Shown: positions 1-64,000, numbered from the stretch's first letter. The stretch: DNA of 64,000 nt from Octopus vulgaris (GCA_951406725.2 OX597817.1:158162001-158226000); one strand, 5' to 3'. The notes: generated from the sequence alone by a model not told the origin. Numbers and translations are program-made.

Positions 1-1132
1 GTTGTTGTTCACTTGTGACAAAACACAACAGCAATTAGCTTATTCACTTTTGAATCTGCCTGAATTAAGAATAAGTGTGCAAGTCCTTATTTTGATTCTC
101 ACTGTTCAGCATGCGTGTGATTGATTATCATAGGCATGGTTGTGTGGTAAGAAGTTTGCAGGCGCAGGAGTAGCTGTGTGGTCAGTAGCTTGCTTACCAA
201 CCACATGGTTCCAGGTTCAGTCCCGCTGCATGGCAGCTTGGGCAAGTGTCTTTTACTGTAGGCTTGGGCCAACCAAAGCCTTGTGAGTGGATTTGGTAGA
301 CGGAAACTGAAAGAAGCCCGGTGTATATGTATGTGTGTGTCTGTGTTTGTCCCCCCAACATCGCTTGACAACCGATGCTGGTGTGTTTATGTCCCCGTAA
401 CTTAGCAGTTCGGCAAAAGAGACCGGTAGAATAAGTACTAGGCTTACAAAGAATAAGTCCTGGAGTCGATTTGCTCGACTAAAGGCGGTGCTGCAGCATG
501 GCCACAGTCAAATGACTGAAACAAGTAAGAGAGGTCAGGAACTGGTGGTCCCGACCTGCAATGATAGCCGACATTGGCCTCCGTAGGTGGCTGCGGGGGT
601 CATGGAGGAGAGTTACTTTTATAAGATAATGGATGCCTTTTCTAAGGAGGAATTTAATTATCTTTTCTGGGTCCCCGACTTGCTACTGCGGGATTACCTG
701 CAGGCAGCGAGAGGTTTGATCGGTGAGGTGGAGTGAGAGTTGGCGCCTCGATTGATTTGTTGTTTGTTTGTTCCTTCTCGAGCCATGCCTGGCTGGTAAG
801 GGCTGGTTTCCGGTTTCCTTGGTGTATAGGTTCCCCACCTGGACGGGACGCCGGTCCGTCGCAGGTGAGCTGCAAGATGCAGGAGGAAAGAGTGAGAGAA
901 AGTTGTGGCGAAAGAGTCAGCAGAAGTTCGCCGTTACCTTCTTCCGGAGCCACAAGGAGCTTAGGTGTTTTGCTCATAAACACACACATCGCCCGGTCTG
1001 AGATTCGAACCTGTGATCCCTCAACCGCGAGTCCGCTGCTCTAACCACTTGACCATGTGCCTCCACTGCCTGGATTGATTTGGAACTCTTTGACTGATAA
1101 GAGGCTCAGCGCCTCAATTTATGTTACTATAA

Positions 1133-1465
1133 GGGTAAAGACCCCCTTCAGTCATGAATGACCATGGGATTGCACCTAGAAAGTTACCCTCCTAGACACA
1201 AGTCCGGGCAAGGTTGTTTATGGAAGACCAGCAGTCGCCCATGCATACCAGCCTCCCCTCTCCACGCCACCAGTGTTATCCAAGGGAAAGACAAAGAGCG
1301 ATACAGCTTGGCACCAGTGACGTCGCAACTCATTTCTACAGCTGAGTGAACTGGAGCAACGTGAAATAAAGTGCTTTGCTCAAGAACACAACACGCAGCC
1401 CGGTCCGGGATTCGAGCTCACAACCTCACGATCGTAAGCTCGACGCTCTAACCACTGAGCCATGC
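1133..1465 (-). mobile_element. tRNA-derived SINE with a distinct, probably LINE-derived 3' body
   Basis: Minus strand GCATGGCTCAGTGGTTAGAGCG..GCTCGAATCCC tRNA-like head; imperfect TSD TACTRTAAG. Confidence 0.65.
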
Positions 1466-2052
1466 TACTGTAAGAGGTTCATTACCTCATTTGTGTTTTA
1501 AAAATAAGAACAATTATCTCGAGGGGCATTGATCAACAGGCATCATTTGCTTCTCTCATCATTTATTTCATTTGCGTTGTTGTCCAGCCTGCACTTGCTT
1601 CTTTGTAATGCCTTTATGGCAAATTTGATGAAGTAAAGATGTTTGCTTCCCAAACTGTGGTAAGAAGCTTGCTTTCTAACCACATGGTTCCGGGTTCAGT
1701 CCTACTGCATGGCACTTTGGGTGAGTGTCATCTTCTATAGCCTTGGACCAGCCAGAGTCTTGTAAGTGGCTTTAGTAGATGGAAACTGAAAGAAGCCTGT
1801 TGTATATATGTGTCTTTGTGTATGTATTTGTCCCCCACAATCAATTGACAACTGGTGTTGACGTGTTTACATCTCCATAACATAGCGGTTCAACTAAAGG
1901 AGACCAATAGAATAAGTGCTGGGGTCACTTCAACTTAAGGAATGTTTGGTCGCCATTTATCAATGTTCTCATTTAAATTGTTTGTTGTATTTTCCTAATT
2001 TAATGAGGCTTTTATCAAAGAAACTCACCTTCTTTTTTTTTATCTCTTACAG

Positions 2053-2176
2053 TGTATGGATGGCAGTAAATGTGTTGGTGCCATAGTTTGCAAATTGGAC
2101 ATCCACCAAGGAGTTATAAGAAGAGGATACATAGCTATGCTTGCTGTTGATGCTGAGTATAGGCGGCGAAAAATTG
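2053..2176 (+). CDS. NAA30: NAA30 coding exon (CMDGSK...RRRKIG)
   Basis: cttacag acceptor, gtaagt donor, 124 nt, phase 0-1, contains RGYIAMLAV. Confidence 0.96.
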
Positions 2177-5100
2177 GTAAGTATAGACAGACTGTACTAA
2201 AATTTTGTTGAAAGAAGACTGAATCATCATCATCATCGTTTAACGTCCGCTTTCCATGCTAGCATGGGTTGGACAAATTACTGAGGTCTGGCGAACCAGA
2301 TGGCTGCACCAGGCTTCAATCTTGATCTGGCAGAGTTTCTACAGCTGGATGCCCTTCCTAACGCCAATATTGCTCATAACAGCTGGGGAAAAGATCACTA
2401 TGATTACAAGGAATAAATTCGTGTTGTGAATATGGAAGCACTCCATCGGTTACGACGACGAGGGTTCCAGTTGATCCGAATCAACGGAACAGCCTGCTCG
2501 TGAAATTAACGTGTAAGTGGCTAAGCACTCCACAGACACGTGTACCCTTAACGCATTCTCGGGGATATTCAGCGTGACACAGAGAGTGACAAGGCCGGCC
2601 CTTTGAAATACAGGTACAACAGAAACAGGAAGTAAGAGTGAGAGAAAGTTGTGGTGAAAGAGTACAGCAGGGATCACCACCATCCCTGCCGGAGCCTCGG
2701 TGGAGCTCTAGGTGTTTTCGCTCAATAAACACTCACAACGCCCGGTCTGGGAATCGAAACCGCGATCCTATGACCGTGAGTCCGCTGCCCTAACCACTGG
2801 GCCATTGCGCCTCCACATTGTGAATATACTTGGTGAATGTCAAGCTGTTAGAGGAAGGCATACAGCGAAAATAGGTTCTACTGAGTAGCCATACTGAAAG
2901 TGAAGGACTTATGTGTTTGGTAGAGAAAGTAAAGGACTTATGTGTTTGGTAGAGATTAGTGAGAAAAACTCTATATGAAAAGTAAGTAGTCTACAAAATG
3001 GTGCAATGAGTGAAATCTGAACAGTAAACTGTTCTTGAAGTGATAGAAGGATCAGTAAAAGAGCATGATGATGGGCCAAAAATTAAGGATTTTTAATAAG
3101 AGAGGCCTTATCTACGAGGAGATGGCTTTCTTCCTTATCCTTGTCATTTAACGTCAGTCTTCTATGCTGGTACGAGTTGGACAGTTCGACAGGAGCTGGT
3201 CAGCCAGAGGACTACACAATATTACTACTGTCTGTTTTGGCAGGCTTGATGGCTGGATGCCTTTCCTAATGCCAACCACTTTACAGAGTGGACTGGGTGC
3301 TCTTTACATGGTACCAACATTGGTGAGGTGTAGCGAACAAAGATAAGGTGTTCCAAATGTGATCCCATCAAAGGAACAGCCTGCTTGTGAAATTAATGAA
3401 GCGGCTGAGCACTCCACAGACACGCATACCTTGAATGTAGTTCTCTGGGAGATTCAGCATGACACAGAATGTGACAAGACTGGTCCTTTGAATTACAGGT
3501 ACAACTCATTTTCACCAGCTGAGTGGATTGGTGCAATGTAAAGTAAAGTGTCTTGCTCAAGGACACAACACAGTGCTGGGAATCGAACTCATGACCTCAG
3601 ATTATGAGCTGAACATCCCTAACCACTGAGCCACACACCTTCACAAGACTTAATTACTGTTTCTTTAAACAACTGTTATAGATAATCTCTCTATATATAG
3701 ATGGCTGTTTGTGTGTCTGTGTGTCTGTCAGGTTGTACTCTCACCCTAACCACGGCTTTCAACCGATTCTGATGAAACTTGACACACACATAGCCCAATG
3801 TCATAATTCAAAACTAACGCAGCGAAAATTTTGAAAAGTCTCCCCAGTTCTGAAAAAAATCAATAAATTCGACATGGGGTCGAGAATCTAAGCTTTTTAT
3901 TTGCAACACATTTTCTGTTGTAGTTTTCGCAACTTGCAATCGATTTTCACCAAACTCACGGTGAAGCTTAATGTTACCCTAAGAAACTTAATTCTGACAT
4001 TAGTTTTCCATGCAATACCTTACCATCAGAAAAAATTGATAAAATCATGCCATTTTGTGAAATCGCGTTCAAATTCAAGATGACATATTTTCGACAGTAT
4101 CTTTCACAAATTGGCAGGAATTTTTTAAAAATTCACAGCAAGCATCATGTCTGCTCCAGGGGCTCTTACATACCCGGGCAATGCTTCTAGTTGTTTCTAA
4201 ATGAACAACAAATTTTCTGTAACAATTTGTTACATATTTCCCTAGAGTAACTCTTCTAATAAGATCCTTATTTTCTAATTGTATTTAATTCTGTGCATTT
4301 TCCTAACATCAACTTTCCCTTATTTTATTATATTTTGCAGGCTCCAATTTAGTTCTAAAAGCCATTAGAGCAATGCTTGCTGATGGTTGTGATGAGGTGA
4401 GTTTTGTTTTTTATCTTTTAAGGAAATCCTCCTCTTGATTTTATTTAAGTGTTTAATTTTAAACTTTAATTTGCTTTATCTTATTTCAAAATTATTTCAT
4501 GCATTTCATCATACTCTTTACTCTTTTACTTGTTTCAGTCATGTGACTGTGGCCATGCTGTAAGCACCGCCTTTAGTCGAGCAAATCGACCCCAGGACTT
4601 ATTCTTTGTAAGCTTAGTATTTATTCTATCGGTCTCTTTTGCAGAACCGCTAGGTTACGGGGATGTAAACACACCAGCATCGGTTGTCAAGCAATGTTGG
4701 TGGGGACAAACACAGACACACATATATACACACACACATACATATATATGACGGACTTCTTTCAGTTTCCATCTACCATATACACTCACAAGGCTTTGGT
4801 CAGCCCGAGGCTATAGTAGAAGACACTTGCCCAAGGTGTCACACAGTGGGACTGAACACGGAACCATGTGGTTCGTAAGCAAGCTACTTACCATACAACC
4901 ACTCCTGCACCTACATGTGAAGTTTTTATCAATATTATGATTAAATTCTCTGAGATCGACTTTGCCATTCATTTTTTGGAGTCAATGAAATATGTACCAT
5001 TTAAGCTCTGGAATCAATGTAGTCAACTTACCCCCTCCCCAAAATCACTGGCCTCACACCAAAATTTTGAATCCACTATTATTATTATGGAAATTGTAGT

Positions 5101-6817
5101 TGTGATACCCGTGCCAGTGGCACATAAAAAACACCAACTGATCGTGGACGTTGCCAGCCTCCTCTGGCCCCTGTGCCAGTGGCACATAAAAAGCACCCAC
5201 TACACTCACAGAGTGGTTGGCGTTAGGAAGGGCATCCAGCTGTAGAAACACTGCCAGATCAGACTGGAGCCTGGTGCAGCCTCCTGGCTTCCCAGACCCC
5301 GGTTGAACCGTCCAACCCATGCTAGCTTGAAAAACGGACATCAAACAATGATGATGATGTGGTGAGCTGGCAGAATTGTTAGCATACTGGACAAAATACT
5401 GGACAACATTTCGCCCATCTTTATGTTCTGAGTTCAAATTCCATTGAGATCGACTTTGCCTTTCATCCTCTTGGGGGTTGACAAAATAAGTACCAGTTGA
5501 ACACTGGAGTTGATGTGATTGACTTACCCACTTCCCCAAAATTGCTGGCCTTGTGCCAAAATTTGACACTATTATTATTATTAGTAAAAAGCACTATCCG
5601 AATCGTGGCCGATGCCAGCGCCGCCTCGACTGGCTTCCGTGCCGGTGGCATGTAAAATGCACCAATCCGACCGTGGCCGTTGCCAGCCTCGCCTGGCACC
5701 TATGCAGGTGGCACGTAAAAAGCACCCACTACACTCACGGAGTGGTTGGCATTAGGAAGGGCATCCAACATTGTAGAAACATTGCCAGATAAGACTGGAG
5801 CCTGGTGCAGCCTTCTGGCTTCCCAGATCCCCAGTTGAACCGTCCAACCCATGCTAGCATGGAGAACGGACGTTAAACGATGATGATGATGATGATGTCT
5901 CTCTGTTCTGAACTGAAATCCAACTGTGGTTAACTGCCTTCCAGGGTCAATAAAATTAATACTGGGGTTGGTTTAACAGATCCATATCTCCCTAAAATTT
6001 GTTGCCTTGTGCCACTGTTAAAAACCATTGTTACTTTATCCAGCCATCCATTTTCTCTGCCAATTATTTCTGGGAGAGTCATAGTGACAGAATCCTCAGG
6101 CACCTCCTCATCATTATTGGACTTTCCAGTTGGACTCTCTAGCATGACTATCTGAGACTATGGGTATCATCCAATCAATTATTACTTTAAATCTTTGAAA
6201 ATAAACAATGACACATCATTTATAATCATAGAACATTGTATTAGAAATCGCATACTAATTTGTAGTAAGGATGGCCAATCTATGAAAACACTTGATCTGT
6301 TAAGAATAAAATGAGTTCAAAATCTTAAGCAAACTGATGAAATTCAAGCAAAAATGGTTGTTGTTAATAATAGCTTTTATTCATTAAAGAAGTTATTCCA
6401 CAGCTTGTTATATTGTAGTGTTTACTATTTTTTCTTCAATTTAGTATTCCATTTCTCCACTTGAGTAAATGATTCCACAAAGAATTGTCTATTTTAGTCA
6501 ATGAGATATTTTGCCTAGCAGCCAAATTTGGAAAATCATATATTCTTTTCGTTTAAAAAGGCTCTTTTTTTTTTCTTCACTAAATCTGACTTCCTCTTGG
6601 CAGCCTCTGGCCTGCCACAAGTTTAACTCTTTAAGCATTCAGATTAATTTAAGGTGTAGGAGTGGCTGTGTGGTAAGTAGCTTGCTTACCAACCACATGG
6701 TTCCGGGTTCAGTCCCACTGCATGGCACCTTGGGCAAGTGTCTTCTACTATAGCCTCGGACCGACCAAAGCCTTGTGAGTGGATTTGGTAGACAGAAACT
6801 GAAAGAAGCCCGTCGTA

Positions 6818-6848
<31 letters not shown>

Positions 6849-9800
6849 GTATGTGTATATGTTTGTGTGTCTGTGTTTGTTCCCCCCAACATTGTTTGAC
6901 AACCGATGCTGGTGTGTTTACATCCCCATAACTTAGCGGTTTGGCAAAAGAGACCAATAGAATAAGTACTAGGCTTACAAAGAATAAGTCCTAGGGTTGA
7001 TTTGCTCGACTAAAGGTGGTGCTCCAGCATGGCCACAGTCACATGACTGAAACAAGTAAAAGAGTAAATGTAAAGCTTATCCATATTTTAAAAATTAATC
7101 AAGTATTATCACAGAGCCTTGAAATTTCAATGATGTGATTGTTTATTTTTAGAATGACATTGTAGGGTAGGTGTGAGAGGCTGGATCTGGCCAGTTTCAG
7201 TATAAAACTGGTAGAACATATGGACTGGATATGTCTGGTTTAAATGCTAAAGGGTTACCATCACACTATTAAACACCCTACTTATCACAATTTTTACCAT
7301 TGTGTTTCTACTTTTAATTGAAATATGAACTCAGTCATAGAACATGATACATAATTTGAAACTATCATATCATTAAAATTTGAAACTATCATATCATTAA
7401 TACAGCCTCTTCTCTCCTACTCATTCATTAATGCACTTAGTAAATTCTCTGTGGAGGCGTAATGGCCCAGTGGTTAGGGCAGCGGACTCGCGGTCATAGG
7501 ATCGCGGTTTCGATTCCCAGACTGGGCGTTTTGAGTGTTTATTGAGCGAAAACACCTAAAGCTCCACGAGGCTCCGGCAGGGGATGGTGGTGATCCCTGC
7601 TGTACTCTTTCACCACAACTTTCTCTCACTCTTACTTCCTGTTTCTGTTGTACCTGTATTTCAAAGGGCCGGCCTTATCACACTCTGTGTCACACTGAAT
7701 ATCCCCAAGAACTACGTTAAGGGTACACGTGTTTGTGGAGTGCTCAGCCACTTACACGTTAATTTCACGAGCAGGCTGTTCTGTTGATTCGGATCAACCG
7801 GAACCCTCGTCGTCGTAACCGACGGAGTGCTTCCACTAGTAAATTCTCTGCATACAATTCTTGTTTGTGTTTCTTTCCCAACACTTACTATAGTATTCAT
7901 TATCCTCATCGTTTAACGTTTGCTTTCCATGCTAGCATGGGTTGGACGATTTGACTGAGGTCTAGTGAATCAGATAGCTGCACCAGACTCCAATCTGATC
8001 TGGCAGAGTTTCTACAGATGGATGACCTTCCTAACACCAACCACTCCGAGAGTGTAGTGGGTGCTTTACATACCACTGACACAAGGGCCAATAAGACAGT
8101 ACTGGCAATGGCCACGCTCAAATGGTGCTTTTTGTGTGCCACCTGCACAGGAGCCAGTTCAGTGGCACTGGCAACGACCTCGCTCGAATATTTTTTCATG
8201 TGCCACCAGCACAAGTGCTAGTAAGGCGAAATATATATGTATCATCATATACCAGCTCTTGTATGGAATGTTATCAACAAACTAGAGTACAAATGGAGAA
8301 TGTTGGATGCTTAGCTAGATTTTTCACTTTCTGGTTCAGTTATTAAAATTTGGGATTAAATTTGTCCAGGGTCAGCTATACTTTATAATCTTCGTAGGGT
8401 GATGAAAATAAGTGCCATTCCTTGACTAAGACTTAGTCAGACAATCTTTTCCTCTTCTTTACAAAAATGGCTTTCTGCCTACTGAAAGAAAACCAACATT
8501 CTAAGAGTTTTACAGTTAATTCACTTAAAAACTATAACAGTAGAATTAAAGAACCCCTAATTAAAAGGCTTAAAGACAATTGACTAACACAGAATAATTA
8601 GATATTAAATCTATTAAAAGAATGTGGAACATTTGAACAAATTGACTGGATAAAGATTTGCTTGCTTGACCACAGGTGATGCATTTAAAATCCTGCTTTT
8701 TACCATGCTAAAGACATATTTTTTGCTTTTTCTAGTTTAACAACAATTAAATCCTCTTCTGCCTCTTAAAAGATCGAATTTCCAGCTGGGGAAGTAACAC
8801 ATTTGTTCTAACAATAAATATAAATTTTGTCATTTATTGAACCTTTTAATTGCTATAAGTAAAAAAATAAATGTTAATGGTTGTATACTTCATTGTGGCT
8901 ACACCGAACTAGCTTTGATCAATATTGGAATATACAAGGAAATTCAACTCCATTAAGATAATGACTAACTATAAGACCTTAACTGAATGTTATCACGATT
9001 ATATATTTCCCTTCTGGTACATAGACAATTTTGTAAAGGCGTTTGGGTAATGAAGGGACTTTGACCCCACTGTGGATAATTGGCAAAGTTGATTCATGCT
9101 GAATTTAAACTGAAACACAGGCATGGCTGTGTGGTTAAGAAGATTGCATCCTAACCATGTGGTGTTGGGTTCAGGCTTACTGTGCAGCACCTGAGCCGAC
9201 CAAAGCTTTTTGAGTGGATTCGGTTGACAAAGACTGGGAGAAAAGCTTGTCATATATATGTACATGTATGTTTTTGTGTGTCCTTATCTAGACATCATGT
9301 GATGGATGTAAATGAGCACCATCATCATCATCATACTAGCGAAGTTGTTCATTTCCAGTTTTCCATGAAAAACAGGTCTGGCCTTAGGTAAATATTACCT
9401 TGCTTGAAAACAGGTAAGGCTTGGCAACAGGAAGGGCATCTGGCTGTAGAAAATCTACCTCAGCAACTTCTCTGACCCATGCAAGCATGGAAAAGTGGAC
9501 ATTAATTAATGATGGTTAATTATGTAAAGCAGGGTAATGAATAAGGTGTCATAAGGTGTTTAGTTTGTCACTCTGTTGTTTGTCTTTATCTGACCTAAAT
9601 AATTAGTTAAATTAATGTAAATTATGTGTGTGTGTGGTATAAATATATTGGATTGACTGCATGTGTGTGTTATATAGATCATATAACAATTTGCTGTGTT
9701 GGACATCTGTCAACATGGTCATAAGTTAAAATTCTACTTTTGTCATTGTGTCAGCATGACATCCAACTCTGCTTGCTCCAGTTTGTTTGATTGAACTTCA

Positions 9801-10524
9801 ACAAGCAAGTACAAATAAAATGTGTCACCTATACAAAGCATGGATAAATGGATGTAAATCAGAAGAAAAATTCTTAAATTGCAATGCTTGCTGTCTCATG
9901 GAAAAATCACCCAAACTAAAATATGGCTAAGGGAGACAACTACTTTGAGTTAGAAGCAGATAATTTAAGTGATTGCTGGCTGTTAGAGTAATGAATTGTC
10001 ATTATTTAACATGTGATTTCATTGAAATAAGTAGGACAATAGCTCACTTGCACATTGAAAGGTTGCAAAGCAAAGATCAAGAAGCGACTTCAAGTTTCGT
10101 TGGTAATACTATTGTTAAAGTAACTTCCTAGTAGAGTCACATCTGGTAAAGCTTGTAATTCTGATACAGGTTTCAAATTATCTACTTATAGCTGTGTTCA
10201 TAAAGCACACAAGTTTTAACTTCATTCTGTACAATATATATCACGTGACCGACCAGACCATCAGATGTTGTTACACATCGCTGGTCACAATGCATTCGCA
10301 TTGTTTTAGCCTTCGAATGACGCCACCCCGCTGGCTAAGAGAGCAGGCCAACAGAAGAAAGAGTGGTGAAAGAGTACAGCAGGGATCACCACCCCCTGCC
10401 AGAGCCTCATGGAGCTTTTAGGTGTTTTCGCTCAATAAACTCACAACGCCCGGTCTGGGAATCGAAACCGCGAGTTCGCTGCCCTAACCACTGGGCCATT
10501 GCGCCTCCACACAATATATATATG

Positions 10525-10589
<65 letters not shown>

Positions 10590-11189
10590 AATATTAGGGA
10601 ATGAATCCAAATTTACAGGGAAAAATCAGATTTAGGGTTAAATCCAATTTTATAGTAAAATATTATATAATATAATTCGAGACAAAACCACTATTTTAAA
10701 ATCAAACAAGGAAAGACTTAATCAATACATAAAATTTTAATATAAATTAAATAAACCGCCACTACAATTGTTTCATGTCTGCTACCGACATTCTTCAGGT
10801 GGATTTTCGATCTAAAAATATCAATATTTTAAAATATAATTTAAAATAATAAAATTATCAATGGAAGAATATAAAAATAAAAATATATAATCTATATATA
10901 ATCAATATATATAATCTAAAATAAACCCTATAAACAATTGAATATAAAAAAACCTATTATTAAAATTCTCATATTTAAAGATGTACAAAAACCAAAAAAC
11001 CACAAGCAAAAAACAAAAAACAAAAAATAAACTATATATACACACACATGCCCATACACTCAACACATTACTTATTCATACTTCCTCACACACACATACA
11101 ACACTCATTCATAAACAATATACATATACCCGCTCACACATACATATACATACACATACATACAGAACACGATATATACCAATATATAA

Positions 11190-11220
<31 letters not shown>

Positions 11221-12358
11221 TATGCGCACATAAATGTAACAGACATGGCTGTGAGTCAATAAGCTTGCTTCCCAACCATCTGTTCTTAGGTTCAGTCTTG
11301 CTATGCAGCACCTTGGACAAGTGTCTTTTACCATAGCCCAGCTACCCAAAGCCTTGTGGGTGGATTTGGTAGGCAGAAACTGAAAGAAACCTCTTACATA
11401 CACACATGCATATGTGTGTGTGTGTAGTTTTGTCTTGGCATGTGTTGTTTTATAAGCAAGCATCACTGTCATACAAGCAATGTTATTTGTTCCTAGTATT
11501 CTGTGAAAAACATGTCAGGTATGGAAAATATTGCCTTATTTGGAAACAGGGAAGGGCATCTTTGCTATGGAAAATCTAAGTCATTAAATTCCATCTGATC
11601 AATGAAAGCTTGGAAAAGTGAATGTTAAACAATGATGATGATGATATTTAACTCTAGATAACCTCTGATTGAGTAGACCTTTGATCAAGGGCATTCCAGT
11701 CTTGATCACCCTGTCTTATATTTATATATATTGTATCTGAAACTACCATATCAAATATGGGGAGCATTGGCTATGATTTCAAGCAGGTCAAACAACAACA
11801 GCACTCAAGTCATTGACTTATTTTAACATCTTTGTTCATTATTGTTTTATACACATATGTCTGTCTCTTTTACTGTCATTGTATTAAATTATGTTGCTCT
11901 AATCCTGCTAGAAGGGAATTACATCTTCAGTCTTGCATCATGCCTTTTTTTTATTGTGACTTTTATTAAACTATGTACAACATAAAAGCTTGACTAAAGC
12001 CTGAGAATTCAATTTGGTTTATAGAAACTGTGTCTAAGACTGTTGTATGTATGAGTCAGTGTGTGCATTAATAATAATGACCTGAAAGAAGCAAGGGCCT
12101 TTGGTTTCATGTTAGCATTGAATGTATTTTGCCAACAATAGTTCAACCAGTTAACCTCACCAGCCACTTTGACTGGTTGTCTGTCAAATTAGTTTATAGG
12201 AGTGGCTGTGTGGTAAGTAGCTTGCTTACAAGCTACATGGTTCCTGGTTCAGTCCCACTGCGTGGCACCTTGAGCAAGTGTCTTCTACTATAGCCTTGGA
12301 CCGACCAAAAGCCTTGTGAGTGAATTTGGTAGGCAGAAACTGAAAGAAGCTTGTCGTA

Positions 12359-12407
<49 letters not shown>

Positions 12408-14407
12408 TCATCATTTAACGTCTGCTTTCCATGCTAATATATATATATGTGTGTGTGTGTGTGTATATTTCGGTAAAAGAGACTGATAGAATAAGTACTA
12501 GGCTTACAACGAATAAGTCCTGGGGTCGATTTACTTGACCAAAGGCGGTGCTCCAGCATGGCCACAGTCACATGACTGAAACAAGTAAAAGAGTAATATC
12601 ATCATTATTATTATTATTGATAAGGTGACGAGCTGGCAGAATTGTTAAGATGCTGGGCAAAATGCTTTGTAACATTTCACGCATCTTTGTGTTCTGAGTT
12701 CAAATTCTGCCTTTTATCCTTTCAGGGTTGATAAAATAAGTATCAACTGAATACTGGGTTTAATATAATAGATTTACCCTTTTCCCCCTCTAAATTGCTG
12801 GCTTTGTGCTAAAATTTGAAACCAATATTCATCATCATCATCATACGTCTGTTTTCCATGCTACCATGGGTTTAATGGTTTGACTGAGAACTGATAAGCC
12901 GGGGAGCTGCACTAGGTTCCAATCTGATTTGGCATGGTTTTCACAGCTGGATGCCCTTCCCAATGTCAACCACTCTAAGAGTGTAGTGGGTGCTTTTTAC
13001 ATGCCCGTTACATGACACTGGCATCGACCATGACTATGATCTCACTTGGTTTGACAGGTCTTCTCAAGCACAATCATCATCATTGTTTAACGTCCGCTCT
13101 CCATGCTAGCATGGGTTAGACGATTTGACTGAGGAGTTTCGACAGCTGGATGCCCTTCCTAACGCCAACCACTCTGAGAGTGTAGTGGGTGCTTTTACGT
13201 GCCACCGGCACGAGGGCCAGTCAAGTGGTAATGGCAATGGCCATGCTCAAATGGTGTTCTCTATGTGCTCCCTGCACAGGAGTCAGTCCAGTGGCGCAAG
13301 TAACGACCTCGCGCGAACGTTTTTTTTTTTTCTTCCATGTGCCAGTTGTGCCAATATATCGTCAAAGGTCTTGGCCACCTGTCACTGCATTTGTGGGGCC
13401 CAACATTTGAATGGTGCTTTTTATATGTCACCAGCCATGACTAGAATTCACTTGGCCTGACAGGTCTTCTCAAGCACTGCATATCACCCAATGTTCGAAA
13501 GATTCTTTTTACAAGCCAGTCACATAACATTGGCATCAGCCACAATTACAATCTCATTTGGCTTGATGGGTCTTCTCAAGAATAACATACTGCCAAAGGT
13601 CTCAGTCACTTCTCATTGCCTCCATGAGGCCCAACATTTGAATATCATGCTGCACCACTTTGTCCCATGTCTTCCTGGATCTATCTCTTCCAACATGTTC
13701 CCTCCACCATTAGAGTGCGGCACTTCTTCACACAGCTGTCCTCATCCATATGCATCACAGGACCATATCAGTGCAGTCAGTTCTCTTGCACATCACATCT
13801 AATGCCTCTTATGCCAACTTTTCTCTCAAGATGTTTACATTCTGTCATGCGTACACACTGACACTACACATCCAGCAAAGCATACTAGCTTCATTTCTTA
13901 CAAGCCTACGCATGTCCTTGGCAGTCACAACCCATGTTTCACTGCTGGGTAGCATGGCTGTTTGCACACAGGCATCATGTAATTATTATTAATATGAATA
14001 TTAAAATATTTCTGGTTGGACCATTGTTTGCAAAATATGTTCATTGCTAACATAAAATGAATGTTTTGTAGGTTGTTTTTTTTTTTTGTTTTTTGTTGGG
14101 GGTTTTGTCCTTTAATTCCCTGGGAGAATCTGTGTATGTATGCAATTGTTATTGTTAGATATTGACATATTTAATAGTTGAGCATCAAATGTAAATGCTT
14201 TGACATTTTGTTTTTATTTTAAACCAAAATATAAATTTTTTCCTTTGTTTATTTTTTTGTCTTTTCTAGGTGGTATTAGAGACTGAAATCACAAACAAAG
14301 CTGCTCTTAAACTATATGAAAATCTCGGATTTGTAAGAGATAAACGGCTTTTTCGATATTATTTGAATGGAGTGGATGCTTTACGGTTAAAACTCTGGTT
14401 GAAATGA
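2053..14407 (+). CDS. NAA30: N-alpha-acetyltransferase 30 (NatC catalytic subunit, MAK3), 3' part; join(2053..2176,4341..4396,14270..14407); 5' exons lie upstream of the window
   Basis: Spliced translation [105 protein letters not shown] is the recognisable NAA30 GNAT C-terminus. All junctions are AG/GT with consistent phases. Confidence 0.97.
3686..4190 (+). mobile_element. non-autonomous Helitron
   Basis: A|TC 5' end (TCTCTCTATATATAGA), 3' CCCGGGCAATGC hairpin remnant and CTAG|T, no TSD. Confidence 0.65.
4341..4396 (+). CDS. NAA30: NAA30 coding exon ([18 protein letters not shown])
   Basis: ttttgcag acceptor, gtgagt donor, 56 nt, phase 1-0. Confidence 0.96.
5583..5897 (+). mobile_element. 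(GAT)n-tailed non-autonomous retroposon family D; copies ~5100-5358 +, ~7905-8230 -, ~13075-13340 -, ~17390-17650 +, ~22213-22730 -, ~24368-24605 -, ~29929-30350 -, ~31436-31861 +, ~38815-39125 -, ~46420-46678 +, ~58495-58720 +, ~61940-62225 +
   Basis: Shared GGTTGGCRTTAGGAAGGGCATCCA and CCATGCTAGCATGG..GGACGTTAAAC(GAT)n; variable 5' module array. Confidence 0.85.
7451..7835 (+). mobile_element. tRNA-derived SINE family B; other copies ~750-1065 -, ~2433-2816 -, ~10240-10510 -, ~17971-18266 +, ~45607-45985 +, ~53952-54331 -
   Basis: TGGCCCAGTGG A box, GTTTCGATTCC B box, TSD TAGTAAATTCTCTG; copies carry alternative 3' modules. Confidence 0.85.
10586..11040 (-). mobile_element. probable Penelope-like element terminal-repeat remnant
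   Basis: Very AT-rich block starting in a (TA)n tract and carrying the minimal hammerhead; no RT or GIY-YIG coding sequence seen; boundaries approximate. Confidence 0.55.
10759..10802 (-). ncRNA. minimal type I hammerhead ribozyme (Penelope-like element type)
   Basis: Minus strand reads CCAC-CUGAAGA-AUGUC(GGUAGCA)GACAU-GAAA-CAAUUG-UA-GUGG: complete core, 4-bp stem I, 5-bp stem II, palindromic short stem III. Confidence 0.85.
13560..13985 (-). mobile_element. degraded RTE-clade LINE 3' region
   Basis: Relics of the RTE C-terminal G(R)xRKTW region adjoining (GAT)n-tailed retroposon pieces. Confidence 0.45.
14270..14407 (+). CDS. NAA30: NAA30 last coding exon
   Basis: ttttctag acceptor; [21 protein letters not shown]...LKLWLK then TGA. 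Confidence 0.97.
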
Positions 14408-15315
14408 AAGGAATAAATTATTCTTGACGGGCTCTGGCCTTTATTTTTCTTTGACAGCATGAAAATATTTTGTATTTCCACATAGCTATTACTACTTCAT
14501 GAACAGAACTCCTGGCAGGTTGATCCAATTTATCATGGCTCAGTACATGAAAATCTTGTCATTACAGTTCACCAAGCTGTGCTTAAGGGTTGCAGGTGCT
14601 TAAGAGTTACAGGTGCTGTCAGTTATTTGTTATTAACATCAATGGTAATATATTCGATATAAAACAAAATAACATAAGTATATAAGAAACAGTTTTCTGT
14701 TTCCTTAAACCAACTGATTTGTCCCAGTTTTCTGTGGCTCTAATCACACTGGATTTCTCCCCGTTTAATATGGCTCTATCTGATGTGAACTGAAGATACG
14801 AAAACTAGCTAACCCAGTAGGAGATGCAAACGGTGTTGTTCTTTCAGAAGCTGCACTCAGCTTACTTTAAGGTGTTCCTGTTGGTTAGATTGTCTTCTCC
14901 TTTGGGGCAGAACTCACATATATATGTTTTTATTTAAAGAAGAAAAAAAATTCATTTGCTAATACTCAGAAACGTATTTTGTCTCCGTCATTTCATACTT
15001 CGTCAGTAACATGGCATGGCTTCCTCAGCATTAGGACTCCACACTTCTAGCTAACAGTTGGGTTATATTTTCAGTGTATCTTTCTAACGGTGTAGACCTA
15101 CCTCTCCTTAGCTGTGTACTAAAATTAGGCTATGGTTCATATGTACATAAACCAGGATATGTTTGATAAGGCTGCATTCATCACAATTTTTGACAGCTGT
15201 GAAAATGAGAAACTTTTTGGAGCAAGGTGGAGTGGAGGGGAGTACATTTTACATTCTTTTTCTAATCTATTGAATTCTTATTTTCTTTTAATTGAAAATA
15301 ATTCAATAAAATAAA
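14408..15315 (+). other. probable NAA30 3' UTR (may extend to ~16850)
   Basis: Repeat-free stretch after the stop codon; tandem AATAAAATAAA at ~15305; further AATAAA at ~15965, ~16410, ~16605, ~16838. Confidence 0.5.
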
Positions 15316-18300
15316 CGCATCAGATTTCTTGTGGTGTTGAATTCATGGTCTTTGCTGATCCTTTTTTGTGCTCTTTGTTTCAAACAACTTTGGTAAAAAT
15401 CAAACTGCAATGTTGAGAATGCATTTTGCTTTAGCTTAGTTGCATAAAATAGAATTTCTCTTCAAAGCAAATTTCACAGCCAGTTTAATTTGGATTCAAT
15501 TTGAAATTTTATTTAATTTTTTTCATTCTAAATTTTGTTTCTCGTTGCTAAATTCAAGCCTTCAAATACTTTGAATGGTTTCTCTGTTGAATAACATATA
15601 TAACTGTTTTGCCACTGTCTCAATCATTGTCGTTTAGCCCCCAATCAGCCCAGACCTATGATCAGAGATGTTCCACCCATAATCAGCCCCATCTTTTTAG
15701 AGGTGTATAGGACTACATTGTCCAGTATGTTCTTTCCACATTTAAAATGCTAGGGTATTGTTCTTTGATGGAATTTGGCTGCTATTTCTAGCAGGTAGAG
15801 TGATCATGTAAAGGTTCCCTCATTGGCTCGATGTCCCAGTTGTTGATTGGGATGGCTGTTCTGAGTTATTAAGAAGGTGACTAATTATATAGCGATTTAT
15901 TTCCGTGGTCTTAAGGAAATTTTTCTTTAAATTGATACAGTTTTAGAAAAATATCTATCATGCAAATAAAAACAGATATTTTATGCCAAGTTATTCCATT
16001 CAGTGAATATATTTTTCTTTCTTTTAAAGCTATTTAACTGCAACTAATTGGAAATGTCCATAGGAGATCATTTTTAAAGGACTAGAGTTAGAAGTTTGTT
16101 TCACAAATAATGAAGTTTCAATCCCAGTCTGTGATGGATTTTCCATATAATCAATGAGTGTAATTTATTTTATATTTTTGTGTACTTCTTATTTAAATTT
16201 TGTGTACTTTCTGATTTTATTATAAATTCTCAGATATAAAGCTATTTCTATGGTAGCCGAAATCTCAGTTTTGCATCACAATATCAACAGTTGTTATTGT
16301 TGTTACAAATACCATTTTTAATGTCGCAAAAAAAATTTTCTGACAAAACATCCCTTGGTATTGTTTGATTTCCATCAAAGGAACTGCTGTCTAGTTTGTT
16401 CTGACGCTGAATAAACTACATTTTTTTTTTTTTTTTTTTGTAATTTGTAATTTTTTTTTCCCTGTTTGTATCATTTATAATATATATTTTATCAAGTCAA
16501 AGAACGTTAATCAAAGTGTTATCCATGTTGATTCCAAGAAATAGCCCCCATCCCCTGTTGCTATCATTTCATTATTCCTATAGAATTTTCAACAACAAAA
16601 AAAAATAAATTTATACATCTTTAAGTGATTGCGTGCCAGGAAATATAAAAAGTGCCCGATTTGTAATTCCTCGTGAGAATCCAAATCAAGTACTGAATAT
16701 ATTAAAAATGACAACTACAAGAATTTCACTGAGTGAAGCGAATCATCTTTCAACATTGAATTACAATTTTGGTTGTTTTCAAACTACTAAAAAAAAAAAT
16801 ATGTTTTAATACTGAACAACTTTTAAACTGTCACCAAAATAAATTTCATATATTGATGTTGAGACATTAAATAGTGACAGTAGCAAGGAGGTGTTGTTTT
16901 TGCTTCAGAGTTTCATGGCTGTGTGTGTATATTTAATATACATGTCATTTTAATTTTTTACAGGCTTGTTTATATTATATACATAGAATGAGTGTTGATT
17001 TTTCTCTCCCTTCTGGTGTTAGTAACAATCTGGTGTCTTACAACACATCGTTATAAAATATCAATGAGAAAAATCAAATTTCATTTGATACTGCATCTTT
17101 TCTTTATTTGTTTCTTATTTTAATTTGCCCACCACAGTAGAACTGAGATTCTAAAACCAAGGTGCCATGTGGAAAGCACATAGAAAAGCACTGGTGGTGG
17201 TGGTGCCATGTAAAAAGCACCCAGTACACTCTGTAAAGTGATTGGTGTTAGGGAGGGCATCCAGCCGTAGAAACTGAGCCAAAACAGGCTGTGGAACCTG
17301 GTGCAGCTCCTGGCCTGGCCAATTTCTGTCAAACCATCCAACCCATGCCAGCGTGGAAAACAGATGTTTAATGTTGATGATGTGTTTGGCATCCGTGCCG
17401 GGGGCACGTGAAAAAGCACCAACCGTTCATGGCCGTTGCCAGCCTCCTTTGGCCCCTGTGCCGGTGGCACATAAAAAGCACCCACTGCACTCATGGAGTG
17501 GTTGGCTTTAGGAAGGGCATCCAGCTGTAGAAACACTGCCAGATCAGACTGGAGCCTGGTGCAGCCTCCTGGCTTCCCAGACCCTGGTCGAACCGTCCAA
17601 CTCATGCTAGCATGGAAAACCGATGTTAAACAATGATGATGATGATGATTCGCTGTATTTTGTGATGGAGGAAAAATCAATATTTGTCTACAATGAGAAA
17701 TTTTCTCTGTGACAAAACACAGTGAATGGCTTGTTTATGAGTTCCAACTGGTAACAACATTGCATTTATACCAAAAGTGGTTAGCTTAATGATTTATCTC
17801 CAAAGCTTGTGCCACAAATAATCATTTCATAGGAGCACAACCTAGGGCCTTACAACACCAGGCAAGCTACTACAACTAACTGATTCAAGATTTGTGACAA
17901 AAAACTATTGATACATGTCAGCTTAGTCATTCTGTATCAACGGTCTTACATATGGGTACTATGTGTAAGTGTGGAGGTGTAATGGCCCAGTGGTTAGGGC
18001 AGCGGACTCGCGGTCGTAGGATTGCGGTTTCGATACCCAGACTGGGCGTTGTGAGTGTTTATTGAGCGAAAACAACTAAAGCTCCACGAGGCTCCAGTAG
18101 GGGCTAGTGGTGATCCCTGCTGTATTCTTTCACCACAACTTTCTCTCACTCTTTCTTCTGTTGGCCTGCTCGCTTAGCCAGCGGGGTGGCATCATTTGAA
18201 GGCTAAAACAATGCGAAGTGCATCGTGATCAGCGATGTGTAGCAACATCTGATAGTCACGGTGATCACTATGTGTAAGTACAACTTAGAAAAGCAATATC

Positions 18301-18833
18301 ACTACTTTATATGATACGGTTCATGAGCAATACAATGGTGAATGTGACCAGAAGATGATAGTAATAATTTTCACTTGTCTTACAATACATAAAAGTAAAT
18401 TCATTGAATTCCTAAAAAACACTTTATCTCATATTCTATGAATTAATTTTTGTTTAACATCTAATCAACAGTTACCTTTCATTTCTATCATTAGATGTAA
18501 GGAGGCTCTGATGACACCATTTCAGTAATGTTAACTAGTTGACCTTGGTGTCAAAGTAGTTAAACTGACAGACAGCACAGTCAAAGGCTCTAAACCCTAA
18601 CTTTGATATTGCATTACTTGTCACATATATCAAGTTTCTATCTGGAGATATGTTTATTGTTAGAGCATGTATTTGTACAATTAAATATTTTTCCTGTTAC
18701 TAAGCAAACAAACTTGAAGTGAGAGTGACGTTTATATTTAGTTGGGTTACAAGGAATTGTAATAGAAAAACCACAAACTTTGGACTTGAGTTCTGTATTG
18801 CAAATGCCCTTATCACTAAAGCCAATACACACA

Positions 18834-19092
18834 AATAATAATAAAAATAATAATAATGAAATTATTGTATACAGTGCTCAGATGCACCACAACTTGTCAA
18901 AAGTGTGTATAAAGCATATGTAGTAATGTACAAATGTCTGGAAAGCGAACAGTGTATGAGTCAGATACATGCTTGCGTGTGTATAGAGGGGAGAAAATCA
19001 GGTGTAGTGTTGGCGAATCTCAGAAAGCATGGAAGTTTTGAAGGATGCTGTGCTCCGACAACTAACAACTGATGCCAGCAGTTTGTTCCATG
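18834..19092 (-). mobile_element. 3' fragment of a second CR1-like LINE
   Basis: WNKLLASVVSCRSTASFKTS...* plus 3' UTR and (TTA)n tail. Confidence 0.65.
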
Positions 19093-21315
19093 TTTATAGG
19101 TGAATATGAAAAAGTTTGTGAAGGAAAATAACTAAATCTGGTATAAGGGATGTATATAAAAGCTTCTATTTTAATTTAACTCCAGCTCAGAGATATGGTG
19201 TGTGAGTACTATCCAACTATACTAATATGTGTACCATCTAAATAAAATGTCCAGCAAGATACTGTGTGACAAATCAGTCATCGATTAGATCAGAATATGC
19301 CACTAATGTAGTTATTTGAAATACAGTAGGCTTATAGTGCTCCTAATCATTAACATATACACACTGTCTTTCATGTAAAAAGCACCTGGTACACTGTAAA
19401 GTGGTTGATGTTAGGAAGGGCATCTAGCCAGAGAAACCATACCAAAATAGATGACTGGAGCCTGGTGCAGTCCTCTGGCTTGCCAGCTCCTGTTAAACTG
19501 TCGACACAAGCCAGTGTAGAGAACAGACAGTAAATGATGATGATGAAACATACAATATAGATATGGTATTACCAGTTTTGTTAATCTTTTTATTTTATTA
19601 AAAAAAAATTAGAGATTAAAGAATCTCTAATTCTTCCCTTTAAACACAAGTTATTTCATTGAAGTTTTTAGATAAAATCTTTGTTGTTAAAACTGGTTAC
19701 AAAAGAGTCTTCACTCTCGCAGTTCTGTTAACTCTTTAACATGTACAAACATAAAGATCTCTCTTGTCAGCAAACAATAAGTCCTGAATATTATTCTTTT
19801 ACTTGTTTCAGTCATTTGACTGCGGCCATGCTGGAGCACCGCCTTTAATCGAGCAACTCGACCCCGGAACTTATTCTTTTTTGTAAGCCCAGTACTTATT
19901 CTATCAGTCTCTTTTGCCGAACCGCTAAGTAACGGGGACATAAACACACCAGCATCGGTTGTCAAGCAATGCTAGGGGGACAAACACAAACACACACACG
20001 CATATATATACATATATACGACGGGCTTCTTTCAGTTTCCGTCTACCAAATCCACTCACAAGGCTTTGGTCAGCCCGAGGCTATAGTAGAAGACACATGC
20101 CCAAGGTGCCACGCAGTGGGACTGAACCCAGAACCATGTGGTTGCCTGCATTAACTTATTCAAATCCTGTTTGCACCATTTACACACAACTGTTTTTCAT
20201 TAAAACTGATTCGTAGTTATTTAGATTTGAACACTCCAATGAAACATGTATAACTTCTTCCCAAGAATCATTATTATTCATTTCATTACTTGCATTATAT
20301 AATTTTTCAAGAATTCTTTGACTGACTAATATCTCACTGTAATCAACTGACTTCTAAGATAATATACCTCGAAAACCATAACTACCTGATCTAGGCTGTG
20401 TAGTAATGAAGTTGTGTTTGGTGAAATGAAAATGATTTCAATAGATGCACATATTTGAAGTGAGTTGAGATTTGAGGATGCCCATGAACTTGGCCAGAAG
20501 CAGAAGTATTTTGAACCCAAAATATTCTTTTCAAAAAATTGTTCAAATTCTGTGCAATTGAAACTTTTGTAAGATTTCCATAAACAAGCTTGATTTGAAG
20601 CCTTTCGTTGCTACAGGAGTATCAGAAGGATAAACAAAAGATTGTTTAATGCATCCAATTGCATATTTTCTCTTAATGTGAGATGACCTTTTGCCAGGTT
20701 TGGACAGAGAGTTATTTGAGGCACAATTTTCCAGTTGAGACCCACCCTTATACAATGTGGAGTAGCCATGTATCACCTCTGTAACAAGACACCTGTACTT
20801 GTCCCGCTATCATATTTTGGCCTTTCAATACCTGGCATACAACCACCTCGCCACTTAGTCCTTTTTTTCTTTTCTTTTCTGCTCTTTATGTCTTGCAAGT
20901 TGCTTGGGAAACTCACTGGTGCCAGCAGCATTCAAAAACGCACCCAGTACACAATGTAAAATGGCTGGTGTTAGGAAGGGCCTCAAACCATAGAAACTGT
21001 GCCAAAGCTAACACTGAAGCTCAATGCAGCCCTGCAGCTTCTGTCAAACTGCCCAACCCATACTTGCTTGGAAAACAAATATAAAATGATAAAGCTCTTC
21101 CAGTCACCAACCTTTACCTGTTTTTCTAGGAATTTCTCCTACAGGAGTTCAACAGTGCAGAACCAGTCATGTCAACATGAGTACAGGTATGTTTGAGTGG
21201 TTACAAAGATGGATCTTGGGTTTGATCTCACTGCCTGGCATATTGAGCAAGTGCTTATTACCATAGCCATGAAGGCATGTGGCTTTGTGGTTAAGGTATT
21301 CAGCTCATGATTATA

Positions 21316-21820
21316 TTGGGTTGTCCAGAAAGTTCATGCTGATTTATAGCAGCTTACCTTTCGACTTATTTTAGAACATGGTAGAGTCCATAAAATAGGA
21401 TTTGAATACACCTCCATTTAGAGCACAGTTTAAGCTATCTGTTCATTGAAGAAGATTTATGTTCCTATAACCTGTGTTAATTTTGTAACCCTTTAAAATG
21501 GAAGATAAGAAAGTTCATTTTCGGCACTTGATGCTTTGGGAACCAGACAATAATTGCTGCAGCTCGGCTGGGATGTGTTACTCCACCCTCCATGTTCACC
21601 AGATATTGCTCCTTTGGATTTCCACTTATTCAGGTCTCTGCAGAATAGTCTTAATGGTAAAAATTTCAATTCCTTGGATGACCTAAAAAGATACCTTGAT
21701 GAATTGTTTGCCATGAAACCACCTCAATTCTGGGAAGAGGGTATTTTCAAGTTAAAGGAAAGATGGAGATGCATTGTGCAACAAAATGGTTCATATTTGG
21801 TTGATTAAAAATGTAATGGC
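21316..21820 (+). mobile_element. internally deleted mariner (DD34D) fossil
   Basis: TA|TTGGGTTGTCCAGAAAGT TIR; N-terminus MEDKKVHFRHLML fused to C-terminus LGWDVLLHPPCSPDIAPLDFHLFRSLQN...KLKERWRCIVQQNGSYLVD*. Confidence 0.88.
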
Positions 21821-22019
21821 AAAAGGTTTAGCAGTATTTCGTCTGCCACTACGTTCTGAGTTCAAATTCTGCCGAGGTCGACTTTGCCTTTCATCTTTTC
21901 AGGGTCGATTAAGTAAGTACCAGTTACGCACTGGGTCGATATAATCGACTCAATCCGTTTGTTTGTCCCCTTTGTGTGTAGCCCCTTGTGGGCAGTAAAG
22001 AAATAAGAAATATAATTCT

Positions 22020-23131
22020 GTAGTTCTTAAAAAAAATTTTCCAGCTGATTTTCAATAACACCTTCAATCACATCAATTATCCTTGCTTTCAAGTCTTCTA
22101 AAGGTTAATGCTTAGCTGAATAAACAATAGTTTTCACATGTCCCCATAAAAAGAAATCCAATGGAGTCAAATCTGGTGAAATGGAGGCCAAAATAATGGT
22201 CCACCTCTTTCAATCCATCATCATCATCATCGTTTAATGTCCGTTCTCCATGCTAGCATGGGTTGGACGGTTCGACCAGGGATCTGGGAAGCCAGAAGGC
22301 TGCACCAGGCTCCAGTCTTATCTGGCAATGTTTCTACAGCTGGATGCCCTTCCTAATGCCAACCATTCCGTGAGTGTAGTGGGTGCTTTTTACGTGCCAC
22401 CCGCACAGGTGCCAGGCGAGGCTGGCAATGGCCACGGTTGGATTGGTGCATTTTATGTGCCACCGGCACGGAAGCCAGTCGAGGCGGCGCTGGCATCGGC
22501 CAAGATTCGGATAGTGCTTTTTACGTACCACCTGTCCAGGGACCCTGGCATCTGCCGGGTGCTAGTCATAGGATTGGTTCAATTCCGATTTCGATTTCAC
22601 TTGCCCCAACATGTCTTCGCAAGCAGAGGGGGTTGGCATGGGTGCCTGTCGTCAGATGAGGTTCGATATCGACTTCACTTGCCTCAACAGGTCTTTGTGT
22701 CCAAGGGAGGAAAGGCATCCATAAGTGGGCTGTTAGGGAATTTCTCATTCAGAAACTACCTAACCTATTTCTTTACTGCCCACAAGGGGCTACACACACA
22801 GAGGGAACAAACAGATTAAGTCGATTATATCGACCCCAGTGCGTATCTAGTACTTATATAATCGACCCCGAAAGGATGAAAGGCAAAGTAGACCTCGGCG
22901 GAATTTGAACTCAGAATGTAACGGCAGACGAAATACGGTTACGCATTCCGCCCGGCGTGCTAACGTTTCTGCCAGCTCGCTGCCTTCTAGTTAGAAACTA
23001 CCTAACCTGCAAAGCAAAGTGACAAGGTGCACCACCTTGTTGAAAAACTGTATTCTCTATCAGTTCTGATTGTTCAAGCTTAGAAATGGAGTAATTTGGT
23101 AGCATTGCACCATGACTTTATGGACACCCTG
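22020..23131 (-). mobile_element. Tc1/mariner-superfamily (maT/DD37D-like) fossil interrupted by two SINEs
   Basis: TA|CAGGGTGTCC TIR at 23131; minus-strand pieces FQQGGAPCHFALQVR*FLNEKFPN / WIERGGPLFWPP..SPDLTPLDFFLWG separated by SINEs at ~22213-22730 and ~22767-22990 (TSD AGAAACTACCTAACCT). Confidence 0.8.
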
Positions 23132-23430
23132 TATATTAATTGAATATATTTGCCATAAGCACTTTCCCTCTCCTCATACACATAAAGACAAAGATGCACA
23201 CACACAAACATAGAGCAAGGTGAGGAGAGAGAAACATCAAAACATGTCGGGTTAAATAAGTCAGCAATACCAAAACATGTCATACTCGTGACATGTTTTG
23301 GTATTGGGTCAAGCAAATCGACCCCAGGACTATCAAATGTGATAAGTGCACCAGCAAACAGTAGAAAATTACAGAGTTAAGATATATCCCTTTCTTTTTT
23401 TAAAAAATATTTTATTTTCTTCTCTATGTC

Positions 23431-23693
23431 TCATATTCGTAACATCTTTGCCTGCTTCAGTTCTTCAAGTCTCTCTTCTTCTGCTTTCACAAAAGCACGT
23501 CTCTCCTCCAAAAATTCAGTGTATTCCTCAACATCTAGTGACGGGACAACCTTAATGCCACATGACCGGCATGTTCCAATAAGGCCCTTACAAATGTTCT
23601 GCAAGGATTGACCTAAGAATGCTGGATCTTCACTTTTAATTTTAGCAATTTCATAAATATGTTTTAAGGTAAGCTTTCCAGATACTTCACCTC
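23431..23693 (-). CDS. MRPL11: MRPL11 exon 4 (terminal)
   Basis: atttcag acceptor (CAG GAG tandem NAGNAG possible), ends in TGA at 23433-23431. Confidence 0.95.
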
Positions 23694-26600
23694 CTGAAAT
23701 GAAAATAAAAGGAATTATTCAGAAGTAATACAATCTTTTATTACCAATCTTTGAAATAATAACCAGCATCATCAATTACCATCCACTTTTGTTTAACAGG
23801 TTCAGTCAGAATTTGTAGAGGTAAATCTTTTTACAGCTAGGCGTCCTCTCTGTTGCCAACTCTCAGGAGCTTTCTCCGTCCAGGTTGCGGATCCGTGGAA
23901 CAAGCTGCCAGACGAGATGGTGAAGATGCCGACGACCGCTTTGTTCAAAGCCTCCCTTGACCTCAAGTGGCCTGAACTCTTTACATGAACACCACCCTGT
24001 ACTTAATTCCATGTCCCCCTACATGGCCTTGCTATTTGCTTTTGAGCCAAAATTAACTAACTAACTAACTGTTTCCAAGCAGGATAATATTGTCTCATAG
24101 CTAGACATGTTTTCTACAAAAAACTGGAAACTCACTAGCATGATGGTGATGGTCGTATACAACCATTGTGTGATATCAAGAAAACACACACACACTCATT
24201 ATTCCAAACTTAAGGGAAAAATTCAATTCAGAAATACTAAATCAAATTTCACAAAATATAATATATTATATATATATAAATTAGAAAAAATTTGAATAAT
24301 AACCAGTATCATCAATTAACATCCACTTTTGTTTAACTGGTTCAGTTAAAGAAGTTATTTTATATATATCATCATCATCATCGTTTAACGTCCGTTTTCC
24401 GCGCTAGCACGGGTTGGACGGTTTCGACCGGGGTCTGGGGAGCTCGGGACTGCCCCAGGCTCCAGTCTAGTCTGGCAGTGTTTCTACAGCTGGATGCCCT
24501 TCCTAACGCCAACCACTCCGCGAGTGTAGTGGGTGTTTTTTACATGCCACCTGCACAGGTGCCAGAGGGGTCTGGCATCGGCCACGTTCGGATGGTGCTT
24601 TTTATGGGGGGGGGGGCAGAAATATAGGGGAGCACCAGTGGGAGGGGTGGTTCAGAGGACAGGTTCTAGGCAAGTAGAACGTAGGATATCAAGAGAGGGG
24701 TAATGCATATATATATAAAATGTACTGTTCTGCTATTGGTGTGATCAACAAAAACGTACCTCATCCAGCGAGAGATATCATTTAATATACACAGGATTTA
24801 AATTCAAGCCACTGTTAGTTCCATGTTGTGGAAACACAATTGTTGGACAAGCTTATATAGCATCTTGTGTATTTTCAAGCAAACTTTCAGACACAAATAT
24901 ACAACATGGTCAGTGCTTTTTGAAAAAAAAAAGTCCCAAAAAGGATAAGAGGACAGAAAAAGAAAACCAAAAATTGGGAGTTGCTTCCTTTTAGCCTGTT
25001 TGAATCAGAATTAATATGGTTGAATAGCTTAAGGTGACCCACTCTGCGCACAGGTGTGGGTGTGCTTGTTACTTTCTGTTTCTTAAATCTTGCCTTAATT
25101 TTCAAAATTTTGAACCCATTTTCTGCGCTTAAATTACAAATCCGCTTTCACTTTACCATGTTGAAAATTTGATTGAAATCGGGCAAAAGGTGTTCAATCT
25201 AGACCCCCAAGTGTCCCCCAAAATCAATAAAATCCCCGTTTTCACAGCAAAACAACCACTGTAGCTTCCCAAAATGTCTCCCAATCAATTTCTCGACTCA
25301 AGTTACCCCCTCCTGTAAATTTTAATCCCCTTCCAGCCCCATTTAGACCCCTTTTTACATAAAAATCCAATTTATATCAATGTTCACCTTCTTCATTTTA
25401 TAGATTAGATAAAAGATAACCGCCTCTAGCCCCTGCAACAACACGGAAAGCTGCTTTTTTTATTTTAAATTGTACACACCTCTCATCACCTGGCATTAAA
25501 GCCACTGCCCTCAATACTGCACCCACTTAATGAGGAAGTTTGTTTTGCTAGTTATTTGGTGACCTCACCAGTGCCAATGCCTGTAAAAAAAACATCCAAT
25601 ACACTCTGTAAAGTGGATGGCATTAGGAAGGGCATCCAACCATAGAAGCCATGCCCAAAACAGACACAGGAGCTTTGCACAGTTCTCTAGAAAGCCAACT
25701 CCTATGAAACCGTCCAATCCATGCTAGCATGGAAAACAGACATTGAATGGTAAAGCCACACAGACACACACACGCGACTGTAGAAACTAATTCAAAATAA
25801 AACATATCTTACCTCCCACCATAGCTGCTTTCTCTATGCCTGCTGCTTGTTTGAGGAAATATGATGTTGGTGGAGTTAACAAATCAAGTTGGTAACTGCG
25901 ATCAGGCTAATAGATAAAACATTGGATAAGTTGATTAATAGAAATATTTTCCTATCACACAAGAAAATAGTTTATAATTACAATTGAGAAGAAAAATAAT
26001 CTGACAAAATGATCAAAATTAAATATTGTGAATGTCACAACACAGCTTAAACTGTTTAATAGTGAATACAATAAATGCACCCTTTCAAAGCCTAGCCAGG
26101 TTCATGAGCCCCAGTTTCTATGGCGTATGTGTTCCCCAGCTGGACGGGACGCCAGTCCATCGCAGCATTACTCATTTTTGCCAGCTGAGTGGACTGGAGC
26201 AACGTGAAATGAAGTGTTTTGCTCAAGAACAAAATGCGTTGCCCTGTCCAGGAATCGAAACCACAATCTTACGATCATGATGCTGACACCCTGACCACTA
26301 AGCCACACGCCTCCACAAACTGTTTAATAATGAATACAATAAACAACCACTAATCTATCCTCTTATCCTTTTTTCTCCCATCTATAATCACCCCTGTTTA
26401 TGCTATTTTCATATTTACTAAAATTTGATTTGTTAGCTTACAAATCATCTTGGTCACTACTGTGCTTCAGTATCATTCAGCCAAATTTCTATTTCAAATA
26501 AGATCTATATCACCTTCTTAATATCTGTTCCTCTCCCCTTTACCCATTTTTTTTATATACTCAGCTATGAAATGTTTTGGATTAATCAAGCAAACTAGGG

Positions 26601-29176
26601 TAATTAAAGTTATGTACCATACCAAAGTCTAAACTCATTAGAATGCGGTCAATAGCACAGCATCTTAGTCTCACAGCCCTTCTGATTCTAATACAAACCT
26701 GTACTAAATAATGGCAGTAAGCGCTTGGAAAACTGCTTTCCATGCAGTTTCAATACTCATTTCAGTCAATTTCCTTCCCTCATTCTTTGTAGCTTTCTCT
26801 CTTTGCAAGAAGAGAGCCCTAACCCTTCCCTGACAAAGGGGTATGAGATGTTTTGCCACAGCTATTTTGGTGTTGCTGATTCAATATGGACTTATTTGAT
26901 AACAGGCATGCTAATGTTTCTCTTGTTCTCTCCTTCCCTTCCTCTTTGTTTCTATTTATGTGAATATGAGCATATTTCTCTATGCGTATGAGGAGAAGGA
27001 AAATGTTTATGTTAAGTGCGTTCAATTAATACCAATATGTCTGTCTCTCTCTTTCTATCTATGTATATATTTCTGTGGGTTTGCCTCCAACACCAAAAAG
27101 TGCAGTCGCCAAAACAGGCTGAATGTCCAGTCAGTTGTACCTATTCATCAACATCCAGTCGTCTCGTTCAGGCTGACGAAGGGCCTGGGCCATATACATA
27201 CAAAAGACTGAATTCCATAAAAAATACCTGAGAAACAAGTGAATGTGATAGACTTAACATAACCCAGTAGTTTTGTTAGGCTTATTGCTCAACATAGTTA
27301 ACACCTCACACATGCAATACCCTCACATTCTTTGAAATGTGGCCCAACTAAAGTCGAAGATAAAGTCCCCAACAATGTGATTTATTTTATACAAACTAAT
27401 CAGTGCCGGTACCACATAAAAAGCATCCAGTCCACACTGGAAAGTGGTTGGCATTTGGAAGGGCATCCAGCTGTAAAAATCATGCCAAAACTAACTTTGT
27501 CTGTGTTAGTGCTACGTAAAAAACACTGAGTCAACTCTGAAGAGTGGTTGATGTTAGGAAGGGCATTCAACCATAAAAACAGACACAGTAGTCTAGGGTA
27601 GTCTTCTACCTGGCTAGCTCCTGTCAACCGTCCTACCTATGCATGCATGGGCATGGAAAATGGATATTAAACAATGATGATAATCAATAACTACCGAAAG
27701 TGATTCAATTATGAGGAGACGTTTCTTTAATAACTAGTTATTATTCATAACTAGATGAAAAGTTAACATTTAATATTTATTTACATATGCAAAAGAGTAG
27801 TGAAATGGTTTAAACAGAAGTGTACCAGATTACAGAGCTGTAAATTATATCTTTTTTACAAAAGAATAATAAATCAAAAATAATCTTACATTTACAGTGA
27901 TTTTGGTACGCATTGGGATGCCAGGTTTAAAATGAGCAGTCTTTTCATTAAAATCTCTACAAAACGTTCCTATCGCAACACCAAGCTGTAGAAAACAGAA
28001 ACATTTAGATTATAGGATACAATGGTCATAAGGGATCACAATAACAGAGGAATGACTAAACTGTTGAATTTAGTTTAAACATACTCTGTTACAAGAAAAT
28101 AAGTTATGAAATCTATAGACAGAATGGTACTTCCACCATACACGTATATTCATTCATACAATATTAAAGAAATGCAATAAGAATTTTTTTAAATCTTACA
28201 TCTATTGTTATTTTGGTTCGCTTTGGGACACCAAGTTTAAAATGGGTAGTTTCTGATTAAGGTATCCCAAATATTCTCTGGTAGATAATTGATGTTTCAA
28301 ATTACTATATCAAGCGACGTTCTAAGGAGATAATTCCAAACAGAAATCGATACCGAACCGCAACCCTAGAAATACACAATGCTTTTGTTTTTTCTTTTAG
28401 TCTCAACTGATACCTGCATCGCTAGTTTGAAATTATGTTTAACTACAGTTGCACTAGTTATTTGCATTTCTTACACAGACATTTTTTTCGGAGGAAGGGT
28501 TCATGCAGTTGATACGAAAAGTGAAATTGTGCCAGGGCCCTTAGTTTAGCCTATACAGGACAATGAATGGGTGAAAGGCAAAGTTGACTTCGAATTATTG
28601 ACAGTAAACAAAGTAAAAACAATATTCAACGAAGTCCACTTAAACACAAATACCTATTTCTTTAGTAACCACAAGGGGCTAAAAACAGAGAGCACAGACA
28701 AACGGTTTAAGTCGATTACATCGACCCCAGTGCGTAACTGGTACTTAATTTATCGACCCCGAAAGGATGAAAGGCAAAGTCGACCTCAGCGGAATTTGAA
28801 CTCAGAACCTAACGGCTACGCATTTCGCCCGGCGTGCTGACGTTTCTGCCAGCTCGCCGCCTTCTTAAACACAAATACCTCTAACTTGTGTACTGCTTTC
28901 AATGTCGTAGCTTTTCGAATTATTCAAACAACTATCTAAATATAAGGGGAAAACAAAAACACGACCGATATTTATACATGTGCCCTTAAACAACCTTGAC
29001 TATATTCTGAGACTTACCTGCCCGAGTCGAGGTCCTAATGGCGGAGCAGCTACAGCTTTGCCACATGGTATAATAGGTTTTAAGGTCTGAGTTTGTCTCT
29101 GCTTACTTTTATCCATAACTTGTTTACCAGCCATGCCAGCAGCTTTCCCAAATTTTCTCCCAGCTTTAGAAGCCAT
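23431..29176 (-). CDS. MRPL11: mitochondrial ribosomal protein L11 (uL11m), complete, 203 aa; complement(join(23431..23693,25813..25906,27890..27985,29018..29176))
   Basis: MASKAGRKFGKAAGMAGKQVMDKSKQRQTQTLKPIIPCGKAVAAPPLGPRLGQ/LGVAIGTFCRDFNEKTAHFKPGIPMRTKITVN/PDRSYQLDLLTPPTSYFLKQAAGIEKAAMVG/GGEVSGKLTLKHIYEIAKIKSEDP...KQAKMLRI*. uL11 motifs (PPLGPxLGQ, FCxxFNExT, P(T)SYFLKxAAG, HIYEIAKIK). 612 nt in total, all introns GT-AG. Confidence 0.96.
23865..24070 (+). mobile_element. 3' fragment of the same CR1 family
   Basis: VADPWNKLPDEMVKMPTT..., shared 3' UTR and (TAAC)n tail. Confidence 0.8.
25813..25906 (-). CDS. MRPL11: MRPL11 exon 3
   Basis: 94 nt, phase 0-1, tattag acceptor and gtaaga donor. 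Confidence 0.95.
27890..27985 (-). CDS. MRPL11: MRPL11 exon 2
   Basis: 96 nt, phase 0-0, ctacag acceptor and gtaaga donor. Confidence 0.95.
28200..28277 (-). pseudogene. decayed tandem duplicate of MRPL11 exon 2 (pseudo-exon)
   Basis: Translates ETTHFKLGVPKRTKITID|gtaaga versus KTAHFKPGIPMRTKITVN|gtaaga in the real exon 2; the 5' part is disrupted and contains an in-frame TAA. Confidence 0.75.
28655..28865 (-). mobile_element. tRNA-derived SINE family C; other copies ~21825-22008 +, ~22767-22990 -, ~29308-29425 continuing at ~32363-32552 -
   Basis: GGCGAGCTGGCAGAAACGT..GAGTTCAAATTC head followed by GCCTTTCATCCTTTCGGGGTCGATAAATTAAGTACCAG central domain. Confidence 0.8.
29018..29176 (-). CDS. 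MRPL11: MRPL11 exon 1
   Basis: ATG at 29176, 53 codons, cag|gtaagt donor. Confidence 0.94.
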
Positions 29177-29425
29177 GTTGCCGAATGTCGTTTGTGTCGA
29201 TTATCTCCCTTGATCAAGGGACATAATCCCGACTGTCTTACAATTTCACCTCTTTTAAAGTAATGAGAGCAGATGACATTAACACCAGTCTCACATAGCG
29301 TGATCTGTTTCTTTATTACGTAACTGGTACTTAATTTATCGACCCCAAAAGGATGAAAGGCAAAGTCGACCTCGGCGAAATTTGAACCCAGAATGTAATG
29401 GCAGGCGAAATACCTATTTCTTTAC

Positions 29426-29603
29426 GGTACTTGTCTATTGTCGTGGTCCCGGTTTCGCACACGCGAATTCGCGCGTGCACACGCGCCAGACGTAGGTACT
29501 CGATACTCGAGATCCTACGAGGTGACTTGCGCATGCGCAGTGCAGAATTCGCGCATGCGCGTTAAACCCCCCCCCAAAAAAAAGGTGTTGGATTTCACTA
29601 AAA

Positions 29604-29644
<41 letters not shown>

Positions 29645-30788
29645 ATATTTTCAATTTTACACAAAAAAATTACATAGTCGCTTTCCTCGCGGATTTACAG
29701 AGAAATGAATTAATTACTATTTTACAGAATAAAATTAATGAATTAATTATATAAATTAAATAATTCTTGAAAATTAATTAATATTAATAATATTTTTTGA
29801 ACAAAGTAAATAATTTATAAAACTTGGTTAATAATTTTTTTTACACAAACGCGAACGTATATAATTTGTGAAACTTTTTTTTTTTTACAGACGTATATAA
29901 TTTGGTAAACTTAATGAATTAATTTCTTCTCATCATCATCATCGTTTAACGTCCGTTCTCCATGCCAGCATGGGTTGGACGGTTCGACCGATCTGGGAAG
30001 CCAGAAGGCTGCACCAGACTCCAGTCTTATCTGGCAATGTTTCTACAGCTGGATGCCCTTCCTAACGCCAACCACTCCGAGAGTGTAGTGGGTGCTTTTT
30101 ACATGCCACCCGCACAGGTGCCAGGCGAGGCTGGCAACGGCCACGGTCGGATTGGTGCCAGTCGAGGCGGCTCTGGCATCGGCCACCTTTCGGATAGTGC
30201 TTTTTACGTACCACCAGTCCAGGGGTCCTGGCATTTGCCGGGTGCCACACTTGCCCCAACATGTCTTCGCAAGCAAAGGGGTTGGCATGGGTGCCTGTCG
30301 TGGGATGAGGTTCGATATCAACTTCGCTTGCCTCAACAGGTCTTTGTGTATAAATGTATAAATTTTTCGCACTAAATTCTTTCCGTAGAATTTATCAAAA
30401 AACGCGCAAAATTATTCCGTAGACTTTATCAAATTAAAAAACGCAAAATTAATATATTTTTTGAAATTGCAAATTATTTAGAATATAAAACAAATTAAGT
30501 TAAATTTTAAAAATAAATGTCATATACTTATACTCTGTAAGGTGCTGTGTTCACACTTCAATTTACTATTTTCTAGAAATGTTGCTTTTCTAATTGAAAC
30601 AATTTTTCTCAATCTCCATTTAAAAGTCCATAATGCCTCTTGAGCCATATCAAAATGAACAACTTTGAATTACGCAGCGGCGGTGGTGGTGGTGGTGTGA
30701 GGTTCTAATTTTTTTTTCTGATCTCTCTTTGCCCCCCTAGATGGAGGTGTGGTGGGGAGACAGATGAAAGATGTTTCATTCTCTACTA

Positions 30789-30849
<61 letters not shown>

Positions 30850-32353
30850 CTTAAACCTACACGATATAGTCTATAAATTTGGGATGTTTTTGAAAGATAA
30901 TATATTTTGTCATCAGAATATATATACTTTCTCACACTACAATTAAGATATATTTATTTTAAATCGTTCATCTTTTCCCGCGACAACAAAAATTGGGCGC
31001 GAAAATTTTTCTAAATATTAGCTGAATGAACAACTGAGATAAAGAGGGGGCAAAGAGAGATCAGAAAAAAAATTAGAACCTCACACCACCACCACCACCA
31101 CCACCGCCGCTGCGTAATTCAAAGTTGTTCATTTTGATATGGCTCAAGAGGCATTATGGACTTTTAAATGGAGATTGAGAAAAATTGTTTCAATTAGAAA
31201 AGCAACATTTCTAGAAAATAGTAAATTGAAGTGTGAACACAGCACCTTACAGAGTATAAGTATATGACATTTATTTTTAAAATTTAACTTAATTTGTTTT
31301 ATATTCTAAATAATTTGCAATTTCAAAAAATATATTAATTTTGCGTTTTTTAATTTGATAAAGTCTACGGAATAATTTTGCGCGTTTTTTGATAAATTCT
31401 ACGGAAAGAATTTAGTGCGAAAAATTTATACATTTATACACAAAGACCTGTTGAGGCAAGCGAAGTTGATATCGAACCTCATCCCACGACAGGCACCCAT
31501 GCCAACCCCCTTTGCTTGCGAAGACATGTTGGGGCAAGTGTGGCACCCGGCAAATGCCAGGACCCCTGGACTGGTGGTACGTAAAAAGCACTATCCGAAA
31601 GGTGGCCGATGCCAGAGCCGCCTCGACTGGCACCAATCCGACCGTGGCCGTTGCCAGCCTCGCCTGGCACCTGTGCGGGTGGCATGTAAAAAGCACCCAC
31701 TACACTCTCGGAGTGGTTGGCGTTAGGAAGGGCATCCAGCTGTAGAAACATTGCCAGATAAGACTGGAGTCTGGTGCAGCCTTCTGGCTTCCCAGATCCC
31801 CGGTCGAACCGTCCAACCCATGCTGGCATGGAGAACGGACGTTAAACGATGATGATGATGAGAAGAAATTAATTCATTAAGTTTACCAAATTATATACGT
31901 CTGTAAAAAAAAAAAAGTTTCACAAATTATATACGTTCGCATTTGTGTAAAAAAAATTATTAACCAAGTTTTATAAATTATTTACTTTGTTCAAAAAATA
32001 TTATTAATATTAATTAATTTTCAAGAATTATTTAATTTATATAATTAATTCATTAATTTTATTCTGTAAAATAGTAATTAATTCATTTCTCTGTAAATCC
32101 GCGAGGAAAGCGACTATGTAATTTTTTTGTGTAAAATTGAAAATATTATATATACACACACACACACACATATATATTTTTAGTGAAATCCAACACCTTT
32201 TTTTTGGGGGGGGTTAACGCGCATGCGCGAATTCTGCACTGCACATGTGCAAGTCACCTCGTCGGATCTCGAGTATCGAGTACCTACGTCTGGCGCGCGT
32301 GCACGCGCGAATTCGCGTGTGCGAAACCGGGACCACGACAATAGACAAGTACC
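29426..32353. mobile_element. non-autonomous foldback / Mutator-like DNA transposon with ~1.3-kb TIRs
   Basis: 29426-30736 is the reverse complement of 31046-32353; termini GGTACTTGTC...GACAAGTACC; 9-bp TSD TTTCTTTAC at 29417-29425 and 32354-32362; splits a SINE that continues on the other side. Confidence 0.92.
29528..29560. promoter_or_regulatory. two NRF1/Ewg-type GCGCATGCGC palindromes ~350 bp upstream of the MRPL11 ATG
   Basis: TGCGCATGCGCA at 29528-29539 and GCGCATGCGC at 29551-29560; function untested. Confidence 0.4.
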
Positions 32354-32900
32354 TTTCTTTACTATCCACAAGGGGCTAAAAACAGAGAGGACAGACAAAC
32401 GGATTAAGTCGATTATATCGACCCCGTGCGTAACTGGTAGTTAATTTATCGACCCCGAAAGGATGAAAGGCAAAGTTATGACGTAACGGCAGACGAATTA
32501 CGGCTACGCATTTCGCCCGGCGTGCTAACGTTTCTGCCAGCTCGCCGCCTTTCTAACATAGCTTGATCGTGTAACCAAATGAGACATCGACACTTCATCT
32601 CTTATTACCACTGCTGACTTGTGAAAGAAGACTAAAACGTACAATTCAAATAGCTCGTCCGAATTTGGACGAGAGTTTCATTTTAATCTTTCTATGTAGA
32701 GGAATAAAGTTGGTTTTCCTTAGTTATACCACAGCATAAACAAGTCTGAGCGGCATCGAAATGACCTAAAAGGTTAGAGGATACGATAAACCGAACTAGG
32801 ACTAATTTAAGAATGGGGGCAGAATGTTTGGATTCCTTCGGAATCAATTTGACTATTGCACTTTTATAATACGAGGGTGGTCTGATAAGTTCATAAACTA

Positions 32901-33304
32901 GGATCTTTTCGGTTTGAACGGCAGTTTTTTCAATATGAAATTGTCCCCCATAATTATGACCCTAGTATCGATCTATTGCATTTCAATCTGTTTTAGGGTT
33001 AGGGTTTTTGGGGGAAGGGTATCTTTTTTTCTTCAGAAATATAAATAAATCCAATCTGTTTCTTAAACGAAGGACATATTCATACAGCACAGAATGCTTT
33101 TTAACTCAATAAACATCGCTGATTGGTTGAAATTGCAGAAATTGAAGAAAAAAACAACAAATATCTTACAAACCATAGAATTTTCTCAATAAAGCCAAGA
33201 GAAAAAGATGTTTTATAAACACATTCTACCAGTATACGAAGTTTAAAATTTTTTTATTTACCTAGAAATTATGTTAAAAACTGCCGTTCAAACCGAAAAG
33301 ATCC
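32901..33304. mobile_element. MITE with ~29-bp TIRs
   Basis: GGATCTTTTCGGTTTGAACGGCAGTTTTT ... AAAAACTGCCGTTCAAACCGAAAAGATCC; internal TTAGGG repeats. Confidence 0.8.
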
Positions 33305-33368
33305 GAATCAATTTGACTATTACACTTCAGTTGAACGAGCGCTAAACTTTCATTTACTTTTTATAATA

Positions 33369-36300
33369 CGAGGGTGATCTGAGAAGTTCACAAGCTAACT
33401 ACAAAGAAGTGGTGCAAGAGCTATAGAATATTGCATGCATTAATTTCAACACATTTTATTAACAGCTGCATTGCTTCTTTCCAAGTAAAATGATATCTGA
33501 CTGTTCAAAGAACACTTCCAAAGTAACTGGCAGCAACATTCCTTGAAAATGGACAAAATTTGGCATCGTGTTGTTATCCTGCACCTGTGGTAAAACGGTG
33601 TAGCCACCGATATTCATGTTGATATTGTTGCTGCATTAGGGTATGACACTCCAGCTTTATCAACAGTACAAAAGTGGGCAGCTGAGTTTAGGAGAGGAGG
33701 GGAGAGTCTGGAGGTTGACCCAAAGCCTGGACGTCCTGCAACTGTCACCATTAATGAAAATATTGATCGTGTTTAACTCAGTGATGGATGACATGTGATT
33801 GATAGCCAATGCTACTAGAATATCTTGTAAGAGAGCTGAGAATGTTCTGAACAATGAGCTTGGTAAGTTTCTGCTCGGTAGATGTCACATCTATTGACAC
33901 CTAATCAAAAGCACACCTGGCTGATCATATCACAGGAAAATCTGACATTATTTAAAGCAGATCCAGCTAGTTTCTTTGAACGTTTCTTAAGCCAGGATGA
34001 GTGTTGTCAGCATCACTTTGAACCAGAGACAAAGAGACAATCCATTCAGTGGAAACACTTCTCCTTACCTGCTCCCAAACAGCCAAGGTTGTTTTATCTA
34101 CAGAGAAGGTGATGGCCTGTTTTTGGGGGATGCAAAATTATTTTCAAAAGGGCCACACCATCAATGGTGGGTACCATGCCAAATTGCTGAGGTAGTTACG
34201 AAAGGCTATGAAGACCAAATGCGCAGAAAACTGACAAAAGAGGTTTGGTTTCATGAGGACAATGTCGTAGCACACAAGTCCTTGGTTTCAATGGTTGCTG
34301 TGTGTAACTGTGGCTTTAAATTGATTGATCACCCTCCCTATTCTCTTGATTTGGCCCCATATTCCCCAACATAAAAAAGCACTTGGCTGGGAACTAGTAT
34401 CACACTAATGTCATATAGGCTGCTGATGACTTTTTTGCCCAACATGGTAAGTTAAGTTAGTTAAGTTAATTTTTTGGCTCAAAAAGCAAAAAGCAAGGCC
34501 ATGTAGGGGGACATGGAGTTATGTACAGGGAGGGTGTTCATGCAAAGAGTTCAGGCCATTTCTGGTCAAGAGAGACTTTGAACCGAGCGGTCGTCGGCAT
34601 CTTCACTATATCGTCCGGCAGCTTATTCCACGGATCCGCAACCCGGACAGAGAAAGCCCCTCTCCTTTGATTGAGATGAAAGCGTCGCAGATGGAGCTTT
34701 TTGGAGTGACCCTGCAGCCGACACTTTGGAGCAGAAGTGAAGAACAGCTCTTTCGAGAGGTTACACTTTCCGCTTATGATGTTGTGAGCAAGAATGAGAT
34801 CACCACGGCGTCGTCGTTTTTCTAGAGAATAAAGGTCGAGTGTCTTCAGCCTTCATAAGACAAATGCTTGAGACCAAGAACCATGCGGGTAGCCAGCTTC
34901 TGGACTCTTTCGAGATGATGTATGTTTTTGAAGAGATAAGAAGAGGCTTGAATCCCATACTCCAATATGGGTCTCACCAACGTGACATAGAGCGGTAGGA
35001 ATATGGCTGCTGTGAGCATTCCGAATGACCGTCGAATCAAAAATAGAACTCCGCGTGCTTTGTTGGCAGCATGGATACACTAGGCCGAAGGCAAAAAGGA
35101 AGAATCCACCAAGATACCCAGGTCCTTTACCTGGTTGGTCCTCTCCAGCAGCAGACGACCCAGCTCGAAATCAAGTTGAGTTGCAGGAGAGCCAACAGGC
35201 GGATGACAGCACTTTGACACGTTCAGACACAGGTCCCATTCGTTAGACCATCTCTAAACTTGGTGGAGGCATCGACGAAGATCATCTATATCACCACGAG
35301 GAACGACCAGTTTGACATCATCGGCAAATAGAAGGGTATGTTGCGTGAGGTCGTTAGGCAAGTAATTTATGAAGACTAAAAACAATAGGGGCCCAAGCAC
35401 TGAACCTTGAGGCACACCACTGCTCGCACTGGAGACGTTGGACAGCGAACCATTAACTTGGAAGGAGCGATCTGAGAGGAAGGCACCAACCCATCATACA
35501 ATATCCGGATGGAAACTATATGCTTGAAGCTTGACAAGTAATAGGTGGTGGTTAACCGAGTCAAAAGCTTTAGCAAAGTCCAATAAAACAATGTCAACAG
35601 CATCACCATCATCCAGGATACGCGTCACCAATTCTTCCATTACCAGTAAGTTGGTCAAGCTTGATCTCTTCGGCACGAAGCTGTGTTGGGAATCAGAGAT
35701 AGAGGCTGTGTTTTGGAGGTGGAGCATCATACTTTTCTTAAGGATGGTTTCGAACATCCTGCTGATTATTGAAGTAAGGGAAACCGGTCGGTAGTTAAGC
35801 GGGTCTTCGCGGCTCCCTTTCTTGAAAATTGGGTAGATTATCGCTGTTCTCCAGTCCACAGTTATAACACCCATCGCCAATGACATATTGAATAGAAGTG
35901 TTCAAGGTTCGCAGATGACCAGAGCCAACGCTTTGATAACCTGTGGGTGTATGCCGTGACCCTTGTTGACATCGAGGCCTTGAATAATGCGTTTGACTTC
36001 GTCCCGAGTGATGCCCAATCTAGGCATTGGAGGTACCGATCTATCAAATGGAGGGGGTTCACGACCATCATCTTGTTTGAAAATAGTTGAAAAAGCCTTG
36101 GCAAATAACTGACTCTGCTGATAAGGGTCCTCAATCGATACGCTTGTTGAGTCTACCAACGTTGCAATTTGGTTGTTCAAGCGGGAATTCCGTTGGACAT
36201 GGGCAAAGAAGGTTTTTGGATTGCGACTGGCGTTTGCCACGATTCTGTATTCATATCTGAAGCGTTCTTCTTTTTCAATTTTCACGGCTCGGTCTCGTTG

Positions 36301-36672
36301 AGTTTTGTACACCTCAAAAGCTGCAGTCGAATCTAGATTTTTGAATTCAGCCCAAGCAATATCTCTGAGTCGAAGTTCTCGTTTAACCTTCTTCGTCACC
36401 CAGGGCTTGTGTTTCTTCTTCTTGGGAAGCCCAACGGGAACTGCTTGGTCAGTCAACCAGATTACATATGCTTTGAGGGACGACCATAGTTCGTCAACTG
36501 AGGACATCGTCATCAGGGATCGCCAGTCCAGAAGTGATGAAAGCTTCTTCACTAATGGGATCCAATGGAAATGTGTGGGCCACAGAGGGGACAATGTTGA
36601 AAAATAAACCTCATTTCGTCACATTCTATAATAGTATCTGGGTCAACTTATGAACATTTCAGCTGATCCTCG
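33369..36672 (+). mobile_element. decayed mariner transposon interrupted by a CR1 LINE
   Basis: TA|CGAGGGTGATCTGAGAAGTTC ... GAACATTTCAGCTGATCCTCG|TA; transposase relics QDE..HHFEPETKRQSIQWK, FHEDN, HPPYSLDLAP, and DESFFTNGIQ..GDNVEK* after the LINE. Confidence 0.85.
34448..36535 (-). mobile_element. 5'-truncated CR1-clade LINE, ORF2 RT region, frameshifted
   Basis: PIFKKGSREDPLNYRPVSLTS, LDFAKAFDSVNH, LFADD, LYVTLVRPILEYG, LERVQKLATRMV, WNKLP motifs; (TTAAC/TAAC)n tail at ~34448-34470. Confidence 0.92.
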
Positions 36673-36899
36673 TATTGAAGTGATAAAAAGATAGATACAT
36701 GTTTGGGATATTACAGTCACCAAGTGGATGGCATTTATTTTCAAATAGTTAATTGGACAAACTACTAAATTAAAAAAAATTTTTTTTTTATTTCTTTTCC
36801 AAAATATTGTTACCGAGTTCTTAACACACCAACAGATAAAGCTGTCACTATCTGTTTTTCTTGCTAGTCTCCTCCATTTTATCCTTTTAGGTTTAGGCT

Positions 36900-37460
36900 G
36901 AGTCAAGGTTTGGTGTGTGATGTAGAAGTGATGGCAAGTAAATCTTGAATGTACAGAAGGAAGAAACCGGACTCTAGAGCATGCTCAAGTTGATAGAATG
37001 TGGGTCAGAGAGAACTACATCAGTCCATTGCAGTAATATGATCAGACAGGAAACCATTGATTCAAGAGTTGAGATGGATGGAACCTGTGAAAGGGCAACT
37101 GACAGGAATTTCACTGCCAGACACAGTGGAAAGACAAAAACAGCATTATTCACCAAATTTCTTGAGAGTGAGAGTCACTGGTGACACAAGAGAGGTCTAC
37201 AGTAGACCTGGTTTTATAAAAGCCATATTGGTGGTCTTTAAAAAGGAAGAGAGAGGGGTTTAAGATATTGGAGGCTGTTAATAGCTGTCTCCCTCACATT
37301 TTACATATGAAGAGTGTGGCAGGAGAGTAATTGGCTGGCTCAAGTTGTTCTTCTCTGAGGGAATGGAATACACTGATCGGGTTATATCCCTGTGGAGACA
37401 GATGAAAATGAACGACTGAAGAGCAAGCTTTAGGATGGTATATTTGAGCATAATGAAGAA
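36900..37460 (-). mobile_element. highly degraded LINE reverse-transcriptase fragment
   Basis: DHQYGFYKTRSTVDL motif (QYGFR..RST of CR1/L2-group RT). Confidence 0.5.
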
Positions 37461-37715
37461 TACATTTCCAATCTGGTGGCCTTGTTGCTTTGATGAAACT
37501 GGTAGTACTTTCACATTCAGCGTGTACATGGTGGGATGGAAAGGAATAGTTTTGGCAGCAATTCGTCTACAAACAAGTGTTGGCATTTGGCCACCAGAAC
37601 TTCATTCTGCCGAGCCAATCCATACATATATTAGTTTACTGTTGCAATACCATATAATTGCCTGATGCTCCTATGGCATAAGTTAATAATTTCAACACAG
37701 TTCTTAACACTTTAA

Positions 37716-37920
37716 ACCTTTCGTTACCAACTCGGCTTAAACCGGTTCTGGCTCTGAGTACAAATGTCTTGTTTTCGTAAGTTTTGGATTAAAATCTTCC
37801 ACCAAACCTAAGCCACAATTTATGAATGATAACTAAGTTATTTTACTAAATTCTTTGTTATATTTAAAATTAACTGAAAGAAACACAGAAAATCTCAAAA
37901 TAAATACAGTAATGAAAGGG
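37716..37920 (+). mobile_element. piggyBac MITE (CCTTTCGTTAC TIR family)
   Basis: TTAA|(A)CCTTTCGTTAC ... GTAATGAAAGGG|TTAA. Confidence 0.7.
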
Positions 37921-40900
37921 TTAAACACATCTCTGAGTTTAGCCATTAAGCCTCACCAGCATCTTGTTCAGTTGCTTTTTCTAATTACATATTTTACTTC
38001 ATTATTATTGATAAGCTTTGATAATGAAACAGGAATATATGTTATAAATTTGCAAAATCTAGTTATTAGCCTTCATTTCTAAAACATAAATCATGTATAA
38101 TAACGATCAAGTTCATTAAAATATCAGTTTTAAAAAATTTATACTATGTACCAATGGTGATACACGATAGAGGAATAAAAAGAAAAAGGTCTGCTGCATC
38201 AGTGGCAACTCTGGACTAAACAAAACACAAATATACTTCACATCAAAAGATTATCTACTAAATAATACTAAGTAAGTTGACGGCATAGCTTCGAAGCTTC
38301 ATTTCCTGGTAAAACTAAGTATTTTAAACATTTTCTCATTATGCTCTAAGACATAAAGATTGTTCAGGCAGAGCTGCCTCCTTTAGCTAAAGTCCTCAAA
38401 ATTGTGGGACCCAACCTAGTTTTTGAGGTTATTTTTGTAGAAAAAAAAAAAAGAGTTGTGCAAAAATACACTATTTGGCAGCCGAAAGATTACTGAATCT
38501 TTTGATACCTCACACGTCAAAATTGGCAACTCAGTTTCCGAATCCATAAGGAACGTACACACAAACTCTGTTTTATATATATATATATACATCAGCAGTT
38601 CTCAACCATTTTTTGGCTATGGATCTCTTAGATTCCTATTTTGCTCTACTGGACCTCCATAGACATTCGATGCATATAAAAAAAATATCCTACTGCATTA
38701 TTCCTAATTGTATAAGAATAGTAAAATATTTTGTGTATTGTAGGTGTATAAGCAATTTATTGCTCATAAATTTTTAACAAAATTTTACATGGATCCTGGT
38801 TGAGTAAGTTGAATCATCATCATCGTTTAATGTCCGCTTTCCATGCTAGCATTTTGTTGGACGATTTGACTGAGGACTGGCAAACCAGATGGCTGCAATC
38901 TTGATCTGGCAGAGTTTCTACAGCTGGATGCCCTTCCTAACGCCAACCACTCTGAGTGTAGTGGGTACTTTTACGTGCCACCAGCACAAGTGCCAGTTGG
39001 GCGGTACTGGCAACAGCCACGCTCAAATGGTGTTTTCTATGTGCCACCTGCACAGGAGCCAGTCCAGCAGCACTGGCAACGACCTCGCTCGAATGTTTTT
39101 TCACATGCCAGTAAGGCGACGCTGATCGTATTATAAACTGCTGTGGTGTATTGCGTGACTTCTTGGTAGAGGAAATGATCATTAATATTTCAAGTCCACT
39201 TAAGCAGTGAGCTGGCAGCACCATTAGCACACCAAGCAAAAAGCTGTGGCATTTTGTCCTTTTTCTACATTCTAAGTTCAAATTCCATCAAGGTCAACTT
39301 TGCCCATGACTTTTTTGTTGATAAAATAAGTACCAGTTGAGCACTGGGGTTGATTGTAATCAACTTAGACCCTCCTGAAATTGCTGGCCTTGTGCCAAAA
39401 TTTGAAATCAATATTTCGAGTTAACCTTTCCATGATTGCATGTTGTACTTTGATAGGTCTCCTCTAGCACATCATGCTACTTGTAGTCCTTTCTCCATCT
39501 CAGTGAAGTTCAGCCTCTGGGGATTAGCTTTCACCACTTCTCATGTAGTCTACATGATTCTTCCATTTGCACTATTATCTAAGTCTCTCTCCTCCATGTC
39601 AGTTTTCTAGTCATTTGCATGCTACACGTGATTCTTTTTTATAGTCAGCCTTTTTCTCAGTATGCATTCTGTTGTTTACTCTTTTACTTGTTTCAGTCAT
39701 TTGACTGTGGCCATGCTGGAACACTGCCTTTAGTCGAGCAAATCGACCCCAGGACTTATTCTTTGTAAGCCTTGTACTTATTCTATCGGTCTCTTTTGCC
39801 GAACCGCTAAGTTACGGGGACGTAAATACACCAGCATCGGTTGTCAAGTGATGTTGGGGAGGACAAACACAGACGTATATGTATATGCATATATATATAC
39901 ATACATACACATATAGATAGGCTTCTTTCATTTTCTGTCTACCAAATCCACTTACAAGGCTTTGGTCGTCCCAAGGCTATAGTAGAAAACACTTGCCCAA
40001 GGTGCCACACAGTGAGACTAAACCTAGAACCATGTGGTTGGCAAGCAAGCTACTTACCACAAAGCCACTCCTACGCCTGTTTATGTACACTAATATTAAA
40101 CATCCCACAAAGAATGTCTACTTCATTCCTTTCTAGCTTTTGTAAACAATCCAGAATCAGTGGACATATTTCACTTACTATCCAACACCATACTTCACAC
40201 ACAGGTTATCATGCACTTCACTCTTCATTTGAGTAGCTCCATGGACTTCCAATTCATTTTTACTCTTACTAGGATTTTGTAACAAGTCACCTAAGTAATG
40301 GAAGTTATCAGCTACTACTCGAGAGCTCTCCACATATTTGAATGAATTAATTTTATGGCTGCTCTTACAGATACCTTCCAGTCAGCCTCTGATCACTGTA
40401 TGAACTTGTGCTCCCATAATTTATATTTGGTATTTTAGTACTGAGCACAATCACCTTTATAGCAGTAGTTCTGCCTTTTTGTGTGTGTGTGTGTGTGTGT
40501 TATAACTTTTTGGATGACAAAGCATGTAATCCTTTGGATCACAAATTCACAAATAGGGAACATGCATCACTGGTGATATTGCAAGATAGCATAAAACTGG
40601 TGACAAACTAAAGGACCTTAACTCAAAACACTTTGTGAATTGATATTTTGATTCTAAAATATCCCACTTCATTTTCTTCTTAAATTTTATTGATACCAAC
40701 CAGCCTCAGACTCAAAACTTTTTTTTCTTCTTTTTATTAAATAGTTCATATTTCAAACCATTCCATCATAGGTTTATGTACCTTTAAATTTCAAGCCCTA
40801 GTTTAACATAAACTTTATACCAAATTCTTCATTGAATTGAAAATCACAGGCTGTGAAAGGGTTAAATTTTGGCAAATGGTTTGAATGTGAGTTAATGAAG

Positions 40901-42399
40901 TAACATTTTACGGATGAATGCTCTCTTCCTGTTGCCAACGGATACTTGCTTTTAAAATAAAATTTCCCTTTTATTTCACTGGTCTTCATATATGCTGAAA
41001 CCACCAATCTATGGGATGTAATAATTATAGATGTTAACACCATTTTAACTCACCCAGTGAAGATATGCAGAAACACATACAAATATAAGTATGAATGTTT
41101 AAACAGGCTTTAGTGTTTAAACCGGCCATATCTGGCCCAGATATTCTACATGTTTTACATTCAAACGGGCGATATCTAGCCTCTCACACCTAACCTACAT
41201 TGATATTCTAAAAACAAACAATCACATCATTGAAACCTCAAAGCTATAAGATAATGTATGATTAATTCAAAACAATTTGAGTGAAAAATTATTACATTTA
41301 ACAGAGTAATCTGAACACTAAAGGGTTAAACAGGCTTTTGTACAGTTTCTGCAAATCAAATTTCACTCAAGTCATTTGGTCATCCTGAGGCTATAGCTGA
41401 AGACATTTGCTGAGGGTGCTACACAGAAGGACGAAACCCCTAACAACATGGTTGCAAAGCAATTTCCAAAATCATACAATCATGCCCACATCTTACAATG
41501 CCTATCTTTATCTGTCTTTTTATTTGTTTCAGCCATTAGACTGTGGCTATGCTGTGGCACTGTGAGCAAATCGACATCAGCACTTATATTTTTGTAAACC
41601 TAGTACTTATTCTACTGGTCTTTTTTGCTGAACCGCTAAGTTATGAGGACACAAATTCACCAACACCAGTTGTAGGTTGGTGGTGGAGGATAGATACACA
41701 CACACACACACACACAGAGGCCTCTTTCAGTTTTCATCTAGCAAATTCACTCACAAGGCTCTGGTAGGCCCAAAGCTATAGTACAGGACACTTGCCCAAA
41801 GTGCCATGCAGTGAAACTGCACCCGGAACCATGTAGCCAGGAAATTTCAATCTACTAAATTTACTCTGTTGCAGTTCAATCTGAAAAACTGACAATATGA
41901 TTTCAGTAATTAAACTGAATGATGAAGTATAAACTCTTTGCTACAAATGTTTAACAATTTTACTTGCAAGAGAAATCCTTTTGCTTTGCTCAACATTAAC
42001 ACACTTGTAGGCAAAGGCATGGCTGTATGGTAAGAAATTTACTTCTGAACTACATGGTTCTGGTTTCAGTCCCATTGTGTGGCATCTTGGGCAAAGCCCC
42101 AGGACAGCCAAAGCTGTGTGAATGGACTTGGTAGAGAGAAACTGAAAGAAACCTATCATGTCTTTGTGTGCACATGTGAACCCACCCCGTCTATTCCTTG
42201 ATATTGTGTGGTAGCTGTGAATGAGTGTTGCTGCAAGAACAAAGCTGGGTATGGCGGAAATATTACACTGCTTGGAAACAGTCAAGGGTTGGCAACAGGA
42301 AGGGCATCCAGCCATAGAAAATCTACCTCAGTAAATTTTGTCTGAACCATGCAAGCATGGAAGAGCAGACATTAAAATGATGTATCATTAACTAGTTAA

Positions 42400-44269
42400 A
42401 AATTATCAATTAAACACAAGCAACAACAAAATACTGCTGTTTGTAGAAATCTAATTTTTTTTAATGAAATCTTGAAAATGAATACAATCTAAAAACCCTT
42501 GTATCAAATAAAAATAACATTGATTTCCTGTACAGCTTGATAAACAAGACATTCTTGAAATTTAAAAATAGTTTGGCAATGGAATTTAAAAGCAAAACAA
42601 AATTAAAACTATATCTTACAATTAAAATTCAGTGACAAAATACTAAGGTATTTTTTTGTCTTTTTTATTTAAAAAAAAAAAATGAATGAGAGTCACTGCT
42701 TAAATTTCATCTAACTTCAATTCCCAAAATGAAATGCAATAAATCACCTCCTATTGCTCGCACTGACTTAAAAAAAAAAAAGCAGCAAAGTTAAACATTA
42801 CAAAATTGAGAGGAAGATAAAAATTGAAATAAGGAATACTACAGGCAAATTTGAAATTAAAACGGAGACACTACTATGTGAAAACAAAGCGTATGCATAA
42901 GTAATTGTGTCATGCTTTGTAAAATTCTGAAAATTTCATTGTTAGGGCTTTTAAAAGGAAGGAGAAGAGGTGAAATACTCATTCTCAAGCTTTGATAAAA
43001 GCAACAAATTTAGTGATGAACCAAGGACAACAGCAGGTCACACCTTTTCTCTTTTTTTGTTTCAATAAAAATATTTTGGTTGATGAATCCAAAGATGGAG
43101 TAAATTTAGAATAATCTGAAAAGATTATAAGGATCATTCAGCTCTCAAACGTACACACATACACCAAGGAGATGGCTATTTCTAGTATAATTGTGATAGG
43201 CTAGAAAAGATGTGATGATAATAAAAAAAAAAAGTTAGATTGTAGCTTATTCTATGAAAGAGGAATGTCAAAGCAAAGTGAAGAGATATTACTAAAGCAA
43301 TGGACCACAGATAAGAAGGCAATGAGATTCAGTAAACGATCCTCTACAATCTGAATCAATGATCCTAGACATTATTAGCTGGGAGATGCGTAATTGAGAA
43401 AATATTTCAGCTTTATAAAAAATATTTTAATACATGTTAAATTTATCACTTTCAATTTAGTGTTTAAATTGGTCAAAAATAGAGAGAAAGACTAAGAGAA
43501 TATAGAAAAAAAAAATCCCTCGTTAACAATGTCCTTGATTTCTGAGTAAATGTTCTTGTGATAGAAAGCCCATTTCTCTATCAACTAACTAATAAGAAAT
43601 GTTAATAATTGGCAATAACAGTAATAATGAAAATAATGCATAACACAGAAGAGACAAAATTTTACCAATTCACTAAGAATTAATTTATTATATAAATCAA
43701 TCAAAATGGACAGGTTATCTATAAAAACAAATCAAGAGAGAAAATAAAATACTAGATTTTCTAATGGGAAGGTTTGATGGCAGTGCATTAGTTTTCACAT
43801 TTCATGTTACTATTTGTTCTAAGCAGATGAATAATAACATGCCAGTGATAAACATACTAATTACCTCAGATATCTGTTGCATCCTAAGTTATGCAGCATA
43901 AACTCTGATTAACAAACAGTGTATCTGATGATGATGAGGATGATGCTATACCACAGCTGTGCCAGCAGAATTTATCTGATTAGTTTACCTATAAACGTTT
44001 TTTTTTTTATTTTAAATTTAGCTAAAAGGATGAAAATAGTGCATATTTTGAATAAAAGATTCTTATATATGAACTGGAATTGAAAACAGTCAAATTGCAT
44101 GCATACACACAGTCACTTGCACACAGCCACATTTAAAAAAAAAGGCTTTAGTCCATTCTTGGACCCGACTTAGGTGATGTAAGACTATTAGGTGATATAG
44201 ATGAAGATGAGAAGTCTTTTGATGCCAACATACTGCTCCTAGCATTATTCAGATGTATTTAAAGGGATC
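42400..44269 (-). other. probable terminal 3' UTR exon of the AT-hook gene (3' end approximate)
   Basis: ttgttttcag acceptor at 44271-44270 followed by ~1.9 kb of repeat-free sequence. Confidence 0.5.
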
Positions 44270-44722
44270 CTGAAAACAAAAACATATACATTTTACTTTA
44301 TGAATTCTCAGTACAATGGAAGGAGACAACATATTCATAAACAAATTGTTATTATTTAACTCACAATATCATCCATTTCTTAACATTTTAGCAACTCATT
44401 TAGGATTTCTTCTATCATGCAGAATCACCATGAGGAAAAATTCTCATGTTCTCTTGTTGATTACCTTTTGAAATCATTATATGAAAATAAATCTTCAGTA
44501 ATCTGATCTAATTAATAACTGAAGTTGTATATCAAATGTTCATGGAAGGAAGATTTTGATCCTCTATGAAAAAAAGAGTTTGAATTTTCTGCAAATTAAA
44601 AGGTCACATAAGCCAAAGCTGATATTGAAGCATGAAGTGGCCCTTGGACCTCTCAGATCATGTCAAATTATCTGGCCTTTGCTAGCATGGAAGCTGGAGG
44701 TTAAAAGATGATTGCTCCTTAA

Positions 44723-44939
44723 CCCTTTAGCATTTAAACCAGCCATATCCGGCCCAAATATTCTGTTTTGACATTGAAACTGGATATATCCAGGCTCTCC
44801 CACCTACCCTACAATGTCATTCTAAAAATAAACAATCACCTCTTTGAAAACTCAAAGCTATGAGATAATGCATGATTAGTACAAAACAATGTGAATAAAT
44901 AAGCATTGTGTCTAACAGAGTAATCTGAATGCTAAATGG
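44723..44939 (+). mobile_element. piggyBac MITE; further copies ~41108-41325 (+), ~49198-49580 (+, SINE-interrupted), ~6623-7255 (-, SINE-interrupted)
   Basis: TTAA TSD, CCCTTTAG TIR, CCAGCCATATCCGGCCC subterminal motif. Confidence 0.8.
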
Positions 44940-45252
44940 TTAAATTGCCATCAATAAGTCTTTGTAGAAAGGATTTAAACCAGTAAATCTTAATTTTGAG
45001 ATTAACCAAGAATTGATGGTTACTGCTGATAGAACTCTATACAGGATGTGCCTGAAGACTACACCTACAAGCTTCCTATAAATAGTGGGTGGAGAAAATG
45101 GATGGATTGATGGAAATATTTTGCCAAATATTGTTTACACACTTGAAAACAGAAAATCCAGTTTTAAGTCCACCATGAGTCACACTTGATTTCTATTTAT
45201 TTATTGCATTCAAAATTCATTTCAGAGTCACTCTTATAAAACCTGAAACATG

Positions 45253-45285
<33 letters not shown>

Positions 45286-45386
45286 TGTGAGAGAAATACC
45301 GGAGAATTGATCAAACATGTCACTTTGAAATAACCAAAAAGTTCAATGTATGATAGAGTTTTAATAAAATTACTGAAATGTCTTAC

Positions 45387-45434
45387 TTATTCTTTCCTGG
45401 GCCTTCCTGGTCTCCTCTTTCCACGCCCAGTTAC
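45387..45434 (-). CDS. AT-hook exon 6 (RRPGRPRK) ending in TAA
   Basis: tctcag / TAA|gtaaga, 48 nt. Confidence 0.85.
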   Translation of the reverse strand, partial: VTGRGKRRPGRPRKE

Positions 45435-48400
45435 CTGAGAGAAAGAAATGGTTAACACAGGATTATAAATTAGAACAACAACACTTCTCCAAAACTATGA
45501 AATTCAGTGTTCTACCGTGTACATAAACAAGTACCAAAAAGGCATTTAAAACAAATTATACATTCACACTAATCTTATCTAATCTGGCCTTCAATAGTAA
45601 TGGCAAAGGAGGCGCAATGGCCCAGTGGTTAGGGCAGCGGACTCGCGGTCGTAGGATCGCGGTTTCGATTCCCAGACCGGGCATTGTGAGTGTTTATTGA
45701 GCGAAAACACCTAAAGCTCCACGAGGCTCCGGCAGGGGGTGGTGGTGAACCCTGCTGTACTCTTTCACAAACTTTCTCTCGCTCTTTCTTCCTGTTTCTG
45801 TTGTACCTGTATTTCAAAGGGCCAGCCTTGTCACACTCTGTGTCACGCTGAATCTCCTTGAGAACTACGTTAAGGGTACACGTGTCTGTGGAGTGCTCAG
45901 CCACTTGCACGTTAATATCACGAGCAAGCTGTTCCGTTGATCGTATCAGCAGGGACCCTCATCGTCGCAACCGACGGACTGCTCCTATTAGTAATGGCAA
46001 AATGACAGACACCATGTTGTAATTGTAACACCTCCCTCAACATAAAAATGTAAATTTCCCAAAACGAAACTGAAAGAGGTTAAAAGGGAAACTTCAATAC
46101 CTTTTTCGGCTTGTTCTCACCATCTTCAGTCTGAAAAAGAGAGAAAAATGATTACATAACATTCGAATGAATGTATTTGATCAGGTATGGCTGTACGGTT
46201 AAGTTTGCTTTCTAACCACTGTGGGTTCAGTCCCACTACATGGCACTTTGGGCAAGTATTTTTTTTTCTATAACCCCAGGCTGACAAAAGCCTTGTGTGT
46301 GCATTTGGTAGATGGAAACTGAAAGAAGCCATTGTGAGTGTGTGTTGATTTTGCCTTTCATCATTTAAAGGGGCAATAAAATAAGTATCGAAATTGATCA
46401 AAAATCAATGGAAATTGTAGTTGTGATACCAGTGCCATGAAAAAGAAGCATCCAAACGTAGCCGTTGCCAGCGCCGCCTTGACTGGCTTCTGTGCCAGTG
46501 GCACGTAAAAAGCACCCACTACACTCACAGAGTGGTTGGCGTTAGGAAGGGCATCCAGCTGTAGAAACACTGCCAGATCAGACTGGAGGCTGGTGCAGCC
46601 TCCTGGCTTCCCAGGCCCTGGTCAAACCATCCAACCCATGCCAGCATGGAAAGCAGACGTTAAACGATGATGATGATCAGTTGAGCACTGGGGTCAACGT
46701 AATCGATTTACCCTTTCCCCAAAACTGCTGGCCTTGCGCCAAAATTTGAAGTCAATATTTGGCATGATTGTTTTAAACAGCCTTCATCATAAAAGCATCT
46801 CTAGGAACCGTTGAACAGAACTTGAATAAATGAATATTAATTTGATATTCATCCAATGTTCTAGAAAACACTTATGCTACAGTGATATAGTACTATGCCT
46901 ACACAAGTGGAAGACCAGATTCATAAATTTCAAAATGGTAGGCTGACTAAATTTTATGAATTACAACAGTGAAGGTGTGTGGCCGAGCATACCAAACATA
47001 ATCCTACAGCAAAATCTTTATAGAAAAAAAACTACATAATTCCCATATCCTGGAAGAATTGAAACATCTAAAAATGTTTTTAAAGAAAGCACAGCTTACA
47101 GGCTTTATACGTGGTCTTCCTCTAGATTTCTTTACCATATCCTAAGAAAGTAAAGAAAAGGCACAAATAACTAAATGAATGAAAAGTTTATCATTTCAGA
47201 AATAGTGCACCCAGTATGGAAAGAAAATGTTACAACCCATTAACCCTTTCGTTACTAACCCGGCCGGGTAAAATTTTTTGGTTCATAATACCAACCCGGC
47301 CGTAGCCGGCTGAGAGAACTTGTTATTTAAATGTAAATTTGAACCTAAATCTCGTTGGTACATTCGTTAAAACATGTGATTTCACTTTGTAAATAGTTGG
47401 CTTATAGTATCCGACATTGCTTGACGTGATACCTCAACTCAGTGAATTTTGGGAGATTTCTTTCCACATTTTTTTCGGCATCGATTTTTCTTCAACTTTG
47501 AAAATGGATAGGAGTTTCATGTTATCAAGCATTGATTCCGAATTTAAAGCTTTTTCAACAGAAAATAGGGAGATATCGAGAAAAAGAATGAATGAGGTCC
47601 AAAAGCACGTGGTGTACAATAATGAATAGGATATTTTTTTATCCGTTAACCGAAAGCAGCGATTCCGAAGAAACAAAGCAGCGTTGGCGACAGCTAAGAC
47701 GACTTTACATCGGAATGAAGTAAAAAACTTTAAAAATGTTTTTATTAGCAATTTTTCTGAGGAGATAGAGTTTATCTATAATCTTTCTTAGGAAGCGAAA
47801 CCATTAGACTTTATCTTTTTCAGTATGCTTGTTTGGAGTGATCACTGTGGAAGCAAACTGTTTCGCAGATTGTAAACAAACACAAAATGGGGGATTAAAG
47901 TTCGGAAAATTTGTGAAGTAAATACTGGGTACTGCATGGATTAAGTTTTTATACAGGGAAACTAATGTTAGTCAGCATGGCTTAGGGAACAATGTGGTCT
48001 GGAATTTATCACTTCCATACCATAACCAGGGCCGTATATTATTTTTTGACCGATTTCTTTAGTTCGGTCAAACTTGCGGTGGATTCTAGTATTTCAGTTT
48101 ATTCCACCTTTATGGTACACCTGTTGTGCATTAAATTCAACTGATGATCTAGTGATGTGCACAATTCTTCTTTATCAAAATTTTGTTGCATACCCATTTG
48201 AATATTAGCTGATGATTCATTTTCTATGGTGATGTTTAAACAAAATTTTAATATTTTTACCTTTTGCTCATTTTAAAATTTTAATATTTTTACCTTTTGC
48301 TCAATTTACCTGTAATTAAAGTCACTTTGAGACAAAAGTTATGCAATAGAATTGATTAAGAACCCTTTCTTTAATTATGTTCCAAATATCACATTAATAT

Positions 48401-51400
48401 GTTGATAAGTAAAAAAGTTACAGTTATTTAATGAAACAAGCCTAAATTCATGATTATTTTAGAATTTAATTGAAACTCATGAGGGGTGTATTTTGGTCAG
48501 AAATATAGTAACGAAAGGGTTAATTAGACAAAACTCTTCTGGACTCTGTACAACGGACAATTAAGTCCAGGACAAAAGGAATACCAGACATAAAGGCCGG
48601 TTACTACATGCCAAAAGAGCCTACAAAATGGGATGTAAAAGAATAAAATCTCTGATGCAAAAGTTAGGTGCTGCTGTGGTTTTAACTTTCACTGCAGAAG
48701 GGAAGAGAAACAACTGTGCTTGTGAGTGTGACCAAGGGTGTGATGTGGTCTTGAAATTATTACTCTCTTGCAATTGCTGCAGTGTTCTTAGCAAAACACT
48801 CCATTTCACTCCACTCCAGCCCACTCAGCTGTAACCCTACCTGCAAAGGAGTAATCTTCCAATCAAAGGGAATGTTGGCCTGCTCATCGAGCCAGTACAG
48901 TAGCATCATTTAAAAGCTAAAACAATGCAAAGCACACTGTGATCAGCAATTCATAACAATATTTGTTTGGTCAATCACATGATCACAACAGTGAAGTAAA
49001 GGACTTTGGAAGAAAAATACTACAAATTTTTAGAAATAAAACTCCAGATAATTTTGTGAACAAATCTTCAAATTTGTGCTTTTGTACATATGGTTGCCAA
49101 AATAACCATTCTGAAGTACAAATGAGGTACTTACAATGCTCTCAAACATGCATCTACCGTCTTCAGAGAAATACCATCACTAAACATGACAAGGTTTAAC
49201 TTTTTAGCATTTATATAAGCCATATCCAGCCAAAATATTCCACCTGTTTTATGTTCAAACTGTGGCACGTAAAAAGCACCCACTACACTCACGGAGTGGT
49301 TGGCATTAGGAAGGGCATCCAGCTGTAGAAACACTGCCAGATCAAACTGGAGCCTGGTGCAGCCTCCTGGCTTCCCAGACCCCGATCGAACTGTCCAACC
49401 CATGCTAGCATGGAAAATGGACATTAAACAATGATGATGATAGCCTGATTTAGGATCTTACACCAATCCTACAATATCATTCTAAAAATTAACAGATTCC
49501 TCATCAAAATCTCAAAGCCATGAAATATACAGGATTAATTCAAAACAATCTGAATAGACAAGCATTACTTTTGACAGCACAAAAGGGCACCACATTGCAG
49601 AATAACTAGGTCTGAATAAAAAAATAGTTTTGTCATAGCTAGTGACCTTTTAAATCATAGATTTGCTGTGACTAAATACTAACATTCAAGTCAATCTAAT
49701 CTAAAGAGAAAATAGACTTACTGCATTTTTGCGTGGTCTGCCCCTTGGTCTTTTTTCTTTATGCACCATCTGGAAAAACAAATAAATCACATAAGTAATG
49801 TATAACAAATTAACTAATAATGAAAAAACAACAAATTCAATAATAAAGACAAATTGAACACTATTTAGATTTAATCTACAAACTGGATATATAAATGACA
49901 TTTTATATGCTCTGACTAGCAAGAAACGTATTCTGCTCAGGCCCTTTTTTCTCACATTCTCGAATAAAGCTCCTACACCCCACCCAGGGTTCATAATCTT
50001 GCAAGCTACATGGTGACCTCACTAGTGCTGGGTGGTAAAAAAAAAAAAAAAGCACCAATTATACACTGTGAAGTGGTTGGCATTAGGAAACCATGCTAAA
50101 GCAGACACTGGAGCATAATGCAATTCTTGGGTCCATCAGATCCTGTCAAACTGTCCAATCCATGCCAGCATGGAAGGTGGACATTCAATGATGATTGTTT
50201 GTACCAAACTCAACTTCAAAAGAACAAAATATGGCTACTTTGGTAATAGTAGTCATAACGAACTAAAATCTGGTGCTAGTGGTACTGTATTATTTGTGTT
50301 TAATTTTAGAATGGCACACTGTTTTACTTTTGTCATCCTCAGTTATAAACAAATTTTAAAATTCCTTCCTAAAAGATATTTCTGATTCTAATATGGAACA
50401 TTTGATTAGAAATAGAAAGCTATTTTGTTTAAAAACATCTCCTTTATTTCCATCCAATTTCCCTGAGGATATGTGCCTAATGGCATACTTCTGAAAATCT
50501 GAACACTGATAGGAGTTACTGAAGCAAAACCACTCATTAATTACTATTAGACATTTATTTTAATTAGAGATATAGTGATGAAAGAGTTACAAGAACCAAT
50601 TTATACTACAATACCTAGCATACCAAACATAATCCTACAGCAAAATCTTTATAGAAAAAAAACTACATAATTCCCATATCCTGGAAGAATTGAAACACAT
50701 CTAAAAATGTTTTTAAAGAAAGCACAACTTACAGGCTTTATACGTGGTCTTCCTCTAGGTTTCTTTACCTTGTTATGATCCTAAGAAAGTAAAGAAAAGG
50801 CACAAATAACTAAATGAATAAAAAATTTATCATTTCAGAAATAGTGCACCCAGTATGGAAAGAAAATGTTACAACCCATTAATTATACAAGACTCTTCTG
50901 GACTCTGTACAACGGACAATTAAGTCCAGGACAAAAAGAATACCAGACATGAAGGCCGGTTACTACAGGCCAAAAGAGCCTACAAAATGGGATGTAAAAG
51001 AATAAAATCTCTGATGCAAAAGTTAGGTGCTGCTGTGGTTTTAACTTTCACTGCAGAAGGGAAGAGAAACAACTGTGCTTGTGAGTGTGACCAAGGGTAT
51101 GATGTGGTCTTGAAATTATTACTCTCATATCATAACTGAAGCTGAATATTAAATTTTGATCAGTTCCACAGTTCAATCAGGCATGTAGAGGATTTAACTG
51201 TGACAACATACAAATGATACAGTTTTAAAAATAAAAAGGTAATCTAACAGCAGAAAGGAAATTTGCTACTGACTGCACAGATATAAGAGGTAAATTCATT
51301 CTCTGTCTACATATGCATGACATATGAATGAAAATGGTACACCATTTGCAAATATCAATTACAATGGTAACATAGACTGTATAGATTGGTTGAATCAGAT

Positions 51401-52644
51401 GAGAAGCTGTAACTTGGGCAGTAAGTAGTGGTAATACTTGGTTTAATATACAGTAAATATGAATATTTTCAATGATTATTTACTATATACTGAATAAATG
51501 AAGCTCAAAAGTAATACAACCATTTGCAGTTTTCAAGTTGATGTTGCAGTGCAATTGAGAACAAATCATTTGTAAAAAAATTATAAAATAACGAGGGAAG
51601 GTGGAGAGTCAGTTGAGAGAAAGGAAAAAAGTCTGAAAGAAGGATATAACTTTAAATTCAGCCAACCTCTGTAAAACAAGAGGGAAAGGGAAACAAATTC
51701 AAAGATTGCAAGATTGGGTGCAGAGAATATGATTTCCCAGTTGTATTCTGCAAATGCTTACAGTAGGAAAAAGAAAACACCTGATGAGCAGTCAACTGAA
51801 ACAACTTTCTGCTGTACATATTCTGCAAGAATGCATTATGAATGGAGGATATTCTACATTTTTCCATGAAATTTTGATTGGCACGACTGCAAGGTTAAAA
51901 AGCTTGCTTTGTAACTTCATGGACTCAAAGTTCAATTCCAATACAACACAGTACTGGGCAAGTATCTTTTACCTTAGCCTCATGTTCAATAATAACTCGC
52001 AAGTAGAATTTGGTAGAGGGAAATTGTGTGAAAACTCGAATGTGTATGTATATCAGTGTATACACACACAAACATATATATATATATTTACACTTTATAG
52101 ATTTATATTGGTGTAGGAAATAAACACCAAGAAAACAAAAAAAAAGAAAAATACTTTACAGGTGAAGTTCCTTGCATTAGGTTTCACACTCCATCAAAAA
52201 TACACAGTAAATCAGGGATTGTCCAATTGGAAACATGTAACCAACAACACTAGTGTTCACAAATTGCTATAAAAAGTATCATATCAATTTTCATTTTATA
52301 AAACAAACTTTTTTTAAAAGCTATTTTACCTTTATGCGTAGCCTGTATTACAGGCTCGAGCTCCCCTGAAAATGCAACAATTCATCTACTTAATGTATAT
52401 GAATACTAGCTAATTCATTTCTATCACTTACCTTTTTTTCATGTTACTTATGTAATCAGAGATGGTACTAGATTTGCATATATTAAATACTCTTCCCTCA
52501 TCCACCCATCACAAACCTATGGTTCCGGGTTCAGTCCCACTGCGTGACACCTTGGGTAAGTGTCTTCTACTATAGCCCTGGGCTGACCAAAGCCTTGTGA
52601 GTGGATTTGGTAGACGTAAACTGAAAGAAGCTCGTCATATATAA

Positions 52645-52722
<78 letters not shown>

Positions 52723-55700
52723 CTATATGCTTGTGTATCTGTGTTTGTCCCCTCAACATCGCTTGACAACCGATGCTGGTGTGTTTACGCCCCCATAACT
52801 TGGCAATTCAACAAAAGAGACTGGCAGAATAAGTACTAGGCTTACAAAGAATAAGTCCTGGGGTTGATGCTCCAGCATGGCCACAGTCAAATGACTGAAA
52901 CAAGTAAAAGAGTAACTATGGTACCTGTTACACTCTTACCATCACACTTTTCAACTGGATTGGATTGAATTACTTGTGTTCAGTCCACTGCAAAATGAGG
53001 GCCTCAGTATGTTCTCTCCACCAGAGAATAGTTTGAGATCATGCTGGTCTGATGAGCCTACACTACCACAACAACCCAACATGGTTTGGCAAAGGGAGGC
53101 AGATTTTTGTACTCATACCCAGGAGTAAAGCTGATTACATTGACCCCAGTGCTCAACTAGTACTTATTTTATTGACTCCAAAAGGATGAAAGGCAAAGTT
53201 GACCTCATAACAGAAAGATAGATGAAATACTGCTAAGCACTTTGCCTGGCTCACTGCCATTTCTATGCTTCCAGTAATCACTCCATCCCTCCAGACCACG
53301 TTACAGATATCCCTCACTCACTCTTATCATTGTCCACCTTTATTTCTCGCCTTTTCTATCTCTCCCAACCATCATATTCCTGCTTCTTTTATCTTAGTTA
53401 TTCTGTCACAGATCTACTTATTGTTTTACTCAACCAGATTGCCTTGAGCAAAACACATCCTACAGTAGCAAGGACTCTACTTGAGTATAAGGCCACTTCA
53501 CAAAGGCTGATGCCATAATAAAATGCACCCAACTAACATTGTAAAGTAACCAGTGAGTAGAGACAATTTAAGTCACGAGAACCCTTTAGTCTAGTTGAGG
53601 AGATGACAATGACCCTAGTTTTGGCATCATGACAAAATACACCAAGTACACTGTAAAGTGGTTGGTGATAGAGGGGGCATCAAGCTATAGAAACCAAGCC
53701 AAAAATGACATACAAGCAAGATGTGGCCCTTCAACCTGTCTAAGAGAGTAGTAATTCTGAATAAGAACTGGCTTGAGTTGTGATAACCCTCCTAACCAAT
53801 GCCAACATGGAAAGTGGATATTGATGTAAATATGATGATGAACTCATTCTAAAAGGTGATATTTAAACAAAATTTTAATAAACTTACATTTCAATGAATT
53901 TACCTGTAATTAGAGTAGATTTAAAAAGCAAAAAAGTTCCATCACAGATGGATGGAAGCACTCCGTCGGTTACGACGATGAGGGTTCCGGTTGATCCGAT
54001 CAACGGAACAGCCTGCTCGTGAAATTAACGTGTAAGTGGCTGAGCACTCCACAGACACGTGTACCCTTAACGTAGTTTTCGGGGATATTCAGCGTGACAC
54101 AGAGAGTGACAAGGCCGGCCCTTTGAAATACAGGTACAACAGAAACAGGAAGTAAGAGTGAGAGAAAGTTGTGGTGAAAGAGTACAGCAGGGATCACCAC
54201 CATGCCTGCCGGAGCCTCATGGAGCTTTAGGTGTTTTCGCTCAAACACTCACAACGCCCGGTCTGGGAATCGAAACCGCGATCCTACGACCGCGAGTCCG
54301 CTGACCTAACCACTGGGCCATTGCGCCTCCACTCCATCACAGATATATCTACATCATATACATAAAGACACTAAATTTATAAAAATGTACTCGGTTAAGC
54401 ATTATACAGCTTAATAAATATGTTTTCCACATTTCAAAAATAGTAACTACAATAATTAGCACAAATATTATAGAAGATATGCCTAAGTAGAAATTACAAG
54501 TTGTAATATAACTTACAACTGGATGAATTCTTGGCCTTCCTCTTGAACGACCTGTTGGAACCCACTGAAAAGGAAAATACAGAAGATTACTTTTTATGTA
54601 TTCATATAAATGAAGTTAATACAGCAAAATATTTACTAATATATTCATTAAATACTTGTAATCAATCTGCTTTTAAAATTCAAATTCTGCAATCATTTAC
54701 CTCATGATCATGTATATTTCATTACATTATACTTAAACTAGTAGTATTGCCCGGCGTTGCTGGGATTTGTAAGGGAAATAACTATACAGCATTTTTAGAG
54801 AGTTATAGCCAAAAAATAGCAAAAAAATGCACTAAAAATGGAAAAAATATGATGGTAAATTTTTTTTAAAATCGTTGACTCATCGTAGACATTTTTAGAG
54901 AGTTACTTCCCTTTAAAAAAATATGCATGAAAATGGAAAAAAATGATGGTAAATTATTTTTTAAATCGTAGACTCATCGTAGACGCACGCTAATACCCAG
55001 AAGGGCTAGATATGAATCACGACTATAAGATACCCGGTTTTGGTTAAACTGCACCGCAAAATGTGGGAGTAGTTAGGAATCTAAATCGAAGGGGACAGAC
55101 ACTCACACAACTACAGTTTTATATATAAAGATATCATCTTGATAGACTAAGCTTTGTGAAAAAACAAAGCAATATCTTAAATAATTGCAAACTATGTGGT
55201 TCGGGATTCAGTTCCACCGATAGGTTACCATGGACAAGTGTCTTCTACTATAACCCTGGGCCAACCAATGTCTTGTGAGTGAATCTGATACATGGAAATT
55301 GTGTGCGTCTCCTCACCACTGCTTGGTAACTGCGTTGGTTTGTTATGTCCTCACAACTTTAGAGGTTTAGCAAAAGAGACTGTCAGACTTTAAAAAAATA
55401 AGTACTGGGGTCAAATTGTTCAATTAAAACCCTTGAAAGCAGTTCTCCAGCATGGTCACAATTGAATGACTGAAACACGTAAAAAGAGAAGTCAATAACA
55501 ATACGAAGGCTTGCAACATTTGTTACACAAGTGCAGTATATTTTGCATTTTGATAAATTGCCAGATTTCTTGAAATCCCACATTCATCATCAGATCATTT
55601 ACTGTTCACATAATACAATTCCTGTCTGCTTAATCATTTCATACACATCATGGTAAATGTCCTTATTGATCCTACAATTAATTGAATATTTTTGTCATTA

Positions 55701-58700
55701 GAGTGCAGGAAACTCTGGATAGAGAGAGTACCTCTGAAGCATACCAAGCTGCTCCCTACCTGGCCGGGTGGACAGGCATCATTGGTTTTCACTCACTCCT
55801 TAAATCTCTTATGCACTGGTTCCAAGTGCCACACCCTGGTACCACACCTCAACTGGTGGGCTAAAGTACATGATATGTTGGCTAAGTGTCCAAGACTGAA
55901 AGCAACCCACACTATCTTTTATGAACCTCAGCTAGTAGACAAGAGAGACAGCTCCACTTATAGTCTCTTTCCTAAATACACATGGCTAGGCTTCAGGTCA
56001 GGACCCTGTCTCTGGAAAAACCACAAGCTAAGAAAACAGTGCAACAACTGTCTCCTGCTGGAGTCAGTAGGATGGTTACTGACTGATCCTGTCAGAATAC
56101 TTTGATTGTTTTATGCATCACCTGACGTGAAAGTACCCAAGTCTCAGTAAAATCATTTCATTAAAACCTTTTCATTAAAAGTAAAAGTTCTTGACACACC
56201 AACCAACAAAAAAACTGGTCATAGTATATTAAAATTATACATATATATAAACTAAACTACAGACACATTCAGAACATAATTCTTATGATGACATAACAAG
56301 ATATCAGTAAAATTTCATTATATACAGAAACACAAGTACATTTTTGACAGGAACTTGATTCCTGTCCAATGTACTTATGAAGCAAATTTGGTCCTGATGG
56401 GGTACTCAAACGCAGGGCAACAAAATATGGATGATTAAAGCAACTATTCCAGTTTAGTAATCTTCACAGCCCTTAAGATAATAAATAAACAAGAGTAACT
56501 ATATAATATGTATATATATGTACATACCTTCTTCTTTTCAGATTCTGGTTTCCTAGGTCTACCAGGACTTTTCTTAACTTTCACCTGAAAACAATAAAGA
56601 AAAATTCAAAACTATTGAAAGACATATTGAAGAGAACAGAATTAATGAATTTTTTTTTCACATTGAAATTCCTCCACCCCTTTCCATGACTTTTGTTTCT
56701 TTCTTATATCACCTATTTGCTACATGTTTCTGTCAAACTTTTGCTCAACTCATTTCATGTTATCCTCTAAGAATTACTCTATGCCTTCCTAATTTAATTA
56801 GACCTCAACAAAGTATGGTCTTCAAACATCTCTGCTAGATTTGTACTAATTGAATATCTATATGCATGCACAGTAGCGGGCACGGTTCTGCTAATCTGCA
56901 AACAGCTAATTAGTAAAGCTAACTTTTCCTTTAGTGGATTAGCATCTCTGCTAACTTTGGAAACAGTTAACAGACGAATTAGCTCAAGCTAAATTTAGTT
57001 CCGCAAACTTTAAATCTGCTAACAAAATTCATACATTTGTTCCTGTTTGTTGTGGGCATGTCTTGAAGCGTCCATCAGGCACGTTATTGTTTATGAAGGG
57101 CAACCATCATCATGTCAAGGTGATGGAGAAGGCCCAGCCAGAATAGTACACCTTGACTGTCATCTGATTTTGGCATGATACCTATGCTATGCTATACCGT
57201 TTAGATTTAACACTTTTTGTACAGTAAATAAAGTGTATGTTGACTGAAAAAAACTAATGCTTAATTTCATTTGTTCATTTAATTATTTGCGTACACCTTG
57301 ATCATCATTTGATCTTGGCATGCTATACCTTTTTGGAAAGCTCTATATCTAAGCTTCAACATGAAAAGTTCAGCTCTCTTGGTCTGTTTTTAAGGGTTTC
57401 AGAGCAAACCAAACTGAAGCTAAATTCGTATGATAAAAGTTAGCAGTTATAAGTTAGCTTTACCTTCTAATTTTTTTAGCGTTTGCGAGGCTAACTTTTT
57501 TAGTTAGACTAGCAGTTAGCAAAGCTAACTTTTTGGTTAGCTGTGCTCACCACTGTGCATGCACAATAATACACATGAACATAACAATGACAGAGGAAAA
57601 TTATCTAGGGATAATAACATTCATATGGAAAGAACATATGGCAATCAAGAAAACTTTTAATTAATGCAAACTCTTCTTGCATAAGTGGTTTACAAAAACT
57701 AAATAACACTACTTCATCTTAATTTCAATTTACTGAATAAACTTGTTTCCCGAAGTTCAGTTTTACATATAGACCATTTCCCTCTTTATCTGTGGACTTT
57801 TTGAAGCCATAGAAACGGTGATCATTTGATTTATAATCAAGAGAATTATGGCTTAAATTTTAAATGAGATATTAATAAAAGTTATAGTTGAGAAAGAAAA
57901 TACCTCAGTATTGTTATCTGTAGCATCATTGGACTCGGCCTAAAACAGAAGAACAGAAATTAAATCACACGAATACTAGTACCACCAATTTTGTTAAACA
58001 CCACTCCCTCATGTTATACCAGTAAGTTGTTGGTGATGATAATCCTACATATTGAGAATGACTGCCCACCAAATTCAACTTTTCTAGACCTTCATATAAC
58101 TATGCAGGTCAATACAAGATTCACAAGTTAAATAACACATTGAGCTTGAGTTGAGTTGTGAGAGAAGCAGCATCATGTTGATCACTTTGTAAAGCTTTCT
58201 CTGTTCAAGATTATTATTAAGGTTTCAACTTGTGCTGTGATGAATCTTTGAGCTCCATCAGTCACAATCCATCTTCACTTGTGTCGTTTATTTGCCGATG
58301 CTTTTCATTCATACACATTAGTGCTACATGTTTTCAACTTTGCATTATTGTTGAGATACTGCGATCAAATGTCTTGCCTCTTTCCTACCTGTGAAAAATT
58401 GTGCAAACCACGTGCTCACAAAACCATTGCAGCTTGTGTGGAGATGTGGATGAAGTTAGATTTTTATTTTTTAGTAAGCCTTGATCATACTCTGCATCGT
58501 GGCTGTTTGCCAGCCTGCTCTGGCCCCTATGCCGGTGGCATGTAAAAAAACACCCACTACACTCTCAGAGTGGTTGGCGTTAGGAAGGGCATCCAGCTGT
58601 AGAAACCCTGCCAGATCAGACTGGAGCCTGGTGTAGCCTCCTGGCTTACCAGACCCCGGTCGAACCGTCCAACCCATGCTAGCATGGAAAGCGGACGCTA

Positions 58701-60375
58701 AACGAAGATGATGATGATGATCCATGCATTCATATATGATACATTTTCCCAATTTTTTTTCAACCACCAGAGTAACTTGGCACTTATGAAAGAAAAGCTT
58801 TATATTACTCAGAATGTATGAGGCAAGGCCTAGCTAAAAACTTAAAAACAAGCATGGCCATTTGGGAGAAACTTATAAAAATGCTTTGGACAGGCAAAGG
58901 GTTAAACCACACATCACTATATTTCCAACAAATTGCTTACACAATTCAGTTAACTTCAAAACAGTTCAAAAGGGAGGCAAGGTATTATTAACTTTTTAAT
59001 TAACATCTTAAAAGACAAAGGTTACCCACTGTAATATGTTGTTTTGTATAATAAATTTTTTAACAAAATGTCTTAATTGAAATATGAACCCTTTTGTTAC
59101 CCTATTCCTGTTAAATTACTTTGCCTTTGTTTCAATTAATTTTGAAAATAGTTAAGAATTTAATAAAATGACTTTGCCATAATTAAGATGGTGTTTGGAA
59201 CATAAATTAACATTTCCATTAAAATTAAATGTTAAGATCACTTTAAACAAGAAATTTGCATCATAGAACTAGGTACAGATAGGCAGGTTGGTATCAAGAG
59301 CTAATACAAATATGAGACAGCTAGGTACCAAACTGGTAAATGAAAGAATAGTCAATGACAATAAAAATACCAGTATATATTATTATTGAGGAATCAGAGT
59401 GTAAAAACTACTCAATATTTGCACTGTTACACAACGTACATAAAACATAAGGTGGAGGAGTGGACCAATGTAATTGCACATACAACAGCATAAAATACCA
59501 AAAGTATCAATGTAATACTAGTGAAAGTATAGATATTCAAAACATGGCTTAGATTAATGCACCACTGAAAACCCAGATCATTAAGCCAATCACAAATTAA
59601 AAGCTCTATGTCCAAAAGGAGAATTTTCTCCAAGGGCTAATTCCACAGCAAAAGGCCTTCTCATGTCCAAATACACCCAGACATGTTAAATAAGATTTTA
59701 CATGGCTATATTTTATATAACACTGTTTCATGAAACATTATGTAATTCTGGTTTGACCAAGCTTTATGTACTTCATTGTTTTAATAAGAATAATTTCATA
59801 CTTCACAGGCTGTGAATGACAGATTTGGTTTTTGTAGTTGATGAAGCAACTACAAAAGATGCAGAAATGCATGCATCTCACAATCTGATGACAACCTAAG
59901 ATACCATTTTGCACATGTCTAGGAAGATAATTTGCTCCTGGGACTAGTTATGCAGTGAAAGGTCTTCTCATGTTCAAATACACTTGAACACATTAAATAT
60001 GACCTCACACAAATATTTTATTCACTACTGCTTTGTGCAACATTATTCATATAGTTTACATAAACCAAATAAAAAATGTCACACACAACCCATAGTGGAA
60101 CACAGATATGGTTAACAGTGTGGATACAAATGTTATGAACAAAAGGAATGGCACAGTAAAATCAATAAAGTGACATTCAACCTGCTGTCTGCTTATCCCT
60201 TTTGATCCCAATCTGCAATTTGGTTTTATGATACACAACTGCTTGTTTTAGTGTTCATATCTAAATCAAAGCTTTCATAATTTCTTGCAAAAAACATATT
60301 ACAAACACCAAGTACAAAATTTAGTAACTATGGTCAATATTTCATCATCATCATGGGCCACAAAAGAGTCGTCAT

Positions 60376-60411
<36 letters not shown>

Positions 60412-60494
60412 TCTGACTAAACATAATATTCCATGCCAATTCTTAAAAGTATATTCACAATATTTACCTCCGGTTTCATTTCTTTTGCAACAAT
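45387..60494 (-). CDS. HMGA-like multi-AT-hook protein; complement(join(45387..45434,46101..46130,47100..47141,49722..49769,50733..50780,54517..54564,56528..56584,57904..57939,60468..60494)); 5' end uncertain
   Basis: Nine AG/GT-flanked phase-0 micro-exons join to IVAKEMKPE/AESNDATDNNTE/VKVKKSPGRPRKPESEKKK/WVPTGRSRGRPRIHPV/DHNKVKKPRGRPRIKP/MVHKEKRPRGRPRKNA/DMVKKSRGRPRIKP/TEDGENKPKK/VTGRGKRRPGRPRKE*, with six GRPR AT-hook cores. Confidence 0.85.
46101..46130 (-). CDS. AT-hook gene linker micro-exon TEDGENKPKK
   Basis: Long pyrimidine tract + ttttcag / gtattg, 30 nt. Confidence 0.75.
47100..47141 (-). CDS. AT-hook exon 5 (KSRGRPR), recent duplicate of AT-hook exon 3
   Basis: ttcttag / gtaagc, 42 nt. 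Confidence 0.8.
47244..48519 (+). mobile_element. deleted piggyBac element
   Basis: TTAA|CCCTTTCGTTAC ... GTAACGAAAGGG|TTAA; transposase relics; the empty site is visible in the paralogous segment at ~50879. Confidence 0.9.
49722..49769 (-). CDS. AT-hook exon 4 (RPRGRPRK)
   Basis: ttccag / gtaagt, 48 nt. Confidence 0.88.
50617..51126. repeat. ~510-bp direct duplication; other copy at 46986-47243 plus 48524-48767
   Basis: Near-identical intronic sequence including one AT-hook exon. Confidence 0.92.
50733..50780 (-). CDS. AT-hook exon 3 (KPRGRPR)
   Basis: ttcttag / gtaagt, 48 nt. Confidence 0.88.
52648..52721. repeat. (TA)n(TG)n microsatellite; others at ~10515-10586, ~11196-11220, ~12357-12405, ~30786-30847, ~60378-60407
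   Basis: Direct reading. Confidence 0.9.
54517..54564 (-). CDS. AT-hook exon 2 (RSRGRPR)
   Basis: tttcag / gtaagt, 48 nt. Confidence 0.88.
54738..55131 (-). mobile_element. non-autonomous Helitron
   Basis: Minus strand starts A|TCTTTATATATAAAACTGTAG and ends CCCAGCAACGCCGGGCAATACTACTAG|T. Confidence 0.7.
56528..56584 (-). CDS. AT-hook exon 1 (SPGRPRK)
   Basis: tttcag / gtatgt, 57 nt. Confidence 0.88.
56871..57555. mobile_element. non-autonomous hAT element
   Basis: Imperfect TIR CAGTAGCGGGCAC / GTGCTCACCACTG, 8-bp TSD TGCATGCA, many GCTAA/TTAGC subterminal repeats. Confidence 0.85.
57904..57939 (-). CDS. AT-hook gene micro-exon AESNDATDNNTE
   Basis: ttttag / gtattt, 36 nt. Confidence 0.65.
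60468..60494 (-). CDS. AT-hook gene micro-exon IVAKEMKPE (may contain the start ATG)
   Basis: ttgcag / gtaaat, 27 nt. Confidence 0.6.
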
Positions 60495-60583
60495 CTGCAA
60501 AGATAAAAAAATAAAGAGCTCAATTATAAAAAAATATTGAGAAATACTAAATCTACATCCAACCACAAAAATATTTTCCTTAA

Positions 60584-61806
60584 CCCTTTAGTGTTTAACC
60601 CTTTCGTTACCAAACCGCCCAAAGCCGCCCGAAAAAAATTTTGGTTAATGAGACCAAACCGCCCAAAGCCGCCCGAATTTACCTATTCATATTTAAATGA
60701 GAATATCAGAGCAAATCTCTTTAGTACATTCGTGAAAACACGTATTATACTTCGTAAAGAGTTCAACTACAGTTTTGAACAATAATCGAAGTGTAATTTT
60801 TATTCCGTGAATTTTGGGAGATTTTTTTCCGAAATTTGTTCCTATTGTGTTTTCAAAATTTGTAATTCTGACAAAAAATGGATACGAATTTCATTATATC
60901 AAGCAGCGAGTCAGAATTCAAAGGATTTTCTACTGAAGACCTTCATAAATCTAACTCTATGACTGAAAAAAAAAAGCATGTGGTATTTGATAATGAATCT
61001 GATGTTTCATTTTCCGAAAGTGAAAACTGTGAATCCGAGATCGACAGCGATAAAGAAAATGAATTGGCACCTGAATGGAGTGAACATTTAAAAACTGTTT
61101 CTTTCGGTGATTTTTCTGAAGAAACTGGACCAAGTCACAGACTTTCCCAGAAGAGTAAAGCCTTAAACTATTTCTTTTTACTTTTTCGAATGAGCCTATT
61201 TGAAATCATTAAGACTATTTTGCCATAAATATTATTATGGGTATCAGAAAGTTACCCAGAATAACAAATTCTATCGTAAAATTTTGTTGTATACCCAATT
61301 GAATATTAGCTAATAACCCATTTTCTATAGTGATGTTTGAACAAAATTTTAATAATTTTATATTTTGTTGAATTTACCTGTATCTACCTGCAATTAGAGT
61401 CACTTTGTGACAAAAATTGTAGTATAGAATTGGTTGAGAATATTTCATTAAATTATCTTCCAAAAATCAGATTAATATATCGATAAATAAAAAAGTTATA
61501 GTTGTTTAATGAAACCAGACTAAATTTATGATTACGTTAGAAATTAATTGAAACACATAAGGGGTGTAATTTGGTCAGAAATATAGTAACGAAAGGGTTA
61601 AACCGGCCATATCCGGCCCAAATATTCTAAATGTTTTATATTCAAACTGGCGATATCTATCCTCTCACACTTAACCTACAATGTCATGCTAAAAATAAAC
61701 AATCACATCACTGAAACCTCAAAGCTGTAAGATAATGCATGATTAATTCAAAACAATTTGAGTGAAAAAGTATTATATTTAACAGAGTAATCTGAATACT
61801 AAAGGG
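60584..61806 (+). mobile_element. piggyBac MITE (~220 bp when the nested insert is removed)
   Basis: TTAA|CCCTTTAG ... CTAAAGGG|TTAA; the body resembles the 5' end of the element at 63083. Confidence 0.85.
60599..61597 (+). mobile_element. deleted piggyBac element nested in a piggyBac MITE
   Basis: TTAA|CCCTTTCGTTAC ... GTAACGAAAGGG|TTAA; retains the transposase N-terminus (ORF 60878-61228, FSEETGP..LNYFFLLF). Confidence 0.9.
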
Positions 61807-62287
61807 TTAAACTGAAAAGTGAACACATTAGATACGCATCATCTACATAATAGAGACCAGTAGATTTATATATGCCATCCAGACACGTGCCAAAAATCAC
61901 AAAGAGGGTTCAGTATTTAATACCCCCTTTATTTATCCAAACATGGCCGATGCCAGCGCCGCCATGACTGGCTTCCGTGCTGGTGGCACATAAAAAGCAC
62001 CAACCGATCGTGGCCATTGCCAGCCTCCCCTGGCACCTGTGTCGGTGACACGTAAAAAGCATCCACTACACTCATGGAGTGGTTGGCATTAGGAAGAGCA
62101 TCCAGCTGTAGAAAACTGCCAGATCAAGATTGGAGCCTGGCGCAGCCTCCTGGCTTCCCAGACCCCAGTCAAATTGTCCAACCATGCTAGCATGGAAAAC
62201 GGACATTAAGTGATGATGATGATGATTTATTTGTTTTAAATTTACAATATTATAGCATCATATACAGTGTATAAGAAATATATGCTA

Positions 62288-62655
62288 GGCGCAGGAGTGG
62301 CTGTGTGGTAAGTAGCCTGTCTACCAACCACATGGTTCCGGGTTCAGTCCCACTGCGTGGCACCTTGGGCAAGTGTCTTCTACTATAGCGGCCAAAGCTT
62401 TGTAAGTGGATTTGGTAGACGGAAACTGAAAGAAGCCTGTCGTATATATGTATATGTGTCTGTCCCCCCTAGCATTGCTTGACAACCGATGCTGGCGTGT
62501 TTACGTCCCCGTCACTTAGCGGTTCGGCAAAAGAGACCGATAGAATAAGTACTGGACTTACAAAGAATAAGTCCCGGGGTCGATTTGCTCGACTAAAGGC
62601 GGTGCTCCAGCATGGCCGCAGTCAAATGACTGAAACAAGTAAAAGAGTAAAGAGT
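62288..62655 (+). mobile_element. tRNA-derived SINE family A (CORE-like body); other copies ~161-531 +, ~4513-4912 -, ~6652-7066 +, ~12198-12596 +, ~19795-20143 -, ~39676-40078 -, ~52518-52915 +
   Basis: GGCGCAGGAGTGGCTGTGTGGTAAG..GGTTCAGTCCC A/B-box-like head, ACCTTGGGCAAGT core, internal (TA)/(TG) tract, (AAAGAGT)n tail. Confidence 0.85.
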
Positions 62656-63082
62656 ATCATATACAGTGTATAAGAAATATATGCTAAGCATGAAAATCAC
62701 ATCTTGTATATGGCATCCATTTCCTACATCACACAAATGTGCTCTTTCTAAAGTGTTTACCACGACACTTCTCAGCATTTCAAGCTTCAGTGATGATTTC
62801 AGCCCACATATTGGTCTTCAGCTGTTGGACTGTCCGAGGCTTGTTAACATGAGATAGCTCATTACAAAGAAATCAGAAGTCTTCAGATCTGGAGAATGCA
62901 TTTGCTAGCTTATATTGTAAGTGCAGGAAATTATTTTTCTCTCAAAAATTTAACTGAACAGTTAGATTGCTAGGCAAGCTGCCACTCCATCCTATGTCGT
63001 ATTTATTCTGGAACTGTTGGGAGTAAGAAATTTTTTATCACAGACCAATATTCATATCCTGCAACAGTGACAAGATTCTTAA

Positions 63083-64000
63083 CCCTTTAGTGTTCAAACC
63101 GGCCATATCCGGCCAGAATTAATTCCCCTTTATTTGTTCAAACCGGCCAAATCCGGCCGTAAATGACCACTCTACGAAATCGCTAAAAAAATAAACAAAT
63201 CACGTTATTAAATTCTCGTAGCTTTGAGATAATGCGAGATGAAGCCTTTCCCGCCTTTATTCAAGTATAAATACTGTGAAATTGTTTCGACCACATGGTT
63301 ATTTCCACGTGTGAAGAGAACTGTATACGTTTGTTGTGAAAAAAATGGCGTCAGCAAGTAGCGATTCCGATTTTGAAGGCTTTACCATTGATGATGTTGA
63401 AGATATCAACGAAAACAAAAGTCTTTTGACTTGGGATGAGTCTGATATTGATATCAGCGATTATTCGTCGGACGAAGAAAATTTCGATGACGAAAGTGAA
63501 GAAAATGAAAGTGATGAAAACGATAGTGTAAACAAGGCAACATGGTCGAAAATTACGACACCAGTAACAATTTCTGATTTTACAGAAAACACTGGTCCAC
63601 AACATGATTTACCTCCTGATGCTCAACCACTGGATTATCTATTTTTATTTTTGCCTCAAAGTTTTTTTGAAAATGTTGCGGAGCAAACGAACAAATATGC
63701 CCAACATTTAATTTCTGTTCGTGGAAGGAGCGATCCGCTATGGCTGCCAACAAATACTGTGGAAATAAGAGCATTTTTTGCGATCAACATTATGTTTGGA
63801 GTCAGACAGCTTCCTCGACTGTGGAACTATTGGAGTCCCGATGTAAGGTATGGCGATCCATATATTTCAAGCATCATGTCGAAGACGAGGTATTCGAAAA
63901 TATCTCAGTATTTGCATTTGACTGATTCTTCCAATGCCCCCAACAAAAACGACCCAAACTACCATCCCCTGTACAAAGTACGTCCGGTAATTGATTTACT
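63083..64000 (+). mobile_element. piggyBac transposon, 5' end (potentially autonomous)
   Basis: TTAA at 63079-63082, then CCCTTTAG TIR and ACCGGCCAWATCCGGCC subterminal repeats upstream of the transposase ORF. Confidence 0.9.
63345..64000 (+). CDS. piggyBac transposase (PGBD4-like, DDE_Tnp_1_7), open frame truncated by the window end
   Basis: 218 uninterrupted codons MASASSDSDFEGF...FTENTGP...PLDYLFLFLP...EQTNKYAQ...EIRAFFAINIMFG...NYWS...IMSKTRYSKISQYLHLTD...HPLYKVRPVIDL; absent from the ORF track because there is no stop inside the window. Confidence 0.92.
   Translation, partial: MASASSDSDFEGFTIDDVEDINENKSLLTWDESDIDISDYSSDEENFDDESEENESDENDSVNKATWSKITTPVTISDFTENTGPQHDLPPDAQPLDYLFLFLPQSFFENVAEQTNKYAQHLISVRGRSDPLWLPTNTVEIRAFFAINIMFGVRQLPRLWNYWSPDVRYGDPYISSIMSKTRYSKISQYLHLTDSSNAPNKNDPNYHPLYKVRPVIDL

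Follow-up and report, generated by a model that had tools for sequence, protein, structure and literature searches.

The stretch of DNA analysed here, referred to as the window, covers 64 kb of the Octopus vulgaris genome and includes the mitochondrial ribosomal protein gene MRPL11. All four of the exons scanned were assigned by Pfam to the L11 family, exons 2-4 above the curated cut-off and exon 1 below it (E 0.0044). The first coding exon lies at 29021-29176 on the minus strand, and its ATG is 249 bp from a foldback element of 2928 bp with GG...CC ends (29426-32353), which is consistent with an earlier sequence-only reading that had placed the element ~250 bp upstream of a housekeeping start codon. 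The 9-bp target-site duplication reported by that reading was also found: TTTCTTTAC is present on the plus strand directly outside the GG end (29417-29425) and again directly outside the CC end (32354-32362). Removal of the element together with one copy of the duplication gave an unbroken SINE start, as seen in all three other copies aligned within the window. Thus, the interrupted SINE, whose body belongs to a second SINE family (32354-32551), does resume across the element as had been proposed, with the correction that the left side holds only ~15 bp of it, duplication included. This short piece is preceded by another SINE fragment (29319-29413), which separates the insertion site from the DNA upstream of MRPL11, so that the landing place is a stack of SINEs. 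The proposal that the original upstream DNA had been pushed away holds for the SINE body, which is the DNA displaced, and not for the 142 bp of unique sequence between the MRPL11 ATG and the first SINE (29177-29318), which are still in place.

Several other features could be observed in the neighbourhood. A decayed duplicate of MRPL11 exon 2 is present in intron 1 (28192-28301, minus strand); of the 54 bases at its end, 44 agree with exon 2 and the splice donor, and frame breaks and a stop occur farther upstream. It is likely a pseudo-exon derived from a tandem exon duplication. Upstream of the element, within the next 4 kb outward, there are decayed pieces which we take, from their motifs, to be mariner-like and LINE reverse-transcriptase-like (32838-34400 and 35497-36618); a Pfam scan of 33991-34371 gave only a sub-threshold, unrelated match. 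At the end of the window, a DDE_Tnp_1_7 transposase frame (63315-63998, plus strand; Pfam E 7.9e-24), presumably piggyBac-like, is preceded upstream by a similar acidic frame (60872-61225, plus strand) with no Pfam match.

The element consists of a left arm of 1311 bp starting with GGTAC (29426-30736), a right arm of 1308 bp terminating in GTACC (31046-32353) and a spacer of 309 bp with 25% GC and a (TA)n tract at about 30787-30847 (30737-31045). Local alignment of the left arm with the reverse complement of the right arm (29426-30736 against 32353-31046) gave 1293 matches, 5 substitutions and 6 indels, and a repeat finder recovered the identical arms, in pieces. All five substitutions are located at CpG sites (four transitions and one transversion), four of them in the outermost 115 bp. 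The indels measure 2, 10, 3, 1, 6 and 1 bp; the 3-bp one lies in the SINE part of the arms and the rest in homopolymer or microsatellite runs. The arms make up 89.4% of the element. These measurements agree closely with the earlier description of a ~90% palindrome having exactly these arm coordinates and a (TA)n spacer of ~310 bp, in which the arms differ by a 3-bp indel, repeat lengths and substitutions mostly (in fact always) at CpG.

The arm ends had been described as CpG-rich and packed with palindromes, and this was also observed. The outer 140 bp have 57% GC and a CpG observed/expected ratio of 1.75, compared with 0.50 for the whole window, and their folding was better than that of 199 of 200 shuffled sequences (z -3.6). 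In the left outer end (29426-29565), which is likely to be the transposase-binding end, there are short palindromes as well as a 22-bp motif that recurs at a spacing of 80 bp; the counterpart of this end in the right arm is at 32214-32353. Within the window, the terminal 15-mer was found without mismatch only at the two ends of the element, and two additional matches with 3 mismatches were at chance level. A search of Rfam gave two weak matches, both to mir-297 on (TG)n tracts, which were rejected (26-30 bits, the gathering score being 90). As a separate observation, the window has four E2F-like words, two of which lie in the spacer (at 30974 and 30997), facing each other; any function is putative.

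Each arm also carries, as the sequence-only reading did not mention, a truncated copy of an abundant SINE-like repeat, on the minus strand in the left arm (29930-30349) and on the plus strand in the right arm (31438-31861). The left copy (420 bp) shares 82% identity with a free copy at 22218-22700, and it has many weaker relatives in the window; the other copies continue beyond the position corresponding to 30349. The only differences between the two arm copies are two small indels. Thus, the SINE probably inserted first, and the arm was then either duplicated or overwritten from the opposite arm.

We then examined whether the element is part of a family by comparing positions 28870-30786 of the window (flank and arm on the left side, plus 50 bp of spacer) with four of 24 listed public sequencing runs, three in the form of contigs (X1, X5 and X4) and one as raw reads (X22). 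The contig runs bear two organism labels, the second being that of X4. The MRPL11 region was used as the single-copy reference, with one contig per run and depths of 63.9 (X1), 20.1 (X5) and 53.6 (X4). Single contigs over non-SINE arm DNA reached 28, 45, 71, 87 and 95 times the MRPL11 depth (five pieces among those listed, from X5 and X4). Over 11 non-SINE arm bins in the three runs, the summed depth was 8-1929 times single-copy, summed contig depth not being equivalent to copy number. The bin at the border between arm and spacer had 206, 18 and 56 times the single-copy depth in the three runs, and the inner arm was ~3-4 times deeper than this bin in all of them. These depths suggest at least dozens of arm copies, perhaps hundreds. 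The sequence-only reading had expected further copies in the genome, and this is borne out for the arm sequence, which is multi-copy in three runs as judged by the contig depth of the left arm, the arm compared. No piece bridging the left insertion junction was found among the contig pieces listed. In X22, labelled as the same species as X1, we could place no more than 27 of 12.9 million reads, even over SINEs that were enormously deep in the contig runs; this scarcity may reflect another organism, a label problem or a filter.

A contig at ~95 times single-copy depth connects the end of the SINE with the inner arm. Its SINE portion, at 29 letters, is two short of our bridging rule (31 letters), and the contig suggests that the SINE is part of the multi-copy family beyond the present copy. 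Shorter multi-copy arm variants could also be observed in X4: one omits 29863-30400, including the SINE (depth 1948, ~36 times single-copy), and another joins 29510 to 29835 (depth 1645). One of them may be either a SINE-free ancestor or a later deletion. With regard to the flank, contigs of X1 and X5 extend from MRPL11 into the SINE fragment at 29319-29413. In X4, under the second organism label, the MRPL11 upstream region (28870-29319) shows 10 substitutions and a 13-bp insertion at 29261 relative to the window, and the match of the contig ends where the SINE fragment of the window begins.

At a rate of 0.0036 substitutions per million years (quoted in PMC13282606), the five substitutions in 1298 aligned bases correspond to an arm divergence of ~0.5 million years, and the upper 95% bound from non-CpG sites, at which there are no substitutions, is ~0.35 million years. 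It should be noted that such values date the last time at which the arms were identical, and not necessarily the insertion. Both arms have A at position 29479 (read as T at 32300 on the plus strand), whereas the contig depth is almost entirely G at this position (30238 of 30424 in X1, and throughout in X5 and X4). This hints that the change was copied between arms, in the present copy or in its parent. The lack of this A in X5 and X4 could mean that they are devoid of the insertion, but we do not claim polymorphism, as contigs show presence only, among the rows listed.

In the six-frame translation, each arm was seen to encode, close to its inner end, a short peptide resembling the N-terminal region of Merlin transposases. 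Comparison with Octopus Merlin proteins revealed two blocks in each arm. In the right arm, block 1 (WLKRHYGLLN; 31140-31169, plus strand) corresponds by eye to residues 29-37 of XP_029648038.1, and block 2 (RKIVSIRKATFLENSKLKCE; 31178-31237, plus strand) to residues 70-89 of the same protein. In the left arm, the two blocks are on the minus strand at 30618-30647 and 30550-30609, respectively, block 1 being in a different frame from block 2. Block 2 is identical to the protein at 18 of 20 residues, as counted by eye from supplement passages and unscored by an aligner; block 1, also by eye, contains all nine residues of an Octopus nine-residue motif plus one inserted residue. In the appendix of Merlin proteins of PMC8101967 (1,426,409 characters), the block 2 word TFLENSKLKC occurs in five entries and the nine-residue word of block 1 in six, all of which are from Octopus. 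Four entries have both words in the same order as in the element, with a spacing of 32 residues, whereas the element has 8 bases between its blocks; therefore, about 90 bp would have been lost between blocks 1 and 2, with a change of frame. None of five control 10-mers, for which other arm frames were used, was present in the same appendix.

The chance expectation for one exact 10-mer ranges from 0.0008 to 0.29, depending on the residue frequencies assumed. Since a single 10-mer can be expected by chance at up to the latter value, the case for homology is carried by the longer match together with the second block, and two collinear blocks together would appear to put chance out of reach. We also scanned the six frames of the window for five short motifs from Octopus Merlin proteins, allowing at most one mismatch. 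The N-terminal motif (block 1), which had been chosen from the paper first, had two matches in the whole window, one in each arm, and none of the four catalytic-region motifs was found in the element. On the basis of these data, the earlier statement that the element has no coding capacity is correct for intact frames and needs correction for a broken Merlin transposase remnant in both arms.

Searches with the 49-residue frame containing block 2 gave no additional support: Pfam returned no family, a homologue search among longer proteins no candidate, the ESM Atlas no usable match and phmmer no hit at E up to 0.001 among 1.84 billion representatives. A metagenome match, the only one of 587 candidate stretches to pass, was antisense to a bacterial acyltransferase-like frame and without fitting inverted ends, and was regarded as chance. 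An alignment of the residues just before block 2 in this frame with the protein was dropped when block 1 was found in the other frame. The left part of the spacer, read outward (30720-30780, minus strand), encodes a short peptide starting with Met, in which 4 of 11 residues agree by eye with the start of the Octopus Merlin proteins; this weak likeness may be a chance match. With respect to an intact transposase, the element contains no long frame except those overlapping the SINE. It also lacks the DDE_Tnp_IS1595 domain that is diagnostic of an autonomous Merlin and, as judged from its sequence, is not one.

According to PMC8101967, which cites the original description (Feschotte 2004), Merlin elements terminate in GG, make target duplications of 8 or 9 bp and carry terminal inverted repeats (TIRs) of 24-462 bp, compared with arms of 1.3 kb here. 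The features of Merlin found at this locus are GG at both ends of the inverted repeat, a 9-bp duplication (for one copy), descent from a transposase gene and dispersed arm sequence. Long inverted repeats and a 9-bp duplication are also traits of Mutator, MULE and FB elements; being common to Merlin, they do not discriminate. The sequence-only reading had assigned the element to Mutator. GG ends and 8-9-bp duplications are Merlin features as well, and Octopus Merlin is the one transposase to which homology was found in the element. Since the ends and the duplication suit both types equally and the remnant is Merlin, the family is likely to be of Merlin type, corrected from Mutator, in the form of a non-autonomous derivative with foldback arms. 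The other part of that reading, a young non-autonomous foldback transposon, fits our results, the element being young-looking, bounded by a 9-bp duplication and multi-copy in its arm sequence. Octopuses are known to harbour Merlin elements: O. bimaculoides is rich in Merlin, with 191 proteins (PMC8101967), and the 2026 annotation of O. vulgaris includes 18 Merlin consensus sequences covering 2,185,638 bp (PMC13282606). The family described here may already be included in the Zenodo consensus library of the latter study. No Octopus families were observed among the Repbase Merlins in the available part of the feature table of PMC8101967, a search of its supplements gave no Octopus Merlin DNA, and we found no description of an Octopus Merlin foldback in titles and abstract openings of the mostly open-access literature, Repbase and Dfam lying outside this search.

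Taken together, we consider it probable that the element is a non-autonomous Merlin derivative, a multi-copy non-coding foldback that was cut and pasted into this site by Merlin transposase from an intact element elsewhere. We infer mobilisation by Merlin, the order of events and the mechanism of repair as follows. An ancestral Merlin would have lost most of its reading frame, through the internal deletion of ~90 bp between the blocks and loss of the entire catalytic domain, and would have taken up the SINE. During repair of a break, the half from the transposase start to one end was then likely copied, in inverted orientation, over the opposite half. The outcome would be two near-identical arms of 1.3 kb with equal transposase-binding ends and a short spacer. 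As the two remnants point away from the spacer, it would be the downstream half that was duplicated, provided that the orientation of the remnant was kept. The foldback form would then have been amplified in trans by intact Merlin, and one copy would have inserted at the SINE start upstream of MRPL11, creating the 9-bp duplication. Later changes in the arms would be confined to CpG sites and repeat tracts, with copying between arms likely maintaining their likeness.

Among the other explanations, one accepts the Merlin descent and differs in where the palindrome was made: the family would have short ends of the ordinary kind and a right half unlike the present one, and in this copy one arm would have been overwritten with the other after insertion. 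The near identity of the arms, which share a variant absent from most of the contig depth, is what such an event would leave, and conversion-driven local extension of inverted repeats has been proposed for Galileo (PMC3573991). In addition, the border between left arm and spacer was covered by our comparison with public reads and the right border lay outside it. However, the left spacer border is itself multi-copy, and the ~3-4-fold greater depth of the inner arm fits two arms per element, among other explanations. The size of the element is also close to that of recently active Merlin insertions in O. vulgaris, which comprise 2 families and 11 insertions with an average of ~2.6 kb (28,998 bp over 11; PMC13282606). 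We therefore consider a palindrome made at this locus unlikely.

Also unlikely, in our opinion, is a Mutator/Foldback-type element carrying a captured Merlin fragment and the SINE as cargo in its arms. Elements of this type have 9-11-bp duplications, long internally repetitive inverted arms and G-rich ends, and MULEs capture DNA; the 9-bp duplication, the arms and the ends observed here would fit, and the Merlin scrap could be cargo with the ends from another source. On the other hand, no MULE homology could be observed in the six-frame translations of the element, and Pfam was blank on the single frame scanned. The sole transposase trace is Merlin, and the ends and duplication length described for Merlin fit equally well (PMC8101967).

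Finally, the suspicion of an assembly fold-back, raised in the sequence-only reading and nourished by the general proneness of long palindromes to assembly error and by the lack of a listed read or contig bridging the insertion junction, hardly deserves credit, because the arms differ at 5 CpG sites and by 6 indels, the spacer is asymmetric and the differing flanks rebuild an intact SINE around the 9-bp duplication, and the DNA of the arm and spacer border is moreover multi-copy in three public runs.

The preferred reading, a multi-copy Merlin foldback, has several implications. Young multi-copy inverted repeats of 1.3 kb that are nearly perfect would give rise to rearrangements, assembly errors and double-stranded RNA. 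If transcribed, the element would yield an RNA with a very stable stem (z -22 for the central 501 nt), which is a trivial consequence of the sequence; the cruciform or hairpin RNA foreseen in the sequence-only reading is putative in cells. The octopus lineage is known for heavy RNA editing. A far-reaching and, at present, highly improbable extension is that the family would act as a mobile 'Merlin killer', analogous to maize Mu killer: within it, the 5' portion of the family's transposase would be held together with the most abundant SINE of the genome in a perfect stem of 1.3 kb kept by conversion, and double-stranded RNA from read-through transcription might feed small-RNA silencing of Merlin and the SINE, or soak up ADAR editing, with the spacer acting as an outward promoter near genes such as MRPL11. 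If the insertion is polymorphic, a copy located 249 bp from a housekeeping start codon would be a simple regulatory test case.

Compared with its closest relatives, the Octopus Merlin lineage (XP_029648038.1, XP_029657075.1, XP_029646117.1 and XP_029633801.1), the element is alike in two near-identical N-terminal blocks, and differs in having no intact frame, none of the four catalytic motifs and a remnant that is present twice, in inverted orientation. With the Merlin superfamily (IS1016/IS1595-related) as a whole it shares GG ends and the 9-bp duplication (PMC8101967). Non-autonomous Merlins with long arms are already known from zebrafish: TIRs of 1000 bp are listed for Merlin-N5_DR and Merlin-1_DR (Repbase, in S1 Table of PMC8101967), a comparison made by table only. 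Merlin-N5_DR is non-autonomous and has mirror-placed internal repeats, in a different phylum from the element (PMC8101967). With regard to the origin of the arms, the mariner MITEs Dromar7, 11, 28 and 36 of Drosophila are likewise non-autonomous, with long TIRs and one part replaced by the inverted other (PMC4161770). They belong to another superfamily, and the 5' part replaced the 3' part in all seven sublineages (PMC4161770), whereas the outward remnants suggest the reverse for our element.

Other comparisons come from foldback elements in general. The 2RT copies of Galileo and Drosophila Foldback are also foldback in structure, with TIRs of up to 1,250 bp that are longest in non-autonomous copies, and Galileo has recruited internal DNA into its TIR; TIR length was considered an unreliable criterion for classification (PMC3573991). 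Galileo differs in its P superfamily transposase and 7-bp duplications, and a SINE in both arms was not among the features described in the available part of that study (PMC3573991). Maize Mu killer is likewise an inverted duplication containing a partial transposase gene, with the potential to form a long hairpin RNA (PMC3440606). In contrast with our element, it occupies one locus, for which read-through transcription was proposed and silencing demonstrated (PMC3440606), whereas the stem described here includes ~100 bp of decayed transposase and is known from DNA alone. Each ingredient of the element has a precedent in other transposon families. It offers a clear animal example of a foldback built from a decayed transposon, in which the SINE and the transposase scrap in the arms would record the order of events.
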